The translations under genes and the position numbers were made by a program. Of a DNA stretch of 64,000 nucleotides, positions 1 through 64,000 are shown in pieces. The stretch is from the sequence record PX880101.1, one strand, 5' to 3'. How positions within the stretch are numbered: the first letter of the stretch is position 1; each line of letters begins with the position of its first letter. The notes below the pieces were generated by a model that was not told the DNA's origin, made no database searches, and was given only the letters and a program-made list of their open reading frames with translations. Source of the stretch: a phage.

Positions 1-872
1 CAGAGGAAGCAATTAACTCCTTGTATGCAAACCAGTTAGGGTTTGATGTTAAAGAGTTTGTTGAAGATCCTAGCCAGTTTTTAACTGATCAAGAACACGC
101 AGAGATTCACCAATCATGGGCAAAAGCTGGAAAAATCAAAGTGTTCAAACATTTCGGATCTATTCCGGTGGACGAGTTGATTACCAAGCTTAAGCAAATG
201 GTTTGCCTGTACCATTGCCGTTATATTGTGCTGGATCACCTGTCCATGGTAATTTCAGGGCTTAATGTTAAGGATGAGCGAAAAGAACTGGACATGGCTA
301 TGACTCAGCTGGCTGCGTTTTGTAAGCAGTTTAACGTGTTTATCTTGGTGATCGCTCACCTCAAACGTACAGAGATTGTGCCTCCTAAGGACAAGGATGG
401 TAACCCGTTACCTTTCTGGTATCCTGTGCGAAAAGAGAATTTGCGAGGATCGGCGGGGCTTGAACAGTTGAGTTGGGTAGTCATAGGTGTCGAGGCCGAA
501 GAAATGGTGGATCGTTCTCGTGGACGTGTCCGTCTGGTAGGTCTTAAAAACCGTCCAGCAAAAACTCTAGGTATTGCTGACACTTTGGTTATGGACCCGC
601 ACACAGGTAAGTTCCATGATGCCAGTAATTGGTACTGGGACAAAGAAATGCAAATGTTTACAGACGGAGAAGGTGGGGAGGTTGTTTGGAGACCTCAGGC
701 TATGTTTGAGGATCAGGAGCATGCAGTTGTAGAAACACCTATGGGCAAGGTTGTGGCTGATAAGGTTGTAACTCCTACTGTTAAGCCTGTTGACACGCAG
801 GAAGACCTCCAGTACGATGATCCATCCTCTGACCAGGTCCCTGGTTTTGAGGATGATGAAACGCCTTTTTAA
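1..872 (+). CDS. Replicative DNA helicase, C-terminal RecA-like domain (T7 gp4/DnaB-like); 5' end lies outside the window
   Basis: Frame is open back to the window edge; LRGSAGLEQLS and IAHLKR segments resemble the DnaB/gp4 helicase C-terminal motifs. Confidence 0.65.
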   Translation, partial: EEAINSLYANQLGFDVKEFVEDPSQFLTDQEHAEIHQSWAKAGKIKVFKHFGSIPVDELITKLKQMVCLYHCRYIVLDHLSMVISGLNVKDERKELDMAMTQLAAFCKQFNVFILVIAHLKRTEIVPPKDKDGNPLPFWYPVRKENLRGSAGLEQLSWVVIGVEAEEMVDRSRGRVRLVGLKNRPAKTLGIADTLVMDPHTGKFHDASNWYWDKEMQMFTDGEGGEVVWRPQAMFEDQEHAVVETPMGKVVADKVVTPTVKPVDTQEDLQYDDPSSDQVPGFEDDETPF

Positions 873-930
873 TGTTTAACAAAGAGTGGGAGGGGTAGTA
901 CAACCGCCTCCCCTTTAAGGAGAACTGTAT

Positions 931-3354
931 ATGAGCATGTGGTCGTTCGATTTTGAGTCATCCGGTTTGCTGGAAGACCCAGATCTTTATTATCACTGCG
1001 GTCTGTTTAAAGAGCTGAATAAGAACCGTTTTATGCTGTTCCTTCCTCTAAATGACCGCACACACTACTCCGAGGAGGATATAGAAAAGGCTAAGAACTT
1101 CATTCTGGCAAAGAAAACTCTTTATAAAGATTTTGAAGTTCGCATAGCAGATTTTTCGGAGTTGGAAGGTTGGCTTACAGGCAATTCCGACTGGTCACCA
1201 ACAGCTTTGAACTGCCATAACTGCTACAGTTATGACTTTATGCTGATGGAGAGATTGTCCGGTATTCATTTTGATATGTTCCGTGATCCTAAATGCATGG
1301 GGACTATCAACGACCACCAGGTTAACCTGTTTGATACGTTGGCGATGAGCCGAATTTTGTGGCCTGATCGCCCTCTACCAAAAGGTTGTCCGGACGCTGT
1401 ATTCAACCCGGTTACTAAGAAAATGCAGCCTGTTGGTCCTCACGGCCTTATGGCATGGGGCTACGCCCTTGGTAACCAGAAAGTTCAAATTGATGACTGG
1501 CGCGATCTTCCGTTGTGGAAGTATGTGGATCGTGTATTCGAGGACGTTATCATCCAGGAGCTGCTCTGGAAAGAGCTGGTAGCGGAATCAAAAGGTGTAT
1601 TCTACGGCAAATCTGACATGCAGAACTTTATGTACGATCCTGCCAAAGAGAAGCCGAAAGGGTTCAAGAAGATCACCTGGAAGAACGCATTACGCCGGGG
1701 TATGCTGCAGCACTTCCTGATGGAGCTGCAGGCCCGTCAGGGTGTATATTTCGACATAGATGGAGCTATTGCTTTACGTGACCGTTGTGATGCGTGGATG
1801 AAAGAGATCGCTGATCGTGTTGAACCTCAACTTCCTTTAAAAGAGTTGTCAATGTCTCAGCGGCCCAAGTTCCCTGAAAAGCCGTTTAACCAAGATGGGA
1901 CAATCTCCAATAATGGTTGGAAATGGTTAAAAGATAAGCTTGGCTATCCTGTGGACATGAGCGCTTTAGAGTTCAAAGCCCCACCTAAGCGAGCATTTAC
2001 CTCCACAGGGGATGTCAGTAAGATGGGGATAAAATGGTGTGAAGAGATGGGCTGTAAAGACCCTGATAAGATGGCTGATTTCTTGAGGGGCTATATTAAG
2101 GGCACCTCCACACCACAACCTTTACCTAAAGAGCTAATGGATCAGGCAATAAGTGATCTACAGCAGAAGCGAATGCCTGACTGCAAGATACCTATGAAAA
2201 TCAGCAATCAGGACGACATTAAGCGATACCTGATCAGTGCTGGTTGGCTTCCGACAATGTGGAGAACTAAGGATGTAACTAAAGACAGCAAGAAGAAAGC
2301 TCTACCTGATGCAGATGTTGATGCACGAGTATATGCATATATGGACGAGCTTTTAGAGTCAGAGTATTGTGACCTGATTATCAACTTCTGGAACAAAACT
2401 GATGCTAAGTTCCAGACAACCGTGCACAAGTTCCGAAGCTTTCCTAACTCCGAAAGGATTAAAAAGGAAGTATTCGGGAAAATACGTAGAAAAGCCAGGG
2501 CACTTATTACTTCTCCGCAACTGAAAGATACGTTTGGACACCTATGTCCGAATCTTGAAAAATTGAACGGAGAGATGGCTAAAGATATCGTCTTGTGGTT
2601 ATCCTTGCGAAACCGCAGATCGGTCCTTGATCCAATCAAGGAGGATAAGGTTGATACTGGTCTTCTTAATCACCCACGTTTGAAGATTGACCATAAGCTT
2701 CCTGCTAAAAGTTCTGGATTAACAAACACTTCCCGACAGAAACACAGTATTTGTGCGAACATGCCTAAACCATCTCCTAAAGTGGTTATGGGTAAAGAGA
2801 TGCGTAGTCTGTGGGGTGTTCCTCCAGGATACTTTGAGATTGGTATTGACGGGTCCAACTTAGAGCAGCTTATCGGGGCTTGGGGTGCCTTTGAGTTCGA
2901 CAACGGCTTGTATTATGATGTTGTAAGTAACGGGGACGCACACCAAAACAATGCTGAGGCATATACAAAAGTAGCAGGTAGAGAGGTGTCTCGTAACGAC
3001 GGTAAACCTATCACGTATGGGGTTATGTATGGGGCACAAAAAGATAAAGTTGCAGATATGCTGGACATCTCTCCAGAGTTGGGACAAAGGGTAATCGATG
3101 CACTCTGGGATGCCAACCCAGGTCTTAAGGGGCGCAAAGAGGATCTGGAGAAATTCTGGGAAGCAACAGGTAAGAAGTTTATCTACTCTTTTGATGGTCA
3201 TGCTATCTGGACCCGATCTAAACACTCTTTACTTAATGCATACCAACAAAATGGCGGTGCATCGTTGTGTGACTTAGTTGGAATACTCATGCACCACCAG
3301 ATGGTGAAGCGTGGGTGGTACGATGAAGGTGTTCGTCGTATTATTTATTACCAT
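931..3354 (+). CDS. DNA polymerase family A, exon 1 (3'-5' exonuclease plus polymerase motifs A and B)
   Basis: FDFESSG (Exo I), IDGSNLEQL (motif A), KPITYGVMYGA (motif B), NAYQQNGGASLCDL (helix before motif C); the unspliced frame ends IIYYH-K-stop at 3355-3360, before motif C is complete. Confidence 0.85.
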
Positions 3355-3630
3355 AAATAACATTGTGGCTTCATAGAGTAATCTATGTCGAATAACCTCT
3401 TTAACTGCGGGAAGCCTAAACCTTATGGCAAGGTAATCCGCAACGAAGCGCTCAAAAGAGCGAACGCTCAGAGGCCATTCCGAAAGGAAGTAGACCAGCA
3501 AGTGCGGTCGAAATGGGAGGATTCCTGTGGTTGCTTATCATAGGAATATGAGATGGTCCGATCCTACGTGAAAACGTATGGCTATGCACGTAAAGGTGCG
3601 GGGTAGCTTAACGACCTACCTGAACTATTG
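3355..3630 (+). other. Candidate group I self-splicing intron without ORF, inside the DNA polymerase gene
   Basis: Follows exon base U (3354) and ends in G (3630); GTGG at 3365-3368 can pair with exon end CCAU; GNRA-capped hairpins at 3372-3387 and 3478-3489; R-like UCAGAGGCCAU (3468-3478) and S-like AGAUGGUCC (3551-3559). Confidence 0.55.
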
Positions 3631-3984
3631 GATGAGTACCAACTTCAAGTCCCTGACACACCGAAGTATAAGACTGTGTACACCTTCGACACAATCGAAG
3701 AACTGGAAGCATTTAAGGCAGAGCAGGAGGCCAAACTTCATGTGTTCGACGGTCATAAGTACAAAAAGGCACGCAAGGATGAGGACGGAAACGAAGTGGT
3801 TGACAGAGACGGAAACACGGTGTACGATCCTATCCTGAATGATGACGGAAAGCTTGAACTTATCTGGAGCCCTGTGGGTGAAATGGTGGTGCATTGCTTC
3901 TGGCAAGCTTCTAAAATGATGGGCGTCCCGTTCCAGATCACAGGTGAATACTTGTGTGGTCGTAATTGGGGTGATTGTCACTAA
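3631..3984 (+). CDS. DNA polymerase family A, exon 2 (motif C Asp-Glu through conserved C-terminus)
   Basis: No ATG (only in-frame TTG at 3628); frame starts DEYQLQV, completing YH|DE motif C, and ends GRNWGDCH, like the T7 gp5 and Klenow C-termini. Confidence 0.7.
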   Translation, partial: DEYQLQVPDTPKYKTVYTFDTIEELEAFKAEQEAKLHVFDGHKYKKARKDEDGNEVVDRDGNTVYDPILNDDGKLELIWSPVGEMVVHCFWQASKMMGVPFQITGEYLCGRNWGDCH

Positions 3985-4033
3985 TGTAAACTATCAACAC
4001 ATGGAAGTGTTGTTGAGCAAAGAGGAGACTTTT

Positions 4034-4318
4034 ATGGTAGTAGAACCAACAAAAACATTTACATCCATGACTATCCCTGTTATTATGCAGGTGGAGTGTG
4101 TTCAGGTATCTCAAGTGTGGCCAGGCACTAAAATCCCAACAGGGCCTGATTTCTTTCAGGTTGGGAAAGTGTACAATGTCTGGAAGGCACCAGATTGTCA
4201 CCCTTTCATTAAAGATGACCGTGGAATGCTGTGGTATCTTGGAAATGATTTGACACTGCACCTTGGGAATGCTATTATTGCAGTATTCAGACTTAACAAG
4301 AAGGAGACCGATCAATGA
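4034..4318 (+). CDS. hypothetical protein
   Basis: ATG 6 nt after GAGGAGA; upstream part of the listed ORF 3944-4318 overlaps the polymerase 3' end. Confidence 0.5.
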   Translation: MVVEPTKTFTSMTIPVIMQVECVQVSQVWPGTKIPTGPDFFQVGKVYNVWKAPDCHPFIKDDRGMLWYLGNDLTLHLGNAIIAVFRLNKKETDQ

Positions 4319-4542
4319 CGACTTTGGTTAAAGCTACCTTTGTAGAAGAAAAGATGACAGACATGTCATTCTTTAAAGAAGGAAAGACCTACGAGGTTTA
4401 TTACGATAAAGCTCGTGCAAACAAAATGATTAAAGACGAGGAAGGGGTTGACTGGTATATCTCTCACCTGGCAAACGGTGAGTATCATATCTACGGAACC
4501 ACTTTGCTTGCCAAGTTTGTAGTTGTTGAAGAGGACCTATGA
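4315..4542 (+). CDS. hypothetical protein
   Basis: AAGGAG SD; start overlaps the upstream stop. Confidence 0.55.
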   Translation: MTTLVKATFVEEKMTDMSFFKEGKTYEVYYDKARANKMIKDEEGVDWYISHLANGEYHIYGTTLLAKFVVVEEDL

Positions 4543-4733
4543 AAGTAAAGTATCTTGCTGAAGGTATGAATAGGTATTTTACCCTTGGTGAAGAATATTG
4601 GCCCTTTACAAACAACGGCGATGTCTACGTGAAAGATAATTTCGGCACGCCGTGGTTTCTGCACTCTAATGGGCTGGGATACTCCATTTACTGCGGTGCA
4701 GTGAACAACACAACTCTTGCAGAGTTCGTTTAG
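4539..4733 (+). CDS. hypothetical protein
   Basis: Start overlaps upstream stop (ATGA); SD-like GAGGA. Confidence 0.5.
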   Translation: MKVKYLAEGMNRYFTLGEEYWPFTNNGDVYVKDNFGTPWFLHSNGLGYSIYCGAVNNTTLAEFV

Positions 4734-4743
4734 AGGAGGTAGG

Positions 4744-5115
4744 ATGTTAGTAAAAGGTACCCACACAGTCAAACAACGTATTGAAGTTGAGATTGATGAT
4801 TGTGAGCTGAAGCATATTTTACGGTCATGCTCCAACGTTTTGCTCCTTAGTATTCTTCAGGAGCGAGCGGAGAACGAGTTCTTAAATGCATTGGCAGGCC
4901 GTCCCGGTGACTTCTGTGTGCGTAAGCGTGGTGACAACAAGTCGTGGTTGTGGGAGATCGATGCCGACTGGGATTACCACAAAAATGAGGGTATAGATGG
5001 GCCTATTCGTGAACTGACGGACAAAGAGATTCAGATGTACAATGAAGTTTGTCATTGGGCAACACGCCAACAAATTTACCTAGACCCTGTGTGGCTGATT
5101 GAAAATAGTCGTTGA
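4744..5115 (+). CDS. hypothetical protein
   Basis: Internal ATG preceded by AGAGGAGGT chosen over the listed upstream start at 4717. Confidence 0.5.
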   Translation: MLVKGTHTVKQRIEVEIDDCELKHILRSCSNVLLLSILQERAENEFLNALAGRPGDFCVRKRGDNKSWLWEIDADWDYHKNEGIDGPIRELTDKEIQMYNEVCHWATRQQIYLDPVWLIENSR

Positions 5116-5140
5116 CAAGAAGTAAGGCTAGATGTAAGAT
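5112..5140 (+). promoter_or_regulatory. sigma70-like promoter TTGACA-N17-TAAGAT
   Basis: Hexamers read directly, 17-nt spacer, about 50 nt upstream of the 5192 start. Confidence 0.5.
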
Positions 5141-5191
5141 ACTCCCCACAAACAGAGTATTGATTGTTAAATAATTAAGGAGACCTCTAAG

Positions 5192-5446
5192 ATGAAAATC
5201 ATGTTGAAACCAGAATGCGTTGCAAACGACCGAGCTTTTAAAGATTGCACACTTGGCGCTACTTATGAAGCAGAGTTTTGTGAGAACCCTTTGGTAAAAG
5301 CCCTTCTGGAAGAAGGGGCCCCTTTATCACAAGAAGAGATTGATGAGCTGGAAAACTCAGCACAGTGCCTTACCTTTAAAGATGATGAAGGAGACTCTGT
5401 CTGGTGCACTGTTAATGAAGTAGTTTTTGTAAAACCTGAACATTAA
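5192..5446 (+). CDS. hypothetical protein, paralogue of 5510-5782
   Basis: AAGGAGA SD; shares the segment RAFKDCT / SAFRDCT with the next gene. Confidence 0.6.
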   Translation: MKIMLKPECVANDRAFKDCTLGATYEAEFCENPLVKALLEEGAPLSQEEIDELENSAQCLTFKDDEGDSVWCTVNEVVFVKPEH

Positions 5447-5449
5447 TAC

Positions 5450-5478
5450 TTGACAACAGTGATGGGGCCTAATATAAT
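5450..5478 (+). promoter_or_regulatory. sigma70-like promoter TTGACA-N17-TATAAT
   Basis: Consensus hexamers with 17-nt spacer; lies inside the listed ORF 5450-5782, so the real start is downstream. Confidence 0.55.
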
Positions 5479-5509
5479 GGCCCTATCAAAACGAAAGGGG
5501 ACCACAGCA

Positions 5510-5782
5510 ATGACCAAACAATATCAACGAATTAAAGCCAAGGTTAAGCCAGACTATCTGGAGAAGGACTCTGCTTTTCGGGACTGCACAGCTGACAAAG
5601 TTTATACAGGGGCCGTCCTGTTGAACGATGAACTTGAAGTAGATATTCTGGGTAAAGAGGCAACTATTAAGGACGACCAAGGCGATTATGTTTGCTGCAC
5701 CACACGTGAGCTAGAAATCTTAGAATACTTCGGTGAAATCTTCACCTCTCTTGATGATTACTTAGATGATGAGGAAGCGTGA
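5510..5782 (+). CDS. hypothetical protein, paralogue of 5192-5446
   Basis: ATG after AAAGGGGA, downstream of the promoter; shared KDCT segment. Confidence 0.55.
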   Translation: MTKQYQRIKAKVKPDYLEKDSAFRDCTADKVYTGAVLLNDELEVDILGKEATIKDDQGDYVCCTTRELEILEYFGEIFTSLDDYLDDEEA

Positions 5783-6171
5783 TGAAAAATATTTGGGATA
5801 TCGATATCTTTGAAGCCTCTAAGCTTGATGGTGCTGATGGAGTGATTATGGTGTCTGATGGCAAGGCAACACTAACTTCCGGAGATATCATCTATGCCTT
5901 GGACGAGCTGGCGCTTCTGAAATCTACCGGTAACACTTTGGAGGAGCGTCTTCAGGGATTCGCTTTCAAAGAAGGTACAAATACAGCCATGATGTGCACC
6001 ACACGGACAGTTCAGGTTGGTAACGGTGTCTATATGATTATTGCTGTGTGTCCTAAATTCAGCAACGTCAACAAAGATGATGCTGACGCGGTCAACGATG
6101 TGGTTGTTCTCTTCGTGGGTGACGCTATGGCAGATCTGATGAATGCAGGAGAAGCAGCAAATGAAGACTGA
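5779..6171 (+). CDS. hypothetical protein
   Basis: ATGA start/stop overlap with the upstream gene. Confidence 0.55.
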   Translation: MMKNIWDIDIFEASKLDGADGVIMVSDGKATLTSGDIIYALDELALLKSTGNTLEERLQGFAFKEGTNTAMMCTTRTVQVGNGVYMIIAVCPKFSNVNKDDADAVNDVVVLFVGDAMADLMNAGEAANED

Positions 6172-6463
6172 AAACATCACCCCAGCAGGGTTCTTAAAAG
6201 TATACCGTGAACTGCTATATACTACAGAGGACAGTGTTCTAGAGTATCCAGAATATCTTTTGCTGTATAAGTATCTGCAGGAGGCTGGTGAAAATCTGCC
6301 AGTTAGTGCAGAAGGTGGTCCAAACTGGATATACAGCGCATGGAGAAAGGTTGACATTCTCCCAGACCCAGGTAAAGATATGGTAGTTTGGCAGCTTATC
6401 AACAACATCGGGATTCCAATCTTTGATGAAGCTGTTAAAATCTATTTTGAACTTGACGATTAA
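6161..6463 (+). CDS. hypothetical protein
   Basis: ATG 9 nt after AGGAG; the listed 6143 start has no SD. Confidence 0.45.
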   Translation: MKTENITPAGFLKVYRELLYTTEDSVLEYPEYLLLYKYLQEAGENLPVSAEGGPNWIYSAWRKVDILPDPGKDMVVWQLINNIGIPIFDEAVKIYFELDD

Positions 6464-6480
6464 TATCAGGAGACCTTAAG

Positions 6481-6726
6481 ATGACTGAAGCAGTTGCTCG
6501 CGCAGGACAGAAAGTACGTTGTGTTGAAGTGGGTTTTGGTGGCAAAGGGTGTCAAAACTTGACTCAAGGCAAGGAATATGCTGTTATCTCTGGTGGTGGC
6601 GACGAAAGTATTGTGTTCGAGGGCCACATCCTGGATGCTGAAAACTTTGAAATCTTTGACGACGATGGGGATCCGATCACCTGCCTGCTGGACGGGAATT
6701 GGGGAACTTTCGAAGTGATTGGCTAA
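6481..6726 (+). CDS. hypothetical protein
   Basis: AGGAGA SD 7 nt upstream. Confidence 0.55.
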   Translation: MTEAVARAGQKVRCVEVGFGGKGCQNLTQGKEYAVISGGGDESIVFEGHILDAENFEIFDDDGDPITCLLDGNWGTFEVIG

Positions 6727-6809
6727 CAAATACCTATTGTAATTTACAGAAGGGGATGCTAAAATAGTATCTCCTTCTATGTTGTTCAAATAAAATCGGA
6801 GATTCCATA

Positions 6810-7178
6810 ATGGAACAAATGAACGATCAAGAGTCGGTTGCGATGAACGAGCAAGAACAACCTCAAGAATTTTTCTTAGGGTTAAGTAAAGATCAAGTGT
6901 CTCTTTTGCTAGTGCTTTCTTCTTTCATGGGAAGACTTCAGGAGCTCACACAACAACCGGAGGCTGAACAATTATTTCAGGCTCTGCGTGAAGAAGAAAA
7001 ATATCGTCGTTTGGACTATGCCTTAGGTTGGGTAGCTCAACAACGAGATATGTTGATGGCCCTCTCTGGGACCACAAGTTTTGCAATGGGCCTGTTGGCT
7101 CAAGTTCAGGACAAATTAATTCAAGCAGGGTTTGCACACACGGCAAACACTAACGAAGAACAAGGAGACAAAGAATGA
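6810..7178 (+). CDS. hypothetical protein
   Basis: GGAGA SD; coupled to the next gene by ATGA overlap. Confidence 0.55.
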   Translation: MEQMNDQESVAMNEQEQPQEFFLGLSKDQVSLLLVLSSFMGRLQELTQQPEAEQLFQALREEEKYRRLDYALGWVAQQRDMLMALSGTTSFAMGLLAQVQDKLIQAGFAHTANTNEEQGDKE

Positions 7179-8446
7179 GCGTTATTCAACAATTCGCTAA
7201 CCCGATGAATCCGCGTGAAACTGTTTTACTGGCTCACGGCATGATTAAACGCGTCAGCATCAAGCCTATCAAAGGTGCTGATCCTACAACAGGTATTAAA
7301 ACCACTGTGTGGCAAGGTAAGAAAATTGAGTCCAGCCACACCATCTCTTTACTGATTTCTGAACTGGATTCCTCTGATAACCTACTTCAAGGTGGTGAAG
7401 AAGTTTGGATCAGTATGGGCGATAAGCTGCTTAAACCGGGTCATCAAGACTCTGTCTCTGTTAAAATTGATGACAAGTGGGAAACCGTAACGCCAGGATG
7501 GATCGTAAATATCCCTTTGAAGGCAAACGAGCATAACGGTAAGACCTACTACAAAGGCTCACTGGCTAAGATGGTTAAGCTGGGTGCAGGAGAGACTCCA
7601 GCAGCGACTCAGCAGCAAAAACCGCAACAAGGTGCACAATCACAAGGCCAGAAGCAGAAACCTCAGCAGAATGCCAATCAGGACGTTTTACGCATCTATG
7701 GTGATGTGACTCAGATTGTTGGCAACGTGGTTACTGTTAATGACCACAAGATTGGCGAAGGTGCTATGGTTGTAACTGATGAGCAGCTTAAAGACCTGGT
7801 GGTAGGTGGTCGTGTTGCAGCCATTGTTGACAAAGACACCGGAAACATTATCAGTGGTTTCAAAGCCTATCCTCCTAAGGCAGAGAACGGTACTCAAGGC
7901 TCTGGTGGCAAGCGTAAATCCTCTTACGACCCTATCGGTGTGGAAACGGGGCATAGCATCAATGCGTTGCAAATCATCCTGGATCGCGGGTTTAAGGTAG
8001 ACGACCCACTAGGAGTGGCTAAAACACTACACGTAGTCACTATTGAGCTTAAGAAAGAGTATGCTCAAGCCACCAACCGAACTGAAGATGAAGTAGGTGC
8101 CAGTGTCGGTAATGCGGTGTTGAACGCTTGTCGCCGTATTGACAAGAAAACGAAAGTTGATGATTTTGCAGCGGCAATTACTGCAGAAGCAAAAGATGTC
8201 TTGACTAATCTGGCTGAGCCGTTGTACGATTGGATCAAGAACGGTGCTGGGTCAACTGACCATCAAGAACCTCAGGCTGCCAAACAGGAAGCAGCTCCAC
8301 AGCAAAACACTGTAGACGCTCCTCCTGTAAATGATGGGGAAGATGACCCGATGGATCAGAATCCAGCACAGTATGACTTCTGTGATGACATACCTTTCGC
8401 TCCGGTAGGTCTGCAATATGGTAAAAGTAGAATCTACGCATTGTAA
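7175..8446 (+). CDS. Putative ssDNA-binding protein (Q-rich linker, acidic tail with DDIPF motif)
   Basis: Low-complexity [20 protein letters not shown] linker and acidic segment DFCDDIPF resembling the E. coli SSB tail, but 15 residues follow the motif; position after helicase and polymerase. Confidence 0.4.
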
Positions 8447-9041
8447 GAGGTGCATCAAGTGCGGAGAGGTGAAAAACCTCTCCGAGTTCTACAAACATCC
8501 AAAGATGGCTGACGGTCATCTTAATAAGTGCAAAGAGTGCTGTAAGAAGGCCAGCAGAGAGGCTGACCAGTTTTCCCACGACTCTTCAGAAAAAGGTGTA
8601 ATACGCGTGCTGTACAAGGCTCAAAAGTGCAACAGCAAGCAAAGAGGTCACCCTCCTCCGACTTACACCAAAAAAGAGTTTAAGGAGTGGCTATACCTGA
8701 ACGGTTACAAAGAGTTGTATGATCAGTGGGTAGCCAGCGGATACGACAAAAGGAAAAAGCCTTCTTGTGACAGGATAGATGATTTCAAAGGGTACTCTTT
8801 TGATAATATCCGTTTAACAACCTGGGGAGAAAATAAAGACAAGCAGACGGAGGATATTCTGTTGCATAGAAGCACCAGCGGTAGACGGTGTAAAAATGTA
8901 AGGAGGCTGGACATGAATGGCAACGTTCTTAAAGAATGGGTATCCCACAATTCTTGTAGAAGAGAAACCGGAATATGTGTTGATTACTACATTCATGAAA
9001 AAATTCCAGCTCCCGATGGATACCTCTATGAATACTTTTAG
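8418..9041 (+). CDS. HNH homing endonuclease (N-terminal zinc finger plus HNH_3-like CDRID...[10 protein letters not shown] motif), free-standing
   Basis: CKRCIKCGE...HLNKCKEC zinc-binding segment and [24 protein letters not shown]; overlaps the 3' end of the SSB-like gene by 29 nt. Confidence 0.6.
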
Positions 9042-9056
9042 CACCTAACTGACATA

Positions 9057-9086
9057 GCCCTGCCCGAAAGGGTGGGGCATTTTTGT
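9057..9086 (+). terminator. Rho-independent terminator (9-bp stem, GAAA loop, T-run)
   Basis: GCCCTGCCC-GAAA-GGGTGGGGC followed by ATTTTTGT. Confidence 0.55.
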
Positions 9087-9103
9087 ATAAGGAGATCTGA
9101 AAA

Positions 9104-9520
9104 ATGACATTAGAAGATATCATTGTTAAACCTGAGAACTATGACCAATACAACCTGTCAACTCAATCTGTAGACCTTGGATGCGCCACGGTCAGTGCGT
9201 GGATGGTTAACGGAAAAGAGCTGGATAAATGCTTAGAAGCTCACATGTCTATTAACAAGTTTCTGGATGAAAATACTCACTGGCTTGAGGGTGCAGGTGT
9301 ATATGCTTCATGGTTGGAGAGTATGGGATTCGACTACCAATCTGAAGAGGGGTGGTGGAGCTATTTAGCTATCTGCCCAGAGACGCTGCAATGCTTCATG
9401 AAATATTCTGAAGATTTGGAGTACCGGGCGGTGGTTGATAGTGCTATTGCCCGTTATAGCCGTAAACCTTTTTCCCACGACATTAAAACTGTGGAAGAAT
9501 TTGTTGAAGTTTTCTGTTGA
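9104..9520 (+). CDS. hypothetical protein
   Basis: AAGGAGA SD. Confidence 0.55.
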   Translation: MTLEDIIVKPENYDQYNLSTQSVDLGCATVSAWMVNGKELDKCLEAHMSINKFLDENTHWLEGAGVYASWLESMGFDYQSEEGWWSYLAICPETLQCFMKYSEDLEYRAVVDSAIARYSRKPFSHDIKTVEEFVEVFC

Positions 9521-9616
9521 CACAAGTTGAAAGGTGTGCAATTATAACTTCATAGAACGGGAGGACGTGATGAACGAAGAAAACTGGGATGTATAACTAA
9601 CAGGAGGCCACTGCCC

Positions 9617-9814
9617 ATGATTTATCGAATCCGTGTAAGAGAAGATGCACCAGGCTGTTACTTTGACTGGCGTGGGTGGTGGTTTCTCCACCCAATGGAT
9701 GGACTCACAGATAGAATGCTGGAGGCTGCCCTTTATACAGATACCGACATAGAATATAATCTTTATCTGAAGGACGGTATAGATAACGGCCTGTTTGAAG
9801 CAATTCCTGTGTAA
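9617..9814 (+). CDS. hypothetical protein
   Basis: AGGAGG SD. Confidence 0.45.
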   Translation: MIYRIRVREDAPGCYFDWRGWWFLHPMDGLTDRMLEAALYTDTDIEYNLYLKDGIDNGLFEAIPV

Positions 9815-9882
9815 GAGACTATGATAGCCATGTTTTATGATCTTCCTGTAGCACCACCACCTGTTGAACCCGGAGAACTAAG

Positions 9883-10308
9883 ATGATCTATGAAATGCCA
9901 AAACTGATTCGCGACGATGCCCAAAACGCCCACACCTTTATCATGGGCAAGCGCATGGATATTATTTGTCATAAAGACTTCTGGGAAGGGAGTTACTTCA
10001 CAGAGTATTTTGGTAAACTGGACAATGGTCTGCTGATCCAGTTCTACACCGATGCGGAAAACAACATTCACTGGGAGTTCGAAACTGAAGATATCCATAA
10101 ACTTTTCACCTTCCTCGGTATTAAGGTTGAGGCCAAGTTTGAAGAAGGTGAGTGCGACGATTGTGGATTCTATGAGGTAACAGATTTCTACCTTCCAAGT
10201 GGTAAAAATCTCTACTACGAAAGCCACTTCGGCAACTCAAATATGCCACAGTGTTGGGATGAGTTTTTGGAAATTGCAGAAGAGGAGCTGGAATACCGTG
10301 ATTATTGA
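9883..10308 (+). CDS. hypothetical protein, translationally coupled to the macro-domain gene
   Basis: ORF; the downstream GTG start overlaps its stop. Confidence 0.5.
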   Translation: MIYEMPKLIRDDAQNAHTFIMGKRMDIICHKDFWEGSYFTEYFGKLDNGLLIQFYTDAENNIHWEFETEDIHKLFTFLGIKVEAKFEEGECDDCGFYEVTDFYLPSGKNLYYESHFGNSNMPQCWDEFLEIAEEELEYRDY

Positions 10309-10756
10309 TACTGTAGAGGGAGATCTAATCTCCCTTTTCAAGAAAGGGGCAGGACACATGATCCACGGTTGCAACTGCTTTCACACAATGGGTGCAGGCA
10401 TAGCGAAAGATATTGCCCGTGAGTTCCCTCAAGCATTGGCAGCAGACAAAGAGACTGCTTATGGTAATCTAGACAAGCTGGGTATGTTTTCTTGTTGGGA
10501 GCATTTTGCCAAGAACAAGGTTGTATATGGAATCAACCTATATACTCAGTTCTACCCAGGACCTAATGCTGAATACTTCTCAATCATGAAAGGCTTTGAG
10601 CGAGTCAACGAGGTATTCAAAGGTATGTCATTACCGTTCTACATTCCTAAAATCGGATGCGGTATTGGTGGTCTAAAGTGGGAACACGTGGAAGACGTCA
10701 TTAATCTTGCCACCACCGACATCGATGTGATCGTGGTGGAGTACAAAAAGTGTTGA
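10298..10756 (+). CDS. Macro-domain protein (ADP-ribose binding / hydrolase fold)
   Basis: VEGDLISLFKKGAGHMIHGCNCFHTMGAGIAKDI and IPKIGCGIGGLKWEHV match the macro-domain NAAN and G-rich loop pattern; GTG start assumed (GAGGAG upstream). Confidence 0.65.
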   Translation: MIIDTVEGDLISLFKKGAGHMIHGCNCFHTMGAGIAKDIAREFPQALAADKETAYGNLDKLGMFSCWEHFAKNKVVYGINLYTQFYPGPNAEYFSIMKGFERVNEVFKGMSLPFYIPKIGCGIGGLKWEHVEDVINLATTDIDVIVVEYKKC

Positions 10757-10781
10757 CGACCATCTTCTGAGGTGATATAGT
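10753..10781 (+). promoter_or_regulatory. sigma70-like promoter TTGACG-N17-TATAGT
   Basis: Hexamers read directly. Confidence 0.5.
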
Positions 10782-10810
10782 TTCCACAACAACTAAGAGA
10801 GGAGAGCACT

Positions 10811-10981
10811 GTGGAGACTAAAATCTTAATTCTTGCTGTGGTAGATACAACCGAAGGAGCTATATTCGAATCTGCAGGAGGGTATTTCTACCTACCATAC
10901 GGAAAAAGAACTTCCGAGCCAAGTAAAGATTCAATCCTCAAAGTGTTCCCGTGTGCTTTCTGGCTGGAGATTTTGGTATAA
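10811..10981 (+). CDS. hypothetical small protein (GTG start)
   Basis: GTG after AGAGGAGAG; 56 codons; not in the supplied ORF track. Confidence 0.3.
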   Translation: METKILILAVVDTTEGAIFESAGGYFYLPYGKRTSEPSKDSILKVFPCAFWLEILV

Positions 10982-11007
10982 GATTGCAGAGGATTTTGGA
11001 GAGAATT

Positions 11008-11202
11008 ATGAGAAACAAGAAAGAGCTTTACTCTGGCGAGTGGATTAACGATCAACAGATCGGAGAGGTAACCTGCTTCCGATGTTTTACCAGGTACAAT
11101 ATTAAAACTGCACCAAAAAGTGTTCCAAAGACTGACGGTTATTACATAAAAGAACCTCATTGCCCAAAATGTAAATGCCGATTGTACTGGAGCAATCTGT
11201 AA
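11008..11202 (+). CDS. hypothetical small zinc-ribbon protein
   Basis: CFRCF...CPKCKC cysteine pairs; internal ATG chosen over the listed 10951 start. Confidence 0.4.
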   Translation: MRNKKELYSGEWINDQQIGEVTCFRCFTRYNIKTAPKSVPKTDGYYIKEPHCPKCKCRLYWSNL

Positions 11203-11206
11203 GAGG

Positions 11207-11234
11207 TTGACATCTGAAAACTGCAGTGTATAAT
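11207..11234 (+). promoter_or_regulatory. sigma70-like promoter TTGACA-N16-TATAAT
   Basis: Consensus hexamers upstream of the 11266 gene. Confidence 0.55.
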
Positions 11235-11265
11235 ATACGCATAAACTAACAGAGAGTGATGTATT

Positions 11266-11457
11266 ATGGTAATTTTTAACCGGGATGGTATCATAGTTAG
11301 ACAGCACCCGTTCCTTGAATACTATCAAATTGAGCAATGGTGCTACGGGGATTGCAGTCACTCCTATGGGCAAAGTTGGGGATATCGCACAGTTTTTGAA
11401 TCAACAGACCTTGACAAAGTAAGACAGAAAGTTTTAGAACTTATTAACAACAAGTGA
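11266..11457 (+). CDS. hypothetical protein
   Basis: ORF downstream of the promoter. Confidence 0.5.
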   Translation: MVIFNRDGIIVRQHPFLEYYQIEQWCYGDCSHSYGQSWGYRTVFESTDLDKVRQKVLELINNK

Positions 11458-11466
11458 GTATGATAT

Positions 11467-11799
11467 ATGGTAACATTAGAAAGACGTAAAGCTATCGCCG
11501 CCACACTGGCAGACATCTTTTGGGATTGCAACTTAAAAGATACCAGAAATTGTGGCGCATCTGTAGATGTATTATTCCCACGGCCCACCATTGTTGCAAT
11601 GGGAAACCTGTTAAACGTAGTGTACGGAGCATGGGACAAAGAAGGTGGATTCTATATCTGGCAACCTGACTACAGAGCCTGGAAAGAGGTAAGGGGTGCG
11701 GTTGACTTTGGGCCTGCAAGTGCTAAGATGGATGGCTGGGAAATTTATGTTGGAAACGACATGAAGCTGAAAGGCGAGATTGTTTACTGGTTACCTTAA
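11467..11799 (+). CDS. hypothetical protein
   Basis: ORF in co-oriented array. Confidence 0.5.
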   Translation: MVTLERRKAIAATLADIFWDCNLKDTRNCGASVDVLFPRPTIVAMGNLLNVVYGAWDKEGGFYIWQPDYRAWKEVRGAVDFGPASAKMDGWEIYVGNDMKLKGEIVYWLP

Positions 11800-11819
11800 G
11801 AAAGTGCAGGAGATAAAGT

Positions 11820-12065
11820 ATGAACAAAGGGTGGACATTTGTAGACGGAGTTAAAAACATGCCTCTAGGAAAGTATATCGTAGCCATGGCTGATGAGGAT
11901 GGCAATGTAGATTTCGGAGCTTGCGAGGTTGTTCTTGCAGGATCTGGTAACTATGTGAGTAAAACCGGGATAATTAACGGTCAGTTCTACTTTGATCACA
12001 ACCCTGTTGTAGCGTATATGGCTATGCCAGAGTTCAAGTTCCCAAAGGAGGGTGCAGATGTTTAA
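11820..12065 (+). CDS. hypothetical protein
   Basis: AGGAGA SD. Confidence 0.5.
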   Translation: MNKGWTFVDGVKNMPLGKYIVAMADEDGNVDFGACEVVLAGSGNYVSKTGIINGQFYFDHNPVVAYMAMPEFKFPKEGADV

Positions 12066-12255
12066 GCTTAAATCTGCATGGAACATCGCTGTGGGGGACG
12101 AGATCCGTATCCCAGGTGGAAAGACCATTATGAAGATATCTCGTATTGAGTACGAAGGTGACCGTGTATTCCACATCTTCGCAGAAGATGGTCGAGAAAT
12201 TTATATACAGGCAGGTTCTCACATTTATATCCGTAAGAAAGGGGACGACAAATGA
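12058..12255 (+). CDS. hypothetical protein
   Basis: ATG after AAGGAGGG. Confidence 0.5.
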   Translation: MFKLKSAWNIAVGDEIRIPGGKTIMKISRIEYEGDRVFHIFAEDGREIYIQAGSHIYIRKKGDDK

Positions 12256-12581
12256 CAGAGATCATCATTTCAACTGCAGGGTATGTGTTCCTGACAATCA
12301 TTGCACTGACTATTTTGGTGACAGTGTATGGGTTTGTTATCCTTCCTATCCTTGAGACATTTAGTTTGTGTCGGTGTTGGAGAAAAGCTTACGGTCCACA
12401 ACCATGGAAGGACTGGCCCCACCTGGTGCGCTTAGCGTTCTCTTATGCTTACGATCACTCCAGTAGTGCATGCATAACCGGATACCACGCCCACAACTGG
12501 AGCTGGGAAGGATTGAGGAAATGGAATGTTACAAAGACCATACCTCTACGCATGTACAAACCTAAAAACAAAGACAGCTGA
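12252..12581 (+). CDS. hypothetical membrane protein
   Basis: Hydrophobic N-terminal segment; ATGA coupling. Confidence 0.5.
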   Translation: MTEIIISTAGYVFLTIIALTILVTVYGFVILPILETFSLCRCWRKAYGPQPWKDWPHLVRLAFSYAYDHSSSACITGYHAHNWSWEGLRKWNVTKTIPLRMYKPKNKDS

Positions 12582-13598
12582 TACTTGAAAATTCCTGGCA
12601 TATCAAGTGTAAGGGGGATTTCTAAAATGGATTTCCTCCTTTTGATATTTCACCGGGCTGGATATTTTAAAATTCTTAGAAAATCAGAAAATGGATCGAA
12701 AACTAAAATGGATTTTTCAGAGTAGGCGCGACAAGCTGAATAACTCATCCTATCGTTTGCACCATATTCCAGGCCACCATTATAGATTTCCCACACATGC
12801 TAACCTCCCTCTACTAGAACTTCCTCCACTTGCCCTTAACCTTCTATGGTAACAATCTAACCACTATCTTGAAGTTGCGGTGCAGCTTTCCAAGTACTCG
12901 ATCTACTTTTCATTTCATGGCTTGGATTTTCTGAAAATTTTTCTCGATAAATTTCTCAGTACTCGATCTGTTTTTCGTTTTCTGAATCGGATTTTCTGGA
13001 AATCGTTCCGGATCTCGACCTGAAATTTTTGGGGACGAAATCGATTTTTCGTTTTCAGAAATGGATTTTTAAAATTTCTATATGGGAATATTTTATGGGA
13101 TACTGTTTTATAGGAAATTGTTACGGAGGGTAATTAGCATGCTAATTAAATTTATTAAATGCGAGGAGTTCTCATTTAGAATTTTGAATGATAATCATTC
13201 TCGTTTGCAGAATAACGGGCAGGCCCGGTGATTGTCTCCCGGCCCCTGTTGCCCCGGCTTGTTATTATAGTATCACACAGGACAAAGAAAGCAAGGATTT
13301 TTTGCATAAATTTTTAAATGATAATGATAACCGTTCTCATTTTATGCAGCGCCCATCCCCGGTGGTTGTCTCCCCCGTCACCGGTGCCTGCCGTCCTTTC
13401 GATAGGTATATTTTGCCACCTGGCGGGGCCGCTGTCAACACTTTTCAAAAAAAAATTTCTAACCTGATGCGCTGACCGCTGCAACCTGGCGGGGCCAGCC
13501 TGGCAGGGCCTAACTGACCAGGTAGGAGATAATGAAGGCTTGCAAACCTGGTGGGCCTATGCTATAGGATAGGTAACAATTGAAGAGGAGGTACAAAA
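12582..13598. repeat. Repeat-rich non-coding spacer (AAATGGATTT-type motifs, about 45-bp degenerate direct repeats, two about 60-bp tandem units)
   Basis: No convincing ORF; direct repeats read at 12620-12720, 12895-13075, 13185-13250 and 13313-13375. Confidence 0.55.
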
Positions 13599-13775
13599 AT
13601 GGAAGGTAATATGATCCCCCTGGAAAATGTAGCTATTAATGACACTGAGGCTATCGCCCTGGTTGAAAAGGCTATGGCGGGAGCGTTGGAACATAAAGAA
13701 GAGTACGAAAAAATGATGGTTAACCTGGCAGGGGCGGCGGCTGGAGAATTCTACCCAAAAAATAATTTTAACTAA
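13599..13775 (+). CDS. hypothetical protein (58 aa)
   Basis: ATG after GAAGAGGAGGT; not in the supplied ORF track. Confidence 0.4.
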   Translation: MEGNMIPLENVAINDTEAIALVEKAMAGALEHKEEYEKMMVNLAGAAAGEFYPKNNFN

Positions 13776-13778
13776 TGG

Positions 13779-13807
13779 TTGACAGCTCGGACAGTTCTTG
13801 TTATTCT
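13779..13807 (+). promoter_or_regulatory. sigma70-like promoter TTGACA-N17-TATTCT
   Basis: Hexamers read directly. Confidence 0.45.
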
Positions 13808-13860
13808 TATCCTCGCAAGGTGAACAACACCACACCAATTAACAGAGAGGATAAAAAATC

Positions 13861-14058
13861 ATGAACGCCTACGGAATTAAAGTACGTCGCAACACTCGCC
13901 AGGTGGTCACCAATCAAGTGATTTGCCGGGTGGATGTAACCATCAACAACGGGCAAGGCCTTTATAAATTTCGTCGCGGTCATAGCTATACCCTGCAGCA
14001 GCTTAACCGTTGCGCCCTGACAAAAGGTCAGATCAACCACTGGTTTAATAAAAAATAA
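13861..14058 (+). CDS. hypothetical protein
   Basis: AGAGGATAAAAAATC-ATG leader. Confidence 0.5.
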   Translation: MNAYGIKVRRNTRQVVTNQVICRVDVTINNGQGLYKFRRGHSYTLQQLNRCALTKGQINHWFNKK

Positions 14059-14061
14059 ATA

Positions 14062-14090
14062 TTGACACGTAGTCTGACACAAAATATACT
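14062..14090 (+). promoter_or_regulatory. sigma70-like promoter TTGACA-N17-TATACT
   Basis: Consensus hexamers. Confidence 0.55.
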
Positions 14091-14122
14091 TAAATCACAA
14101 AAGACACTAAGAGGATAAAATC

Positions 14123-14521
14123 ATGAAAACTACAACCTTTAATTTTGACAATGCCGACTTCTCTTTTTCTGATGTTAAGAATTGCCGCCGTGATCGTGGA
14201 TTTTACAAGGCTTATAATCTGGTTGGCCTAGACGATGATAATAATTTGCACGAAGTAGCGGAGATCCGGTACTATGCCGCCGCCAGCGGTAACACTAACT
14301 ACTGCGTTTTTTGGATACACGACAACAAGAATAATAAGTACGGTTATACTGGTGGCAAGGCGAGCGGTCACGGTTATGATAAGGCCAATGCAGCACTTGA
14401 GAGCGCGTTAAATGCTATGGGGATCACTGCCAACGGCTGGATCTATGAAGATGAGTTTTTGTCAGCACTTGCTGCCCACCTGGGGTATAAAAAGCACATT
14501 GTGACATGCGCCCACGAATAA
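14123..14521 (+). CDS. hypothetical protein
   Basis: AAGAGGATAAAATC-ATG leader. Confidence 0.55.
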   Translation: MKTTTFNFDNADFSFSDVKNCRRDRGFYKAYNLVGLDDDNNLHEVAEIRYYAAASGNTNYCVFWIHDNKNNKYGYTGGKASGHGYDKANAALESALNAMGITANGWIYEDEFLSALAAHLGYKKHIVTCAHE

Positions 14522-14531
14522 AAAAAAATTA

Positions 14532-14559
14532 TTGACACGCTGCAAAATTAAAGTAAACT
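14532..14559 (+). promoter_or_regulatory. sigma70-like promoter TTGACA-N16-TAAACT
   Basis: Hexamers read directly; followed by leader hairpin GGCGGGAA-TGT-TTCCCGCC. Confidence 0.5.
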
Positions 14560-14608
14560 AGACACAAAAGGCGGGAATGTTTCCCGCCAACACAAAGGAA
14601 AAAAGATC

Positions 14609-15004
14609 ATGAATAAGAACGTACGCCGCATCATGAACGAACTGGCAAACGATGAAAAAATTATTGATATGCATTTGGTAAACATTTGCCGCCGTTGTGT
14701 AACATATAACAACCGCGCCGCAAAAGCGCGTGAGATGAACGCAAAAGGCACCTTAAAGCCCTTTCAGGTGGTTGTAAAATCTATAACCAGTGCAGCAGAC
14801 CAGGCGCATGACCACAACAACGGGAGCACTAATATTGATCCGTCTTACGTAATGAAACGGATCCGGACTTGCAAGAATAAAGAGCAGGTGTATAACGTCA
14901 TAGATTGGTTGGACTCCCTGGGCGATGTGGTTTATAATAGGTTTTCTGCAGCTATCGAGATCCAGCTTGACAGACTGGACGGGAAAGTACTGAAAACTTA
15001 CTAA
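14609..15004 (+). CDS. hypothetical protein
   Basis: ORF after promoter and leader hairpin. Confidence 0.55.
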   Translation: MNKNVRRIMNELANDEKIIDMHLVNICRRCVTYNNRAAKAREMNAKGTLKPFQVVVKSITSAADQAHDHNNGSTNIDPSYVMKRIRTCKNKEQVYNVIDWLDSLGDVVYNRFSAAIEIQLDRLDGKVLKTY

Positions 15005-15051
15005 GTTTATTTTTAGATGGCCTTGACGCCAGGGCCATCAATAAAGTAAAC
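15005..15051 (+). promoter_or_regulatory. Conserved 45-bp intergenic cassette, copy 1 (T-tract, inverted repeat GATGGCC-N10-GGCCATC, embedded TTGAC and TAAAGT/TAAACT)
   Basis: Near-identical copies at 15626-15670 and 19364-19408; each follows a stop codon and precedes an SD. Confidence 0.5.
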
Positions 15052-15083
15052 TAATCCCAGTTAAGCTAAAAGGAGGCTTGAAG

Positions 15084-15203
15084 ATGAGCACTACACGCCA
15101 GCACACAAAGGTAACTATTATCGTTTGCATCATTGGTTATATCCTGGCGCAAATGTTGATGGGTAGCGCCAACGGTGTCGCAAAATTTTTCTTAAACTTT
15201 TAA
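15084..15203 (+). CDS. hypothetical small membrane peptide (39 aa)
   Basis: AAAAGGAGG SD; hydrophobic core. Confidence 0.35.
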   Translation: MSTTRQHTKVTIIVCIIGYILAQMLMGSANGVAKFFLNF

Positions 15204-15231
15204 TTGACAAGCTAACTTAGATCGGTATACT
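15204..15231 (+). promoter_or_regulatory. sigma70-like promoter TTGACA-N16-TATACT
   Basis: Consensus hexamers. Confidence 0.55.
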
Positions 15232-15281
15232 AAACACATCAACGGGAAAACTTCCCAGAACACACAAAAGGAGAAAACACC

Positions 15282-15623
15282 ATGACCACTATGACCGCCG
15301 CAGAAAAAGCTATTCAGATCGCTGCCCTGAAAAAACAGATCGCAGACCTTGAGAATAAGATCGATAACTTTGAAATCGACGAGGACAAGTACGACGAAAA
15401 CTATGATGAATGGTTAGACGAGATCTACGGCGAAATTATGATCGGAAACATTTCTTTTCTTCCGTCGCGTATCCTCAAGGAGCTAGATCCTATCGCTTAC
15501 CGCTGCGGATTTAGCGACTACATCGACAGCCTGGATATTGAGGACGATGAAGAATACCAGGAATTACAGACAGAGTTGGAAGAAGCAAAAGAAGAGCTTG
15601 CGGAGCTGGAAGAAAACGAGTAA
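15282..15623 (+). CDS. hypothetical acidic coiled-coil protein
   Basis: AAAAGGAGA SD; D/E-rich heptad-like sequence. Confidence 0.55.
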   Translation: MTTMTAAEKAIQIAALKKQIADLENKIDNFEIDEDKYDENYDEWLDEIYGEIMIGNISFLPSRILKELDPIAYRCGFSDYIDSLDIEDDEEYQELQTELEEAKEELAELEENE

Positions 15624-15625
15624 GA

Positions 15626-15670
15626 TTATTTTTAGATGGCCTTGACTCCAGGGCCATCAATAAAGTAAAC
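15626..15670 (+). promoter_or_regulatory. Conserved 45-bp intergenic cassette, copy 2
   Basis: ATTATTTTTAGATGGCCTTGACTCCAGGGCCATCAATAAAGTAAAC. Confidence 0.5.
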
Positions 15671-15712
15671 TTTATACTGTTAACACTGAACTAATGCATA
15701 GGAGTTAAAACC

Positions 15713-15958
15713 ATGGCAGCACTAATCACTAAATATTACGCCCCTACCAACACCAAAAGCGCCCGTATCATGGTAAAAGGCTTCGGACGTAAAAAGGTTT
15801 ACACCTGGGATTATGCCTTAGACACGGAAGACAACTACACCAACGCGATGACAGATTTTATTAATGAGCTGAACACGCGGATCTTGACAAATTATAAAAT
15901 TACCGATATTGCCTATATAGGGGAAGGCGGGATCTGTTTTGTCGGTATCGTCAAATAA
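15713..15958 (+). CDS. hypothetical protein
   Basis: TAGGAGTTAAAACC-ATG. Confidence 0.5.
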   Translation: MAALITKYYAPTNTKSARIMVKGFGRKKVYTWDYALDTEDNYTNAMTDFINELNTRILTNYKITDIAYIGEGGICFVGIVK

Positions 15959-16034
15959 ACTGTTTTTTCGGTGGTCCTGGTAGCAGGGCCATCTATAAAG
16001 ATAGTTTATCAATACAATGAAAGGAGAAAGTAAC

Positions 16035-16388
16035 ATGATCAGTGGGGCAAGTTTTATTATTGGCGCTATTGCTACGGCTTTAATTGTAAACAAGATCCAA
16101 TCTAAAAACGAAAAAGAGAGCAACGCGCTCACAGAATACCCATTTTGGATATTCAACGACAATGAAGACTACATTATCAAGTACAAGAATGAGAAGGGCG
16201 ACCAGGTAACACCGCGACCGATCCCGGCCTACAAGATGCAAGAAACACTATACCGCCTAAAGGCTGGAGGCGCAAAAATCGTAGACTTTTGGGGATATGA
16301 TTGCAAGGATCAGGAGGTTATAAAACGGCGTATCCGGGCTATTCAGGCCAATATTGAAGTTAGCAAGGGGGGAATATATGAAGATTAA
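16035..16388 (+). CDS. hypothetical membrane protein
   Basis: ATG after GAAAGGAGA; hydrophobic N-terminus. Confidence 0.5.
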   Translation: MISGASFIIGAIATALIVNKIQSKNEKESNALTEYPFWIFNDNEDYIIKYKNEKGDQVTPRPIPAYKMQETLYRLKAGGAKIVDFWGYDCKDQEVIKRRIRAIQANIEVSKGGIYED

Positions 16389-16575
16389 TTTTGAGAAGAT
16401 TGTAAAGCGATCTCATGATTCCGAAGAGCTGCCGGAACGCCGCCAGCGTAACAATAAACTGAATAAGCCAAAAAGATTTGGGAAGATCTGGCGGAATCAT
16501 TATGATCGTAAATTGCCGGGCCTCCTTTTGGAACGTGAACGGCAGGCGGAACGATACCGCCACAAAGGCAACTAA
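16378..16575 (+). CDS. hypothetical basic protein
   Basis: ATG after AAGGGGGG; R/K-rich. Confidence 0.4.
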   Translation: MKINFEKIVKRSHDSEELPERRQRNNKLNKPKRFGKIWRNHYDRKLPGLLLERERQAERYRHKGN

Positions 16576-16583
16576 CAACCAAC

Positions 16584-16611
16584 GCCCCGCCATCGTGCGG
16601 GGCTTTTTATT
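16584..16611 (+). terminator. Rho-independent terminator
   Basis: GCCCCGC-CATCGT-GCGGGGC followed by TTTTTATTT. Confidence 0.6.
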
Positions 16612-16755
16612 TCTACCCTACGAATAGCGCCCCTGGTTGGCCCTGTAAGCGCCAAAAAGGCCCCACCTATGCAATCGCCCCCTTTAACCTGAAAACATCG
16701 CTTAGGGCCGTTTTATGGCGTTAAAAATATCATTGACAGTGATTTTATTTAAAGC

Positions 16756-16783
16756 TTGACATCTTAAACAGGTTAGCTATACT
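16756..16783 (+). promoter_or_regulatory. sigma70-like promoter TTGACA-N16-TATACT
   Basis: Consensus hexamers. Confidence 0.55.
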
Positions 16784-16815
16784 AACCACATCAAAGAGAG
16801 AAAGGAGTAAACGCC

Positions 16816-17076
16816 ATGCGTAAATTAAAAAATTTTGATAAAGTTGATGTTGTCCTGAATAATTTTTACTACTGCAACAACAAGGCCATTTGGTGGCGTG
16901 ATAGTTCCACCGATAAAGTCAAGGCGCGCTTTCTCCAGGGGCACTGGCAAGGCCGCCCAGTGATTAAAATCATGGGGCAATTGGTAGCGTTTAAAAATTG
17001 CCGCCGTGTTGATGACGTTGAGGAGATTTTAAACATTTTGCGCCACAATAATTTAAAAAATAGTGTTGACAAGTAA
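16816..17076 (+). CDS. hypothetical protein
   Basis: AAAGGAGTAAACGCC-ATG. Confidence 0.5.
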   Translation: MRKLKNFDKVDVVLNNFYYCNNKAIWWRDSSTDKVKARFLQGHWQGRPVIKIMGQLVAFKNCRRVDDVEEILNILRHNNLKNSVDK

Positions 17077-17093
17077 ATCTCAATAAGTATAAT
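17066..17093 (+). promoter_or_regulatory. sigma70-like promoter TTGACA-N16-TATAAT
   Basis: Consensus hexamers; followed by leader hairpin GGCGG...CCGCC. Confidence 0.55.
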
Positions 17094-17150
17094 TAAACAC
17101 ACAGGCGGGAAAACTTACCGCCACTAACAAAGAAAACAGGAGAAAATATC

Positions 17151-17774
17151 ATGACCACCGTTAACATTACCACAGGTTACAATTTATCTTTCGACGTGCT
17201 GACCGACGAACAAAAAGAAAAAGCCATTGAAATGGTACGCGAAAGAGAAGAACACAGCGGGGATGACTTTTTTGCAGAAAGTGTAATTGAACACTACAAA
17301 GAATATATCTTTCCAGAGTACGGCCTTGAAGATACCGAAGTACATTGGTCCGGCTTTTGGTGCCAGGGTGACGGCGCGTCAATCAGTGCTGAAAACGTGG
17401 ATTTAGAAAAATTTTTGCGTAAAGTAAAGGCCCTGACCAAGTTCCGATCAATTCGTCACTTGTTCGGCACAATGCACGATGGCGAGTTATCAGCCAGTGT
17501 TGAACGCGACAAGTACAGCCATTACAGCCATGAAAACACTGTAAGCGGATACATTGATACCACCTGGCTAGATCTGACCGCCAAACAAGAAAACAAAGTG
17601 GAAGACCTGGAAGAGCTGATCACCGAGACGGTACGGGAGCTATCCCGCAAGGTTTACGTAGACCTGGAGGAGGCCTATCTAGAACAGTTCACTACCGAAA
17701 ACCTGATCGGCCTTATTGAGGCCAATGATTGGCGGTTTGATGTGGATGAATATGGAGAGATGAGTTTTTCATAA
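17151..17774 (+). CDS. hypothetical protein (207 aa)
   Basis: ACAGGAGAAAATATC-ATG; no motif I can name. Confidence 0.55.
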   Translation: MTTVNITTGYNLSFDVLTDEQKEKAIEMVREREEHSGDDFFAESVIEHYKEYIFPEYGLEDTEVHWSGFWCQGDGASISAENVDLEKFLRKVKALTKFRSIRHLFGTMHDGELSASVERDKYSHYSHENTVSGYIDTTWLDLTAKQENKVEDLEELITETVRELSRKVYVDLEEAYLEQFTTENLIGLIEANDWRFDVDEYGEMSFS

Positions 17775-17865
17775 ATAAAGTGTTGCAATAATCTAAAAAC
17801 CTGCTATATTAAAACTCAAGGGGGGGCAAGACGTTTGCCCCACACAAAACAAAGAGGAAAACATT

Positions 17866-18246
17866 ATGAAAAACACTACTAAAGCTATTGACACCGTTAT
17901 GTTTAACCTGGTTACCTTTCGCGAGGATATGAAAGATCTTCCACGTGAAACAGTGTGCGATCACATTGAAAACTATCGCAAACTAATCAAAGAGTTGCCT
18001 TTAAAACGTGACCAGTATGCGGCTAACGCTATGCTCAACGCCATGATCAAAAAGATGATTCAGTGTGATTTAACCCTGGCCTATGATTATGCAGGTGGTC
18101 GTTTTGCAGTATACAATCAGCCCGTGCCTGGTATGAGCACCACCGAAGAATTGCACGCGTTAAATCTGAAACAAGATGTATGGGATAACATGCCCCGCGT
18201 GGTGGTGTGGGCAGAAAGCGGAAAGATTTACGGCGATAATTTTTAA
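17866..18246 (+). CDS. hypothetical protein
   Basis: AAGAGGAAAACATT-ATG after promoter TTGCAA-N16-TATATT and GC hairpin. Confidence 0.55.
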   Translation: MKNTTKAIDTVMFNLVTFREDMKDLPRETVCDHIENYRKLIKELPLKRDQYAANAMLNAMIKKMIQCDLTLAYDYAGGRFAVYNQPVPGMSTTEELHALNLKQDVWDNMPRVVVWAESGKIYGDNF

Positions 18247-18310
18247 TCAGGTAACAGGCGGCATATTTGCCGCCTTATTGTTAAACAGAACTGCAAAAGA
18301 GGTACATAGA

Positions 18311-18682
18311 ATGGAATTTATTATTTTGGCTGTAGTAGTTGCCTTGTTCAACGCCTGGATCGCTGGCAAGATAGGTAGATCCGCTTTTCTATGGTTTGTT
18401 ATATCTATTTTCCTGGGAGTGGTTGCAACTATTGTATTGGTTATCCTTGCAATTGTTGACAAGGGCGATAATAGAAAGGGTAAAGTGTTTTCCGACCTGT
18501 ATGACGCACAAACGTTTGTCAACGCCTATTATAGTGATCTTCCAGTCTCCCTACGCTGCAGCCTGGCACAACAGGTTTTTGATGAGGCTAAAACCAGAGA
18601 CCAAGCCCATGAGATATGTTTAACTGAAGCGGATCGCCTATTTGAGAGGAATAGAAAATATGTGGACCAGCCGTTTAAATAA
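18311..18682 (+). CDS. hypothetical membrane protein (two predicted TM helices)
   Basis: ATG after AAAGAGGTA; hydrophobic N-terminus. Confidence 0.5.
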   Translation: MEFIILAVVVALFNAWIAGKIGRSAFLWFVISIFLGVVATIVLVILAIVDKGDNRKGKVFSDLYDAQTFVNAYYSDLPVSLRCSLAQQVFDEAKTRDQAHEICLTEADRLFERNRKYVDQPFK

Positions 18683-18900
18683 CGCCACGTTAATTAATCC
18701 CTTTAGTGAAGATTTGAAGCCAGCCGCCTGGCGTGACGGATTCAATAACGAACGCTTTATTTTCAGGCCTGATCTTGAGGAATTTTATAACAATGGATCG
18801 AACAACAGCGGAGATAATTTTTCTTGTGGTGTGCGTGGTGATAGGACTCCTGGGGGCCATTGTAAACCACGTCACTACTAACAGGAGGGAAGGGGGAGAC

Positions 18901-19020
18901 GATGACAACCAAGGATAAGCCATGCGCTGATAAGGTGCGCCGTGTTATGGTATGGCTTGAGATTATCGCCCTTGAAATATTGTTAGGCGTAGGGATGTAC
19001 TTTATCGCTGTAAGTAACTA
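18901..19020 (+). CDS. hypothetical small membrane peptide
   Basis: ATG after GGGAAGGGGGAGA; the region 18640-18920 has overlapping alternative frames. Confidence 0.3.
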
Positions 19021-19025
19021 AGAGC

Positions 19026-19060
19026 GGCCCCCGATCATGGGGGCCTATCTTTTAAAAAAT
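19026..19060 (+). terminator. Rho-independent terminator
   Basis: GGCCCCC-GATCAT-GGGGGCC followed by a T-rich run. Confidence 0.55.
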
Positions 19061-19159
19061 TTTTCTTCCGGGGTGTTGCAATCCGGTCCGGAATGTGGAT
19101 AATAACAATCAACGGGGAGCTAATCCCCACCACCACAAAAACCAGAAAGGAGAAACAAA

Positions 19160-19360
19160 ATGAGCAACAATATCCGCGTTATTAACTTCAAAAAAGAAGA
19201 AAAAATTGCCGTGCTGATTGACGGTCAAGAAATCTTCAAGGGCGACTATGAAGATCATCAAACGGCGATTAGTATCACTCGCGTGATTGGTTATCATAAT
19301 TTCTACCCCCAAGGCGCTGAGGCAGCAGTTAAACGAATCAAAGAGATTGTAGGCCTGTAA
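19160..19360 (+). CDS. hypothetical protein
   Basis: GAAAGGAGAAACAAA-ATG. Confidence 0.5.
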   Translation: MSNNIRVINFKKEEKIAVLIDGQEIFKGDYEDHQTAISITRVIGYHNFYPQGAEAAVKRIKEIVGL

Positions 19361-19363
19361 AAT

Positions 19364-19408
19364 TTATTTTTAGATGGCCTTGACTTCAGGGCCATCGATA
19401 AAGTAAAT
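19364..19408 (+). promoter_or_regulatory. Conserved 45-bp intergenic cassette, copy 3
   Basis: TTATTTTTAGATGGCCTTGACTTCAGGGCCATCGATAAAGTAAAT. Confidence 0.5.
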
Positions 19409-19444
19409 TTAAACCCTGTTAAAATACCACGCAGTTAACAAGGA

Positions 19445-19753
19445 GTGATAGACATGTTTATCCAGGCTAATAATCTTTATTTCTTTGATGGTCAGATCGT
19501 AGATGGTGTGGAAGTGGAGATCACCGGGTGCCCTGGCGGTCAGGCTATGACTTTTCGGAATAATGCCTTTGATGATTCTCATATCGTTATGAGAATGGAA
19601 GTTACGAAGCTGGACGACAAGAAAACACTTATTGACTATTCTGTGAAAGATCATCCAGACTACCGCATGATCCATGGTGATTTGTGCATTGTTGACCGTG
19701 ACAAGGTGGGCGGCATTGTGATCGCTATTGTGAACGATGTTTTCTCAAACTAA
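19445..19753 (+). CDS. hypothetical protein
   Basis: AACAAGGAGTGATAGAC-ATG. Confidence 0.55.
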   Translation: MIDMFIQANNLYFFDGQIVDGVEVEITGCPGGQAMTFRNNAFDDSHIVMRMEVTKLDDKKTLIDYSVKDHPDYRMIHGDLCIVDRDKVGGIVIAIVNDVFSN

Positions 19754-19846
19754 TTTCAGCAGGCGATTTTATGAAAGTCAAACTATATTACCTTAATGAG
19801 CTTAACCCCCTTGCCCAGGTCCGCGCCCTAGCTAATACCTTGATTT

Positions 19847-20110
19847 GTGAGAAATCTGTATATTGTGTTGAGCTTAACACGTCTCAAAGGTGGTTACTTT
19901 GACATCCATGCTGCAATCAACGGCCTGAATATGGAATTTATACGCTTACGTAACAGCCGCCGGAATCTGGCAAGAATGGAACAAGATCCGGCCCACCTTC
20001 GCAAGCTGGTTATTGAAAATCATCTGATGTTTAATGCCGAGGGGGATTATTACCATTTTCACCGCAAACGCTGGTACCGTGGCGGCAATACAGGCAAGAA
20101 TGCAAAATAA
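19847..20110 (+). CDS. hypothetical protein (start uncertain)
   Basis: ORF; no clear SD at the first ATG. Confidence 0.3.
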   Translation: MRNLYIVLSLTRLKGGYFDIHAAINGLNMEFIRLRNSRRNLARMEQDPAHLRKLVIENHLMFNAEGDYYHFHRKRWYRGGNTGKNAK

Positions 20111-20146
20111 GGCCCCTAGCAGGGCCTGCAGCAATATAATCACATA

Positions 20147-20180
20147 AAGGCCATGCGGTTGCATGGCCTTTATTATTTTG
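20147..20180 (+). terminator. Rho-independent terminator
   Basis: AAAGGCCATGC-GGTT-GCATGGCCTTT followed by ATTATTTT. Confidence 0.55.
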
Positions 20181-20312
20181 GCGTTACAACGGCATACGGG
20201 GCGCTTAAAAAATTTTTAAAGAAGTACTTGCATCATTCCCGACAATATGGATAATAAGAGTTGTCGAGGGGGAGGCCCCCAATCGTTGACCAGATAGATA
20301 GGAGTTAAAATC

Positions 20313-20597
20313 ATGGCTATTGTTACCGCTGGCGATGTAGTAGAAATGGAAGCAAAATACTTAAAAGCGGGTATGCACATCCTACGGAATGATCAAGAGT
20401 TATTATTAACGATGGTTGACTATAATCACGGCCAGGATTATCCAAGCATCGACTACTTTTTTGAGTATGTTGATGAAGAGTTGAAAGAGGATGAGGCCTA
20501 TTGCGGTGAGTTCTGCAACTTCTTTTGTCCTGATGAGGTTGTAAAGGTTATTTATCAACCTGGCGTAGCTTTCCCGCTGCACGCTATCAATAAATAA
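20313..20597 (+). CDS. hypothetical protein
   Basis: TAGGAGTTAAAATC-ATG. Confidence 0.5.
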   Translation: MAIVTAGDVVEMEAKYLKAGMHILRNDQELLLTMVDYNHGQDYPSIDYFFEYVDEELKEDEAYCGEFCNFFCPDEVVKVIYQPGVAFPLHAINK

Positions 20598-20652
20598 ACC
20601 TGGCGGGGCCGAAAAGGCCCCCAATTATGAAAATAAAGAGAGGCAAATCATC

Positions 20653-20886
20653 ATGATGGAACAAATTAAACGCGCCGAGGCTATTAATGGCAACGTGATC
20701 TATTTTGTCAGCAAAAACGAAAAAGGCGTACCATATGCGGCAGTAATAGTACAACCTGACGGCGATTATTGGTTTACTGTGTACGGCGCTTATTCTTTTG
20801 GGCGTCCAGTGCATGATAAAATTTTGAAAGTAGCGAACCCTACCGGGAAGAATATCACAGCAGAAAAATTTTTTGAAAATAGTTGA
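20653..20886 (+). CDS. hypothetical protein
   Basis: AAGAGAGGCAAATCATC-ATG. Confidence 0.5.
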   Translation: MMEQIKRAEAINGNVIYFVSKNEKGVPYAAVIVQPDGDYWFTVYGAYSFGRPVHDKILKVANPTGKNITAEKFFENS

Positions 20887-20961
20887 CATGACCATATAAG
20901 ACTGTAATATATAAATCAAAGGGGGCAACGAACCCCACCAACTACAAAGAGGATAAAAATC

Positions 20962-21141
20962 ATGGCTATTATTGCAAAGACTGAGATCGTAGGCTTAGAT
21001 TCTATTCTCCTCGCATATGAGGAAGCTATAGAAATGTATGTGGTTTCCTATGGTGAGTATATCCGTGAATATAAATCTATTGATCTGGCTTTTGAATGTT
21101 ATATCCGCCAGGTTAATAAAGCGTACGATGATTATCGTTAA
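20962..21141 (+). CDS. hypothetical protein (59 aa)
   Basis: Promoter TTGACA-N16-TAATAT, then AAAGAGGATAAAAATC-ATG; not in the supplied ORF track. Confidence 0.4.
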   Translation: MAIIAKTEIVGLDSILLAYEEAIEMYVVSYGEYIREYKSIDLAFECYIRQVNKAYDDYR

Positions 21142-21225
21142 AATAGTTTGACAACAGCCATCTTACAAAGCATAATACATAAGGCGGTGGAATGGTCCGC
21201 CACCTGGAACAAAGAAGAGGTAAAC

Positions 21226-21474
21226 ACCATGAAAAGCAATAAAGGTTATAACGGTTACAAAAACAAAACTCATTGGAATGTAAGCCTTTGGATTAATAAC
21301 GATGAGTCATTGTACCGGTTGGCCCAAGGCTTTATTAACGCCAATGCTAATCGTAATGATGCGGCGCGGGATATGATGCTTTTTCTGGAGCTAACCGGAC
21401 AAGATAAGACCCCGGACGGCTTCAAGTACAGCACTACGGCGATCCGTGCCGCGATGGTTGGAATGAAACACTAA
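21226..21474 (+). CDS. hypothetical protein
   Basis: Internal ATG after GAAGAGGTAAACACC; promoter-like TTGACA lies inside the listed 21148 start region. Confidence 0.45.
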   Translation, partial: TMKSNKGYNGYKNKTHWNVSLWINNDESLYRLAQGFINANANRNDAARDMMLFLELTGQDKTPDGFKYSTTAIRAAMVGMKH

Positions 21475-21665
21475 AAGCACATAGCTGCCTTACCCTGGGG
21501 CTGTGGTAGCGGCCCCATGAATAAGGTTACTAACAGAAGAGAATAAACACCGTGAAACAGAAATTAATCGATGCAGTGATCTTGGTTATTGCCCTGGGTA
21601 TTGGCCTGATTGCAACCATGTCTAATATGATCTTGTCTTCCAACGGTATCTGGTGAGGTTGGCAA

Positions 21666-21881
21666 ATGATCACTAACAAAACAGGCAAAACGGAATTTTT
21701 ACGCAACTTACAGATCGGCAAGCCTGAGATCTGGTACTGCACTAAAACACCGCGTGACGAAATGAAAGACTTCACCGCCACGCTGCAACGGGTAAAGATA
21801 TCTATCACGCAGAAAAAGGCCTTACTAGTGGTGGAAGGGGAGATCCCCCAAACCGTTGTTATAGTTGAGCGTACAGCATAG
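21666..21881 (+). CDS. hypothetical protein
   Basis: ORF with GAGGT upstream. Confidence 0.4.
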   Translation: MITNKTGKTEFLRNLQIGKPEIWYCTKTPRDEMKDFTATLQRVKISITQKKALLVVEGEIPQTVVIVERTA

Positions 21882-21972
21882 TTTAATTTATACAGATACC
21901 TGAAAATTAACCAACAAAGCATAAACAGGCGGTTACCGCCGCCTTAAACGTAGCAGAAAGAGGATAGACACA

Positions 21973-22257
21973 ATGAAAAAGATGATCGCAGTGGTTACCC
22001 TGGTTGTTGGACTTAATGCGCCTGTAATGGCTAAAGAGCTGGCAAAAGAGGTTAATCTAACGGATATTCATGCCGTCAATCAAATCGGGGTTACTTATCG
22101 CTTATGCCTTGCCGCTAAAACTTTTAAGGACGGCACAACAGAGTACTACGGATTCGAGGGTATCCGGTGCGGTGAGCTTGCTCGCGACCTTAAGGAAGAT
22201 CCAGACCTGGAGGAACTGCCCATAACCGTGAACGGGAAAACTTACGTGAACCGTTAA
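21973..22257 (+). CDS. hypothetical secreted protein (N-terminal signal peptide)
   Basis: MKKMIAVVTLVVGLNAPVMA signal-like N-terminus; GAAAGAGGATAGACACA-ATG. Confidence 0.5.
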   Translation: MKKMIAVVTLVVGLNAPVMAKELAKEVNLTDIHAVNQIGVTYRLCLAAKTFKDGTTEYYGFEGIRCGELARDLKEDPDLEELPITVNGKTYVNR

Positions 22258-22259
22258 CC

Positions 22260-22394
22260 ATGAGAAAGATAATTATTACCATGGGGATCGTGGCGGCAAT
22301 GTTGGCGATCTTTCCCTTTATGGTTAGGTATGTGCTGATTAATGTTGTCCTGGTAGTCAGCGATCTGGTGTTATATATTAACTCATTGTTTTAG
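22260..22394 (+). CDS. hypothetical small membrane peptide
   Basis: ATG overlaps the upstream stop; hydrophobic. Confidence 0.3.
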   Translation: MRKIIITMGIVAAMLAIFPFMVRYVLINVVLVVSDLVLYINSLF

Positions 22395-22402
22395 GCGCGA
22401 TA

Positions 22403-22594
22403 ATGACAGCGGAAGAAGTTAAAAAAGTACTGGCGGTACTGCGTTATCATAATCATTGCAAGGTGAAGAATGATCCTGATTATCTTGATTCATCCCTTGA
22501 AGAGGATACACTACAAGCCATAAGCAACATGCAAGAATTGCTTAAGCGTATGACAGAGAAAAACCGACCGGACTACATAGGGGGTAAAATATGA
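22403..22594 (+). CDS. hypothetical protein
   Basis: ORF in array. Confidence 0.45.
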   Translation: MTAEEVKKVLAVLRYHNHCKVKNDPDYLDSSLEEDTLQAISNMQELLKRMTEKNRPDYIGGKI

Positions 22595-22902
22595 TCGCTA
22601 TTACGCCAACCGTTTTAGATTGGTATCGGCAACGCATAGCGCCTCCGCTGGCTATCTTCAAAGATGCGGAAGCAAAACAACGCCGGATCTCAATACATGA
22701 GATCATCAACCTTAACGCTGGAGGCACACCATACCGCCCAGGACCTGGCCGTGAGATGGACAATACATTGGCGATCCTGAAGATACGCCGTAAACGGTCC
22801 TCCCTTACGCTGGATTCATTACACACAATGCAGTCTCCGTTCCAGGTGACTGGGAAACGGATCGCCAGGTCCTGGACAAAGGCCAATGACCGGACCGTAT
22901 AA
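22591..22902 (+). CDS. hypothetical protein
   Basis: ATGA coupling. Confidence 0.45.
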   Translation: MIAITPTVLDWYRQRIAPPLAIFKDAEAKQRRISIHEIINLNAGGTPYRPGPGREMDNTLAILKIRRKRSSLTLDSLHTMQSPFQVTGKRIARSWTKANDRTV

Positions 22903-23121
22903 ATAAAAAGTGTTTTGGTACTGATTTTGGGGTTGACTTGTTCGGCCCCTTTTGCTATTCTTATTAAACGGGCGGCACTTGGGAACAGGGGGAGACAATC
23001 ACCAGGCCTGCCTGTCATATAAGAACTATAAAAACCGTTGACATCTGCCAGGGGGGTGGGGTAACATTTATCTTGAAGGGGCAAAGGTGCCCACACAACA
23101 ACCAGAAGAGAGGAAAACACT

Positions 23122-23394
23122 ATGTCAAGCTGGATTAATCAAGAAGTCGAATCACGTTTTAATGCTATTTGGGATCTCATCGAAAAAGAAGACGGCACAT
23201 CAAGCCCCTACCTCAACAATTTGGAATTCCATTTTGTGGAAGCGATGAACGCAGAACATGATCACGAAGGTGGTGCGGACGAGTTCGCTAAAGGGTATGG
23301 CTTCAATAATGCCAACGAAATGATCGAGGCGGTTGTACTCCAGGCTGAGGAAGATTATCAATTAAAAACGCTTGAATTCTGCCGCCGTAAGTAA
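23122..23394 (+). CDS. hypothetical protein
   Basis: Promoter TTGACA-N18-TAACAT, hairpin GGGCA-AAGG-TGCCC, CACACAACAACC, AGAAGAGAGGAAAACACT-ATG. Confidence 0.5.
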   Translation: MSSWINQEVESRFNAIWDLIEKEDGTSSPYLNNLEFHFVEAMNAEHDHEGGADEFAKGYGFNNANEMIEAVVLQAEEDYQLKTLEFCRRK

Positions 23395-23454
23395 TAGGAT
23401 AATGACACGGGCCGGGAGGCCCACTAATCAGAACCACACAAAGAGGTAAACATC

Positions 23455-23718
23455 ATGAAACGTCTTGATCAGCTTAAACTAGTTCAGTACATGGCCTACA
23501 AAGTTCTTGAAGTCCAAAAAGGTAGCAAAAAAGAGGTTTGCGAGAAAGCATATAAGATCTTTACCCGTAAAAAAGATGATTGGATGTTACGCCAGACCAA
23601 AAAAGCCGATATCCTGGGATACCTGGAAGAAGAGATCCGACTTGAAGAACAAGAAGAGATCCGCCGTAGTGAGGCAGATTATCAGGCAGCTTGGGAAAAC
23701 TGGATGAGTAACAAATAA
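23455..23718 (+). CDS. hypothetical protein
   Basis: Hairpin GGGCC-GGGA-GGCCC, CACACAA, AAGAGGTAAACATC-ATG. Confidence 0.5.
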   Translation: MKRLDQLKLVQYMAYKVLEVQKGSKKEVCEKAYKIFTRKKDDWMLRQTKKADILGYLEEEIRLEEQEEIRRSEADYQAAWENWMSNK

Positions 23719-23785
23719 TACAACAAGTTACATGGTCAGGGGCAATAAAGCCCCTTGATCGCATAAAAAATTATGCTATCCTTGG

Positions 23786-23814
23786 TTGACAAGGATCGTC
23801 AGTTTTGCTATATT
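23786..23814 (+). promoter_or_regulatory. sigma70-like promoter TTGACA-N17-TATATT
   Basis: Consensus hexamers. Confidence 0.55.
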
Positions 23815-23862
23815 CTTTTTGAAGGGAAGTTGTAAGAAAATTAACTAAGAGGTAAAAACACC

Positions 23863-24282
23863 ATGAACATTAAATCTAATAATCCGGCATATAGCTTTGA
23901 TAACGCTTTTTGTCACGGTCCGGCGGCGAAAGGATTCGAAATCGATGGTAAACTAATTATTGTCAATGTTGACGGGGAAGAGGTTGCAGTATATCCGGTG
24001 GCAGACGTAAAAAGCCGTTTACAATGCCGCATTGATGTTACCGCCTATCAGCTTGATCCGGTCCGCATAGTTGCCCTGGTCCTGGAAGAAGAAATTAAAG
24101 CCATGCACCATAGCAACAGATTTATTGGTGACGCGCAGGATAATATGAAAGTATGCCGCCATAAAGTTAATGAAGTGCTTAAAGAGTACGGCTATAAAGA
24201 TCTTATGATCAAACGTGAGGAAAAATTCCGCTACCGTAACGACCTGGCAAATCGAATCTATGAAATATACGAATCATTATAA
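23863..24282 (+). CDS. hypothetical protein
   Basis: TAAGAGGTAAAAACACC-ATG. Confidence 0.55.
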   Translation: MNIKSNNPAYSFDNAFCHGPAAKGFEIDGKLIIVNVDGEEVAVYPVADVKSRLQCRIDVTAYQLDPVRIVALVLEEEIKAMHHSNRFIGDAQDNMKVCRHKVNEVLKEYGYKDLMIKREEKFRYRNDLANRIYEIYESL

Positions 24283-24300
24283 TTTCTTAACTAAACTATC

Positions 24301-24328
24301 AGGGGCTTTAAAAGGCCCCTTTCTTTTT
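24301..24328 (+). terminator. Rho-independent terminator closing the plus-strand early block
   Basis: AGGGGCTTT-A-AAAGGCCCCT followed by TTCTTTTTGT. Confidence 0.6.
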
Positions 24329-24929
24329 GTCTGTATTTCTCCTACCACAAACGGCCCAGCCTGGCAAGTGGAATAATTGACTAGCCATCAATCCCACACA
24401 CTGTACAAATATACATGGAAAATAACTATTGCATAATTTTTCATTGTGTGGTAGCAAGTCCATTTTTACCCGTTTTCTCTCTCAAAATTGCACGTAATGC
24501 CGCTATTGCACAAATTTTAACCTGATGCACATCTCCAATATCTTGTCAACAACTAAAAATCTTTATAAGTCATACACTTACACAGCATCGAAAGCGTGTT
24601 CTACGCGAAAAATCGAGTATAACTATAGCCGCCAGATCTCAGAATTCACGTACGCACGCCATTCTATAGCCTGCAAAGTATTTATTCCAACCACAGAATA
24701 ACGGAATAGTCAATACCTGCATAAAATAATTATTCGTGTAAACTGCATAACATAAATCAGCTCAGGTGTCAACATTTTTCGTAAACAGTCCGAAATTATC
24801 ACGATGAGTTATCATAAACAGAGAAATCTTTAGTCGTCTAATGTTTACTGTACATTACTATACTGACTGGAATCATTAGATGACTAAGAGAAAGATAAGA
24901 AATAATTAATAATGTAATTATTTTACCTG

Positions 24930-25240
24930 TAACAATAAGGCAACTATGCAAACGAATGGCATGGCGCGACGGAGTCGCGACATAATATAAAAGCAGTAAC
25001 CATCACCCCCGTGATAGTTTGTCTGCAATCTATTAATCAGATCATAGTTGCCTTGTATTCAGTTAATCATGACATAATAAGCAAGGCAACTATAGATCTG
25101 CTAATAGTTGCCCTGCTTTTATATTATGTCATAGAAACACCCGAAGGGGTGACCAAAGGTCACCTGGCATGGCCAGTGAAAGATTATTAACTTGTTAATT
25201 GTTAACTTGCTAATTGTTTTCATGCAAACGAATGTCATGG
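24930..25240. repeat. Cluster of inverted and direct repeats (GGCAACTAT in both orientations; 18-bp inverted arms GACATAATATAAAAGCAG; CATGCAAACGAATGNCATGGC direct repeat; palindrome CGCGAC-GGA-GTCGCG)
   Basis: Read directly from the sequence. Confidence 0.6.
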
Positions 25241-25249
25241 CTTATCCTA

Positions 25250-25330
25250 TCTGTGTAAACAGTTAAGGTGTAAACTATCCAGGCGTAAACAGTCTATGCG
25301 GGAACAATCTATACGTGAACAGTGAAACAT
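25250..25330. repeat. Iteron-like array: five or six copies of GT(A/G)AAC(A) at about 15-bp spacing
   Basis: tgtgTAAACAg, gtGTAAACt, gcGTAAACAg, gGGAACAat, cGTGAACAg, GTGAAACat. Confidence 0.55.
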
Positions 25331-26805
25331 GAAATAATAACAATCGTTATTGTGTCGAAAGTGTATAAGGTGTCATAGTATGTCAGACAAGTTTTTCTCC
25401 TCTTTGTCAAGTGCTGCATGAAAATTTACAAACTGGTATGGTAGCATTTTTGCGGCCCTGTTTACATTCAGTTGTGTATGTATAACCCTTGTTGTGTGGG
25501 CGTTTAGACGTCTGGACGGTTGGAAGTCTACAGGTCAATATCTAATCTATTGGCTGCTAACTATATCCCACACAAATAGTAAGAAATACAATTGTTATGT
25601 GAGTAAACGGTAACTCATGTTATCAATCCCTGTATGGATCGCCAGTGGTGCGCATAATGGGTATTATGTTAAATTGCCCGTAATGATAACTATTCTCACA
25701 ATGATAGGTATTCTCATTCACTCCCACAAGATAGGTTGCAAATGTTGTGCCACTGTGTGAACGGCCTCACCTATTAATTTGCCTCACTGCCTCGATATTT
25801 GAGAATTGTTATAAGAATGAGAAGTATTCCCATTTCGTCCGCCTGGCAGCACTCCAGTCGCTACCGCTCATGACAGGGCAGAACTGGGTCCATTCAGATA
25901 TTTCTGGCTGACTCTTCAGGTCTGTGTGGGAAAAGCCAACCTCTCCGGCGGGGCAGGGGTAGGTCAATTAAAAAATTTACGTGGTGTATGAAGAGCCCTT
26001 CAGGTAAGGCATGTATTATGGGATGAAACACCCTTCAGGCAATGATATTTGTGGGTGGGATATTTGCTGGAAAGCCAGATATGACGGGACTCCTGGCGGG
26101 GCAGGGGTAGTACAGACAGGGGAAATATGGTGGATGTAGTTGGGTGGATTGATCAGGCAGGTAGAGTATGGAATATGTTACAAGTATGTTAAATATGGAG
26201 GATGAATATCTGTAGGATTTGTGTGTAAAATCAAAGACTTAAGTGGTGTTGTGGTATTTTCTATAAATAATTCAAGTTTAATAGGTAATATTTGTCTCTA
26301 TCCGCTTTGTGTGGTAAACAAATTCAGATGGTGTTGGTTTACAAGTGTATACATAATATACAAATTAAAGATACAAGAAACCCCCCTCCCCCTTCGGCTA
26401 CCATTCACCTTTTCCTCTGACTGGTACTTAAACACTTATTCAGACTCTTCAGGTTATCACCCATATATCATATGGCAGTGACTGGTGTCCTCCGGCCCCT
26501 CTTTCGTCACCCGTCCGCTTCGCCATGCTAATGCCATAGCCAACGGTTCGGTTGTTCACCCTGTTCACTCAGGTGTATCTCCATACCCCTTCAAACCGAA
26601 GAGAACAGAAAACCCGAATTACTCGGTAAAAGAAAAGAGAAGAACTTAATTTTATCAGGATAGGCAAGAATGTCAAGGCATGACTGCTCACTAAACAAGC
26701 AAACAGTCATGTGTGGAAGGTAAGTGATTGTGGTGGTAGGAAATTTAGTTGAAAGATGTGTTATAGGTGCGCTTCCAGCACTTTAGCCGGGCAGCTAATT
26801 GTGTG

Positions 26806-27021
26806 TCAGTCCAGCGGTTCATCCTCTACTTCACTGAAATCAATGTTCATGGTCTCTTCCCAACCATCGATCTCAGCACAAGAGTGGAGTTCTTTAGGGT
26901 TTACTCCCAAAGCCTCAGCAACAGAGTCTATATTTAACACCTCTGGCAGGTATGATTCATCGAATTCAAGGTAAATCAGGCCACGAGTGTTGTCAGCTCC
27001 ACCAAATATTTCTATCTTCAT
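26806..27021 (-). CDS. hypothetical small acidic protein (N-terminus MKIEIFGG)
   Basis: Own promoter with extended -10 (TGTATAAT) and CAGAGGAGA SD upstream on the minus strand. Confidence 0.5.
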   Translation of the reverse strand: MKIEIFGGADNTRGLIYLEFDESYLPEVLNIDSVAEALGVNPKELHSCAEIDGWEETMNIDFSEVEDEPLD

Positions 27022-27142
27022 AAAATCTCCTCTGGAAATGAGAGTGTGAACAGGGTTTTATACGTTCTAATGCACAGGAATTATACACGTTTTCCTCTTC
27101 AGGCCATGCTTTAGCATGAGGAACCTGTGTGGGCTCGGTGCT

Positions 27143-27355
27143 TCATAGTCTACCACCCCTGAACTCTTCGTGCTCAGGCATAATAGAGAACCAGATATCT
27201 ACGATGTCTTCCCACGTTAGGTCATCAGCCTCAGGATCTACCTGGAGCGAAGATGGAGAATCTTCAGAATCGAAGTTTTCCTCTTTCACTGGCTCAGCCA
27301 AGGGACATATAGTCACTCCTTTGGATGTCTCTTCAGATGCATGTGTGTTTATCAT
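27143..27355 (-). CDS. hypothetical acidic protein
   Basis: ORF in the minus-strand array. Confidence 0.45.
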   Translation of the reverse strand: MINTHASEETSKGVTICPLAEPVKEENFDSEDSPSSLQVDPEADDLTWEDIVDIWFSIMPEHEEFRGGRL

Positions 27356-27715
27356 GTTCCACCCGTGAGTATTCCGGCAACAGCCGCTATGGACGTAATG
27401 ATCATCAGGATCACCACTAAAACTTCGGACAATGTTCTCATTGTGTACCTCATATTCTCCAAACTATGTGTGGATACTATCACGAGAGTGGCAATGTGTC
27501 AACAGAAACGCCGCGAGGGTTTGGTTAAAATCCGAGCGTATGGTGATTTGGGTCAAAACGGACGTGCGTTCTCGCTACGCTCGAAATATGGAGTTGTTTG
27601 TAGGAAGCTCTTAAACGCTCTGTAATGAGATTATCTGTCCAAGGTATGCAATCGTGCACCAGATAAAGAAAAGGACGCCACAGAGCGTCCTAGGTGTCTT
27701 AAATTTGATATTTTG

Positions 27716-28015
27716 CTATACCCATGAGGGCTTATCAAGGTTGGAGTAGCTGAAAGGTGTCAAAAGGTGACTGTCAAAATCCCTCAAACTATCCAAATCT
27801 TTTTCCTCGTCCTGACACCATCTGTGCCTACATTTATTGTTGTAGTGCATGGAATGCATGGCGTTCTGCAACTTAACAGGCACAAGTGATTCAGGAGTAG
27901 ATAGTATTGTTGGGTATGCCAGAACCACCTCAAACAGTGGAAACACATCGAAACTAAAGTCTACCTCTGCAGAGGTTGATGGCATATAGGAGTATTTAGC
28001 CGCCTTTGTAGACAT
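27716..28015 (-). CDS. hypothetical protein
   Basis: ATG after GAGGTGG overlapping the upstream stop. Confidence 0.45.
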   Translation of the reverse strand: MSTKAAKYSYMPSTSAEVDFSFDVFPLFEVVLAYPTILSTPESLVPVKLQNAMHSMHYNNKCRHRWCQDEEKDLDSLRDFDSHLLTPFSYSNLDKPSWV

Positions 28016-28023
28016 AATCCACC

Positions 28024-28356
28024 TCACACAGGTTTGATAATACCTTTACCGAATAACTCTTCGTATCTAATCTTGTCCGGATCCCACTCCTGGATAATTT
28101 CGAAGACAATATCCAACCCAGGAACAATCACTTCTCCAGTGTCAAGCTTAGCAAGAACAAAACCGGAAGGTTGAATGGTTTCCCAGTTACGGCGATCAGA
28201 ATAAAATACTTCGAAAATATCACCAACCTCAATCCGTTTCTGTTGCTCAAGATGCTCAAGGTTCTCTTTCATACGGATGCAACGGATTTTTCGTACAGGC
28301 CATAGACCACCTGCATCACGTTCATTCAATTCTTTTACAGTGATCGGCATACCCAT
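28024..28356 (-). CDS. hypothetical protein
   Basis: ORF downstream of the terminator at 28378-28410. Confidence 0.5.
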   Translation of the reverse strand: MGMPITVKELNERDAGGLWPVRKIRCIRMKENLEHLEQQKRIEVGDIFEVFYSDRRNWETIQPSGFVLAKLDTGEVIVPGLDIVFEIIQEWDPDKIRYEELFGKGIIKPV

Positions 28357-28377
28357 CTCAAATCTCCTTCATAGATA

Positions 28378-28410
28378 GTAAAAAGAGGGGCCTAAGCCCC
28401 CCTCTTTGTC
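28378..28410 (-). terminator. Rho-independent terminator (minus strand)
   Basis: Minus-strand AGAGGGGGGC-TTAG-GCCCCTCT followed by TTTTTAC. Confidence 0.55.
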
Positions 28411-28411
28411 A

Positions 28412-28717
28412 TTATTCTACAGAGCGTTTGAACAGAATGTCTGCCTCAGACATGTGCTCAACCTCTTCTTCGATTTTAGCTCGACGTTTTTCAGCCTCAT
28501 ATCGAATATCGAACTCGGTAGCCACCAAAGATTTGATGAATTTAGGAGAATACAGATGATCCTGCTTCTCAACAAGAATGATATCCTTGATGGCATCTTT
28601 CAGATCTTTAATCTGAAGCTGGAGTTCCACCAGTTCTTCGATTGTTTTGCGAAGGCGATCACGTTCTGCAGTGTCAGAAGGAAGAGAGGTGAACAGTTCA
28701 ACTTTAGATTTAGCCAT
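28412..28717 (-). CDS. hypothetical coiled-coil protein
   Basis: ORF; charged heptad-like sequence. Confidence 0.5.
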   Translation of the reverse strand: MAKSKVELFTSLPSDTAERDRLRKTIEELVELQLQIKDLKDAIKDIILVEKQDHLYSPKFIKSLVATEFDIRYEAEKRRAKIEEEVEHMSEADILFKRSVE

Positions 28718-28745
28718 AGTAAGAGTCTCCTTATGTTGTTTTAAA

Positions 28746-28997
28746 TTAACGTTCTACAAAAATACCGTTCAGTTCAATAACCAGGAATTTCTGGTCTTCA
28801 CTATCGTCTCGTGCCAGCACCTCACAGACGTATCGGTCATCCCCATCATCATCGCAGTCAAATACAAGACTGAGGACTTTATCATGATAAACCTTCGCCA
28901 CTACCGCCTCATAAGTATTGCCGATTGTGAATCCAAGATAATCTCCGATGCATTTGACAACAACATGGTCGCCAGCATTCAAGTCAATCTTCGTCAT
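28746..28997 (-). CDS. hypothetical protein
   Basis: ATG after AAGGAG (internal start of listed ORF 28746-29063). Confidence 0.5.
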   Translation of the reverse strand: MTKIDLNAGDHVVVKCIGDYLGFTIGNTYEAVVAKVYHDKVLSLVFDCDDDGDDRYVCEVLARDDSEDQKFLVIELNGIFVER

Positions 28998-29152
28998 TAC
29001 TGCGCTCCTTGGGTAATAATACTGTATGTAAAACTTTAACCAGAGATGTGAATAACGCCCCAAAACACACCGATAGCGCTAAAACAGACAAGGCCATCAT
29101 TAAAGCTTCAGTAAAATCAGTCACTCCTCACCTCTTGTTAGTCACTATACTG

Positions 29153-29416
29153 TCATTTATCCTTGCCGTCAAGAACTTTTTTAAATCTTTCAGGAATATC
29201 ACCTGTTCTTAGATAGTTCATGACCTCACAAGGTTCCCACTTGAATTTCTTACAAAGCAGGGCGGCTGAGATTGTTTCATTGCGAAAAGAAAGGATATTA
29301 ATATCCCATTCTGAGAACCCCAACTTCCGAAGGGTAGCTACAGAAATCCTCACCGCAACCCAGCAGCAAAAACATGCAACAAACGCCACTGCTATAACCC
29401 ACATCAGGATGTTCAT
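29153..29416 (-). CDS. hypothetical membrane protein
   Basis: Hydrophobic N-terminus. Confidence 0.45.
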   Translation of the reverse strand: MNILMWVIAVAFVACFCCWVAVRISVATLRKLGFSEWDINILSFRNETISAALLCKKFKWEPCEVMNYLRTGDIPERFKKVLDGKDK

Positions 29417-29505
29417 ACAAGCACCTCACTGAAATACAAGACACAGTGTTAAGGTTACTGACCAGCAAATAATTAACAGTACCGTTGCAACCTTGGCAAG
29501 ATTTA

Positions 29506-29793
29506 TCATAGTGCCTCTAAGATTTCATATCCTTCGGGTCGGAATACAAGCCACTCCGTGGCTCCGTTTGGTCGATACGCTTTATACAGAACAACCTGGT
29601 CTCGGCACATGCACATGGCTACATAGTTTTCATCCACACCTGCAGCCTGCATTGCATCTTCTTCTCCGGCAACTGCTTTGCTTACAACTTCCTTGGTAGG
29701 CAGGTGTGCGATCAGCTCGTCACCATCATTAATTCCAAAATGGCTGAGTTCGCCGTTGGTATCTTTAATCTTAATCTTAACCAGATCTTTCAT
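29506..29793 (-). CDS. hypothetical small acidic protein (tandem family member)
   Basis: MKDLVKIKIK N-terminus, acidic C-terminus; ATGA coupling. Confidence 0.5.
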   Translation of the reverse strand: MKDLVKIKIKDTNGELSHFGINDGDELIAHLPTKEVVSKAVAGEEDAMQAAGVDENYVAMCMCRDQVVLYKAYRPNGATEWLVFRPEGYEILEAL

Positions 29794-30122
29794 TAGTCTT
29801 CCCCCAGGTTCAAAGGTCCTAAGATTTCATATGCCAGATTAGAAGTTACAAGAGGGTCTTCTGCGTCTTTAGTATTATACCACCCGTGAATAACCAGAGT
29901 CCCACTTTGTTTCATGTCCAACTGGAACTCTTCTGCCGTTTCCTCATCCAGCTCCAAGATTTCCATAAGGTATTTGATGTTAGGGAGGTATGCAGCTGTT
30001 ACAGTCCCCTCTACCAGACCTTCAGGCCAACCTACATCTGGATGACAAGTAGGAACCAGGTTGGTCAGCTTAATGGTGTACGCTTTTTCTGCACGAGCCT
30101 TCAGTAACGGGTCAATCTTCAT
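29793..30122 (-). CDS. hypothetical small acidic protein (tandem family member)
   Basis: ORF; coupled starts and stops. Confidence 0.5.
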   Translation of the reverse strand: MKIDPLLKARAEKAYTIKLTNLVPTCHPDVGWPEGLVEGTVTAAYLPNIKYLMEILELDEETAEEFQLDMKQSGTLVIHGWYNTKDAEDPLVTSNLAYEILGPLNLGED

Positions 30123-30472
30123 TATTCGTCCTCCTCTTCGGTACCTGCTTCCAGTAATAAGTTAAGAATATCTTCTGCACAAGGCTCATAGAACTCTTGG
30201 CCTTCATTATCGATGATTTTATAGTCATCTCCACGAATAATCAGGGGATCACTCTCAAAATTATCGAGACCTTTAACAACGACAACACGATCGATTGCCA
30301 TCATTGTAAGAACTTTATCGACATCTTCCTCTGCTACACCATACTGCAGCAGAATGTCTTTGGTAGGAGGAACAGCATCCACCACAACACCGTTACCAAA
30401 ACCTTCCGGGAGTTTAGCTAAAATATCTTCCGGAACCACATTCACATCAAAACCAGTAATTTCTACTTTCAT
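30122..30472 (-). CDS. hypothetical small acidic protein (N-terminus MKVEITG)
   Basis: ORF; acidic C-terminus EEEDE. Confidence 0.5.
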   Translation of the reverse strand: MKVEITGFDVNVVPEDILAKLPEGFGNGVVVDAVPPTKDILLQYGVAEEDVDKVLTMMAIDRVVVVKGLDNFESDPLIIRGDDYKIIDNEGQEFYEPCAEDILNLLLEAGTEEEDE

Positions 30473-30733
30473 TTACAGCACCTCTTCGTCAACTACTTCA
30501 TAAAAATGGCTTGGGATTGCAATAGCGTTCTCACCTTCACCCAAGAACACTGTCCCACTAACGATTAACATTAGAAGAACGTCTGCGATACCTTCCTCGG
30601 GGACGTTGCCAAAACCTTTGATCAGCTCGTAGGTTGGAATATTTACCTCTAAGATGTCACCATCTTTAGAACGGAAATCAACACCGTCCTGAATCTCTGC
30701 CGTTTCAAGGTTTTTCAATTTAATCTTCATCAA
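30473..30733 (-). CDS. hypothetical small acidic protein (tandem family member)
   Basis: MMKIKLKNL N-terminus; C-terminus VVDEEVL. Confidence 0.5.
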   Translation of the reverse strand: MMKIKLKNLETAEIQDGVDFRSKDGDILEVNIPTYELIKGFGNVPEEGIADVLLMLIVSGTVFLGEGENAIAIPSHFYEVVDEEVL

Positions 30734-30809
30734 TCGGTCTCCTGTCTTGTTAAGATGAAGGTATTATTTCACACAGGGTTGGCGTTGTCAACACCTGTGT
30801 GCAAGAAAA

Positions 30810-31205
30810 TTACTGAAACAGTGCAGATAAATTACCTTCTGGTGGGAACTTATCTGCCAAAAACGGTGTTAGCACAGTAGCCTTCTGAAGATCTGGGGTC
30901 CACTCGTTGTTCAGAACATCCCAGTAGTACGCAATATTGCTGTGTGGGTGCCGCATTACGAACTTTTTCCCTTCGTAGTCATCTGAAACCTCTACAGAAG
31001 AAATAACAACAGAATCTTCAAGGGTTTCTTCATAGAAAGATCCACCTTCAAATTTCCAACGAGATGCAAGAGCCCCTGCCTTGAACGCTGCAGATAACGG
31101 ACTGTCGGCAAGAACATACATTTCTTGCACTCTGTCGCTGCGATCTTTGCTTCTTACGTTGTATACAGTATCTGAGCTATACTCAACACGGTATAGGCTT
31201 ACCAT
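30810..31205 (-). CDS. hypothetical protein, paralogue of 33017-33415
   Basis: Shared segments HP.S...YW....W.P...A..L. Confidence 0.55.
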   Translation of the reverse strand: MVSLYRVEYSSDTVYNVRSKDRSDRVQEMYVLADSPLSAAFKAGALASRWKFEGGSFYEETLEDSVVISSVEVSDDYEGKKFVMRHPHSNIAYYWDVLNNEWTPDLQKATVLTPFLADKFPPEGNLSALFQ

Positions 31206-31537
31206 TACCGCACCTCCTCAATAACTTCCACATCTGAACCTACCACAAATGCAAAAGGACAGGTTTCATGAAAGATATCCGGATCGCCGCCAAGCTTGCT
31301 AACAATTTCTCCACCACTAATAAACACAAGCTCACCGATATTCATCAGATTGCTGAAATAGTACCCATAATGATTAAAGAATGCAGCAGGGTCAGGTAGA
31401 CTAGTAGCCTCAAGCACTACATCGGTTGAGGTTACTTTCTTATCATAACCTCTCGCCTTTTGAGATGCAAGATCTGCAGAATCCTCAGGAGACCGGAGAT
31501 GCACAGGAATTGTTTCACCAATAAAGCGTACTTTCAT
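31205..31537 (-). CDS. hypothetical small acidic protein (tandem family member)
   Basis: MKVRFIG N-terminus; C-terminus GSDVEVIEEVR. Confidence 0.5.
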   Translation of the reverse strand: MKVRFIGETIPVHLRSPEDSADLASQKARGYDKKVTSTDVVLEATSLPDPAAFFNHYGYYFSNLMNIGELVFISGGEIVSKLGGDPDIFHETCPFAFVVGSDVEVIEEVR

Positions 31538-31541
31538 ATTA

Positions 31542-31805
31542 TCACCCAACAACCATAGCTTCAAAAGGAGTCATGAACGAATAAACGGCATCATCATCTG
31601 CTTCAGGGAATGCTCCCAAAGACTTCATGTCTGAGCCCTTGACAAATACAAGGTTTTGATCAAAAGCTTCTTGGGGGTCAATCCGATACATATTTCGTAG
31701 AATATCGCTTACCTCCTCATCAAGAGGTGAGTATGCTGTGCACGTTTTTCCGATCAAGCTTTGAGAATCAGGGTAGCCACCTGAAGTTTTAAAATAAACA
31801 ATCAT
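31542..31805 (-). CDS. hypothetical small acidic protein (tandem family member)
   Basis: ORF in tandem array. Confidence 0.5.
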   Translation of the reverse strand: MIVYFKTSGGYPDSQSLIGKTCTAYSPLDEEVSDILRNMYRIDPQEAFDQNLVFVKGSDMKSLGAFPEADDDAVYSFMTPFEAMVVG

Positions 31806-31896
31806 ATAGTATCACCTCTGGTAAGAGATTGGGATTCCTTTCCCATAAATAATTACAAATCTTCCTTAGCGAGGAAGTATGCTAATCCAAGCAGGA

Positions 31897-32166
31897 TTAT
31901 TCCTCTACAATCTCATACACATCAGGAGTTACAATCAACTCTTCTCCATTACCAGGTGCAACAAACACCACCAAACCCTCAGGTGTGTGCTTTTTAGCCA
32001 TCTCGATAACATCTTCTCGCAGAGCTGGCTCCATCAGATCAAAACCTTCACCCAGGGCATCACGAACCACCTTCATATAGTCCACTGGTTGTGCTTCAAC
32101 AATCATGCCTTCAACCAGACCACAATTTTTGTCTGCCAGCTCAGTTTTGAATAATTTAATTTTCAT
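31897..32166 (-). CDS. hypothetical small acidic protein (tandem family member)
   Basis: MKIKLFK N-terminus; C-terminus VYEIVEE. Confidence 0.5.
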   Translation of the reverse strand: MKIKLFKTELADKNCGLVEGMIVEAQPVDYMKVVRDALGEGFDLMEPALREDVIEMAKKHTPEGLVVFVAPGNGEELIVTPDVYEIVEE

Positions 32167-32303
32167 TTAGAGGTCTCCTCAATTATTTGATATTAATAGC
32201 CGTAACCTAACACATTAACTACAACTGCGATTGCAAACATAATTTCAAAGCATGCAATCTCTACATTTGGGACTAATTTCTTAATCACACCCATTGTAGC
32301 ACC

Positions 32304-32624
32304 TCATTCTCCAAAGTCAATCTTTACTTTGCCTTTCCCCTTACCTTTCTTTCCACCGCATTTAGCCAGCTGACGTGCTGCAACATCTACCATACGGTCA
32401 GTTGCCTCGTAAGCATCACTGCCTTTAGCCTTGGCAATAACTTCTTTTCCAGAATTGTCAAAAATGAACGCCATAACTTCCTGGTGATCATTTTCAACTT
32501 TTACACTCACACGTGCATAGTTAACAGAGGGATGTAAACGCTCCAGCTTGGACATTTTGCGGGAAATAAAAGATACCATACCTTCTGTGATTTCTACATT
32601 GTTGCCAGTGATTTCAATTTGCAT
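32304..32624 (-). CDS. hpf: Ribosome hibernation promoting factor / RaiA-family protein (HPF homologue)
   Basis: MQIEITGNNVEITEGM...KLE...VKVE...AKAKGSDAYEATDRMVDVAARQLAK aligns along its length with E. coli HPF (recalled as MQLNITGNNVEITEAL...KLEQ...LKVEK...ASAEGQDMYAAIDGLIDKLARQLTK). Confidence 0.75.
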   Translation of the reverse strand: MQIEITGNNVEITEGMVSFISRKMSKLERLHPSVNYARVSVKVENDHQEVMAFIFDNSGKEVIAKAKGSDAYEATDRMVDVAARQLAKCGGKKGKGKGKVKIDFGE

Positions 32625-32673
32625 AACGTGTTCCTTTTAAGGAAGAGGGAATAACTATCTCTCTTTGAAAACA

Positions 32674-32702
32674 ATGATACTAAATCTGAAGCGTTGTGTC
32701 AA
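32674..32702 (-). promoter_or_regulatory. sigma70-like promoter TTGACA-N17-TATCAT driving hpf (minus strand)
   Basis: Minus-strand hexamers with 17-nt spacer, about 50 nt upstream of the hpf ATG. Confidence 0.55.
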
Positions 32703-32708
32703 CAGTTT

Positions 32709-32999
32709 TTACAGCTTGTTGTCGATAGTTTTTAAAATATCCACAGCAAGATCTGCCATTTTTCGAACATACTCTGCAAACTCAACAGGATCCTTGATCA
32801 AAGAATTCACAGGGTCGTACCCTAGAGCGTTTAAAATGGCTGCAGCATCTACAACCTTCTCATCATTTGCGAAGATCTCTCCGTCAAACTTGTAGGTCCA
32901 TTTTGAGTCAACCTTAGCAGAGCAGGGTTTGTCCATGCTTGTTACACCATCGTCTTTAAACTCTCCTGCGTTATCAATATTTAGAATTAAATCCATCAT
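32709..32999 (-). CDS. hypothetical protein
   Basis: ORF. Confidence 0.5.
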   Translation of the reverse strand: MMDLILNIDNAGEFKDDGVTSMDKPCSAKVDSKWTYKFDGEIFANDEKVVDAAAILNALGYDPVNSLIKDPVEFAEYVRKMADLAVDILKTIDNKL

Positions 33000-33016
33000 G
33001 GTGACACCTCACTGTT

Positions 33017-33415
33017 TCAGTTTAGCTTTTCTTCAACAACCCCATAACTTGGGGCAGAGTCAAGAGCTTTCTGGTTTAAAAGTGGCGTAGCAGAATCTGC
33101 AAACGGTGTCCAAGTTTTTGTTCTGGCATTCCAGTAATGCTTCACTCTGGAATCTGGATGCACTATAACAAAAACTTTTTCACTTGTCAACACATTAATT
33201 TCTTCTACACCCTTGCTGATAATTTCTCCGTCATAGCCCCCAGTCTGGTATCCTTCGTACCAGGTTCTTGCATAGGCATAGCCAGCCTGCCAGCATGCAG
33301 CCTCCTCCGAGGTGGAGACTACGTAGAAGTCTTTCTCAAATTCCGGAATACGCCCTTGCTTTACGCTCCAAGCTCCGCGAATTTTCATTGTTACTTTGAA
33401 AAGCTTGTTCTTCAT
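33017..33415 (-). CDS. hypothetical protein, paralogue of 30810-31205
   Basis: Shared segments with 30810-31205. Confidence 0.55.
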   Translation of the reverse strand: MKNKLFKVTMKIRGAWSVKQGRIPEFEKDFYVVSTSEEAACWQAGYAYARTWYEGYQTGGYDGEIISKGVEEINVLTSEKVFVIVHPDSRVKHYWNARTKTWTPFADSATPLLNQKALDSAPSYGVVEEKLN

Positions 33416-33416
33416 A

Positions 33417-33671
33417 CTACCGCTCTACAATCTCTACGTCTGTTCCTACACCGAAGGCATAGTAATGTTCTTCCCCAAAGTAATACTTGGGGACACCCGC
33501 TTTGATCAGATCTAACCCGCGAATAAATACCACACCGTGTGATACAGTGGAATGCTTCTGACGCACAGGATCGTTGTCAGGCAACCATTCAAAGTACACC
33601 GCAGGTACAACCTTTCCCTTCAGGAAGGATTGTCCCAAGTAGACGTTAGAATCAAGAATTTTAACCTTCAT
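33417..33671 (-). CDS. hypothetical small protein (MKVKIL family)
   Basis: MKVKILDSNVYLGQ...GTDVEIVER. Confidence 0.5.
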   Translation of the reverse strand: MKVKILDSNVYLGQSFLKGKVVPAVYFEWLPDNDPVRQKHSTVSHGVVFIRGLDLIKAGVPKYYFGEEHYYAFGVGTDVEIVER

Positions 33672-33888
33672 TCTCGTCCTCCACTATCTCTACATCCTCA
33701 CCAAGGGCAAAGTTGTAGGTCCACTGGCTGTCAAAGCAGTCCTGAGATGCACCAGCGGCAATAAGATCTGCACCTTTTATTTTTAAAAGGTCAGGATAAT
33801 CTTCGTTAGGGATAGCGGTAAACACTTTCCCCACTAAGGGCTCCTGACCAATATAGAAGCTTGAATCTAAAACTTTAACTTTCATCAA
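33661..33888 (-). CDS. hypothetical small protein (MKVKVL family)
   Basis: MMKVKVLDSSFYIGQ...GEDVEIVED. Confidence 0.5.
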   Translation of the reverse strand: MMKVKVLDSSFYIGQEPLVGKVFTAIPNEDYPDLLKIKGADLIAAGASQDCFDSQWTYNFALGEDVEIVEDENEG

Positions 33889-34172
33889 CGGTCTCCCTCA
33901 GGCGGTTGTGGGACGTAAACACTGTTACGAATATCGTCAGCAGTGTAGTAATAAGTGGTTCCAACCCTATCTCGGGCTGCAATGTACTCTGCTATACCAA
34001 CAAGTGCCATTGATTTGGTGGCGTATCTTCCCCACTCGTTAGCTCCCCAGTAGAATTTAGACCAGTAGGGAATAAGACCGAACAAATATACCTTTTGACG
34101 AACTTCCCAGTAAGTGCCTTTTCCGACAAGTTTAAACTCTACTTCACTACTGTTAATCTTTTTCATTATCAA
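33885..34172 (-). CDS. hypothetical protein
   Basis: ATGA coupling. Confidence 0.45.
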   Translation of the reverse strand: MIMKKINSSEVEFKLVGKGTYWEVRQKVYLFGLIPYWSKFYWGANEWGRYATKSMALVGIAEYIAARDRVGTTYYYTADDIRNSVYVPQPPEGDR

Positions 34173-34465
34173 TCTCCCTCTACCGTGGTCGGATTGTCAG
34201 TAAGAAATTGAGCATTGGCTGGAGGCACGCCTGACATTTTCCACACAACCATAAGTTTATAACCAGGCACTCTATTAAGTGCAGATCGAGTAGAGTTTGT
34301 GCACGTATACTTTCGCTTTCCAAACCCGTTCTCCATCATAATCCAGTACCCAGTATCTTTGTCACCAGGTATCGGTAGACCACCTTCATCAACCCACTGA
34401 ATTGACCACGGCACGATGGCTACAGCTTTATATTTAAACTTTTTAAACCACTCAAAAAGTTTCAT
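34169..34465 (-). CDS. hypothetical protein
   Basis: ORF. Confidence 0.45.
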   Translation of the reverse strand: MKLFEWFKKFKYKAVAIVPWSIQWVDEGGLPIPGDKDTGYWIMMENGFGKRKYTCTNSTRSALNRVPGYKLMVVWKMSGVPPANAQFLTDNPTTVEGD

Positions 34466-34560
34466 AATTCAGCCCCGCATAGACATAATCACTATAAACA
34501 GGCAAACAATGAATCCGAATGCCACGCCACCCATAAACGTTAATATTGATGCAATCATAG

Positions 34561-34746
34561 TCAATCAGCCTCGCCTGGCAACTCTTCTACCTTAACATGC
34601 CGAAAAGTGTTACCGTAATGGTTGATCCATGACATCAGCTCACTTTCTTGCTCTTCCTCTGGGATGAACTCTCGAATACTGACAAGTTTTAAGAAAACCC
34701 AATCACAATCTGCACCCATTCTACCAGACAGACAATAGTGCTTCAT
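34561..34746 (-). CDS. hypothetical protein (start uncertain)
   Basis: Internal ATG after GGAGGG. Confidence 0.35.
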   Translation of the reverse strand: MKHYCLSGRMGADCDWVFLKLVSIREFIPEEEQESELMSWINHYGNTFRHVKVEELPGEAD

Positions 34747-34765
34747 AAAAACCCTCCCGCCCGGT

Positions 34766-34960
34766 TTAGAATATTGCTTCTTCCATTGCGCCTGAGAGCA
34801 ACAAAGAGGCAATCTGGCTAACATTCATCTCAGACTCTACTTCCTCCCCTTTGAAAGGTTCGCGGCAGAATAGGACTGTTTCAGGACTTTTACTTCGAAC
34901 AATATAATACAAATCATTCAATGTGTTGTAGTAATAAGTGTTAAAACGTAAGTTTTTCAT
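34766..34960 (-). CDS. hypothetical protein
   Basis: ORF. Confidence 0.4.
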   Translation of the reverse strand: MKNLRFNTYYYNTLNDLYYIVRSKSPETVLFCREPFKGEEVESEMNVSQIASLLLSGAMEEAIF

Positions 34961-35244
34961 TTTCTAGTCCCCTTCTTAGATTTTTGTGCAGAAACGCTTT
35001 CTGCAATACGAGACAGGCGTTCTTCTGAAGCTTTACCTATCCCAGGTTTCTTGAGCGGGTTATCTTTATGACCGCAATCCAATTGGATATTGGATACCTC
35101 CCCAATCTTGTAAGTCAATTCTAGCAAAAGGTTGTCGTCCTTGTCAAATGTTTTTACGATAAATTTTTTATCGTTCTCCTGAACTTCATATCTGGTACCT
35201 GCAGTATACAGCATGGTGCCATCAGCATAGGATATCCAGATCAT
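34957..35244 (-). CDS. hypothetical protein
   Basis: ATGA coupling. Confidence 0.45.
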   Translation of the reverse strand: MIWISYADGTMLYTAGTRYEVQENDKKFIVKTFDKDDNLLLELTYKIGEVSNIQLDCGHKDNPLKKPGIGKASEERLSRIAESVSAQKSKKGTRK

Positions 35245-35588
35245 TGAGCCTCCTTTTGCTGCAACAGCATTAACTCTTTGTTAGAGATCTTTACTGCTGT
35301 TTTTATTGTTCCATCTTCACGAAACCACGACCAGAACTCTACAGTGTCACCACTATCAAGTAAAGCATACCCATGGTAAAAATCTTTGTCCTTAGACAGT
35401 TTCTCATCGATATCTGCATCGACACATTCGTGATCCATAGCATTTTGCCTGAACGCATCGGTTATGCCAATGCACGCCTTGCTCTCAAGACTGGTATATC
35501 CGATATCTTTTAATTCAGTTTCCCAAGTCCAGTACCCTATAAAAGCTAAAACAGCTACCCACAGTAATAACGTTTTAATCTTTGGCAT
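35241..35588 (-). CDS. hypothetical protein with N-terminal signal anchor
   Basis: MPKIKTLLLWVAVLAFIGYW hydrophobic N-terminus. Confidence 0.5.
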   Translation of the reverse strand: MPKIKTLLLWVAVLAFIGYWTWETELKDIGYTSLESKACIGITDAFRQNAMDHECVDADIDEKLSKDKDFYHGYALLDSGDTVEFWSWFREDGTIKTAVKISNKELMLLQQKEAQ

Positions 35589-35650
35589 TCTCTCTACCTC
35601 TTTCTTAGTTTATTTCACTATGGCACATCCTTTGTGCCATATCTCAACTA

Positions 35651-36121
35651 CTACTTAAATAGTAGTTCAAAATAGTGCAAAATTAACAGAAGTTGAACTA
35701 CACCTAGTGCAACGGCGAGTATGTTAATCTTAGAATCGAAAAACTTCTTAACTTTTACTCTAAAAGGTTCCTTAATGTCCTTTACGATCCTATCTATAGA
35801 TGACCTCATATCCCTGATTACCATCCTGAACATTAAAGACGGATGCTCCCCCATCTCTGTAACGGAATCGAAAACATACTCTCTTCGGTCATAAGGGCCG
35901 CCAGCTCTGCGTATTAACCTCTCCACAGAGACCTCGAACGTCACACCTGTAACGTAATCATCTATAACAAGTCGTGACGGGTCTTTACCTTTACTATCAA
36001 GAGGTATCAAAGTTATCTTTCCAGATTTTGTTAAAATTTCCCCTTTTTCAAGCAAGGTGTACCAATGCTCTCTGCCAAGACTGTTGAGGCACGTTTTTAC
36101 ATATTTAACAAACATCGTCAC
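35651..36121 (-). CDS. hypothetical protein with C-terminal TM helix
   Basis: Hydrophobic C-terminus. Confidence 0.5.
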   Translation of the reverse strand: MTMFVKYVKTCLNSLGREHWYTLLEKGEILTKSGKITLIPLDSKGKDPSRLVIDDYVTGVTFEVSVERLIRRAGGPYDRREYVFDSVTEMGEHPSLMFRMVIRDMRSSIDRIVKDIKEPFRVKVKKFFDSKINILAVALGVVQLLLILHYFELLFK

Positions 36122-36303
36122 CCCTCATCGCACGTCTGATATAACCACTCTATAAAATCTTGATACCATTCGCCCTCTGAGCGCTCCGTAGGCCAATAAT
36201 CTTCACCCTCTCGTGCATTAAAATCTGAGTATTCAACTTTCCACTCCTTTACCAGCTCGTGGAGAAGGTTTTCAGCCTGCTCTAAAGATTTATTTTTTAC
36301 CAT
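36118..36303 (-). CDS. hypothetical protein
   Basis: ATG after AAGGAGA. Confidence 0.4.
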   Translation of the reverse strand: MVKNKSLEQAENLLHELVKEWKVEYSDFNAREGEDYWPTERSEGEWYQDFIEWLYQTCDEG

Positions 36304-36522
36304 TGCTGTCTCCTTTTTCAAGATAGTTATACATCAGAACTGCACCACCTAAGATGGCTACCAGTAACAATATCCCAGATAGCATCTCAATAAACATGGC
36401 TTGAAACACTGGAAGGTCTCCCTAAATTAACGCACCATTTTAAATACATGCTCTTTTCCCATAAAGGTGCCTGGCTAAGATCTGCGTAGAACGCAATCTC
36501 TTTAAGAACAGTATAGATAGTT

Positions 36523-36750
36523 TTAGGTGCGGTCTCCATCCCTACTCTCCTTCCTGATATTCTTGTAGTAATCAACTAGGCACATTATTACGATGAAGAT
36601 AACAACAGGCCAAAAAGGTGCAGCAGTGATGATGGTGATAAAATCATCAAACTTCACCCTTCGTCTGGACACGATGCATACACCTGTCAAGAATACCGCT
36701 GTTATAACGGACATTACCAGGTAACCTATTAGCACAACATTTATACTCAT
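36523..36750 (-). CDS. hypothetical membrane protein (two TM helices)
   Basis: Hydrophobic. Confidence 0.45.
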   Translation of the reverse strand: MSINVVLIGYLVMSVITAVFLTGVCIVSRRRVKFDDFITIITAAPFWPVVIFIVIMCLVDYYKNIRKESRDGDRT

Positions 36751-36780
36751 TGGTCCTCCCTTTGTAGGTTAAATTGTATA

Positions 36781-37314
36781 CTACAAATGGTCGCTGAGGG
36801 TGTCAAGAAAATTATCCCGTTCTTTCTCAGAGTTTTCATGTGTGTAGCTGAAAAACATATCGAGAATAACCTTATTGATATATTCCAGCTCCTCTGTGTT
36901 CAGATGCTTAGCAGGATCTACAATGACATCCCAAATATCATACAGACCACACTCATGATACCCATAACGCCACTCAATTGTCAAGCTGAGCGGCAAATCT
37001 TTACCTTCACAAACAACCTTCCATCTACATATGTTGGTATCTGGTCGTACCTGTGCACGGTACACCTGCACAAAATCCAATTTGAATTTGAGGTACTCGT
37101 CATACAATTTAAGCACAAAGCTCTCGATTTGTGGAGACACTTTTGCAGCAAACTGTGCGTATTTGTACTTGCACTGGATGATCTTTCTGCGTTTTGCAGT
37201 TAAATTTTTTGCCGCCAGTTGTTCTTCAGTGTATCTCCACCTACGATCAACAAACGCAACAGGGTCTTTGTCCCCATATAGGTCTTCCCAGTTAATCAGA
37301 AGCATACCTGTCAC
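36781..37314 (-). CDS. hypothetical protein
   Basis: ORF. Confidence 0.5.
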   Translation of the reverse strand: MTGMLLINWEDLYGDKDPVAFVDRRWRYTEEQLAAKNLTAKRRKIIQCKYKYAQFAAKVSPQIESFVLKLYDEYLKFKLDFVQVYRAQVRPDTNICRWKVVCEGKDLPLSLTIEWRYGYHECGLYDIWDVIVDPAKHLNTEELEYINKVILDMFFSYTHENSEKERDNFLDTLSDHL

Positions 37315-37544
37315 TCCTCCACAACTTCAAGGCCTTTACCGCCTCGCTCTGGCAGATTACTTAAAGATAGGTAATACATATAATCAGGAGAGATCCTGCC
37401 AGACTCTGCACCTGCAGCTAGTAAATCCTTCCCTTTAACCAGGACAACATTCTCGTTTGCAGATAGCCGTTTTGCTTCCACAATTTTACCAACACAGTCA
37501 ACCAAGGAAGGGTACCCTAAATCTGTAAGAAATTTAACTTTCAT
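37311..37544 (-). CDS. hypothetical small protein (MKVKFL family)
   Basis: MKVKFLTDLGYP...VVLVKGKDLLAAGAES...LEVVEE. Confidence 0.5.
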   Translation of the reverse strand: MKVKFLTDLGYPSLVDCVGKIVEAKRLSANENVVLVKGKDLLAAGAESGRISPDYMYYLSLSNLPERGGKGLEVVEE

Positions 37545-37581
37545 GCTACCTCCTACCTACCGTCCCTGGTAAGATAAATTA

Positions 37582-37980
37582 TTACTGAACAGAGCGCGGT
37601 GCTGGGAAGGATAACTCTTCTAAAGAGAAGATTTCATTTCCTACCACCCAAGTTGCTGGGTCATCTGGATCAACAGGTTGGATAATCATTACCTCATCCG
37701 CCTCGCACACACGTTTCCCACCCATAGTAGCGTCAGCCACTAACATACGCGGCTCTTCAGAAATGCACAGGTAGCCACCTCGGCCCACTGTTCCTTCCAC
37801 GGGATCCTGCCCTTTGACCACAATGAATACCTTCTCTCCTGTGGCGATATTACTTTTCACACTAACAGTTTGACCAACTTTAGATGTACCGATCTTGGTG
37901 GCTTCAAACATTAAATCCCGAATTACTGTTGCATAGTTGCCGGACACTTTCTTACCTTCTTTAGTAATCTCAATCTTCAT
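37582..37980 (-). CDS. hypothetical protein (N-terminus MKIEITKEG)
   Basis: ORF. Confidence 0.5.
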   Translation of the reverse strand: MKIEITKEGKKVSGNYATVIRDLMFEATKIGTSKVGQTVSVKSNIATGEKVFIVVKGQDPVEGTVGRGGYLCISEEPRMLVADATMGGKRVCEADEVMIIQPVDPDDPATWVVGNEIFSLEELSFPAPRSVQ

Positions 37981-38216
37981 AATCTAGGCTCCTTAAATGA
38001 ATCTATGTAATCAATTAAATCCCAAGCATCGCGATGGGCTGTCAGAGGGTATACTTCTCCGAGAGGGATCATAGCAATAAGTCTATCAAAAACCCAGTCT
38101 GGACGCAACATTTTATGGTGATATTCCCACTCACCTTCCACAGATTTTTTCTCAGTGATCAGGATCTCTGTGTAGTGTTTCGCCTGTCTTGAGTAGATTG
38201 AAAATGACTTGTACAT
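37977..38216 (-). CDS. hypothetical protein
   Basis: Internal ATG after AAGAGGGGG. Confidence 0.4.
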   Translation of the reverse strand: MYKSFSIYSRQAKHYTEILITEKKSVEGEWEYHHKMLRPDWVFDRLIAMIPLGEVYPLTAHRDAWDLIDYIDSFKEPRL

Positions 38217-38252
38217 AAATGACCCCCTCTTGTTGAAAACAACAATACACAA

Positions 38253-38537
38253 CTACCAGGTTACTGTCAAGTAGGCAACCGTATTATTTTTCTCTGGGGA
38301 GATGCCAACAACATCTACCTGCAGACCTCCTGCCCTTAAATCTCCAACAATGTGCGGGAAGTAATCTGAGAGATGCGAGGGTAGATTTATCGAAAATCCG
38401 CACCCCAGAAAGCCTGCTAACGCTTTATTTTGTATCTCCCCTACAATCGCATCATAAATGGAGTTAAGCTCGTCAGGGAGCGTTACAGGACGTTTTAGCG
38501 CTAACTGGTGTAATTTGTCCTTAGCACTCATTTTCAT
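38253..38537 (-). CDS. hypothetical protein
   Basis: ATG overlaps the methyltransferase stop (ATGA). Confidence 0.45.
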   Translation of the reverse strand: MKMSAKDKLHQLALKRPVTLPDELNSIYDAIVGEIQNKALAGFLGCGFSINLPSHLSDYFPHIVGDLRAGGLQVDVVGISPEKNNTVAYLTVTW

Positions 38538-39067
38538 TTCAGGTCTACCTCTGGTGGTGCCAACCACATAAATGGCGGCAAGCCTAAACGGTTTTTCTTA
38601 TCCCACACAAAATATGCATATGCTTGCCCGTCAGTTCTGCCATTTGATTGAAAAGATGGACGCTTAGATATTGTGATCACAGTGGTAGGTGCATTATCAA
38701 GCCACCATTCAAATCTGGCTTTGCTTTCCAGAAAATTAAGACGCAAAAGCATAATAACTACGTCAGCATCTTTCAACGCCTTGTCTACAAACTCACGAGC
38801 CAAACTGTATGGTGGGTTGGTGATAATACAGTCAACATGGTTGTATTCTGTATTCAGATAGTCAACACCTTCTTGGATTTCTCCCCATGCAGATCCTAAC
38901 GGCATACGGGAGTAGAACACACCTGAGGCACTATTCCTGCAAGGCTCTAAGTAGGTCCAGTCTTCTGGGAACGGAATAAGGTCATACAGCCCTTCTGCAC
39001 ACCACTCCGGTGTCACATACTCATCGTAGGCGTTACGTTGTTCATCAGGTTTTCGAGCACAAGTCAT
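38534..39067 (-). CDS. DNA methyltransferase (N6-adenine or N4-cytosine type, NPPY motif)
   Basis: IITNPPYSLAREF catalytic motif. Confidence 0.6.
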   Translation of the reverse strand: MTCARKPDEQRNAYDEYVTPEWCAEGLYDLIPFPEDWTYLEPCRNSASGVFYSRMPLGSAWGEIQEGVDYLNTEYNHVDCIITNPPYSLAREFVDKALKDADVVIMLLRLNFLESKARFEWWLDNAPTTVITISKRPSFQSNGRTDGQAYAYFVWDKKNRLGLPPFMWLAPPEVDLK

Positions 39068-39118
39068 GCAAATCTCCAGATCATAAAAGCCCTCCGAAGA
39101 GGGCTTTAGAATTAATGT

Positions 39119-40168
39119 TTAAGCTTCTTCGACAATCCCTGCACCCAGGATTTTTTCATTGAGCTCTTTTGCTGTTTTAATAATATTGTCCACCAGACGC
39201 TTGCGAGTCTTATCTTTTACCTTAACCTCTTCACCGCCGTTCAGGGTTGTCTTCAATTGGGACAGAATGTCTTGAAGTTCAACGACAGAGAATCGCTGCA
39301 GATCTTCTGAGGTAATCTCGCCTAAGGCAATCTTAACGGTCTCACCACTTTCCATCTGCAGGTTCAGGAACACAGTGTGAACATCACCTTTCGAACCACC
39401 CGCTTTTGCAGATTCAACAGCATGAACTAGCTCATCTAAAGAGGTGCACTGGTGAATCTCCGGAAGACCTGCTTCACCTAGCACACCTTCTTCATCACCT
39501 TTTGCCAAAAGCTTTTTAGGTTTTTGTCCGTTCTGGATGCGTTGTATGTTGCCTTCATCCAGAATGATAGCTCCAGTTCGAGCTGCCAGCTCCTCTCCGT
39601 CCAACCACACTTCGCCACCAGCTGTGATGGATGCGATCTCATCTTCTGTCAGCACCCAACCGTAGTATTTTTCGATCAGGCGTTCGAAACGTTTTTTCCA
39701 GTAGCTGACCTGAGTATTCATGTTCACACCATTGCCATAAGTGCCGCCTTGATAGTAGTGGAACATAAACTCTGTGTCCGGAGCCACAGTGCGTTCTTTG
39801 CAACCCAGCCATAGGATTGTTCCAGCAGAGCAGCACATCCCTTCAGCATGTGCAACAACGCTTGCCTGAGACTCGCGGAATGCCTGTAGATAAGCCATTG
39901 CAATGTGCACGCAACCCCCAGGGCTATTGATGATCACACGAATGCTTTCTTCCGGCTGAGCCATACGGATCGTCTGCAGACGAGACATATGATCCTGCAG
40001 GTCCTCCAAATCGTCGATATAAAGAACGTGGTCAACAACAGGTGTTGGGTAGCTGTATGTTTCCATAATACCACCCGGCATACCAAACATTTTATTACTC
40101 ATAGGTTCGAAACCGTTCTGTTTTTCTTTCATGCCGTGTACCATGGTGCTGCGAGGTGTTAAATTCAT
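39119..40168 (-). CDS. ClpP/S14-family serine protease with about 150-aa C-terminal extension
   Basis: VINSPGGCVHIAMAYL and GMCCSAGTIL (active-site Ser context). Confidence 0.65.
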   Translation of the reverse strand: MNLTPRSTMVHGMKEKQNGFEPMSNKMFGMPGGIMETYSYPTPVVDHVLYIDDLEDLQDHMSRLQTIRMAQPEESIRVIINSPGGCVHIAMAYLQAFRESQASVVAHAEGMCCSAGTILWLGCKERTVAPDTEFMFHYYQGGTYGNGVNMNTQVSYWKKRFERLIEKYYGWVLTEDEIASITAGGEVWLDGEELAARTGAIILDEGNIQRIQNGQKPKKLLAKGDEEGVLGEAGLPEIHQCTSLDELVHAVESAKAGGSKGDVHTVFLNLQMESGETVKIALGEITSEDLQRFSVVELQDILSQLKTTLNGGEEVKVKDKTRKRLVDNIIKTAKELNEKILGAGIVEEA

Positions 40169-40228
40169 GAGAAATCCTTAATATTGGAAGTTGAAAGCTA
40201 TTTATTTAAACCTGATTCACATTTACCT

Positions 40229-40540
40229 TTATTTAGCAATCACTATGGAATACTTACGATTGTCAGAAGCATCACAACTCAATGATTGCCAGTCTACCAC
40301 ATACCACGTATCATTGTCAACAATTACTTTATCGCCTGTTCTGTAGCAGATGCTGCTTTCAATAATTCGAGACTCGATAAAGAATCTGTGTCGGCGCTCA
40401 CGTAGCAACGCTAAGTTGATTATGTTACCACCGCTGTCCTTGATCCACACATTCTTGGATCCTTTATTTGCCAAAATTGTCTCGCCGTTATAGACAAACA
40501 GGCAGTATATTTTATTCAGTTTCTCTTGTATTGTAGCCAT
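40229..40540 (-). CDS. hypothetical protein
   Basis: Promoter TTGACA-N17-TATTAT (40566-40597) and GAGAGAAGGA SD. Confidence 0.5.
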   Translation of the reverse strand: MATIQEKLNKIYCLFVYNGETILANKGSKNVWIKDSGGNIINLALLRERRHRFFIESRIIESSICYRTGDKVIVDNDTWYVVDWQSLSCDASDNRKYSIVIAK

Positions 40541-40565
40541 ACTGTCCTTCTCTCTGTTTTGTCCG

Positions 40566-40597
40566 ATAATAATATCTAAAGTTTACCTATTTGTCAA
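40566..40597 (-). promoter_or_regulatory. sigma70-like promoter TTGACA-N17-TATTAT (minus strand)
   Basis: Minus-strand hexamers; preceded by hairpin GGGTGG-TTATT-CCACCC, a possible terminator after phoH. Confidence 0.55.
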
Positions 40598-40641
40598 CAA
40601 CTGTTTTAGATATTTAAGGGTGGAATAACCACCCTTCTGTA

Positions 40642-41430
40642 TTACTCGGAAACAGGGGTCCAAATATGATTTGCACGATCCTCAATAAGATTGAGTGCGA
40701 TCTGACGACCCAACCCAGAACGAACGACATCGTCTGGACTATCAAAGCTGATCATTCCAACCTCAGGATCTGGATGACGAGTAAAGAAATCCGTCACCCA
40801 TGCAAGGCCAGATTTACCAGGGATGTCACGTTGGCTATTATCACCCATAATTACAAGGGTGGCTTGATCAGAGATCCTTGTGATAATTGACAACATTTCT
40901 TCAGGGTTAGTTTGCTGTGCCTCGTCAATCAGGACAAAGCATCGCTCATCGAAACTACGACCACGAATGCTTTCAACTTCACAAATCTCGATACGGCTGT
41001 TCTGACCGTCTCCCAGCATTGCGGCAAAAGCACCTTTGCCAACACGACGACAAATCGTGTCCATCATGCTTCGAAGATAGGGCCACAGTTTCTGCATTGC
41101 ATTTCCAGGTTTAAATCCTGAAGTCTTTCCTGTCTGAACGTAAGGACGTGCAACAATAATCTTATCAATCTCGTTCTTACGCAGAAGATCACCTGCATAT
41201 GCAGATGCCATGAATGTCTTACCGGATCCAAACACACCGTTTACAATAATAATCTTACGTGACCCTAGATAATCAAGATACTTTTGCTGCTTCTTATTCA
41301 TTGGTCGGAGAGCTGGAGCGGTGTGCTCTCTTTCGTCAGCAAATTTCTCAGCAGCCTTACGCAGGCGATCAGATTTGCGAGCCTCTCTAGCTTCATCACG
41401 CATGCGCTTTGTTTCTTTAGCTCGACCCAT
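40642..41430 (-). CDS. phoH: PhoH-like ATPase
   Basis: Walker A VNGVFGSGKTFMA and PhoH-like length and layout. Confidence 0.8.
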   Translation of the reverse strand: MGRAKETKRMRDEAREARKSDRLRKAAEKFADEREHTAPALRPMNKKQQKYLDYLGSRKIIIVNGVFGSGKTFMASAYAGDLLRKNEIDKIIVARPYVQTGKTSGFKPGNAMQKLWPYLRSMMDTICRRVGKGAFAAMLGDGQNSRIEICEVESIRGRSFDERCFVLIDEAQQTNPEEMLSIITRISDQATLVIMGDNSQRDIPGKSGLAWVTDFFTRHPDPEVGMISFDSPDDVVRSGLGRQIALNLIEDRANHIWTPVSE

Positions 41431-41468
41431 GTTGGGACTCCTTTCAGATTGAGATGTGCCAAGTACTT

Positions 41469-41819
41469 TTACTGCAACAGTTTTTCAATAGCCGCTTCCA
41501 TGCTGCTTGCAACAGCCTGAACTCGGATATTCATCTCTTCTTGGTGGATCAGCTCCTTAAGCTCTTTAATGGTAAATTCTTTAGAGAAACCTTCCACCAT
41601 AATCTTGTGCAAGGCTTCTTGCGTGTCTACTTGCAAGAACTTTTCCAGTTTGTTGGCAGAGGCTTCTAAATCAGCCCGAATACGAGGGTCATCTGTGCGA
41701 TTCAGCATTAGGCGTAAGCCATCAAGATTAGTAGAAATAGCATCTGCATGTTGAGTAACTAACCGTGGCAAAATGAGATCTACAAACTTATTAGCCAAAT
41801 CGATACGTTCTTGTGTCAC
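41469..41819 (-). CDS. hypothetical protein (GTG start)
   Basis: GTG overlaps the upstream stop (GTGA). Confidence 0.45.
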   Translation of the reverse strand: MTQERIDLANKFVDLILPRLVTQHADAISTNLDGLRLMLNRTDDPRIRADLEASANKLEKFLQVDTQEALHKIMVEGFSKEFTIKELKELIHQEEMNIRVQAVASSMEAAIEKLLQ

Positions 41820-41929
41820 TGTTGCACCCCCTCTTCATCTTCATGATGTTTCTTTTCACGCTTGTGTTTTTTCTTAAGCTCAAGCGCAATCTCTTTCTTG
41901 TACGCCTTCTTCAAGGCTTTTTTAGCCAT
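41816..41929 (-). CDS. hypothetical small basic protein (37 aa)
   Basis: ATG after GAGGAGGTG; K/R/H-rich; not in the supplied ORF track. Confidence 0.35.
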   Translation of the reverse strand: MAKKALKKAYKKEIALELKKKHKREKKHHEDEEGVQQ

Positions 41930-41991
41930 TTGGCACCTCCTCTGCTTTCATTACGGCAATTATAACCAACTCAACAAAGCTTTGTCAACAA

Positions 41992-42465
41992 CTAGTCTAC
42001 CTGAACCCAACCGCCTGATACTTTTTTAAACATTCTTTGGTTATCACTGCCTCGGAACGGTTTCTTGGTTGGTAAATCTTTTACATACTTACCGTCAATG
42101 ATGATATCAGCCAGTTTAAGAACATCACTAGAGATATGGTCAAATGTGAACCCAGTATATACAAGAATAGTTTTCTTGTCACCAAATTTTTCCTTAATTT
42201 TCTCCATCAGGCTAATAATATCTGGCTCATTATAGTATGCTAAGGGTTCTCCACCCAGTAGAGAGATACCGCACACAGACGGGTTATCTAAATCTGACAA
42301 GATTTTTTGCAAGTCTTCTTCAGTGAACTTCCTCCCCTTATCTTTTGACCAAAATGCCTGATTAAAGCAACCAGGGCAAGCGTGTGGGCACCCAGATACC
42401 CACAAGGCAGTTCTAATACCTGGTCCTTCGGTGTAAGATATTTCTGTGTATCCAGCAATGTTCAT
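41992..42465 (-). CDS. nrdG: Anaerobic ribonucleotide reductase activating protein (radical SAM)
   Basis: CPHACPGC CxxxCxxC cluster; adjacent to nrdD. Confidence 0.85.
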   Translation of the reverse strand: MNIAGYTEISYTEGPGIRTALWVSGCPHACPGCFNQAFWSKDKGRKFTEEDLQKILSDLDNPSVCGISLLGGEPLAYYNEPDIISLMEKIKEKFGDKKTILVYTGFTFDHISSDVLKLADIIIDGKYVKDLPTKKPFRGSDNQRMFKKVSGGWVQVD

Positions 42466-42578
42466 AGATACTCCGCATCACATTTAGGGCAATGCCAAAT
42501 AAAATCGTCTAGTGCCTTGCACCAACGAAGATTACAACTACAGCCGCACTTGCAAATTTTATAAATACCTGATGACAT
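42462..42578 (-). CDS. hypothetical zinc-ribbon micro-protein between nrdD and nrdG (38 aa)
   Basis: ATG after TAGGAGGTG; CKCGCSC...CPKC; stop overlaps the nrdG ATG. Confidence 0.4.
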   Translation of the reverse strand: MSSGIYKICKCGCSCNLRWCKALDDFIWHCPKCDAEYL

Positions 42579-42641
42579 ACTGCACCTCCTAGCTCACTGT
42601 GTGTCAATAATATGCCACATCCTTGTGGCTTTTGTCAAGAA

Positions 42642-44765
42642 TCAGCAACCACAACTTCCGTAGTGCTTAACTCGCTCGATAACTTCCGCTTGCTTACCTT
42701 TATTGTAAGGACGGGAGTTAGGACTGGAAAGGTATCCAGACACACGTCGAATTACACTGATCGTTCCCTCTTCATGGTTTCCACACTCTGGGCATACAAA
42801 GCCTTTAGCTGTTGCACTGAACTCACCAGAGAAACCACACTTGAGACATTTATCCACAGGTTGGTTAATACCAAAATACATAATGTGTTTATACCCGAAG
42901 TCAACAAGAGCCTCTAAAGCATCCAGGTTGTTTTTCAGGTTAGGTGTTTCTACGTATCCGATGTTGCCACCAGAGGAGATCATAGCAAAACCTTCCTCAT
43001 ACTCCCACTTATCAAAAGGAGAGCTATTTATCCATACTGGCTGATGGAAACTGTTGGTGAGATATTCATGCTCGTGCTTCAACACTTCCGGATATTCACG
43101 ATCCAGACAGGTTGCAGCTTTATAGCATAGACTCTCAGAAGGAGTGCCGTACAAGCTAAATGCTAGTCTACTTTCCTTCTTGTATCGCTCACAAGCATCT
43201 CTCATGTGCTGAAGGATTCCAAGAGCTAAAGCCTTGTCACCCTCTCTGCCCAAAATCTGACAGGTTTCATACACACCGATATACCCAATACTGATGGAAG
43301 CGTACCCGTCATAGAAGAGTTTATCAATACTCTCTTCAGGATCCAGGCGAGCAAGAGCGCCTTCACACCACATGATGGGGTTCTGCCCTGCCTTTGTTCC
43401 TTTTAGACGATTAACCCTTACAAGGTGAGCCTCGTATGCAAGATCCAAGTATTCGTCAAGAACTGCAAAGAAATCAACACCTTCCGTCTTGGCTTTTGCC
43501 GCAATCATTGGCAGGTTAAGGCTAACAACGCCTAAGTTAAATCTGCCAAGGTATTTCTCCTCGCCTGTTTCCAAGTCATTGTATTTGCTAAGAAAACTCC
43601 TGCAACCCATGCTAGTTACTTTGCCATCTGTCGAGCCTGTCACTTTTCTATTTAGTGGTACAGATACGAAGTCAGGATAGATACGTTCTGCACAGCATTC
43701 CAGAGCTAATCGTTTCAAATCATAGTTAGGATCCCCAGGGTTCATGTTGACACCCTCTTCCAGGAAGAACAGCACTTTAGGGAACACAGGTGTGATACGT
43801 TCTTCACCAAGACCCATTTTGTGGACTTTCAGGTAGTTTTTGGTAATCATTCTACCAAAGACCGAGGTATCCAGTCCTAAACTCAATGTGATGAATGGAG
43901 TTTGCCCGTTGACAGAAGTTAACGTGTTGATTTGATAGAGCAAAGTCTGCATGCTGTCAAATACGTCTTTATCTGTCATTTGCATTGCAACAGTTTCAGC
44001 ATCCGGCAACCAATGTTCCTGGCAAAATTTAAGGTTCTTCTCATAGGTTGCTTCAGCATACTGTGCCAGATAATGATCAATATGGCTCATAGTCTGACCA
44101 CCATATTGAGCACTAGCTACCGCACTAGAGATTTGGCTAAGGATTGTTGTTGCAACCCCTATTGACTTCGGCTTACTGACATAGGCGTTACCAATGTTGA
44201 ATCCGTTTTCCAACATATCTGGATAATTTACCAAACAACAGTTTGTTAACGGACTGATCAAGTAGTCAAGATCATGCACATGGATGAATCCTTTATTGTG
44301 CTCTTCGGAGACACGGTCTGGCAGGATCTGTGTTGATGCAAGGTGTTTGCTAAGAATACCTGCAAGCAGGTCGCGATGAGTGTGTACATGATTAGTAGGC
44401 TTATTTGCGTTTTCTTTTGTAAATTCATCACAAGTTCGATCCAAGAAGCCACTAATATCTGCAAGCAGTTTTCCACCTGCCTCTCTGTTATTATCTCTTG
44501 TCTGTCTATACTGGATGTATTCTCTGGCTGCACATTTTAAACCCATATCCATAAGAGCATCTTCAACAAGGATATGGATATTTTTTACAGAGATCGTGCA
44601 CTGGTCGGTTGGTAGATTGTTAGCAACAACTTCATTAACCGCGCAGGCGATCCGGTAAGCTTCTTCTTCAGTATGTCCAGACTCAAGTAAGGCGGACTCT
44701 GCCGCCTTGATCACCTTAATTCCGTTATAGAACTCTTCTCTACCGTCCCGTTTTACAACTTTCAC
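42642..44765 (-). CDS. nrdD: Anaerobic ribonucleoside-triphosphate reductase (class III) with ATP cone
   Basis: N-terminal ATP-cone KRDGREEFYNGIKV; glycyl-radical motif RRVSGYL near the C-terminus; cysteine cluster. Confidence 0.9.
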   Translation of the reverse strand: MKVVKRDGREEFYNGIKVIKAAESALLESGHTEEEAYRIACAVNEVVANNLPTDQCTISVKNIHILVEDALMDMGLKCAAREYIQYRQTRDNNREAGGKLLADISGFLDRTCDEFTKENANKPTNHVHTHRDLLAGILSKHLASTQILPDRVSEEHNKGFIHVHDLDYLISPLTNCCLVNYPDMLENGFNIGNAYVSKPKSIGVATTILSQISSAVASAQYGGQTMSHIDHYLAQYAEATYEKNLKFCQEHWLPDAETVAMQMTDKDVFDSMQTLLYQINTLTSVNGQTPFITLSLGLDTSVFGRMITKNYLKVHKMGLGEERITPVFPKVLFFLEEGVNMNPGDPNYDLKRLALECCAERIYPDFVSVPLNRKVTGSTDGKVTSMGCRSFLSKYNDLETGEEKYLGRFNLGVVSLNLPMIAAKAKTEGVDFFAVLDEYLDLAYEAHLVRVNRLKGTKAGQNPIMWCEGALARLDPEESIDKLFYDGYASISIGYIGVYETCQILGREGDKALALGILQHMRDACERYKKESRLAFSLYGTPSESLCYKAATCLDREYPEVLKHEHEYLTNSFHQPVWINSSPFDKWEYEEGFAMISSGGNIGYVETPNLKNNLDALEALVDFGYKHIMYFGINQPVDKCLKCGFSGEFSATAKGFVCPECGNHEEGTISVIRRVSGYLSSPNSRPYNKGKQAEVIERVKHYGSCGC

Positions 44766-45040
44766 TTTTTCTCTCCAAAACCATTCTTAACAAAAGAGAT
44801 GAAATCGTCGGCACCGCCTATATGGACACTGTCAAGATCGCTTTCTAAGAAGATCTGCGGCAACGTTCTGGGGACAATTGGACTGCACTTCTCAATAAGC
44901 TCTTCTTTTGTGTAGCCCTCGCCAAGTGTCTTATATACAAAAGGCAGACCTTTGCTGATTGCAAATTCTTTTGCTCTGACACAATGTGGGCAGTTATCCT
45001 TACCGTAAATGATGATGAAAAAAGATTTTTCGCAGCTCAT
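44762..45040 (-). CDS. Glutaredoxin / NrdH-like redoxin
   Basis: CPHC active site in IIYGKDNCPHCVRAKEF; 92 aa. Confidence 0.8.
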   Translation of the reverse strand: MSCEKSFFIIIYGKDNCPHCVRAKEFAISKGLPFVYKTLGEGYTKEELIEKCSPIVPRTLPQIFLESDLDSVHIGGADDFISFVKNGFGEKK

Positions 45041-45043
45041 ATA

Positions 45044-46132
45044 TTAAAACTCCCAAATTTCTTCTTCAGCGTCGTTAACAGTTGTGTTGACGCGGTAGTC
45101 AGTGTTCGACATTTCTTGGTTCGCCGTCTGTTGTAATGAAGGTTTCATCCACACCTGCATGAACGGTAGCGGGTCCTTTGTTGGCGGCACAAAGTCTTTG
45201 TCGATGTCGTAGTAATCATAAATCGGTGAGCAGTTATAGTCAACCCACTCTTTAAGCAACGGTGAGTTAAGACCTATAATCGCTCTTCCTTCGCTGAAAA
45301 TATAGTCACTCCAACCGTACTCTTTGGTTCGTACTTCATCAAAAATCTCTTTTAACTCCCCCTTTATCTCAAGGAAGCTTTTCTCCCATGCGGGATCATT
45401 AAGCAAGATATCAATGATGGCAAAATCACCTTTCGAATGTAGCATTTCGTCAAGCATGATTTTTTGAACAAGCTGCGCCACCTGAACAAAGATACCCTGT
45501 TCAGCTACTGCGAAAGTGCATGCAAAACTTGCAATAAACTCAATACTTTCCAGAGCTAAAAGCGCAAAAAGCGCTCTAAGAATGCATTTCCGCACAATAT
45601 CTTCTTCAACACTAGAAGGATCCAAGCGGTATTTTGCACCAATAACCTCAAGCTCTTGCATGTATTTGACAATAACGCCGGATCTGCTCAGAACGTTTTG
45701 GTTTTCCTGAATCTCTTCTATAATCTCACGGGCATTGGGGAGGCATTGTCTAACAATCTCTGAGTAAGTTAGTGCGTGAAGAACTTCAATCTCTGACTGT
45801 TTCATCAATAGAGTGAAAAGCTCACTATTAGTGATGAATGGTGAAAAGAGGCAGATGATCGATCTTGCCGCAACGCTATCAGCCTCCCATTGCCACATCA
45901 AGGTCTGCACCATCACGTCATAAGTTGACTTTGAGCATGTTACAAAATCTGAAATAGATTGCGACAAATCCACTTCATCCTCTGCCCAATCTTGCTCTTT
46001 TTGTTTTTTGTATAGTTCAAACAGTTGTGGATATTTTTTGTTGATAGAGTCGTACATACCCATTTGCTGTCCCAGAAACAGCGGATAGTCACCAGTTTTA
46101 TGAGCGGTGTTCTCAGCATTAAATACAGCCAT
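45044..46132 (-). CDS. nrdB: Ribonucleotide reductase class Ia small subunit
   Basis: Ferritin-like diiron fold segments; directly downstream of nrdA; internal ATG with GAGGT SD taken as start. Confidence 0.85.
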   Translation of the reverse strand: MAVFNAENTAHKTGDYPLFLGQQMGMYDSINKKYPQLFELYKKQKEQDWAEDEVDLSQSISDFVTCSKSTYDVMVQTLMWQWEADSVAARSIICLFSPFITNSELFTLLMKQSEIEVLHALTYSEIVRQCLPNAREIIEEIQENQNVLSRSGVIVKYMQELEVIGAKYRLDPSSVEEDIVRKCILRALFALLALESIEFIASFACTFAVAEQGIFVQVAQLVQKIMLDEMLHSKGDFAIIDILLNDPAWEKSFLEIKGELKEIFDEVRTKEYGWSDYIFSEGRAIIGLNSPLLKEWVDYNCSPIYDYYDIDKDFVPPTKDPLPFMQVWMKPSLQQTANQEMSNTDYRVNTTVNDAEEEIWEF

Positions 46133-46170
46133 TATTCTACCTCTAAAATGGGGCCGAAGCCCCTTTAAAA

Positions 46171-48486
46171 TTATAGTGCACAGCTTTCGCAATACGGATC
46201 TTCAACTGAACTATCTGCAATCAAAGGATAGTTCTTTCTGGTTTCATCTTCAGCCTGTTTCTTGGCATGAAGTTCCTCTGCCAAGGAGTCACCAGCACCA
46301 ACCCTAGAGTTTAAATAATACCATGTCTTCATCCCGAATTTAGTGGCACGGATAAGGTACCCTAACTGCTCCTTCATTGAAATTTTACCATCTTTCAACT
46401 TGGTGTAGTCTATGTATAAATCCGCGCTGATTGCCTGACCTGTGAATTTTTGAATCACGGCATACATATCGATCATGTCGTTAGTATCAACGTCCCAAGC
46501 CGAGGTGTAATACTCTTTCAACTCATCATAGTCAGGAACGATAAACAGCACCTGCCCTTGTGGCGACTTTTTAAAGATAATGTGCTCACGGACAGGATAA
46601 ACCCCGTTAGTGGTGTTTGTTGCCAGCGAAGAGCTTTCATTAGGCATATATGCTTCAAGAACGCTATTACGTAGCCCACCATTCTCAATGATTTCTTTAC
46701 GTAACCCTTCCCAATCCTGTTTAAGAGAAGGATCTTTCACCACGCTATCGACCTCTTTGTTATAGGTGTCGATTGGTAACCAACCTTCTGGATATTTTGT
46801 TTTATGCATCCACTCGCAGACACCACGCTCTTTTGCCAACCGTAAACTTGCCTTATGCAAGCTGTAGCTGTGAAGTTCTGCAAGATCGTGAACGAGCTGT
46901 TTACTTTCAGGAGACCCGTAAGTAACCTTGTGGCTGGCAATAAAATGTGCAACATTGGTAAGGCCAACCCCGATGGATCTGCGTTTTTTAACTGTGCTTT
47001 CCATATTTTCATACGGATATGTCATGATTTCCATAACATTGTCAATCATAAGCACCGTATAGTATGCAACATCCTCATACTCCTCTGGAGTAACCCTCCC
47101 AGCTACAAGAGATGACAGGAAGCACAATGCAACCTCTCCATCATCAGCATCGTACTTGAAGATATTACGCATATCTGAATAGCCTTTTGTCGGGAGGGCT
47201 ATTTCTGCACACAGGTTGCTTGAATAGATCACATCTTTAAAAGGTGTATGTCTATTCATCTCATCTGTCCAGTATACGTACAGCCTTCCCACCTCAGTGC
47301 GCTGCGTGATCAGTTCAACAGCAAGATCTCTAGCTCGGATCCATGTTTTAGGAATACTGTCATCTTTAGCAATACGATCAACCTCTGCATCAAACTCCTC
47401 CATAGACATGGTGAAGATACCCTCATGCAGTTGAGGCGCGTGCTTATAAGAAACAAGCATCCAATCTAAATTCTTAGCCACACGGTTGATAAACGACCTA
47501 TTAATACCGATGGAGTAGTCCATGGTGTTGATTCTTTTTGAAGCAACAGTCATAGGGTTTCTCAAACGGATTAGCTCATCAATCTGCGGGTCCAGTGCAA
47601 GGAATGATACTGTTGCAGAACCACCACGTGATTGTTGTCTGTTCTCCTTAACCCCAGCATCAATACCTCGATAATATGGAATCTTACCCATATGTTTAAT
47701 AGTGTTACCACGAACACCATCGCCTGCAGATCTTGAGGATAAGTAGTAGCCGATACCTGCTTGGTTAACCGTCATTGTGTACGCAACTTCACGTGCCACA
47801 CCAATAGATTTTGCTGTATCGTCAGCTTTTATTACACAACAAGATGCATACCCTGTCTTACCTGTGCGCAGCCCGTTTAAGTACGGTGTTGGGGCATTGA
47901 TCTTTAAGTCGGACAGATAAGTGTATAATTTTACAACATCGTTGATACGACGTTCTTTCGGCATATTCTTCATGACAGCCATTGCTATCCCCATAAACAT
48001 CATCTGGGGAGATTCAAACAAGGTGTCTTTAAGAGTATCCTTGATCCCGTATTTGTCGCGAAACTGTTTAAGGACTGCATAGCCATAACCGAGATCTTTA
48101 CTGTGGTCAATAACAGCGTCTAAAGTGTTTAGCTCGGTAAAGCTATAACCCATATCCTCCCAATAACCTTTCTCAACCATGTCATTGTAAAATGATGGTA
48201 AGGAAGGGATCTTTGTAAACCCTCCAAAAGCCTCTTTATAGATCTGACCAATAAGAACACGACCAGCCATACGGGAATGTGCTTCGTCTTTACGGCTAAC
48301 ACAAGAGTCTATAATAGCTTGGTTAACTTCTTTGGTTGTACATCCATCATACAACCGCTTGTAGGCATCCAGTGCAATATGTGACCAATTGCCGTTACCA
48401 TCGTCACCGAAAATAGCTGCCTTATTTAAACGTTCTGGATCGAATGCCACTTCACATCCGTTGCTTTTAATTACCTTGGTGATCAA
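46171..48486 (-). CDS. nrdA: Ribonucleotide reductase class Ia large subunit with ATP cone
   Basis: N-terminal ATP cone VIKSNGCEVAFDPERL; 771 aa; C-terminal CESCAL tail. Confidence 0.9.
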   Translation of the reverse strand: MITKVIKSNGCEVAFDPERLNKAAIFGDDGNGNWSHIALDAYKRLYDGCTTKEVNQAIIDSCVSRKDEAHSRMAGRVLIGQIYKEAFGGFTKIPSLPSFYNDMVEKGYWEDMGYSFTELNTLDAVIDHSKDLGYGYAVLKQFRDKYGIKDTLKDTLFESPQMMFMGIAMAVMKNMPKERRINDVVKLYTYLSDLKINAPTPYLNGLRTGKTGYASCCVIKADDTAKSIGVAREVAYTMTVNQAGIGYYLSSRSAGDGVRGNTIKHMGKIPYYRGIDAGVKENRQQSRGGSATVSFLALDPQIDELIRLRNPMTVASKRINTMDYSIGINRSFINRVAKNLDWMLVSYKHAPQLHEGIFTMSMEEFDAEVDRIAKDDSIPKTWIRARDLAVELITQRTEVGRLYVYWTDEMNRHTPFKDVIYSSNLCAEIALPTKGYSDMRNIFKYDADDGEVALCFLSSLVAGRVTPEEYEDVAYYTVLMIDNVMEIMTYPYENMESTVKKRRSIGVGLTNVAHFIASHKVTYGSPESKQLVHDLAELHSYSLHKASLRLAKERGVCEWMHKTKYPEGWLPIDTYNKEVDSVVKDPSLKQDWEGLRKEIIENGGLRNSVLEAYMPNESSSLATNTTNGVYPVREHIIFKKSPQGQVLFIVPDYDELKEYYTSAWDVDTNDMIDMYAVIQKFTGQAISADLYIDYTKLKDGKISMKEQLGYLIRATKFGMKTWYYLNSRVGAGDSLAEELHAKKQAEDETRKNYPLIADSSVEDPYCESCAL

Positions 48487-48713
48487 TTTGCTTCCTCCAC
48501 TTCACTAACGTATTTATCAAGGCAGGTATCAGTATCTTGCTGGATAAAAGTATCCTCTTCTACAGAGATATTTATAATTTTACCTGTATACTCGTCATAA
48601 TAGACATCATCATACATTTTAATATCGTTTGTCAGGCCATTGAACCAAAGCCAACCAACATACTCTGCCCGACTTGCAAAACCAAGATCCTTCCACTTGG
48701 AGTTATGACTCAT
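48483..48713 (-). CDS. hypothetical protein
   Basis: ATG after AAGGTGGTG. Confidence 0.4.
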   Translation of the reverse strand: MSHNSKWKDLGFASRAEYVGWLWFNGLTNDIKMYDDVYYDEYTGKIINISVEEDTFIQQDTDTCLDKYVSEVEEAN

Positions 48714-48723
48714 CTTCACCACC

Positions 48724-49224
48724 TTAGCTTTCAATACCGAATAATTTTTCCAGGCGATGCAGATCTTCAAAATTGAAAGGTTCATCAACAATATGAATAT
48801 CTTCAGCCTTTTCAGATTGTTTTGTATACTTTCTTACATTAACACGATCCTCTACAGGGATATCATACGGGAGATCTTGAACAAGCATTGCCTCACCAGG
48901 TGCTTTATCTACATCTAAAATATCTACACCGTTATACATTTGTGGGTATCTAAAGTCTGCACGCATGACACCAGCAAATACATCTGCCTTTCGATAATGT
49001 GTTGGCTTATTTTTGCATCGAACGTTTTTTCCACGAAGAACATCAATACTTTTTAAATCAAACCCTACGGCAAAGAGTGCAGCTCGGAGACCGTTTCGTG
49101 TGCGAACGTTAAACCCGGGGACGGTAGATAGAAAATCTAAAGTAACTGAAATAAATGTCTTTTTAGGAATCATAACATTACTCATATCTGTCTCCATTTC
49201 TGGCTCACCAACAAAGTGAGCCAT
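48724..49224 (-). CDS. hypothetical protein
   Basis: ORF. Confidence 0.5.
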   Translation of the reverse strand: MAHFVGEPEMETDMSNVMIPKKTFISVTLDFLSTVPGFNVRTRNGLRAALFAVGFDLKSIDVLRGKNVRCKNKPTHYRKADVFAGVMRADFRYPQMYNGVDILDVDKAPGEAMLVQDLPYDIPVEDRVNVRKYTKQSEKAEDIHIVDEPFNFEDLHRLEKLFGIES

Positions 49225-49283
49225 TATTATAGATTATCTAATACTATTAGTCAACACAAAAGTTACCTATCGCTGTGATAGGA

Positions 49284-50267
49284 TTAACCTTTCACGAAGT
49301 GGTTATTAAGCAGTTGTCTGTGCTGAACCCACCCACAAAAGTTGGCAGACCAGAATTTACCATCACGGTCTTGATGGGTTACACCTTCCTGCCAAGTACT
49401 GATGTCTTGTGTGATTTCACATGAAGACAGGTAGTAGTTTAAACGTTCCATTGCGTTATCGTGATCCATAGGTGTTGCCTGGTGCTCGTAAGGGCTTGCA
49501 TGAATACGATCCCCACCAATCAATTTTTTAGCCACACTATCTGCCTTTTCAAACGTGCTGTCAATATTTCGATAAGATACTTGTGCACAGCAACTAGCAC
49601 TGATAGACAGAGCTTCTTTAGTATCGAGAATGCAGAGCTTTCCTTCTGTGTCACGTACAGCGTAGTTAAACTCTCCGTCCAAATAAACGTGCTCTACATA
49701 TGGGGTGTGCCATTGACCCGGTTTAAGGATTTCAGGAGTGCTATTCTCAAGAGCCTCCCACATACAATTAGCTAACATCTGAATCGTAGGATCCGCATCG
49801 TGCCAGCAACGGAGGTGGAAAAAATTATTCCACTCGGTGCTTGTTACAACTGTTTTCATGCGCTGGAACGGCTCCACTAAGCGGTTACATACTTGCTTAT
49901 GGTAACCAGCAAGGGCGAACTTCTCTGCATGCCAAGCGGCGTTTTTTGCAGCTTCTTTCCAAAACTCTTCAGGAGTTAGCTCCATGTCAGTGTACTCTAC
50001 ACGGATCTTTTGATCGTGTTCCCCACCATCTTCCATTCCTCGCTTATTTACACCGAAGCGAACTGGCATTGCCGGATTCTCCACAATCTGTTGCAGCATC
50101 TTGCCGACAGGTACTGCACGGGAAGACATGGCGTTTCGGCTGAACACTCGGTGCGTCATAAGCTCTGAGTGAATAATTCGAGGGTACTCTAGTTCAAAAG
50201 TGGTGATACGCTTACCTTTCTCGGAAATGCTGTCAGCAATAATCTTTGCAGTGCACAGTTTTAGCAT
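49284..50267 (-). CDS. thyX: ThyX-like flavin-dependent thymidylate synthase (variant signature THR-X7-S)
   Basis: ELMTHRVFSRNAMSSRA compared with the ThyX signature RHRX7S. Confidence 0.6.
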   Translation of the reverse strand: MLKLCTAKIIADSISEKGKRITTFELEYPRIIHSELMTHRVFSRNAMSSRAVPVGKMLQQIVENPAMPVRFGVNKRGMEDGGEHDQKIRVEYTDMELTPEEFWKEAAKNAAWHAEKFALAGYHKQVCNRLVEPFQRMKTVVTSTEWNNFFHLRCWHDADPTIQMLANCMWEALENSTPEILKPGQWHTPYVEHVYLDGEFNYAVRDTEGKLCILDTKEALSISASCCAQVSYRNIDSTFEKADSVAKKLIGGDRIHASPYEHQATPMDHDNAMERLNYYLSSCEITQDISTWQEGVTHQDRDGKFWSANFCGWVQHRQLLNNHFVKG

Positions 50268-50467
50268 TATTTAGCTCTCCTTGTTTTAATTTTGGAAATT
50301 TCGTCTGGGTTTATGTTGGCCTTAAATGCAAGGTATCTGTTGAACATGTCAGAGCACATATCTTGGGTGATCCTAGAGGCATACACTAGCTTACCTCCTA
50401 GATCATACACCTCTAGCCAGTCACCGTATCTGACTACAGGATCGCCACCTTTAGAACATCTGCCCAT
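50267..50467 (-). CDS. hypothetical protein
   Basis: ORF. Confidence 0.4.
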   Translation of the reverse strand: MGRCSKGGDPVVRYGDWLEVYDLGGKLVYASRITQDMCSDMFNRYLAFKANINPDEISKIKTRRAK

Positions 50468-50468
50468 T

Positions 50469-51062
50469 TCAAATACCTTCTAAAAATTTTCCTATTTTAT
50501 ACCAGCTATTAGCGGTATAGTCAACACTGACCTTTAACTCCTCGAATTGCTCATAAGGCGTATCTTTTAGGATTTTAATAACTTCAGGTCGTGAAGCGAA
50601 TTGGTTCAGGTATTCATGCCTGTCGTCAATTATAACATCTACAGCCACATTCCCTTTGAAATGTGTGGCGTAGAAGCCGTGGCCCTGGGTGTGATCGTCC
50701 AGATCCATAAAATCACTGGTCCAACGCTTTAAGAACCTTGATTTAGATGCAAGGTGACCTTTCTTGCATACCGAGATAAATGCAAGCTTGTGACCACGAG
50801 CCACCAAATCTTTCATAACCTCAATAGCCCCCTCTTCAGGCTTAAGGAAGTCGTAGAGGAACGGATCACTCCAGAAATCAAAAGGTCCTATGATGTTTTC
50901 TTTGGGACGATCAGGCCAATACTTTGACAGATCGTAATACATTAGCCCATTAGAAGGTTTAGCCACTGTCTTACTGGCTGGACCATACAAACGCTCCAAC
51001 CACTCCCACCATGCTGTTCCTGAATCTACCAGTGTCAGATCTACATCAATTCCGATTAACAT
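50469..51062 (-). CDS. HAD-superfamily phosphatase (putative 5'-deoxyribonucleotidase)
   Basis: HAD motif I IGIDVDLTLVD. Confidence 0.5.
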   Translation of the reverse strand: MLIGIDVDLTLVDSGTAWWEWLERLYGPASKTVAKPSNGLMYYDLSKYWPDRPKENIIGPFDFWSDPFLYDFLKPEEGAIEVMKDLVARGHKLAFISVCKKGHLASKSRFLKRWTSDFMDLDDHTQGHGFYATHFKGNVAVDVIIDDRHEYLNQFASRPEVIKILKDTPYEQFEELKVSVDYTANSWYKIGKFLEGI

Positions 51063-51673
51063 TCTTCTTGGGCCTCTTTAGCATCAATATACTTGCACAC
51101 AATCTCCGATGCACACTCCCAAGGTGCACCTTCAGGGTTTACAACATCAAACTCAACCCCTTTTATTCCGTTCTTTTCCAGACTTAGATAGGTTCTGGAA
51201 TCATTTCCCCAGTCATATCCTACACGGTGAATACGGAACAACAACAGATCTCCACCTGTGCTGTATGCGTACTCGCTAAGGCATGCCAGCTCCTCTTTGA
51301 ATCCCCCATCGGAGTAAACAATAACCCCTTTACCTTCAGGGAAATCTTTCTTCAAAGATGCGACTGCGGCTTTACCGAAAGCATCTTCACCAAAGATAGG
51401 TTTAATCAGATTTTCACTACAATGGATCATCCATTCTCGCGGAGAAACATGCTTGCCGTCTATCATTAAGAAAGGGCAAGGCTCTTCTTTGTAGTGGCGG
51501 TCATAAAGTGCATTCCAGAGTTGAGGAGTTACACCAGCTGCCTTAATTGCCACGCTGAAGAGCATCTCCTTAACCTCACGGTGGTGTGAGTTAGGAATAG
51601 CTTCCAACAAGAGATCTGCAATGTGATCCTTACCACTGCTGGGTGGGGCGTTAAGAACAATAATATCCATCAA
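51056..51673 (-). CDS. P-loop kinase, putative deoxynucleoside monophosphate kinase
   Basis: LNAPPSSGKDHIADLL resembles the T4 gp1 dNMP kinase P-loop (GVKRSGKD). Confidence 0.5.
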   Translation of the reverse strand: MMDIIVLNAPPSSGKDHIADLLLEAIPNSHHREVKEMLFSVAIKAAGVTPQLWNALYDRHYKEEPCPFLMIDGKHVSPREWMIHCSENLIKPIFGEDAFGKAAVASLKKDFPEGKGVIVYSDGGFKEELACLSEYAYSTGGDLLLFRIHRVGYDWGNDSRTYLSLEKNGIKGVEFDVVNPEGAPWECASEIVCKYIDAKEAQEEC

Positions 51674-51873
51674 AAACCTCCGTGGTATTCTTCAACTGCA
51701 TCAATAATACTTTTACACTTATCTACCAGCTCGTTAGCCACTACAGCATCGTCTTCCCAAACAGCTTCCTCAATCTGATCAAGCAATGATCGCATCTTAC
51801 CCATCATTTCTGGGATAAAGTTTTCTGAAAAGCTGTCTGGAATTGTTAACTTTAGTGTCATTGCGGTCTCCAA
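51670..51873 (-). CDS. hypothetical protein
   Basis: ORF. Confidence 0.45.
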   Translation of the reverse strand: METAMTLKLTIPDSFSENFIPEMMGKMRSLLDQIEEAVWEDDAVVANELVDKCKSIIDAVEEYHGGF

Positions 51874-51888
51874 TCATACTATGCGTTA

Positions 51889-52347
51889 TTAGAAGTTTGT
51901 TTTTACACGTCCCTTTTCATCAACTTCGTTGTTAGCTAAAAGCGTTACAAAGTCTGTGAAACGGACATGAAGAACTCTTTTCTTGTCAAGGTATCCTAAA
52001 GCCACCCCTGAGAAATTTAGCATCAAAGGGGCTAAAGAAGCTCTAGCACTGAAATGCTGTTGTTCTACCCTTCCAACACCCTTAGTATAGGATGGGTTGA
52101 GATTGTAAGTTCTGAATCCAAGTTTTGTTGGAGCTTTAGAATTAAAAACAACTTTGTAGCGTTTCTTACTCAACTTATGCTCCAGGATAAGCATTCCCTT
52201 ATCGCCCTTGATAAGTTGAAAATCTGTAAAGTGCTCTTTTAAGACGAAAGGTAGTGCCAGTCCCATCGCCTGCCCCCTTTGTACCGCTGTCTCACCAAAA
52301 GCTTTTGCATCAGTAAGTTCTTTGGTCAAGTCTATGCTTTTGATCAT
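51889..52347 (-). CDS. hypothetical protein
   Basis: ORF. Confidence 0.5.
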   Translation of the reverse strand: MIKSIDLTKELTDAKAFGETAVQRGQAMGLALPFVLKEHFTDFQLIKGDKGMLILEHKLSKKRYKVVFNSKAPTKLGFRTYNLNPSYTKGVGRVEQQHFSARASLAPLMLNFSGVALGYLDKKRVLHVRFTDFVTLLANNEVDEKGRVKTNF

Positions 52348-53128
52348 ACCTAGTCTCCAAAATGTATTGTAGTTCTTTCTTACCTATACTCTTCATTCCG
52401 GCAGTCTTACCTGCTTCTTCTTGAAAGGAAGAATAGCATTCAGCAAACACTCTGTCAACACCGTCAACTAAAGATTTTATGAAATATGTTGATTCTTCAG
52501 ATTTTGGGTCATCCTCCCCCAATACTTTTCCAGCATTATACCCAACACGTCTTACACAGAAGTCGTAGTCATCTGGAGTGCTAAAAGAAAATAACCTATT
52601 CTCCCCAATCTCTACAGGATCCCTATTGCACTCCTTTTTCTCCCAAATTTGGAAAACACATGGCACGTCATAAGGTTTGCCATTAAGTAAAAACGAATTC
52701 TTAGGGCACCTTTCGCTGTAGACAAGGTGCATCGACATGTCCAGTTTGTTTGCAAAAAATATTTTTTCAAATGTCCGTGGCAAGATGAAGGCTATAGCCC
52801 CTCCAAGCTCTAGCAATGATGCACAATGGTTGAAGAATTTGCAAGCTAAAGATGAATTCTTGCCAAATGGTGGGTTACCTATGAAGACATCTGCCTTGGG
52901 ATGAACCTCCAAGAAGTTTGCCTGAATGCACGGTGTTGGTCCTTCAAATTCAGGATCTGGTACTAAATCGTACGACAGTATCTCTGAAAATAGTTTTGAA
53001 AAAGAACCCCTTCCAGCAGAAGGCTCAACGTATGCACAATTCCCATACTTATCTTTTACTTTACCAACAAGATATTCTGCATACTCAGGGTTTGTGTAAT
53101 ATTTGTCGTTGGACTCTTTCTTGCTCAA
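52310..53128 (-). CDS. N6-adenine DNA methyltransferase (NPPF motif)
   Basis: EPSAGRGSF (AdoMet motif I) and FIGNPPFG (motif IV); no ATG, TTG after GGAGG taken as start. Confidence 0.65.
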   Translation of the reverse strand: MSKKESNDKYYTNPEYAEYLVGKVKDKYGNCAYVEPSAGRGSFSKLFSEILSYDLVPDPEFEGPTPCIQANFLEVHPKADVFIGNPPFGKNSSLACKFFNHCASLLELGGAIAFILPRTFEKIFFANKLDMSMHLVYSERCPKNSFLLNGKPYDVPCVFQIWEKKECNRDPVEIGENRLFSFSTPDDYDFCVRRVGYNAGKVLGEDDPKSEESTYFIKSLVDGVDRVFAECYSSFQEEAGKTAGMKSIGKKELQYILETRYDQKHRLDQRTY

Positions 53129-53135
53129 AGTGCCT

Positions 53136-53165
53136 CCAAAAGGAAAAGGGAGGCGCAAGCCTCCC
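53136..53165 (-). terminator. Rho-independent terminator (minus strand) immediately upstream of the methyltransferase start
   Basis: Minus-strand GGGAGGC-TTGC-GCCTCCC followed by TTTTCCTTTT. Confidence 0.55.
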
Positions 53166-53173
53166 TATAATTG

Positions 53174-54157
53174 TTAGATTATCTGAATCAGGGTGTTTTT
53201 CATTTCTTCTCTGGTACGGATGTTGTTACGGTCACGAACAACAGATCCACAACCTTCGCAGCGGTATGTTTTAAATGCACTCAGCTGAGTATATGCCAAA
53301 GCTTCTTCCTCGTGAAGGTGTTCTCCACCACAGCGTGGGCAACGAACCTTTGGCTCCTCGTCCTGGTAGTACAATGACATGTTTGGGTGCTGCTTAGCAA
53401 ACGGGCGAGCCAGCAAATACAGTCCTTCCAGAGACAGGATATCACCAACATTATACTCCCGCATCTGTTTAAATGCCTCAAGATCGCCATGGACACACTT
53501 GATCCACATTTCAAATGTGTGATCAATCAGTTTCTGTCTGGCCAGTTGGAAGTATTTGCATGCATACTCCAAAGTGTTTGCATTCAAACGGAATGCCTTC
53601 TTGATCATTTTAAGGGTGTCAACCTCTTTGTAGGGGCTTGTTGGAGGCAACCCGTGAAATGCAAATCGTTGGTTGGCCCACCCGCAGTCAAAACCTGAAT
53701 TGTGGGCTACTGCGACATCGCATTTATCCAGATAATACCACAAATCCTGAATCAATTCGAGATCATTGTGAATATCCTCATCCCACATTTTGTAATCGGG
53801 AAGAGCGCAGTCAACCACACTAGGGCTGTCTAACCACTTACCTGCGAAAGTTAGCATATAAGGCATAACTTCAATACCACAGGTTTGAATGTTGGTCTTA
53901 TAGTGCCCAAAGAACCAGCCGTTTGTTGGGGATGTCTCTGTATCATACACCCAAACTTTAGCGCCTTTGTGCTCTTCAAGGAAGCGCTCCGTTGCTTCTC
54001 CTACAATCTCTGACATATTCTCTTGTGCACGTTTAAGCTGTAGTCGGATCCAGCTCTCACGTGACTCACGGCCTAAAAATTCACGAGCAATTTGTCTATT
54101 AGTGTATCCCTGTTGCTTTAGTGTTAAAATTTGCTCAAGAGTTAACTTTGTCATCAT
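53174..54157 (-). CDS. DnaQ-like 3'-5' exonuclease with N-terminal HTH and C-terminal zinc ribbon
   Basis: VWVYDTETSP and VAHNSGFDCGW (DEDD-type exonuclease); CPRCGG...CEGCG. Confidence 0.55.
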   Translation of the reverse strand: MMTKLTLEQILTLKQQGYTNRQIAREFLGRESRESWIRLQLKRAQENMSEIVGEATERFLEEHKGAKVWVYDTETSPTNGWFFGHYKTNIQTCGIEVMPYMLTFAGKWLDSPSVVDCALPDYKMWDEDIHNDLELIQDLWYYLDKCDVAVAHNSGFDCGWANQRFAFHGLPPTSPYKEVDTLKMIKKAFRLNANTLEYACKYFQLARQKLIDHTFEMWIKCVHGDLEAFKQMREYNVGDILSLEGLYLLARPFAKQHPNMSLYYQDEEPKVRCPRCGGEHLHEEEALAYTQLSAFKTYRCEGCGSVVRDRNNIRTREEMKNTLIQII

Positions 54158-54169
54158 CGTTAAGATTCC

Positions 54170-54391
54170 TTAGTAAAACTGAAGAATGTCTTTTAAAGCG
54201 AAGTCACGATATTCGCCCTTGTCTACATCGAAGGCACGCATCAACCACTGCTCTTCTTTATGATACTCTGTAGAGCCAAACCATAAATTAGGCTCAGTAA
54301 CGCAGCGATCTGCAACAACACCTTTCCAGTTACGGTATTTCATCCTGATCAGGACTGAGTCGCAAGGATTGAATACCTTTTTCATCCCCAT
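54170..54391 (-). CDS. hypothetical protein
   Basis: ORF. Confidence 0.4.
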   Translation of the reverse strand: MGMKKVFNPCDSVLIRMKYRNWKGVVADRCVTEPNLWFGSTEYHKEEQWLMRAFDVDKGEYRDFALKDILQFY

Positions 54392-54935
54392 AGAAATCTC
54401 TCTCCTCAGTTTTCTTTATAAACTCCTGCATGTAGAACTCAATAGCCTCATGCTTGGTGCACTCCGGATTAATGACAAGATTGAGATCTGATTCTGCTCG
54501 TGCAATGATCGTAGCTTTAGAGCATCTCCTCAAGAACTTTGTCATATCATCTCTGTAGTTTTTGTGGAGCGGGAAGTCGCTGTAGTCTTTCTCCAAATAG
54601 TCAGCCATCCGGCGCAACGCCTCTGATAAACTGCAATCTGTATACTCGTTACAGTATTTCATCCAGTATTTAAGCACATACCCCTCAAAGGTATTAGTGC
54701 ATTGAGACAAAACACCCCTGCAACGACCAGTCAGATGATCATGATCTAAACAAGGCTTACGAAGTGGCTCGCACAAGATTGGATCAAGACCATCCTGCTC
54801 CTCTGACAATTCTTTTCGAAAGTTGGCTATGTCCTTAGAATCTTTTAACCACCCGTTATGAACGGGAGCTTTGACAGCTTTCTTTCTTATTTTACGCTTT
54901 GCGATAATCCCTCCAGATGCGCCCTGCCTATCCAA
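54330..54935 (-). CDS. Endonuclease VII-family (T4 gp49-like) junction-resolving nuclease
   Basis: CLDHDHLTGRCRGVLSQCTN matches the EndoVII DHDH...RG.LC..CN motif. Confidence 0.6.
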   Translation of the reverse strand: MDRQGASGGIIAKRKIRKKAVKAPVHNGWLKDSKDIANFRKELSEEQDGLDPILCEPLRKPCLDHDHLTGRCRGVLSQCTNTFEGYVLKYWMKYCNEYTDCSLSEALRRMADYLEKDYSDFPLHKNYRDDMTKFLRRCSKATIIARAESDLNLVINPECTKHEAIEFYMQEFIKKTEERDFYGDEKGIQSLRLSPDQDEIP

Positions 54936-55516
54936 TAAGCATCTGCAAGATCGGCCTTACCTTGTACCAAATTGATCCCATCTAGGAACCCAGGTTCAGA
55001 TACTTCGCAGGCCTTAACCATCAACTTTTTATCCATCGTAACAGGTTTCTTCACAGTATGCTCTTTACCTGTCCTTTTGTCAAGCTTTTTCTTCTCCTCA
55101 AAAGCAAGTTCCTCAGGAAGATGACTACGAGCAAACTTTTTGGCAGTTGTTGGTGTCACTGTGTGAACCTTAAACAGGCCGTCATTTTCACAATCAGCTA
55201 AAGCATCCCAAAGCATAACTTCGAGACCGTAAAACAACCCAGCCAGTTCACGTGTGGCATCCCCGCGTGATCCAAAGGAAAGCCCTTCCATAACCACGGT
55301 GTCAACGTGGTGCGTGTGGATATAATATCTGACCTGTTTGCAGATCCAGTCAATACGCTCAGCAGCTGTTGCAAAAGAAACCGTCCCTGGTTTCTTCTCT
55401 TTTGCAGATGAGCTTTGAGTTCGTAACACAACCTTGTGAACAGGCTTTCCATCGTCCCATACAACGCAAGCTGTGTGTGTCAACGACTGGTCTATGGATA
55501 ATAGACGCTCTCTCAT
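54887..55516 (-). CDS. RuvC-like Holliday junction resolvase
   Basis: LSIDQSLTHTACVVW, VVMEGLSFG and ADLADAYWIG fit the RuvC-fold acidic residue pattern. Confidence 0.6.
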   Translation of the reverse strand: MRERLLSIDQSLTHTACVVWDDGKPVHKVVLRTQSSSAKEKKPGTVSFATAAERIDWICKQVRYYIHTHHVDTVVMEGLSFGSRGDATRELAGLFYGLEVMLWDALADCENDGLFKVHTVTPTTAKKFARSHLPEELAFEEKKKLDKRTGKEHTVKKPVTMDKKLMVKACEVSEPGFLDGINLVQGKADLADAYWIGRAHLEGLSQSVK

Positions 55517-55848
55517 GCTTCCTCATCCTCCTCTCCTTCATCAGGAGCATAAGCCTTATCTTTGAACAGGACGAGAGAGCAAAGCTTAACATCTGTTTCC
55601 ACACTGGTGAACATGCATAACCGCTCGCCCTCAATCAGCTCACAATCCTCTTTTAAAACAGCAGACCATACACGGTCATCTGCGTAATCATCCGTGTACA
55701 GGATGTATGAAATGGTGTCATCTTCGTACAACCGCCACATACCTGTGGCAACAATAAATGTATTTTTTGTTTTAATGGTCCCTGTTGTATGATCATCCTC
55801 AAAAACAGCTTCCATAATTGCATTATCTACAGAATTTTTAGTCATCAA
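55513..55848 (-). CDS. hypothetical acidic protein
   Basis: ATGA coupling. Confidence 0.45.
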   Translation of the reverse strand: MMTKNSVDNAIMEAVFEDDHTTGTIKTKNTFIVATGMWRLYEDDTISYILYTDDYADDRVWSAVLKEDCELIEGERLCMFTSVETDVKLCSLVLFKDKAYAPDEGEEDEEA

Positions 55849-56984
55849 ATTGCTCCAACATTTCTAAGAACGTTAACAAGTTTTGTTTGATCATTGAATG
55901 TTCGCTTCATATACAAACAGTCAAAAATTATACTCATCCATTGACCTACGGAAATTCTACGATCAACACCATTGAAGTCAGTATACTTAACAACACCTTT
56001 CGGGAACCACTTCTTGTACTGATCAATAATAGCCACCCACATCTCCTTTGGAGTGCTGCACTGAGACAGTAGGTAGAATGCTGAGGCATCCCCGAACTTA
56101 CCCTTACCGATAAGTCCTTGATACGGCTTGATATTGTCAGCAGAGTCACCACACAGCATTTGGTATCCGAAGAACAGCATTCCGTAACCACCAACCTCTC
56201 CATTAGGCTTCATGAAGATGTTCCCCATACCGTTATCGATCAGCATAGGGGTTTCCCTTACAAAATCTCCCTTATCGTTTCGCATGGGATCGAACACAAG
56301 CCCCGGTAGTGTTCTTTGGTCCTTATCAATAGAGATAATAAACTTGTTGAACTTACCTGTTTTTTGGTAGTGGTTCCAACCTTCAAATTGCTGAATAGCT
56401 AACCAGTCGTCAGCCTCGATACCGTTGATCACTTGAGCATTATACTGCTTTTGGAGATACTGTCTTGCATCTCCAAGCAGCAGTGGTCGAAGAGTATTGT
56501 TACGGTTGGCCTTGTATCTTTCCGGCATTGGAAGATCTAGTCTGAAGTTACCTGTGCCTCCCAACACCCCGACACATCGCTCTTCCGGAATACCCAGATA
56601 GTTAAGAACTGCATTAGCTTTACACTTAATTGTGTGTAAGCAGTTCTCTACAGGATCAGGGGTTTGGATATCCAAGACATCGAAATCTTCTCGTGTCCAC
56701 GGAATAAACTCCTTGCCAGCCTTTTTACATGCAGCTTCACGGTTGGTATTCTCAGCTTTTAACCAACCACCAACGGTGTTCTTCTGCCGCCCCCAGAACT
56801 CTGTTCGTGTTTTAAACATCTTCTTACGTCCGGAGGCTTTGTGTGTTACCTCAATTGTCCTTTTTTCACAACTTGCTGCAGCTTGATATGCAACCTGATC
56901 GAAGTCATAATAAACTATAGCGTCAGGTTCAAGAAGATCAGCCAGACAATCTATGGACTCAATAAGTGGATATTCTCTACTCAA
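55845..56984 (-). CDS. 5'-3' exonuclease / flap endonuclease (FEN family)
   Basis: GIEADDWLA (FEN EADD motif) and CGDSADNIKPYQGLIGKGK (H3TH GDxSDNI...G.G.K). Confidence 0.7.
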   Translation of the reverse strand: MSREYPLIESIDCLADLLEPDAIVYYDFDQVAYQAAASCEKRTIEVTHKASGRKKMFKTRTEFWGRQKNTVGGWLKAENTNREAACKKAGKEFIPWTREDFDVLDIQTPDPVENCLHTIKCKANAVLNYLGIPEERCVGVLGGTGNFRLDLPMPERYKANRNNTLRPLLLGDARQYLQKQYNAQVINGIEADDWLAIQQFEGWNHYQKTGKFNKFIISIDKDQRTLPGLVFDPMRNDKGDFVRETPMLIDNGMGNIFMKPNGEVGGYGMLFFGYQMLCGDSADNIKPYQGLIGKGKFGDASAFYLLSQCSTPKEMWVAIIDQYKKWFPKGVVKYTDFNGVDRRISVGQWMSIIFDCLYMKRTFNDQTKLVNVLRNVGAI

Positions 56985-57285
56985 AGACCCTCCTGTTAGT
57001 TATTCTGCAAGATGGTTGGATGCTGTAATGGAATGCATCATCACTCTCTGCAATAAGTGACTCAACATCCCAATACTTTTCAAAAAGGAACGGATTAGAC
57101 CCCCAGTGGTGGGTTATTTTCATCAAGGAGTCTGGTATCATATAACCACAGATCTTAATTACATCGCCAGGTTGAATTGTGTTTTCATGAAGGTTGCTTG
57201 CCTTCTTCAGAATCATACCTTTATGATTCTCGTTTGCATACAACTGGACAATATCTTTATCTTCAACAATAAAAATTTTAAGCAT
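56977..57285 (-). CDS. hypothetical protein
   Basis: ORF. Confidence 0.45.
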   Translation of the reverse strand: MLKIFIVEDKDIVQLYANENHKGMILKKASNLHENTIQPGDVIKICGYMIPDSLMKITHHWGSNPFLFEKYWDVESLIAESDDAFHYSIQPSCRITNRRVFE

Positions 57286-57344
57286 ATCTAGTTCTCCTAG
57301 TTTATAGATATCTGACCGATAATATCAGATTAATAACACTTTTG

Positions 57345-57638
57345 TCAAGACTTTTTAGTCTTTCTTGGAGAGCTTTTTGTTGATCTTTTCCTTTTGTGGT
57401 AGATTCCAAGTGCAGCGTTTTCTTGGGCGCACGTTTTAACAGTTCTCAGACAAGAACTTTCAGCTTTAGGCAGGTTTAACTCCCACCAACCAAGCCAGTA
57501 AAGTTCTGATTCAGACAACTGCTCAGATTCAGCCTTCCGATACAGGGCTTGCATACCTCTGATGATATCGTCCAGAGGTGTATCGAATACAAAAGCTGTC
57601 TTATCAAATTTCTCTTTTGCAGGTTTCTTAGCCATCAA
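57345..57638 (-). CDS. hypothetical protein with basic C-terminus
   Basis: ORF. Confidence 0.45.
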   Translation of the reverse strand: MMAKKPAKEKFDKTAFVFDTPLDDIIRGMQALYRKAESEQLSESELYWLGWWELNLPKAESSCLRTVKTCAQENAALGIYHKRKRSTKSSPRKTKKS

Positions 57639-58092
57639 GGTAACCCTCTATCCACGAAAAGTCAGTCTTCCATTCTGGAACTTTACTAAGCTCACGCCAC
57701 TCTGCAAAGCAGTCTCGGTAATACGCCTCTGCCATACCTTTGGTGATCTTATTCACCTTAGCCAACTGATTAACTGCTTGAGCATACTTTCCACGGATAT
57801 TTGCTAACCCAGGATGCACAGATGTGTGACAATCTGGGCACAACGCTATCAGTCCGACAAGCCGGATCACTCCCTCTTCGAAAGTGTAAAGTTCATGACA
57901 CTCCACTGGATGTTTGCTGCCTTTACCTCCGCACACCTCACAAGTGTAGTTGGCTTCTCTGTAGCACTTCTTACGGATCTTATCCCACTCACTCTTCTTC
58001 ACAGCGTTTCGTAGGTTATTATACCAAGCTGTTTCTGGGATCAGTTGCACAATAAGCCTGCGTTCAGACTTCATTAAACGTCCGTCTTCCAC
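57628..58092 (-). CDS. HNH endonuclease
   Basis: CEVCGGKGSKHPVECHELY...CPDCHTSVH. Confidence 0.75.
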   Translation of the reverse strand: MEDGRLMKSERRLIVQLIPETAWYNNLRNAVKKSEWDKIRKKCYREANYTCEVCGGKGSKHPVECHELYTFEEGVIRLVGLIALCPDCHTSVHPGLANIRGKYAQAVNQLAKVNKITKGMAEAYYRDCFAEWRELSKVPEWKTDFSWIEGYLDG

Positions 58093-58101
58093 GTATTCTC
58101 C

Positions 58102-58308
58102 TCATTCAAAGAAATGGGTGCGAGGACAAGATCCAGCCTCGCCTTGTTTCACAAGCTCGTAGAGCTCACCTTGACTTGTCTCATAAAGGCAAATACGTTT
58201 ACCATTGTCCCGATATACATCGACAAGATACGCTGTTTCACCTGCAAACACGACACCACAGGCCAGACATGCTGCCATGAACAAAATTGCCAACAGAAAA
58301 TCTTTCAT
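58102..58308 (-). CDS. hypothetical small secreted protein or lipoprotein next to the lysozyme gene
   Basis: MKDFLLAILFMAACLAC signal or lipobox-like N-terminus. Confidence 0.45.
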   Translation of the reverse strand: MKDFLLAILFMAACLACGVVFAGETAYLVDVYRDNGKRICLYETSQGELYELVKQGEAGSCPRTHFFE

Positions 58309-58371
58309 GGTTAAACCCTCCTAAACATTTTATGAGGCAACAATACCACGTCCGTGTGGTTATGTCAATGA

Positions 58372-58842
58372 TCAATCAAGGACAACACCGCCTGCCTTTT
58401 TAAACACCTCGATCAACTTCTCAATCTTCTGTTCATGCTGACCATATCCAGCACCAGGTAACGAAGCCCAGCGGGAACGGCATTTATGGATAGCCTCGTG
58501 GATACGCCCTTCGTCAATGTCGGCGAGAGCCTTGCACTCACGGATCAGTTGCAACGCAATCTTGTCCTGACTGGCAGGGCCAAAATCTGGCAATCCTAAC
58601 TGTTCCATGTAGTGTTTAGCAAACTTCTCCAAAACCTGGTAACGCCCAGCAGCGGAGGAGGTAAGTTTAGCATTTAGCTTAACGTACACACCTGGATGCT
58701 TGCTGTAATCGCTAAACAGCTTGCCACCAACTATGACATCATAGCCCCGATCCTTGGTGGGTTGTCTACCATTATCTGTGCCTTCTGAATATGCGATCAT
58801 ATCCAAGAAAGCTTTTCGTTGAACATTTTTATCAAGTTTCAT
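58372..58842 (-). CDS. Endolysin, lambda R-like lytic transglycosylase
   Basis: NVQRKAFLDMIAYSEGTDNGRQ...GYDVIVGG...AGRYQ...WASLPGAGYGQHE closely parallels lambda R. Confidence 0.9.
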   Translation of the reverse strand: MKLDKNVQRKAFLDMIAYSEGTDNGRQPTKDRGYDVIVGGKLFSDYSKHPGVYVKLNAKLTSSAAGRYQVLEKFAKHYMEQLGLPDFGPASQDKIALQLIRECKALADIDEGRIHEAIHKCRSRWASLPGAGYGQHEQKIEKLIEVFKKAGGVVLD

Positions 58843-58966
58843 TTTTCATACTCTCCAGTTTACTCATAACTAACCAGATCAACAACACTACACAGTGTGG
58901 TTATGTAGGTGCCAATTGAAAAACCATCATTCGATTGGCTACCGTTACCTACTAAACCTTCCTACA

Positions 58967-60250
58967 TCATTCCAGAACCTCCCAAGTGTCTGGGTCAACA
59001 TTTCGGACGCATATACCGACAGGGAATTGGTAGTTGTTGTCTTCTGTCCTTGATTGATATTTGAAGGTGACAAACTTGCCGATCATTTCCTGCATCCTGT
59101 CATAGCTACGCTCCTCGTGCGTGCCTTTCATCTTCATTTTAACAATAACACCTTCCTTGTCAACACAGATAAGAACACCTTCATCATTCTTATCTTTCTC
59201 AACGTCAATAACTTTCACCTCTGCGTCGTTGAACTTTTTCCATTTCAATGCTTCAGATGTTCGCTGACCGTACTCGTATTTACCGCAGAAATTACGCATG
59301 ATAGTACCTTCATATCCTTCGGACATGAATATACCAACAGATTCTTCGCAATGATCAACTGTGTACGCAAGCTCTGCGTCAACAACCTTGATATGGTCAA
59401 GCATCAGAGTGGTAACGGTATCCTCTGCATCCATAAGATCCTTGCAGCGTCCAGACTCTGTTTCTGGATCCCACCACACCTTGTCGCTAGGAATATCAAA
59501 AATGTGATACTCCAGATCGTAGCTACAGTACCCACCGTAACGCAAATCATCACGAACAGGCTCAACATCGACAGGAATATCTACCTTGTTGAAGTTTTTG
59601 TATGTTGATAAGCCTGCCTTAATTGCTGCATGACGGCGTTTTTTATCTGCCTCATAGTCTTTATCGATCTCGGCCTGAATCTCTTCCTGTGTGCGCCACC
59701 GTTTAGCAAGAGACACTATTTTCTGCAAAGGAAGACCATGAATGTATAGTTCCCCATCAAGTTGTTTAATCCCAGTGGTAGAATGGAAAGAACGAAGTTG
59801 CTCTAAAAGCTTTCCTTGAATAGGGTAGGACTTATTACCACGGGAAATAAATTTAGGCTCACCATTTTGGAAAACAACAAGCAGACGAAGGCCATCTAAC
59901 TTACGCAAGATCCAGCAAGGTAATTTAAGTGCCTTGCCACGCTTCAGGTAGTCATGCACCAGCATGGGTAAAAGATCAACACCCTGCTCGCAATCTTCCA
60001 TGTTTTCAACATACCCCAGACGGACTTGTTTTTCCCACTTGCTGATAGCCTCAAGCTCGGCCTGTTGCTCAGCTGTAGTCTCGTTGGCACGACCTACGTT
60101 CTTAGGTGTGCATACCGTCTCTTTGTACTGCAGTTTACCATCAAGCTTGCCAAACTCTACGATAACCTTATCACCATCCGTGAATACTTTCCACTGTTGG
60201 TAGCTGCCATCTTTATTCAGTGCGTACAGTGTTGTTTTGATCTGATGCAT
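58967..60250 (-). CDS. ATP-dependent DNA ligase
   Basis: Motif I KLDGLR (KxDGxR). Confidence 0.8.
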   Translation of the reverse strand: MHQIKTTLYALNKDGSYQQWKVFTDGDKVIVEFGKLDGKLQYKETVCTPKNVGRANETTAEQQAELEAISKWEKQVRLGYVENMEDCEQGVDLLPMLVHDYLKRGKALKLPCWILRKLDGLRLLVVFQNGEPKFISRGNKSYPIQGKLLEQLRSFHSTTGIKQLDGELYIHGLPLQKIVSLAKRWRTQEEIQAEIDKDYEADKKRRHAAIKAGLSTYKNFNKVDIPVDVEPVRDDLRYGGYCSYDLEYHIFDIPSDKVWWDPETESGRCKDLMDAEDTVTTLMLDHIKVVDAELAYTVDHCEESVGIFMSEGYEGTIMRNFCGKYEYGQRTSEALKWKKFNDAEVKVIDVEKDKNDEGVLICVDKEGVIVKMKMKGTHEERSYDRMQEMIGKFVTFKYQSRTEDNNYQFPVGICVRNVDPDTWEVLE

Positions 60251-60519
60251 TACTCGGTCTCTTCCTTAAAAATTTTAAACATCTCTTCTTTACTCATTAC
60301 CAACCAGTCTCCCATAAAGTCAACTAGCCAATCTCCCTGGTACAAGACAAGGTTACCAAAAGGCTCGACAAGCTCACACATGCGACGAAGATCTCTGGTC
60401 CGAACAGGTGACGATGTAAACACACCTGTATCAATCCACCGTTGCAGATCAGATACTGATGAAGAGCTTCCGTCAAACTGATGTGCTTCTACAGGTTTAG
60501 CAAGATTAAATAACGGCAT
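60250..60519 (-). CDS. hypothetical protein
   Basis: ORF. Confidence 0.45.
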   Translation of the reverse strand: MPLFNLAKPVEAHQFDGSSSSVSDLQRWIDTGVFTSSPVRTRDLRRMCELVEPFGNLVLYQGDWLVDFMGDWLVMSKEEMFKIFKEETE

Positions 60520-60814
60520 TGCAGTCCTCCTTCTGTAGTAGGTCTTTTATAGGATAAACAAGTAAGTGTGGGTCGTAATAACGTATAGTCCTATTCTGCC
60601 ACACTATGAACTTTATTACAACCAAATTTACAATATCTTTATCACCATGTAGCCCAACACACACATTTGTCCATATTTTGTGGTTGAAGACCTTGCTATC
60701 GATGTAGATTTTAGTGTCAAACTTATCTTCCATTCTACCAATAAGTTTGATCAGCTCCTTCATCTGGTCGCCAAACACAGCATCTTTTTCAAGATCTCTG
60801 GAATGCTTGTACAT
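60506..60814 (-). CDS. hypothetical protein
   Basis: ORF. Confidence 0.45.
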   Translation of the reverse strand: MYKHSRDLEKDAVFGDQMKELIKLIGRMEDKFDTKIYIDSKVFNHKIWTNVCVGLHGDKDIVNLVVIKFIVWQNRTIRYYDPHLLVYPIKDLLQKEDCNAVI

Positions 60815-60876
60815 AACTGACTACCTCACTGCATACTTTCCATAATAAGTAAAGCCGGGTAATCCCGGCTATGTTG

Positions 60877-61590
60877 TTAAATATACTCTGTTACATCCTT
60901 GAAGCTCGAAGGCTTCATAATCTTACCTTTACTGTCAAGGAATATAATAACTTTATTGCCGTTGTAGAACTCCTCTTTAGCAACGAAACCTTCGTAGCGA
61001 CCACCAAAACGACGCTCAAGATCTTTAATCTCCAACTCGATGAGTTGTTCAGCAGGCATATCTGCACTGGCACCGTGTGAATGCCGTAGATGGTTGATCC
61101 GTGCAAACTTACTGTCATTAGATTTTAGAACCTTCCGCATCATCCCACACACATCCCCGCTAAGCTGGAACAGCAAAGCTGTTGATAACTCCGCTAGTCG
61201 GTAAGATGACGCTCTTTGCTTGGATGTGTTTTTCGCAGCGATCAGTGTATCATAGAACTCACCGATCTTGAACTTAAGACCTCGCGGATTATCAAACAGG
61301 TTTGACCACTTTTCGTGGTTATCATTAACAAGATAAGCTGCATAACTTGTGACAACGTGAAGATCGCAGGCCTCTTTTAGCAGGTGATCTCCACCATCAC
61401 CTTTCTCCAGCTCTTCCAAAACCTCATTGAACTCTTCCTCAATGAAGCTAAGCTGTAATTCGAATGGTGTGTATGATTTTTTCACTTTAGCTGCCACACG
61501 GTTCCAGTTTTCCACCCAGTTGGCAGACCAAAGGTAGTTTTCAGGCTGGGACAGTTTTTCCAGGTTGTCGATCAGTTTAGTATTCAGCAT
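60877..61590 (-). CDS. hypothetical protein (possible MazG-like all-alpha NTP pyrophosphatase segment)
   Basis: EEEFNEVLEELEKGD...KEACDL resembles the MazG EExxE...E..D pattern; weak. Confidence 0.35.
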   Translation of the reverse strand: MLNTKLIDNLEKLSQPENYLWSANWVENWNRVAAKVKKSYTPFELQLSFIEEEFNEVLEELEKGDGGDHLLKEACDLHVVTSYAAYLVNDNHEKWSNLFDNPRGLKFKIGEFYDTLIAAKNTSKQRASSYRLAELSTALLFQLSGDVCGMMRKVLKSNDSKFARINHLRHSHGASADMPAEQLIELEIKDLERRFGGRYEGFVAKEEFYNGNKVIIFLDSKGKIMKPSSFKDVTEYI

Positions 61591-61603
61591 TAAAGGTCTC
61601 CTT

Positions 61604-62365
61604 TTAAAGTTCCATAAAGTTTTCTACAGTTTCAATAAATGCTTTATCAGAGAAAGCGTCAACAGCACCGTTAAACCATACAGGGATCCCGCGATCCTCA
61701 TATTGATAAAGGTCGCTACGTGAAATGCCACTTCCATCTGCACTCTGCGAATCATACTTGTTTACAATCAGCAGTTTTGTGCCTTTACAAGTAGCAGGAA
61801 ACAATTCCCAGTTAAAATTAATAACTGTGTTAGAACAACCTACCAGGATCACCATATCATTGCTTGTGAGAGATGTCAACAGGTCATACATGTCTGTATA
61901 CTTAGGAGCAACCTCACCGAAGAACACTACATTGGGCTTAACCCAGGTATACTTGCCTGTATCTACCTCCGTGTATCCGATATTTTTAATTACATCATTA
62001 CCTTCAGCATCTTCGTAGGTGATTTCAGGCAAATACCCGTGGACATGTAAAATATCTTCATGTTTTACACCAGCACGCTCCAGCAAATCATCTACATTGG
62101 TAGTAAGGTTGATCACACGACCAGACCAGCGGGAATACCACTCAGCGATCCGAAGATGTGCAAGGTTAGGATCAACACTGCCCAGAGCTACACGACGTGC
62201 ATTGTAAAAGTCATGCACCTTATAGTAGTTCTTGGCAAAGGTGTGGATGTTGCACACCTCATCGATGCTGAAATTCTCCCACATTGCAGTGCTACCAGAT
62301 CGGAAAGTGGGAATACCAGATTCAGCGCTCAAACCAGCACCGGAGATAATAATCAGTCGTCGCAT
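61604..62365 (-). CDS. Sir2-family NAD-dependent protein (sirtuin-like)
   Basis: ISGAGLSAESGIPTFR (Sir2 GAGISxxxGIPxFR motif) and TNVDDL. Confidence 0.75.
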   Translation of the reverse strand: MRRLIIISGAGLSAESGIPTFRSGSTAMWENFSIDEVCNIHTFAKNYYKVHDFYNARRVALGSVDPNLAHLRIAEWYSRWSGRVINLTTNVDDLLERAGVKHEDILHVHGYLPEITYEDAEGNDVIKNIGYTEVDTGKYTWVKPNVVFFGEVAPKYTDMYDLLTSLTSNDMVILVGCSNTVINFNWELFPATCKGTKLLIVNKYDSQSADGSGISRSDLYQYEDRGIPVWFNGAVDAFSDKAFIETVENFMEL

Positions 62366-62373
62366 AAGTGTCC

Positions 62374-62724
62374 TCAGTAGATGTTTTGTTTAATCTCTAT
62401 TCCAAACTTCTTGAATGAGTCAGCAGCAAGCATAAATTTACGAGCTGCCGATGGATTAGAAGTATGCACGAAAATAATCACGTTGTCAATAAGTGGTGGC
62501 TTTCCGAATACAAGTTTCTCCTCTAGCGCAGAGAAGCAGTCGTACCCTTCAAGCACTTCACCTAGATCATTGTCAAAATGCCACTCAGAAACGCGCCTGT
62601 AGAGCTTTCTATTATCGTTAATAAAATCCATGAACTCAGAAGAGTTCTTCAGCCAAAGAGCATCTTGGATTCCGTAATTTGACGGATCTCTCAAGTCATC
62701 TAGCCACACAATCAACTTCTTCAT
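62374..62724 (-). CDS. hypothetical protein, translationally coupled to the RNA ligase-like gene
   Basis: ATG overlaps the upstream stop (ATGA). Confidence 0.45.
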   Translation of the reverse strand: MKKLIVWLDDLRDPSNYGIQDALWLKNSSEFMDFINDNRKLYRRVSEWHFDNDLGEVLEGYDCFSALEEKLVFGKPPLIDNVIIFVHTSNPSAARKFMLAADSFKKFGIEIKQNIY

Positions 62725-63638
62725 TGCATATAGTCCTCGTTGTGAAAATAGCAATCAAGTATCTCACGGCGTTCCTGCTCCAGGAGGCAGTTCCACACAT
62801 CTTCTGTGTAATTGCTACGAATGAAGTTTACCATGCCATAAAACTCTTCGTCAATACGTTTAAAGATATCATCATCCCAAATCTTCCAAGCTTTACCCCT
62901 CATTACGGCCTTCCGTGCCAAATAGTATGGAGACTTGATCTTCAGCTGCAGGTCATAAGGGTAGTAAGGCTTACGGATCATATACCCTTCGCCCCTTGTT
63001 TCTGCAGCTAATTCTTTTGCATAGCTGAACGGGATTTCACGCACAGTGTGAGGACGTTTTGCACCAAGGTATTTGGCAATCCCATCTAAAGCTGCTTCTG
63101 GTAGCATTATTCCAGAATCATTATATCTGCAACCTATCAAATATGCGCCATGGTCTTCTTGAACAATATGCGGATCTGAAGGGTGACAAATTTCAAACAT
63201 GAATGTCATGTTTTCATTGCCCATAACCTTCTTGATAAGATCTAAATTACCACATTGCTCTTGGATGGTTTCCTTTGCAAGGTTACAATATGGAGAATCA
63301 AGAGACCCGGTTGTTGAGAACAATAGGTCACCTTTATGAGATGATACCACACCAAGGAATCCGTTCTTTTTCTCTACCGCAGTCACAAGCTTATTGTCAG
63401 GCAGGTTGGTGGAGTTTTCTCCCAAGTTAAACACTTTTGTGAAGGGCCATGCCACAACATTTCCTTCATTACCTACAACAATGCCTCGGCACTCCAGTAA
63501 ACGAGGGGACAAATGCCATAAATTGTTGTAAAATACTTTTCTAGCATATTTATAGATCTTTAACCCGAGATCTGGGTAATACCTACTGGTTACAAGACCT
63601 TTGTCAACTAGGTCGTCTGCATTAAAATACTTCATCAT
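62721..63638 (-). CDS. Putative RNA ligase (Rnl2-like nucleotidyltransferase)
   Basis: Motif I-like EKKNGFLG (compare T4 Rnl2 EKIHG), motif IV-like EGYMIRK, motif V-like LKIKSP. Confidence 0.5.
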   Translation of the reverse strand: MMKYFNADDLVDKGLVTSRYYPDLGLKIYKYARKVFYNNLWHLSPRLLECRGIVVGNEGNVVAWPFTKVFNLGENSTNLPDNKLVTAVEKKNGFLGVVSSHKGDLLFSTTGSLDSPYCNLAKETIQEQCGNLDLIKKVMGNENMTFMFEICHPSDPHIVQEDHGAYLIGCRYNDSGIMLPEAALDGIAKYLGAKRPHTVREIPFSYAKELAAETRGEGYMIRKPYYPYDLQLKIKSPYYLARKAVMRGKAWKIWDDDIFKRIDEEFYGMVNFIRSNYTEDVWNCLLEQERREILDCYFHNEDYMQ

Positions 63639-63699
63639 ACGTTCCTCATTTGTCGTTTTGTCAGTCTATCCTGTCACACAAATAACCTAGTGTCAACAC

Positions 63700-63728
63700 T
63701 TGAAATTAACAAAACAGTTAGATATACT
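63700..63728 (+). promoter_or_regulatory. sigma70-like promoter TTGAAA-N17-TATACT
   Basis: Hexamers about 30 nt upstream of the 63757 ATG. Confidence 0.5.
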
Positions 63729-63756
63729 ATCGTTGAAATTAAAACGGAGGGTCACT

Positions 63757-64000
63757 ATGTCTAAAATGCTATATATCGTGCGTGGTCTACCAAGGTCTGG
63801 CAAATCAACACTGGCAAATGCGCTATCTTTAGAGGGTCTGTATCCACATTTTGAGAACGACATGTTCTGGTATGACGATGACGGCAATTACAACTGGGAT
63901 GCAAGTAAAGTAACACTCGCAGCGAAATGGTGCAAAGATAACGTAGAAGATATGATGCGTATGGGATACGACCGTATCGTGGTAAGTAATACGTTTACAA
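63757..64000 (+). CDS. P-loop kinase, possible polynucleotide 5'-kinase (3' end outside window)
   Basis: GGAGGG SD; Walker A GLPRSGKST and later IVVSNTF resemble T4 Pnk (GCPGSGKST, VIISDTN); frame open to the window end. Confidence 0.45.
   Translation, partial: MSKMLYIVRGLPRSGKSTLANALSLEGLYPHFENDMFWYDDDGNYNWDASKVTLAAKWCKDNVEDMMRMGYDRIVVSNTFT

Follow-up and report, generated by a model that had tools for sequence, protein, structure and literature searches.

A near-invariant palindrome and variable repeat arrays beside the direct terminal repeat in the gene-free gap of a Vequintavirus phage

The window analysed here (PX880101.1; one stretch of phage DNA of 64,000 nucleotides) belongs to an rV5-like coliphage of the genus Vequintavirus, and its flagged interval, 24930-25330, is non-coding junction DNA that lies outside one boundary of the direct terminal repeat (DTR) and reaches 456 bp out from it. 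The repeats in this interval most likely belong to an end-forming or packaging junction and not to a set of classic origin iterons. By analogy with the concatemer junction of T7, the interval probably carries cis elements for end formation and packaging, a reading to which we assign a probability of roughly 0.55; on position and on the T7 likeness, packaging or end processing is the best-supported function. We infer this role from the position of the termini, the conservation and self-complementarity of the core, and the variation in array copy number, all of which are observed in the compared genomes. The new element is the placement of the gap's repeats next to the DTR of the genus.

The gap without ORFs spans 24283-26805 and corresponds to the box drawn earlier as ‘non-coding’ in the rV5 paper. 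It follows the final + strand gene, which stops at 24282, and an intrinsic terminator closes the rightward transcription unit and marks the left edge; transcription of the genes to either side runs towards the genome ends, and the ORFs flanking the gap are small and all annotated as hypothetical proteins. The preliminary description had seen no credible ORF here, and this was borne out: mechanically called ORFs reach at most 86 aa, the ten longest gave no match to PHROG families, and the curated annotations of rV5 and BASEL place no gene there. An Rfam scan of the whole window at the gathering threshold returned the known group I intron and nothing in the gap, for which no curated covariance model of a structured non-coding RNA was matched; an E-value scan of the gap gave sub-threshold matches only (E 0.1-5), of the kind that hairpin-shaped sequence yields by chance. 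Literature searches found no Vequintavirus transcriptome, mapped origin or account of these repeats. The features of the gap considered below are as follows.

24301..24330, + strand: intrinsic terminator, stem-loop AGGGGCTTTAAAAGGCCCCT followed by a T-run
24933..25133: near-invariant core, holding S1, box1, the CGCGAC hairpin and the long palindrome
24937..24948, + strand: S1, the first AAGGCAACTATG site, kept in 17/17 phages including FV3
24946..24965, + strand: box1, first copy of the 20-bp direct repeat ATGCAAACGAATGGCATGGC, from the repeat search
24965..24979: small GC palindrome CGCGAC-GGA-GTCGCG, a hairpin in the single-stranded DNA (ssDNA) fold and invariant in the alignment
24979..25130: imperfect palindrome of 152 bp (~150), from the ssDNA fold and inverted repeats
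25043-25054, - strand: S2, inner arm of the palindrome
25082-25093, + strand: S3, inner arm of the palindrome
25104-25115, - strand: S4, right arm of the palindrome
25134..25181: two-hairpin GC-rich module (CACCC-GAAG-GGGTG and GGTGACC-AAA-GGTCACC), patchy in relatives
25183..25218: A/T-rich array TTAACTTGYTAATTG (TRF: period 15, 2.4 copies, 90% matches)
25222..25241, + strand: box2, second copy of ATGCAAACGAATGTCATGGC, in 16/17 phages and missing from V18
25253..25329: ‘iteron-like’ array, five G(T/G)RAAC-core units followed by GAAACA (TRF)
25336..25351: small palindrome AATAAC-AATC-GTTATT, patchy in relatives
25352..25385, + strand: (G/A)TGTC(A) array, units ~10-18 bp apart, reaching up to the terminus
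25386..25843: DTR of the virion chromosome, from record ends, the HdK5 duplication and two papers
25844..25900: variable stretch beyond the far DTR boundary, where indels lie between GCACTCCWGT direct repeats

The earlier proposal that the region holds the genome ends was essentially right, the ends themselves (25386-25843) falling just outside the flagged coordinates; the DTR begins 56 bp to the right of the interval. It measures 458/459 bp across the genus and is present once in the window, a permuted form of the genome in which the two DTR copies are merged into one. Its boundaries read ATGTCA/GACAAGTTTTT and TTTCGTCCGCC/TGGCAGC, with the cut sites (slashes) at ATGTCA/GACAAG (25385/25386) and CGTCCGCC/TGGCAG (25843/25844). 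In seven independent records a break falls on 25386 or 25843 with nucleotide precision; among them, Pr121LW and Aya begin, and ECP2309 ends, at 25386, and bov11CS3, ECP2309 and HdK5 begin at 25843. A second match to the DTR segment was found in 8 records, three of which (HdK5, ECP2309 and YN3) have the segment at position 1 together with another copy. The two ends of HdK5 are exact 459-bp copies of one another and correspond to window 25843..25386; ECP2309 has the segment at both record ends, YN3 has it at its positions 1-458 and again elsewhere in the record, and in ECP2303 it forms the last 459 bases. Identity of the DTR over 120 records is 90-99%, about half of them being at least 95% identical, and terminal repeats of 458 bp (PMC6563267) and 459 bp (PMC7471380) have been reported.

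These ends are of the T7 short-DTR type: the repeat is exact and stands at both ends, the ends are fixed, sequence-specific and reproducible between isolates, and short-repeat arrays lie immediately beside the terminal repeat (25183-25218, 25253-25329 and 25352-25385). Two papers that used default PhageTerm runs describe vequintaviruses as circularly permuted, headful packagers. A headful pac site, with permuted and imprecise ends, was considered and rejected, the ends of the isolates being identical to the nucleotide and the repeat exact at 458-459 bp. Comparison of the two cut sites gave no convincing common motif. The stretches flanking the DTR are both rich in indels, with deletions between short direct repeats; the one beyond the far boundary has a mean identity of 0.78 and, in the window, just one pair of direct repeats.

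All the repeats and palindromes listed in the preliminary description are present where it placed them and are jointly beyond chance expectation. Their conservation is bipartite, an invariant core being set against a hypervariable spacer that separates it from the DTR. The core was found in 118 of 120 records (identity 96-100% in 108 and 80-90% in 10) among relatives whose genomes differ by ~5-9%; an alignment of 16 phages has 70 invariant columns in a row, and mean identity to the window is 0.96-1.00 over 24950-25099, with 0.92 and 0.87 in the edge bins. The sole large indel is a 33-bp insertion at 25074/25075, within the apical loop of the palindrome, in rV5, phita32 and C7; the insertion is carried by those listed among the 10 records at 80-90% identity. 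The core as a whole is strongly self-complementary: the ssDNA fold of 24930-25135 reaches -47.6 kcal/mol, compared with -18.0 +/- 3.2 for shuffled sequences (z = -9.3, 0/200 as good). Its long palindrome consists of an 18-bp perfect outer stem, a side hairpin (24998-25019) and an apical loop (25056-25081), the outer stem being the inverted repeat GACATAATATAAAAGCAG / CTGCTTTTATATTATGTC at 24979-24996 and 25113-25130, with arms that are 100% complementary and 116 nt apart. The motif GGCAACTAT occurs in four copies of alternating orientation, at 24939(+), 25044(-), 25085(+) and 25104(-), three of them inside the palindrome and S1 just outside. The small palindrome CGCGAC-GGA-GTCGCG was recovered at 24965-24979, and the direct repeat ATGCAAACGAATGNCATGGC at 24946 and 25222. 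In the FV3 record the whole palindrome is missing through a clean deletion between box1 and box2, a loss that may stem from early cloning or sequencing; if the deletion is real, the core is not essential. The invariance of the core makes covariation within Vequintavirus impossible to observe.

The spacer (25134-25385) is the most variable part of the gap, with identities of 0.33-0.76, and the distance from the palindrome to the cut site ranges from 115 to 325 bp among relatives. It holds three short tandem arrays, namely TTAACTTG at a period of 15 bp, GTRAAC at 15 bp and TGTC at intervals of ~10-18 bp, and the fold of the array region shows no significant structure (z = -1.07). The two-hairpin module next to the core, in which GGTGACC-AAA-GGTCACC was confirmed at 25148-25164, scores as terminator-like on the - strand; it is missing in ECP2309, FFH2, EmilHeitz, ECP26 and Pr121LW and altered in magaca. 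The A/T-rich doublet TTAACTTGYTAATTG noted earlier proved to be a tandem repeat of 15-bp units (2.4 copies at 25183-25218), and relatives carry from 0-1 up to ~4 copies of TTAACTTG. The GT(A/G)AAC array was likewise found as described, with five units at 25255, 25270, 25285, 25300 (GGGAAC) and 25315 and a GAAACA at 25323; its period is strictly 15 bp, with a conserved core of just 6-8 bp per unit. Strict GTRAAC matches number 4 in 81 nt compared with 0.06 expected (P ~5e-4, corrected over all 81-nt windows), and nowhere else in the 64 kb do 81 nt hold three or more. Copies number 0 in V18, 1 in bov11CS3, EmilHeitz, C7 and RudolfGeigy, and ~8-9 in rV5 and I29; since viable relatives thus have from 0 to ~9 copies, the array is dispensable. 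The small palindrome AATAAC-AATC-GTTATT is shared by the window, AlexBoehm, ECP2309, phita32, FV3 and others, and is missing in rV5, FFH2, I29, magaca and V18. Closest to the DTR, TGTC stands at -33, -15 and -5 from it in the window, every copy on the + strand; relatives have 1-7 copies, the one at -5 is invariant in 17/17 phages, and the last unit, ATGTCA, adjoins the cut site.

Mydovirus has palindromes of a comparable kind near its DTR, and they occur in Seunavirus-like phages as well. The related phage KPP-1, for which a 514-bp DTR, T7-type packaging by PhageTerm and two-fold coverage have been reported, has a 210-bp multi-branch palindrome (z = -13.0) that starts 309 bp from the DTR boundary and bears the shared motif TTCTCYCTYYTTGTCAAG...AAATTTACAAA; it is beside the same DTR boundary in KPP-1, which represents the only other genus with a mapped DTR. 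At the sequence level, the Vequintavirus core showed no significant alignment with palindromes from other genera (local score 27, shuffled maximum 29), and the argument across genera is thus one of position and architecture. The orientation of the KPP-1 locus was inferred from motifs internal to the DTR, because tblastn of the window's flanking ORFs against it gave no matches. Among the Mydovirus and Seunavirus-like records, 55/59 keep the KPP-1 palindrome at full length, and the adjoining spacer is full length in 14/51. Dyad symmetry in these palindromes is kept by compensatory change: 16/58 pairs have changes on both sides, compared with 6.0 +/- 1.6 in shuffles (0/500 as high), and 96.7% of cells are paired compared with 22-51% after the partners are shifted against each other. 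The outer stem of L036 has a different sequence but still forms a perfect inverted repeat longer than 20 bp. Such compensatory changes do not prove hairpin extrusion and could also reflect half-sites that track a dimeric protein, or gene conversion between the arms. A scan of IMG/VR with GCCACGATAACGCGAAC returned 18 loci, 11 of which align with the KPP-1 palindrome, 6 of them over its full length and 5 in part or cut off; 7 loci without similarity to it were discarded.

On the packaging and end-formation reading, genomes would be joined head to tail through the DTR during infection, terminase would then cut at both DTR boundaries, and duplication of the DTR would give each virion a copy at both ends. 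The core would be the best candidate for a specific cis-acting element, possibly as the recognition site of the small terminase subunit or another end-processing protein, or as an intermediate, hairpin or cruciform, like that proposed for duplication of the T7 terminal repeat. The DNA from 25134 to 25385 would serve as a length-tolerant spacer in which arrays grow and shrink by slippage and are individually dispensable, like those of CCTAAAG beside the T7 terminal repeat; the variable distance between palindrome and cut argues against a rigid geometry like that of lambda cosB-cosN. More tentatively, the palindrome and its counterparts in Mydovirus and Seunavirus-like phages might be a Vequintavirinae-wide, previously undescribed cis element that would need to extrude as a hairpin or cruciform, or to fold in ssDNA, so as to duplicate the terminal repeat or to start replication next to the genome end, which, if true, would give a defined end-replication mechanism for a myovirus with a T7-like replisome. 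It is also a possibility that the + strand GTGTC units by the cut site are putative priming sites for the gp4-like primase, GTGTC being one of the recognition pentamers of T7 primase.

That the flagged DNA is instead a replication origin seems unlikely. The palindrome or GGCAACTAT would then be where an initiator binds or the T7-like primase-helicase is loaded, TTAACTTG would act as unwinding element and the GTRAAC units as iterons, an assignment that we consider no less doubtful. It would fit the combination of repeats, palindromes and an A/T-rich doublet, the universal presence and extreme conservation of the core, and the covariation of structure in related genera, as for a single-strand initiation signal; phiOL and phiOR, the secondary origins of T7, likewise adjoin the terminal repeat. 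N4 is reported to initiate at its ends via inverted repeats near a DTR of ~500 bp (PMC3896407), and the rV5 authors were unable to locate an origin. The iteron interpretation of the preliminary description is nevertheless weakened by the array itself, with its short core and free variation in copy number, as well as by the absence of DnaA and IHF consensus sites (0 in 24900-25400; in the gap, matches occur only at 26222-26241). In an iteron-type origin, three or more direct repeats would measure ~17-22 bp and stand in helical phase (~11 or 22 bp), whereas the period here is exactly 15 bp, and the array would be retained in all functional relatives, whereas V18 has no copy and four phages have one. 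An A/T-rich 15-bp doublet is indeed present beside the array, but its copy number varies as well (0-1 to 4), FV3 is without the core, and no initiator-like gene was identified nearby, the neighbouring ORFs being small hypothetical proteins. GC skew, which had been suggested as a check, was uninformative: the cumulative maximum lies near 27-28 kb, at the switch in gene orientation where transcription converges, and the rV5 paper notes that skew follows gene orientation there too. Elsewhere in the gap, the segment 26220-26680 bears a closer resemblance to an origin primed by transcription.

The gap also contains a second block that is 100% conserved and carries a predicted promoter at 26676-26649, in a segment (26.2-26.7 kb) that has a G-run as well. 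The RNA fold of the minus-strand transcript of conserved 26370-26645 was not significant (z -1.5).

It is similarly improbable that the arrays are functionless minisatellites, built up near the termini in DNA prone to recombination, and that the palindrome has a role unrelated to ends or replication; in that case the palindrome would be, with as little likelihood, a group of operators serving a phage regulator, a terminator or barrier between convergent transcription units, or part of a non-coding RNA. The arrays do vary freely among close relatives in copy number, presence and order, their region is unstructured, and the DTR flanks show the deletions between direct repeats described above, yet the last TGTC unit is invariant at the cut site. 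Four 12-bp sites in inverted pairs resemble an operator, and two - strand hairpins (25019-24998 and 25151-25138) are terminator-like; however, GGCAACTAT is not enriched at promoters and has only 3 other copies in the 64 kb, a promoter and terminator scan found no convincing promoter or intrinsic terminator bracketing the core, Rfam gave no match, and in KPP-1 the palindrome has stayed next to the corresponding DTR boundary.

An assembly artefact in which contig ends were wrongly joined, a possibility raised in the preliminary description, is excluded for practical purposes: several GenBank records do break inside the gap, and sequence is duplicated or overlaps here in I29 and OR062943, but 99 of 122 matching records span at least 80% of the gap in one unbroken stretch at 91-99% identity, the record breaks match the published DTR to the nucleotide, and the window contains neither a second DTR copy nor a chimeric junction.

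Among therapy and biocontrol phages, vequintaviruses are common; their deposited genomes, over 120 in number, have arbitrary start points and conflicting statements on packaging (circularly permuted as opposed to 458-bp repeats). The termini given above provide a rational genome start and account for the long-noted 2.5-kb non-coding box of rV5. They also leave a small set of candidate cis elements, namely the invariant palindrome, the dispensable arrays and the second conserved block with its promoter, of a kind relevant to phage engineering, rebooting and the design of transduction vectors. To our knowledge, the mechanism by which the terminal repeat of DTR phages is duplicated is unsettled, even for T7, and a conserved, covarying palindrome beside the repeat would therefore offer a second study system.

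Among known systems, N4 has a DTR of ~400-500 bp and inverted repeats near an end that were proposed for hairpin priming (PMC3896407), and so resembles this phage in DTR length and in having inverted repeats close to an end. The palindrome here, however, lies ~250-400 bp inside unique DNA, away from the extreme 3′ end, and so cannot prime by simple fold-back of a terminus. Iteron origins (lambda ori, P1 oriR, P4 ori/crr and plasmid Rep-iteron systems) share direct repeats beside an A/T-rich stretch; in contrast to them, the 15-bp period is out of step with the helical repeat, copies run from 0 to ~9, no adjacent initiator gene was identified and DnaA and IHF sites are lacking. The GTGAACA core bears a superficial likeness to the P4 octamer TGTTCACC in reverse complement, which we take as a lead only. 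Lambda cos, composed of cosQ, cosN and cosB with the terminase-binding sites R1-R3 and an IHF site, is similar in placing several 12-16-bp sites in both orientations on one side of the terminase cut. It differs in having 12-nt cohesive ends, whereas this phage has a 458-bp direct repeat, sites 270-450 bp from the cut at a distance that varies in relatives (115-325 bp), and no IHF site.

In T7, whose sequence was read directly, a 160-bp terminal repeat has arrays of the heptamer CCTAAAG on both sides at a period of 12-13 bp, with a leftward host promoter, phiOL and phiOR nearby. T7 has a self-complementary element beside the terminal repeat, a possible hairpin intermediate, and a ‘hairpin end’ processing model for T7 is said to have been put forward by Chung, Nardone and Hinkle (1990). 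The present phage differs as a myovirus of ~137 kb with no phage RNA polymerase and a DTR of 458 bp instead of 160 bp; its arrays are prominent on one side only and comprise three unit types, its palindrome, at 150 bp, is far larger and almost without variation, the flanking genes on both sides read towards the ends, and it is known here from its sequence only. The replisome of its relative rV5 is T7-like, the polymerase being of family A and the primase-helicase gp4-like (rV5 paper). Like T7, the present phage combines a short exact DTR with fixed ends; in both, arrays of 6-7-bp cores at a period of 12-15 bp stand immediately outside the repeat (SRL and SRR of T7 being the heptamer arrays that flank its terminal repeat), promoters and candidate secondary-origin functions share the same few hundred bp, and a self-complementary element on one side may form a hairpin intermediate.

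Many GenBank records of relatives break less than 1 kb from the repeat-rich interval at 24930-25330, and when their ends were placed on the window, two positions emerged to the nucleotide, 25386 and 25843. The Pr121LW and Aya records start, and the ECP2309 record ends, at 25386; the bov11CS3 and ECP2309 records start, on the other strand, at 25843. Segment 25386-25843 is present at both ends of ECP2309, with the same behaviour in YN3 and ECP2303, and HdK5 carries at both ends an exact 459-bp direct repeat whose limits are window positions 25843 and 25386 to the nucleotide. Korf et al. described "short terminal redundancies of 458 bp" in the vequintaviruses EdH4 and HdK5 (PMC6563267), and KPP-1, a Mydovirus of the same subfamily, has a 514-bp direct terminal repeat (DTR) and T7-type packaging as determined by PhageTerm (PMC9862379); in BME3, a phi92-like phage that is more distant, the DTR measures 342 bp. 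Because record ends, the HdK5 repeat and the published terminal repeats coincide there, 25386-25843 is the DTR, present as a single collapsed copy in a permuted representation, and its first boundary lies 56 bp beyond the flagged interval. Two papers give vequintaviruses as circularly permuted on the basis of default PhageTerm output; bov11CS3 (MT884009.2) was 'circular permutated' by PhageTerm in its paper, yet version 2 of its record begins exactly at window 25843, and published statements on Vequintavirus packaging are therefore inconsistent.

The DTR and the surrounding non-coding box were already known before this analysis, the latter having been drawn in the rV5 genome paper between convergent genes 163 and 164. 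This 2.5-kb gap is matched by 122 phage records at 91-99% identity, nearly all of them from Vequintavirus (rV5-like coliphages), with A6-1 and the BASEL phage AlexBoehm as top matches. It holds no credible ORF, in agreement with the preliminary description: its ten longest mechanical ORFs were without a PHROG family match. The rV5 authors could not locate an origin by skew, each skew change being a change in transcription direction; the GC-skew check was run on the window and gave the same pattern, with no origin located. The heptamer TGTGTGG/CCACACA occurs seven times in the gap (24394-26710; about one expected) out of 26 copies in the whole 64 kb, with two further copies at 27126 and 27467. 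Eighteen records (MG0656xx, UNVERIFIED, host C. jejuni) labelled 'Campylobacter phage' share 95-99% identity with E. coli vequintaviruses over the region, likely through mislabelling or contamination. Elsewhere in the window, a group I intron at 3345-3580 (Rfam RF00028, 64.7 bits) probably corresponds to what the rV5 paper describes as an interrupted gene for the terminase large subunit.

Features of the gap and its margins
24282, + strand: end of the last + strand gene, left of the gap
24301-24330, + strand: intrinsic terminator after the end of the + strand genes
24933-25133: core, comprising the first of four GGCAACTAT sites (24937-24948), box1, the CGCGAC hairpin and the whole palindrome
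24979-25130: imperfect palindrome of 152 bp, with a perfect 18-bp outer stem, a side hairpin (24998-25019), inner arms bearing GGCAACTAT sites and an apical loop (25056-25081)
24946-24965 and 25222-25241: box1 and box2, copies of a 20-bp direct repeat
25134-25385: spacer
25255-25315: GTRAAC-type array, five units of exact 15-bp period plus a GAAACA
25385/25386 and 25843/25844: DTR boundaries, ATGTCA/GACAAGTTTTT and TTTCGTCCGCC/TGGCAGC
26806-27021, - strand: first - strand gene, right of the gap

Every repeat and palindrome of the preliminary description was recovered at its position, and the spacing of about 15 bp given there for the GTRAAC-type repeats was borne out. The array is the sole place in 64 kb with at least three GTRAAC matches per 81 nt (corrected P of about 5e-4), and TRF reported period-15 arrays at 25183-25218 and 25253-25323. 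The inverted repeats proved to be parts of the one long palindrome. As single-stranded DNA, the palindromic part (24930-25135) folds at -47.6 kcal/mol, compared with -18.0 +/- 3.2 in shuffles (z = -9.3); folding of the array region is not significant (z = -1.07).

Comparison of 17 vequintaviruses divided the flagged DNA into two parts of very different behaviour. The core hardly varies, 70 alignment columns in a row being identical, whereas whole genomes differ by about 5-9%; it was found in 118 of 120 records, at 96-100% identity in 108 and 80-90% in ten, those listed among the latter bearing a 33-bp insertion in the palindrome's apical loop (rV5, phita32, C7, LL12) that is the sole sizeable core indel. 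FV3 (JQ031132) was the only vequintavirus found without the core palindrome; its record shows a clean deletion between box1 and box2 and also lacks the homologue of gene 23863-24282. The segment may truly be deleted, or the palindrome may have been lost during early sequencing. The spacer, by contrast, is the most variable DNA of the gap (identity 0.33-0.76): some phages have a GC-hairpin module that others lack, the TTAACTTG unit varies from 0-1 up to about four copies, and the GTRAAC array is missing from V18, has a single copy in four phages and reaches about nine in rV5 and I29. Between one and seven TGTC units are present, of which only the last, ATGTCA at the cut site, is invariant, and the palindrome lies 115-325 bp from the DTR.

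The 50 bp outside the second DTR boundary are indel-rich as well. Just beyond it, an exact 16-bp direct repeat, GGCGGGGCAGGGGTAG, occurs at 25947-25962 and 26095-26110, 148 bp apart; KPP-1 has a similar G-run motif, as C6TTC5 on the + strand, about 130 bp from its DTR. Inside the window DTR, an 18-bp tandem repeat, AATGATAACTATTCTCAC (25682-25716, 1.9 copies), is followed by a third copy, degenerate and close to the end of the DTR (25816-25832), and the KPP-1 DTR interior holds a similar AATGAGAAT...ATTCTCATT motif. In I29 (ON286975), positions 2159-2752 repeat the equivalent of window 25627-26170 across the right DTR boundary, and the copies are separated by a 60-nt inverted piece, which probably reflects misassembly at the terminal repeat.

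The KPP-1 DTR is inverted relative to the window, and two colinear motifs, TTCTCYCTYYTTGTCAAG and AAATTTACAAA, are common to both at the DTR boundary. On the same DTR side as in the window, starting 309 bp from the boundary, KPP-1 has a 210-bp multi-branch palindrome with a 21-bp perfect outer stem, a side hairpin and an inner stem (fold z = -13.0). This type is full length in 55 of 59 subfamily records (Klebsiella, Salmonella, Cronobacter, Escherichia and Proteus phages), against just 14 of 51 for the adjoining spacer. Ten examples, IMG/VR loci included, gave a consensus structure of 58 pairs, of which 16 stay paired through changes on both sides (6.0 +/- 1.6 in shuffles; none of 500 reached 16); paired cells amounted to 96.7%, compared with 22-51% when partners were slid. 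In one compared locus, L036, the outer stem differs in sequence yet keeps perfect inverted-repeat symmetry over more than 20 bp. Since pairing is kept through two-sided changes above shuffles, and in the L036 stem, the alignments indicate that self-complementarity is under selection in KPP-1-type relatives; the covariation could equally stem from hairpin or cruciform formation, symmetric protein-binding sites co-evolving with their protein, or gene conversion between arms. Direct sequence homology between the Vequintavirus core and palindromes of other genera was not significant, so the link across genera is one of architecture and position.

Positions and conservation patterns were observed directly, and from them we infer, with a probability of roughly 0.55, a role in end formation and packaging. 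Genomes would join into concatemers through the DTR, terminase would make sequence-specific ends at its two boundaries, and the DTR would be duplicated. The specific cis element would most plausibly be the invariant palindrome with its GGCAACTAT sites, acting as protein recognition site, hairpin intermediate or both, and the arrays would form a slippage-prone spacer of tolerated length. The roles first suggested are partly supported: genome ends do map here and a packaging junction is likely.

A replication origin in the flagged DNA is a less likely reading. It would suit the conservation and structure of the core, but the 'iterons' fail the defining tests, with a 15-bp period and 0-9 copies; DnaA and IHF consensus scans of the flagged DNA gave no match, nor was an initiator gene identified. 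The classic iteron origin is unlikely. A second segment of the gap, 26370-26720, is 97.7-99.7% identical in 119 records and conserved above the flanking genes, with an RNA fold z-score of just -1.5.

Features of the second segment and its surroundings
26676-26649, - strand: near-consensus extended -10 sigma-70-like promoter, TTGACA-16-TAAAAT with TG extension, the strongest of the region
26394-26383: G5AG6 run in the predicted - strand transcript, about 250 nt downstream of the promoter
26340-26369: A/T-rich DNA (83% A+T) after the G5AG6 run
within 26222-26241, - strand: DnaA-box-like site TTTTACACA, the only such match in the gap
within 26222-26241: IHF-consensus match AATCAAAGACTTA, the only one in the gap, beside TTTTACACA and A/T-rich DNA

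Transcription-primed origins such as ColE1, T7 and mitochondrial CSBII are built in this way, with a promoter, then a G-run, then A/T-rich DNA. The layout resembles such an R-loop origin, or a non-coding RNA of unknown kind, and if the gap holds an origin at all, the flagged DNA would be no better a candidate than this segment. That the arrays are neutral minisatellites, and that the palindrome serves some unrelated regulatory or RNA function, is about as unlikely as an origin in the flagged DNA. An assembly artefact is highly improbable, and the contig join once proposed is excluded.

The packaging-junction reading has a counterpart in T7, whose replisome resembles that encoded by rV5 (rV5 genome paper). 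In the T7 sequence, read directly, the terminal repeat (1-160) is followed by twelve CCTAAAG copies of 12-13-bp period, a similar array precedes the right-hand repeat copy, and the leftward E. coli promoter A0 is, like phiOL and phiOR, no more than a few hundred bp from the terminal repeat. T7 and the window therefore belong to the same layout class, in which short-unit arrays and regulatory or origin elements flank a terminal repeat. For T7, Chung, Nardone and Hinkle reportedly proposed in 1990 that concatemers are processed via a hairpin end formed beside the repeat.

Follow-up and report, generated by a model that had tools for sequence, protein, structure and literature searches.

What do short direct repeats do in a phage genome when they lie in DNA without any evident gene? 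The window, i.e. the whole 64-kb stretch of DNA analysed here (record PX880101.1), belongs to an rV5-like coliphage of the genus Vequintavirus, as judged from 3.4 kb around the repeats, which matched 122 phage records at 92–98% identity, nearly all of them Escherichia phages of this genus; the 401 nt immediately around the repeats matched 120 records at 86–95%. A first-pass annotation, made from the letters of the window, had described two pairs of direct repeats at this place and had taken them to be protein-binding sites or small structured RNAs. The locus thus raises the question of whether the repeats act as DNA, act as RNA or have no sequence-specific function.

Position of the repeats at the genome end

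The + strand genes of the window end at 24282 and are followed by a terminator-like hairpin (24301–24320), and the − strand genes start past approximately 26800. An ORF-free "non-coding" box has already been noted for rV5, and the curated rV5 record contains no ORF between the + and − strand genes, the repeat region included. Permissive annotations place ORFs of 30–60 aa in the gap, which vary from record to record, and mechanical ORFs of 42–54 aa overlap the repeat region in the window itself. The earlier statement that no ORF covers the repeats is therefore correct in substance but not to the letter. The idea of a small protein-coding gene was rejected, since indels of 1, 2, 17–20 and ~70 nt in the relatives break the frames of the mechanical ORFs and annotators disagree with each other. 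No tRNA or tmRNA was detected in the window. Phages 4MG, KB57, SSE-121 and CR3, from other genera of the subfamily, lack a non-coding gap after the regulator gene that they share with the window, and the arrangement is therefore genus-specific.

Terminal redundancies of 458 bp were described for the phages EdH4 and HdK5 by Korf et al. 2019. In the EdH4 record, the initial and the final 459 bp have the same sequence, which corresponds to positions 25843 down to 25386 of the window. A search with this block placed it flush with an end of the record in HdK5, Gotham, bov10K2, bov22_2, ECP2303 and EcoIv14a_Aya; it is present twice in HdK5, Gotham and 241Ecol014PP, and positions 1–459 of the Gotham record are annotated as a repeat_region. 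Vequintavirus genomes have been termed circularly permuted in two papers as well as in the rV5 paper. The statement of one paper together with the concordant shapes of GenBank records from several laboratories suggests that the rV5 "non-coding" box holds the physical ends of the virion DNA. The repeats under study are located 69–267 bp past the right boundary of the terminal repeat, in unique sequence, and are read here as sub-terminal elements of a linear genome (Table 1). The gene for the large terminase subunit lies ~44 kb from the genome ends; a packaging site beside that gene is therefore not expected. Published accounts exist of the box and, separately, of the terminal repeat. No earlier account was found in the literature of the repeats, of their location next to the end of the terminal repeat or of the CTCTTCAGG family and its conservation, and searches for transcript data on these phages were likewise negative.

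On the other (left) side of the terminal repeat, Tandem Repeats Finder detected 15-nt tandems of GTAAACAG at 25183–25218 and 25253–25323, and self-comparison revealed no repeat unit common to both sides. The G-rich repeats (G-boxes) share only CCTGGC with the cut site of the terminal repeat, a hexamer that occurs 34 times in the window, and this likeness was therefore discarded.

Table 1. Elements in and around the repeat region, with positions in the window.
Feature	Position	Strand	Remarks
Direct terminal repeat, 458 bp	25386..25843	.	Korf et al. 2019 and record ends; probable physical ends of virion DNA
Hypervariable junction just outside the terminal repeat	25844..25895	.	π 0.239
GATATTTCTGG	25897..25907	+	Left edge of a longer unit ending in G-box 1; almost invariant in relatives
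CTCTTCAGG copy 1	25912..25920	+	Core conserved; 69 bp from terminal-repeat boundary
G-box 1, GGCGGGGCAGGGGTAG	25947..25962	+	Exact match; 104 bp inside the boundary; indel hotspot
Invariant A/T-rich stretch, GTCAATTAAAAAATTTA	25963..25979	+	Right after G-box 1; 0 variable columns in 15 genomes
CCCTTCAGG, copy 2	25996..26004	+	CTCTTCAGG in all 14 relatives
CCCTTCAGG, copy 3	26031..26039	+	35 nt after copy 2; CTCTTCAGG in 14 relatives
GATATTTGCTGGAAAGCCAGATATGACGGG, imperfect palindrome	26059..26088	+	Just upstream of G-box 2; π 0.018
Four G-tract run around G-box 2	26086..26122	+	G3+ tracts, loops ≤12 nt; highest G4Hunter peak of the window (1.88)
G-box 2, GGCGGGGCAGGGGTAG	26095..26110	+	In all relatives with few substitutions
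Ultra-conserved block, candidate RNA of ~260 nt	26385..26641	−	Downstream of predicted promoter; context, separate from the repeats
CTCTTCAGG copy 4	26445..26453	+	Within ultra-conserved block
Predicted sigma-70 promoter, consensus-type	26649..26676	−	TTGACA, 16-nt spacer, TGaTAAAAT; 11/12 consensus positions
CTCTTCAGG copy 5	27095..27103	+	Conserved core

A predicted promoter with an extended −10 element (26676 to 26649), almost invariant in the relatives, is found ~800 bp from the terminal repeat and reads through an ultra-conserved block and then toward the repeats and the terminal repeat. The block has a diversity (π) of 0.011 over 26385–26700 in 15 genomes and an identity of 97.4–99.7% across 119 records, its variation being confined to two spots, one of which is a hairpin loop. 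In its predicted fold (z −1.53), the CU-rich 5′ end pairs with the G-rich 3′ end, followed by a U tail.

Conservation of the repeated elements

Diversity was determined from an alignment of 14 relatives with the window (15 genomes), and codon position 3 of the three flanking ORFs, with π of 0.108–0.110, served as the near-neutral yardstick. On this scale the terminal repeat has π of 0.051 and the repeat region overall 0.072.

The second repeat pair had been given as AGCCCTTCAGG(T/C)AA, present twice. Its core CCCTTCAGG does occur twice, at 25996 and 26031, but the longer form fits the first copy only, the second one reading ACACCCTTCAGGCAA. Comparison with the relatives revealed that CCCTTCAGG represents a locally altered form of CTCTTCAGG, a family with five copies: copies 2 and 3, which are CTCTTCAGG in 14/14 relatives, have both changed in this genome. 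The five co-oriented C[CT]CTTCAGG copies, spaced by 84, 35, 414 and 650 nt, are all found at most 1.26 kb from the boundary of the terminal repeat, three of them within 200 bp of it. Altogether nine C[CT]CTTCAGG sites are present in the window against 0.94 expected, five of them clustered in ~1.2 kb; EdH4 possesses five CTCTTCAGG sites in the 3 kb beside its right terminal repeat and one other in 100 kb. A genome-wide polar motif was considered as well and rejected: the strand ratio of CTTCAGG in the window (20:3) is the most skewed value among the 1,732 seven-mers tested, and the ratio is 11:9 in 100 kb of EdH4.

Across the 15 genomes, the five CTTCAGG cores are ~7-fold less variable than their 12-nt flanks (π 0.0076 versus 0.053); for the three copies in the repeat region, the values are 0.013 for the cores and 0.073 for the flanks. 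Judged by sequence diversity, CTTCAGG is the clearest conserved footprint of the locus and is better conserved than the G-boxes. Since the cores are so much more conserved than the DNA around them, it is plausible that they are protein-binding sites, as the first-pass annotation had supposed for the repeats in general. Each G-box is, moreover, preceded by GATATTT.?CTGG, which occurs in the window only at 25897 and 26059, and the piece at 26059–26088 is the most conserved one of the repeat region.

The 16-mer GGCGGGGCAGGGGTAG was confirmed as an exact pair, at 25947–25962 and 26095–26110, with a spacing of 148 nt. The G-rich copies had been placed at about 25944 and 26090, and they are indeed present, but 1–3 nt away from those positions (25945 and 26093 if the C(C/T) prefix is included). 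No further copy with up to three mismatches exists in the window, and none of 100 shuffles contained two or more matches to the 16-mer. A scan of IMG/VR returned 32 single-copy matches in unrelated contigs, most of them rich in GC, together with one contig of the rV5 type; these matches were judged to be approximately at chance level, and a wider spread of the 16-mer was not accepted. The exact pair was found in the window only, i.e. in 1 of the 15 genomes, but both boxes are G-rich in all 15, so that the G-rich repeat is conserved in relatives as regards its composition and not its exact sequence.

The two boxes differ in their variation. G-box 2 has π of 0.055, versus 0.018 just upstream, and is no better conserved than its surroundings; its variants comprise changes of the central CA to AT or GT as well as two single substitutions (G to T, A to G), and the sequence appears to be mildly constrained. 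G-box 1 has π of 0.140, i.e. at or above the near-neutral rate, and in the relatives it is represented by two haplotypes, GGCGGGGCAGGGG or GGCGGCGGGGAGG, with G-run lengths that vary among genomes. Directly after it, the relatives carry inserts of 0 to ~70 nt, of ~17–20 nt in 8 of the 14, and phage WM has a further insert of ~50 nt near the box that resembles a diverged copy of the local unit. Owing to this variation and to inserts as long as ~70 nt, G-box 1 at least should not be a strict recognition site, and a protein-binding role of the 16-mer is only weakly supported because copy 1 is at least as variable as the neutral yardstick.

What has been retained at the boxes is a G-tract character. 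On the + strand of the window, four G3+ tracts separated by loops of at most 12 nt occur in a row at 26086–26122 only, and this four-tract pattern is kept in 15/15 genomes, rV5 losing the first tract and gaining a different fourth one downstream. Within G-box 2 the tracts have π of 0.032 versus 0.082 in the loops, a nominal difference based on small numbers. The G4Hunter score at G-box 1 is 1.48 in the window and ranges from 1.40 to 2.36 across the 15 genomes. The strict quadruplex pattern (four G3+ tracts, loops of 1–7 nt) is absent from both strands of the window, and box 2 is a quadruplex candidate by a relaxed definition (loops ≤12 nt or G4Hunter >1.5, kept in relatives). In EdH4 (103 kb examined), GGGG-N1-2-GGGG on the same strand is found elsewhere in only one terminator hairpin. 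A small hairpin inside each G-box was dismissed as being no better than in shuffles (z −0.67 and −0.57).

The report that a related motif recurs at 13418, 13483 and 20598 was borne out, CCTGGCGGGGCC being present at 13419, 13485 and 20599. Searched as CCTGGCGGGGC(C), the motif is found at 13419, 13485, 20599 and 26092, together with a one-mismatch copy at 13499, all on the + strand and in excess of expectation (5 versus 0.28). The three distant CCTGGCGGGGC copies are intergenic, located in the early-gene region and kept in rV5 and EdH4; at 20605–20621, just past a stop codon, a GGGGCC-GAAAA-GGCCCC hairpin has the motif as its left arm.

Candidate functions of the repeats

The region thus combines three kinds of short element in one orientation, namely the five CTCTTCAGG sites, the two G-tract boxes and the conserved palindromic pieces before each box. 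The position of these elements by the terminal repeat, their clustering and conservation, the kept G-richness, the negative results of the RNA and coding tests and the T7-like architecture all point to signals in the DNA. We tentatively prefer the reading that the repeats are sub-terminal, cis-acting signals in double-stranded DNA for concatemer cutting and packaging. The terminase would find the concatemer junction, cut it at the repeat boundaries and package the genome using these sites. The CTCTTCAGG sites would provide sequence-specific contacts, and the terminase could use the conserved pieces around G-box 2 together with them to find and process the junction. In the G-boxes the G-tract character would matter, and not the exact sequence, through an unusual shape of the DNA and possibly a quadruplex; the identity of the 16-mers in this genome might then go back to an event confined to its lineage, for example gene conversion or a deletion at the hotspot. 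The partly related CCTGGCGGGGCC copies, far from the genome ends in early intergenic DNA, count against an end signal.

It is possible, if rather doubtful, that the G-boxes have no sequence-specific function and are by-products of a genome end prone to recombination and slippage, with the exact pair being a recent accident of one lineage. Local duplications, deletions and gene conversion beside the terminal repeat would then create and erase repeats. The near-neutral or faster variation of G-box 1, its G-run changes, haplotypes and inserts, the one in WM resembling a local duplicate, and the restriction of the exact pair to a single genome would all be expected on this account. Just outside the terminal repeat, the hypervariable junction consists of two deeply diverged haplotypes and contains a 34-nt duplication-like insert in two genomes. 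Evolution of the two copies is not concerted either: CA of copy 2 has become AT in ev146 and WM and GT in NHEP1, and because copy 1 has not changed accordingly, the copies are not generally homogenised. The 160-nt halves of the region are weakly alike once the 16-mer is removed (p ~0.065); an ancient 160-nt tandem duplication was rejected on this weak support. Nevertheless, the G-richness and the four-tract pattern persist in 15/15 genomes despite the turnover, and the clear constraint on the CTTCAGG cores, on 26059–26088 and on 25963–25979 argues that the region overall is not junk. The by-product explanation concerns the G-boxes only and leaves the CTCTTCAGG family uncovered.

Regulatory or replicative sites in the DNA, i.e. 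operators through which a phage or host factor would control early transcription from promoters within or close to the terminal repeat, or an origin with an R-loop or a quadruplex on the G-rich strand, are unlikely. Direct and inverted repeats abound in the surrounding gap, along with tandem 15-mers and Fur-box-like 18-mers, as might suit such sites, and the two highest G4Hunter peaks of the window are found here, one at 26098–26122 and the other, C-rich, at 26381–26405. Regular iteron spacing is absent at the repeats, however, and there is no initiator gene. Changes of GC skew and AT skew have been noted at this place for rV5, but they coincide with the switch in gene orientation. Promoter-like sites occur nearby on both strands, yet all of these promoters are putative, and no + strand gene follows downstream for ~38 kb.

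That the repeats act as RNA is improbable. They would have to be part of a + strand transcript from the terminal repeat or of − strand read-through from the 26676 promoter, serving for example as decoys that divert a defence nuclease of the host, the role of pseudo-ToxI in phage PhiTE. This idea is consistent with the strong predicted promoter that reads toward the locus, with the indel-prone nature of the latter and with the phage PhiTE, a related member of the subfamily, which carries an expanding and contracting intergenic repeat RNA; a 35-nt spaced pair at 25988 and 26023, 80% alike over 20 nt, might also be cited, and it is the only such pair. The candidate RNA from the 26676 promoter, however, appears to end in a helix and a U tail at about 26375, before the repeats are reached. 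No excess of fold stability over shuffles was found for the 251 nt at 25890–26140 (z −0.31 on the + strand and +0.08 on the − strand). RNAalifold on the 15 genomes, in which power is limited by their 86–95% identity, yielded compensatory changes in 0 of 109 pairs (+) and 1 of 62 (−), with covariation terms of −1.43 and +0.07, respectively. Rfam gave no match in 25400–26800, whether its gathering thresholds were applied or E values up to 5 were allowed. The structured RNAs proposed from the first inspection thus find no support in these tests. Tandem Repeats Finder detected no tandem array in 25844–26300. Searching 5,426 E. coli genomes with blastn gave no match to the repeats, the sole match being to a 46-nt stretch elsewhere (E 0.01), and the only match among PLSDB plasmids was a mislabelled phage genome. 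A mimic of a type III antitoxin, comparable to pseudo-ToxI, was rejected for want of tandem units of ~34–45 nt and of a counterpart in E. coli or plasmids.

Phage typing, biocontrol and therapy collections make wide use of vequintaviruses, whose genomes have been deposited in arbitrary orientations. With the ends of the virion DNA placed inside it, the hitherto unexplained "non-coding" box of rV5 would acquire a role. The CTCTTCAGG sites, 26059–26088 and G-box 2 are candidate packaging signals, which may be relevant to the engineering and rebooting of such phages; the repeats themselves challenge no current idea.

Comparison with known systems

One comparable locus is pseudo-ToxI of PhiTE, which consists of near-identical 36-nt tandem units copying a host antitoxin RNA (Blower et al. 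2012, PMC3475682). Both loci are intergenic, bear repeats, are prone to expansion and come from the same subfamily (Vequintavirinae), but the locus studied here has neither a tandem array nor a host counterpart nor an RNA signal.

With regard to packaging sites, the repeats resemble those of lambda cosB in that several copies of a short site are located within ~200 bp of a terminase cut, on the DNA side beside it. In lambda, the R1–R3 sites of cosB are bound by the small terminase subunit, and the genome has cohesive ends without any duplicated terminal repeat. The duplicated terminal repeat distinguishes the present phage from lambda, and no sequence similarity was found.

In herpesviruses, whose terminase is of the same broad lineage, the pac1 and pac2 signals have G-tracts that flank an A/T-rich element ~30 bp from the end. 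A variable G-box followed by the invariant GTCAATTAAAAAATTTA may be likened to this arrangement, but the motifs here are 100–270 bp beyond a 458-bp repeat. A packaging module can be envisaged in which the G-tract boxes, possibly as quadruplexes in DNA opened by transcription from the conserved predicted promoter nearby, and the CTCTTCAGG sites would mark the junction for the terminase and prime the duplication of the 458-bp repeat; such a module, coupled to the ultra-conserved RNA of ~260 nt, would be the bacterial-virus counterpart of the herpesvirus G-tract pac signals, and we consider it very improbable.

The architecture most similar in its position is that of the SRL and SRR arrays of T7, which likewise consist of co-oriented short repeats in non-coding DNA and begin only tens of bp away from a terminal repeat that is short and direct. 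In the T7 sequence, a CCTAAAG array is present at 175–341 beside the 160-bp terminal repeat, with the A0 host promoter directed leftward at 224, and phiOR at 39229 reads toward the right repeat from ~550 bp away; in the present phage, the conserved sigma-70 site on the − strand is a candidate for a promoter of this orientation. The phage studied here is a 136-kb myovirus with host-type promoters, whereas T7, a podovirus, has an RNA polymerase of its own. To our knowledge, the role of the T7 arrays is poorly defined. T7 has ~12 copies of one heptamer with a 13-nt period, in contrast to a pair of G-boxes spaced by 148 nt and, close to them, three irregularly spaced members of the CTCTTCAGG family, and related repeats flank both sides of its terminal repeat, whereas the 15-mers on the left side here are unrelated to the repeats on the right. 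Copy number, period and two-sidedness thus do not match those of T7, but the position does, and the region may at most loosely be regarded as a T7-type array.

Two repeat copies changed in this genome

At two neighbouring sites, 25996-26004 and 26031-26039, which represent the second and third copies of the five-copy CTTCAGG-core family located to the right of the terminal repeat, CTCTTCAGG is replaced by CCCTTCAGG in this genome alone, and each of the two replacements is accompanied by a C-to-A change nearby. The double switch could be the outcome either of parallel change or of a single recombination patch.

An ultra-conserved block on the minus strand

The block at 26385-26700 (minus strand) is ultra-conserved, its diversity across the studied stretch and 14 aligned relatives (pi) being 0.011 vs 0.11 at neutral sites, i.e. 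at the third codon positions of the flanking ORFs. It was found in Vequintavirus only, in 119 records at 97.4-99.7% identity. In the predicted fold, the CU-rich 5' end is paired with the 3' end, which is G-rich and runs into a U tail; the sequence variation is limited to two spots, one of which is a hairpin loop. A search of Rfam with the block gave no match. The block is considered a candidate RNA of approximately 260 nt; the promoter and the palindrome adjoining it are listed in the table together with the remaining features.

Features located in the 64,000-nt stretch
Feature	Coordinates	Strand or orientation	Remark
Group I intron	3345-3580		Rfam RF00028, 64.7 bits, E 4e-14
AATGATAACTATTCTCA-like boxes	13320-13338, 25682-25716, 25816-25832
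CCTGGCGGGGCC family	13419-13510, 20599-20621	all copies co-oriented with transcription	early intergenic DNA
Imperfect palindrome, 58 nt	24830-24887
Perfect inverted repeat, 18 nt	24937-25130		copies at 24979 and 25113
Inverted repeat, 51 nt	25133-25183, 27282-27332		76% complementary
Tandem 15-nt repeat ATTGTTAACTTGCTA	25183-25218		2.4 copies; just left of terminal repeat
Tandem 15-nt repeat, GTGTAAACAGTCAAG-like	25253-25323		~5 copies; just left of terminal repeat
Putative promoter of consensus sigma-70 type with extended -10 element	26676-26649	-	directly upstream of ultra-conserved block
Palindrome, 33 nt	26679-26711		just upstream of -35 element of the 26676 promoter

The terminal repeat and its surroundings

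The 458-bp direct terminal repeat (25386-25843), positioned inside the box labelled 'non-coding' by the rV5 paper, marks the physical genome ends. Many public Vequintavirus records are opened at other positions and called circularly permuted. Furthermore, 18-19 MG0656xx records labelled 'Campylobacter phage', as well as the 137.5-kb E. coli 'plasmid' record CP057073.1, are Vequintavirus genomes by sequence, and all of them are probably mislabelled or contaminated.

The terminal repeat is hypervariable on both flanks. The right one (25844-25895) exhibits a pi of 0.239 and two deep haplotypes, with a 34-nt duplication-like insert present in the related phages phita32 and EI-SP-GF, while numerous indels are found in the left one (25150-25385). 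The 15-nt tandem repeats on the left side form a repeat set other than that on the right. Four AAGGCAACTAT arms are located between the copies of the 18-nt inverted repeat, and the 51-nt inverted repeat brackets the terminal region with a distance of 2.1 kb between its arms.

Early-region repeats and Fur-box-like sequences

The CCTGGCGGGGCC copies of the early region are kept by both rV5 and EdH4. Those at 13485 and 13499 are arranged in tandem, the period being 14 nt, and at 20605-20621, 3' of a stop codon, the motif forms the hairpin GGGGCC-GAAAA-GGCCCC.

The AATGATAACTATTCTCA-like boxes are similar to the Fur box of E. coli. Two of the copies are situated within the terminal repeat, where they adjoin promoter-like sites, and the box at 13320-13338 agrees at 16 of 19 positions with the Fur-box consensus GATAATGATAATCATTATC.

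Follow-up and report, generated by a model that had tools for sequence, protein, structure and literature searches.

Four small genes on the minus strand of an rV5-like phage encode products that begin almost identically, and one of the four encodes a ribosome hibernation promoting factor (HPF). The question raised by this locus is whether the other three proteins descend from HPF or whether the common start arose in unrelated proteins. If the small proteins were HPF paralogues, rV5-like phages would possess several related modulators of ribosome hibernation, a notable strategy of host takeover.

The window, meaning the whole stretch of 64,000 nucleotides that was analysed (PX880101.1), is part of an rV5-like Escherichia myovirus (Vequintavirus), as indicated by nucleotide identity to its relatives. 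A 9-kb core of the region shares 99.5% identity with Escherichia phage rV5_ev146 and more than 97% with many other genomes of Vequintavirus. Positions 26.8–38.6 kb form a compact block of approximately 34 small minus-strand genes, nearly all of which are annotated as 'hypothetical', and a phage ClpP-like protease is encoded near this block (39119–40168). A literature search retrieved no paper describing the small proteins of the block. The four genes with the shared start all lie inside 11 kb and are annotated as CDSs in related phages. Translation of the minus-strand ORFs gives exactly the N-termini reported in the first-pass annotation: MQIEITGNNVEIT for HPF (32304–32624), MKVEITGFDVNVV for the product of 30122–30472 (g30122), MKIEITKEGKKV for that of 37582–37980 (g37582), and MKIEIFGGADN for that of 26806–27021 (g26806). 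The first five to seven residues are identical or nearly so in all four proteins, and in every pair the likeness stops after 11 to 14 residues.

The product of 32304–32624 is, judging by its sequence, a genuine short HPF. The Pfam family PF02482 (Ribosomal_S30AE) matches residues 3–89 of the 106-aa protein with an E-value of 4.2e-15 and 56.7 bits (cutoff 23.7), and this full-length match assigns it to the HPF/YfiA family. Among PDB entries, E. coli HPF (2rql) is found at E 4.2e-15, with 2rql, 4v8h, and 6h4n spanning 4e-15 to 2e-14. In addition to the full-length domain, the phage protein shares with short HPF/YfiA (RaiA) proteins the N-terminal pattern MQ[LI].ITGNNVEITE, and its identity to E. 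coli HPF amounts to 44%. In Smith-Waterman shuffles, the comparison of these two proteins reaches z = 18, even without the first 13 residues of both. The phage HPF is basic, with a pI of 9.04 and a net charge of +3. In bacterial HPF, the segment MQLNITGNNVEITEAL forms beta-1 of the beta-alpha-beta-beta-beta-alpha fold. Since E. coli HPF starts with MQLNITGNNVEITEAL, the start of the phage HPF appears to be inherited from the bacterial family. The gene is not new, as its product corresponds to the already published rV5 HPF (ABI79209), which was described by Mizuno et al. (2019; PMC6375957) and is also mentioned in PMC6969025. The mass-spectrometry peptides published for rV5 HPF, namely GSDAYEATDR, VENDHQEVMAFIFDNSGK, and VKIDFGE (PMC6375957), are all exact matches in the 32304–32624 product. 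In the same study, rV5 HPF was seen in cell extract and was absent from high-salt 70S preparations (PMC6375957). A search for HPF relatives among viral contigs yielded two near-identical loci only.

The three other proteins have only the first five to seven residues in common with short HPF/YfiA proteins, and both the domain and the basic charge are missing. All three are acidic, with pI and net charge of 4.05 and −21 for g30122, 4.91 and −4 for g37582, and 4.05 and −16 for g26806, whereas a protein that binds 16S rRNA in the 30S decoding channel would be expected to be basic. Searched singly, the three sequences have no PF02482 match at E ≤ 1, and none is obtained at E ≤ 10 for 11 members of the g37582 family or 53 members of the g30122 superfamily. 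When all PDB chains were searched by profile or sequence, no HPF/YfiA chain was obtained at E ≤ 10 for any of the three candidates. HPF, g30122, g37582, and g26806 are assigned to four different PHROGs. The first-pass annotation had raised the possibility of diverged HPF-fold paralogues and proposed a profile comparison with HPF; there is no sequence or profile likeness beyond the first 11 to 14 residues. In hhalign, only residues 1–11 to 1–14 of the three candidates align with the HPF alignment, at probabilities of 0.2–2.9% and with no signal past this segment; the HPF alignment is shallow (49 distinct sequences, Neff 1.7, Enterobacteriaceae only), and Pfam's deep PF02482 model is likewise negative. 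For g37582, the aligned segment spans residues 1–12 and has a probability of 0.6%. After removal of the first 12 residues on both sides, the scores of the three candidates fall within the range of 33 neighbouring control proteins, with g30122 sixth and g37582 tenth; g26806 is first, although its match has a probability of 5%, spans 23 columns, and is out of register.

Two pairwise matches were considered as candidates for homology and rejected. The blastp match of g37582 to HPF covers 75 columns at 25% identity (E 0.098 in a database of 34 sequences) and is not reproduced with E. coli HPF or with profiles. For g26806, Smith-Waterman shuffles give z = 0.8 with the phage HPF and z = 2.9 with E. 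coli HPF, and the local alignment behind the latter value comprises 27 columns, is gapped, and lies 12 residues out of register.

The protein g30122 consists of 116 aa, is very acidic, and belongs to a group of five tandem paralogues, termed family B here, the other members of which begin with MKIKL. Two members encoded directly downstream of g30122 on the minus strand, a 95-aa protein (29506–29793; blastp E 0.001 to g30122) and a 109-aa protein (29793–30122), were assigned through joint alignments and profile search. An 86-aa member (30473–30733, minus strand; blastp E 0.004 to g30122) starts with (M)MKIKLKNL and ends with YEVVDEEVL, and g30122 matches its PHROG, phrog_12359, at E 0.024. The fifth member is an 89-aa protein starting with MKIKLFKTEL (31897–32166, minus strand), which was found by the family B profile. 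A DUF7399 match of P0063 was set aside, as it falls in a part of this fragment unrelated to family B.

An AlphaFold model of g30122 (pLDDT 78.5) predicts an SH3-like small beta-barrel, which differs from the two-layer beta-alpha-beta-beta-beta-alpha fold of HPF. The proposal that g30122 is an HPF-fold paralogue is thereby contradicted, as its predicted fold is unrelated to HPF. In the model, residues 2–5 form the first strand of the barrel, a two-helix insert is located between strands 2 and 3, and the C-terminus forms an acidic helix. Known SH3-like barrels, such as the KOW domains of Spt5/NusG, ribosomal L24/eL14, OapB, PsaE, and FeoA, score weakly against the model; g30122 differs from SH3-like/KOW systems by the two-helix insert and the acidic C-terminal helix, and the likeness concerns the predicted fold only. 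Neither g30122 nor its 53-member superfamily matches a KOW or SH3 family of Pfam. The sole significant structural neighbour is A0A6M5CA15, an 86-aa protein of Vibrio phage Vc1 with a predicted structure in BFVD (Foldseek E 5.5e-5, TM 0.81 when target-normalised, 20% identity). This neighbour is uncharacterised and comes from another phage with another host, and at the level of sequence no link to g30122 was found. Tandem expansions of small acidic proteins, of which at least one is predicted to be SH3-like, are candidates for host-interaction studies.

The remaining two proteins, g37582 and g26806, appear from homologue searches to represent separate Vequintavirus-specific orphan families. The former (132 aa) has no PDB match at E ≤ 10, and its 11 family members have no Pfam match at the same threshold. 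From residue 12 onwards, it matches phrog_5748, for which the function is unknown. All relatives in an index of 5.8 billion proteins are at least 83% identical. Exhaustive HMMER searches of 1.84 billion representatives added three further full-length relatives, which are 45–49% identical and keep the start MKI[ES]I; a repetitive protein of 3837 aa (E 3e-5) was judged to be a compositional match. Among sequenced phages, the family is confined to rV5-like genomes, with a few metagenomic relatives in addition. The 71-aa protein g26806 is encoded by the last gene of the minus-strand block and corresponds to phrog_12108, which is also of unknown function. It has no Pfam family above noise, its PDB matches are noise only, and tblastn retrieves it only from rV5-like phages (Vequintavirus).

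The shared start exists, yet it is statistically unremarkable. Treated as a pre-fixed pattern, M[KQ][IV]E[IV] is nominally striking and is seen four times against 0.12 expected among 128 coding-strand ORFs, based on position-specific residue frequencies, but the pattern was picked after inspection of the data and the expectation ignores this choice. When the columns of residues 2–5 are shuffled, some reduced-alphabet class reaches at least four members in 45% of trials, and since a post-hoc choice yields four-member classes this often, the count is not remarkable. The lesson is that homology should not be inferred from a short N-terminal motif.

Descent from HPF would require that a duplication of the phage HPF gene gave rise to at least one of the three proteins, as an HPF-fold paralogue that has diverged so far that its N-terminal strand alone is still recognisable. 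The near-identity of the first residues and the proximity of HPF within one early-gene block would fit such an origin, and for g37582 a marginal alignment with the phage HPF can be added (Smith-Waterman z = 3.3, p ~0.009), the score of which decreases to z ~2 without the motif. An AF2 model of g37582 also opens with strand-strand-helix like HPF, albeit with a confidence too low for a fold assignment (pLDDT 34.5, pTM 0.25, from a 12-sequence alignment with 83–99% identity). Against E. coli HPF, however, the same protein gives z = −0.2. Opposite the start of HPF alpha-2 in the blastp alignment, it carries GQDPVEGT, which contains Pro and Gly, and nine of the next 44 residues are Pro or Gly. Duplication of HPF is further disfavoured by the different predicted fold and paralogue family of g30122, by the length of g26806, which at 71 aa falls short of the 88-position HPF domain of Pfam, by the acidic character of all three proteins in comparison with the basic HPF, and by the negative results of Pfam, PDB, and hhalign comparisons for all candidates. 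Such a paralogue is therefore highly improbable, and the weight that is left lies almost wholly with g37582; for this protein and for g26806, HPF paralogy is excluded at the level of sequence and profile only. A narrower version, in which the N-terminal ~65 residues of g37582 would derive from a second copy of the phage HPF, with beta-1, alpha-1, beta-2, and beta-3 remaining and an unrelated C-terminal part fused to them, is extremely unlikely. If it were true, rV5-like phages would encode, besides HPF, an acidic derivative of it as a possible antagonist or decoy of hibernation factors.

Two further readings do not involve the HPF fold. The same first codons in several genes of one 11-kb block could stem from a common DNA segment in front of different genes, for example a mobile cassette for translation initiation, a scar left by recombination, or a partial duplication that occurred recently. 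The four 40-base stretches preceding the starts have nothing in common except a generic Shine-Dalgarno sequence, synonymous codons vary inside the motif (AAA/AAG, ATT/ATA/GTA, GAA/GAG, and ATT/ATC/ATA), and the likeness of the DNA ends after ~18 bases. Because of the unrelated flanks and the differing synonymous codons, a shared cassette or recent duplication is rejected, and its probability is close to nil. The start MK[IV][EK][IVL] could alternatively be a selected functional signal of early small proteins that is independent of fold, for instance a translation enhancer or a tag for the ClpP-like protease. Eight small genes within 26.8–38 kb start with M(M)K[IV][KE][IVLF], but five of these come from two paralogue families and are hence not independent. 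Starts of the type polar-hydrophobic-polar-hydrophobic are seen nine times against 5.3 expected (P = 0.06), all nine in proteins of at most 135 aa; with paralogues collapsed, the excess of seven over 4.5 expected lacks significance (P = 0.14). The retention of the start in distant orthologues of g37582 would also suit a signal, although the corresponding residues in the g30122 model are a structural core strand, which is enough to explain conservation. Selection for a signal of this kind is considered very unlikely.

The start M(K/Q)(I/V)EI(T/F) is thus very probably coincidental or convergent in four unrelated small proteins and does not reflect descent from HPF. In each protein, the Lys or Gln at the second codon would lead straight into an amphipathic beta-strand, in which hydrophobic residues alternate with charged ones. 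For HPF, this start would have been handed down from bacterial HPF, while the MKVEIT of g30122 would be a variant of the MKIKL start of family B and would form beta-1 of the predicted SH3-like barrel. The opening strand is seen in known structures of HPF and predicted in the model of g30122, and g37582 and g26806 probably begin with a beta-strand as well. Lys is the commonest second residue in the window (24 of 128 genes), and its use at this position presumably reflects the usual preference in translation initiation. The more cautious option of the first-pass annotation, 'just convergent beta-strand starts', is supported by the first strand of the g30122 model and by a count that lies within post-hoc chance. 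The phage encodes one already published HPF amid fast-evolving orphan early genes.

Further paralogy is apparent within the block. Family A includes the minus-strand genes at 33417–33671 and 33661–33888, whose products show the pattern MKVK[IV]LDS ... DVEIVE, and blastp identified further members at 37311–37544, 31205–31564, and 31542–31805. Among themselves, the members of family A reach blastp E-values of 1.6e-15, 1.2e-7, 5e-4, 1.5e-4, and 0.003, and they have phrog_5009 in common. A family C, comprising the genes at 30810 and 33017, was likewise recognised by blastp. With hhalign, no connection was found among families A, B, and C, g37582, and HPF. Every pair among A, B, C, and g37582 remains below 2% probability, and a single superfamily of these four was rejected on these values.

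Several GenBank records, nomo included, label one member of family B, the 89-aa product of 31897–32166, as 'sigma 54 modulation factor'. This protein has no Pfam match and no HPF signal. In APCEc02, this label is placed on gene 082, while gene 083, which encodes the true HPF, is given as 'hypothetical'. The label on 31897–32166 is an off-by-one annotation error copied from APCEc02.

The short ribosome hibernation promoting factor (HPF) of this phage is surrounded by three paralogue families, tandem or dispersed, of small and mostly acidic proteins, all encoded on the minus strand. Family A comprises five genes (31205-33888 and 37311-37544) whose products take the form MKVK...DVEIVE. Family B also has five members (29506-32166), for which an SH3-like barrel is predicted, and family C consists of two genes (30810-31205 and 33017-33415) encoding proteins of about 131 aa. 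Profile comparison of families A, B and C revealed no link between any of them.

One family B protein, the 89-aa product of 31897-32166 (minus strand), carries the GenBank label "sigma 54 modulation factor" in the phage records APCEc02, nomo, magaca, naswa, ECP2303 and ECP2309. HPF signal is absent from this protein. In the APCEc02 record, the label sits on gene 082, and the true HPF is gene 083, called "hypothetical". The label is an off-by-one error that originated in the original APCEc02 record and was later copied to other records.

The start of the 132-aa orphan-family protein encoded at 37582-37980 (minus strand) resembles that of HPF. Its match to phrog_5748 begins at residue 12, with none before, and the first 11 residues are kept in the distant full-length relatives P0067-P0069. 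The phrog_5748 profile was probably built from sequences with a later start call.

With 29000-38000 of the window as query, the matches included 18 GenBank MG0656xx records that bear the name "Campylobacter phage" and give C. jejuni as the host. The two listed, C12 and C14, share 97.9% identity with this E. coli rV5-like sequence, and the host assignment of these records looks doubtful.

Upstream in the direction of transcription, the small-gene block is adjoined by minus-strand genes named from the annotation of related phages: a DNA methyltransferase (38534-39067), a ClpP-like protease subunit of 349 aa (39119-40168) and two PhoH-like genes (40229-41430). At the other end, about 2.5 kb (approximately 24300-26800) lack a convincing ORF. 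Here the plus-strand block, ending at 24282, meets the minus-strand block, whose last gene (26806-27021) borders the region. Neither a tRNA nor an Rfam family was found in this interval, GC falls to 0.39 within it, and the only annotation in its counterpart in phage nomo is a 34-bp repeat_region.
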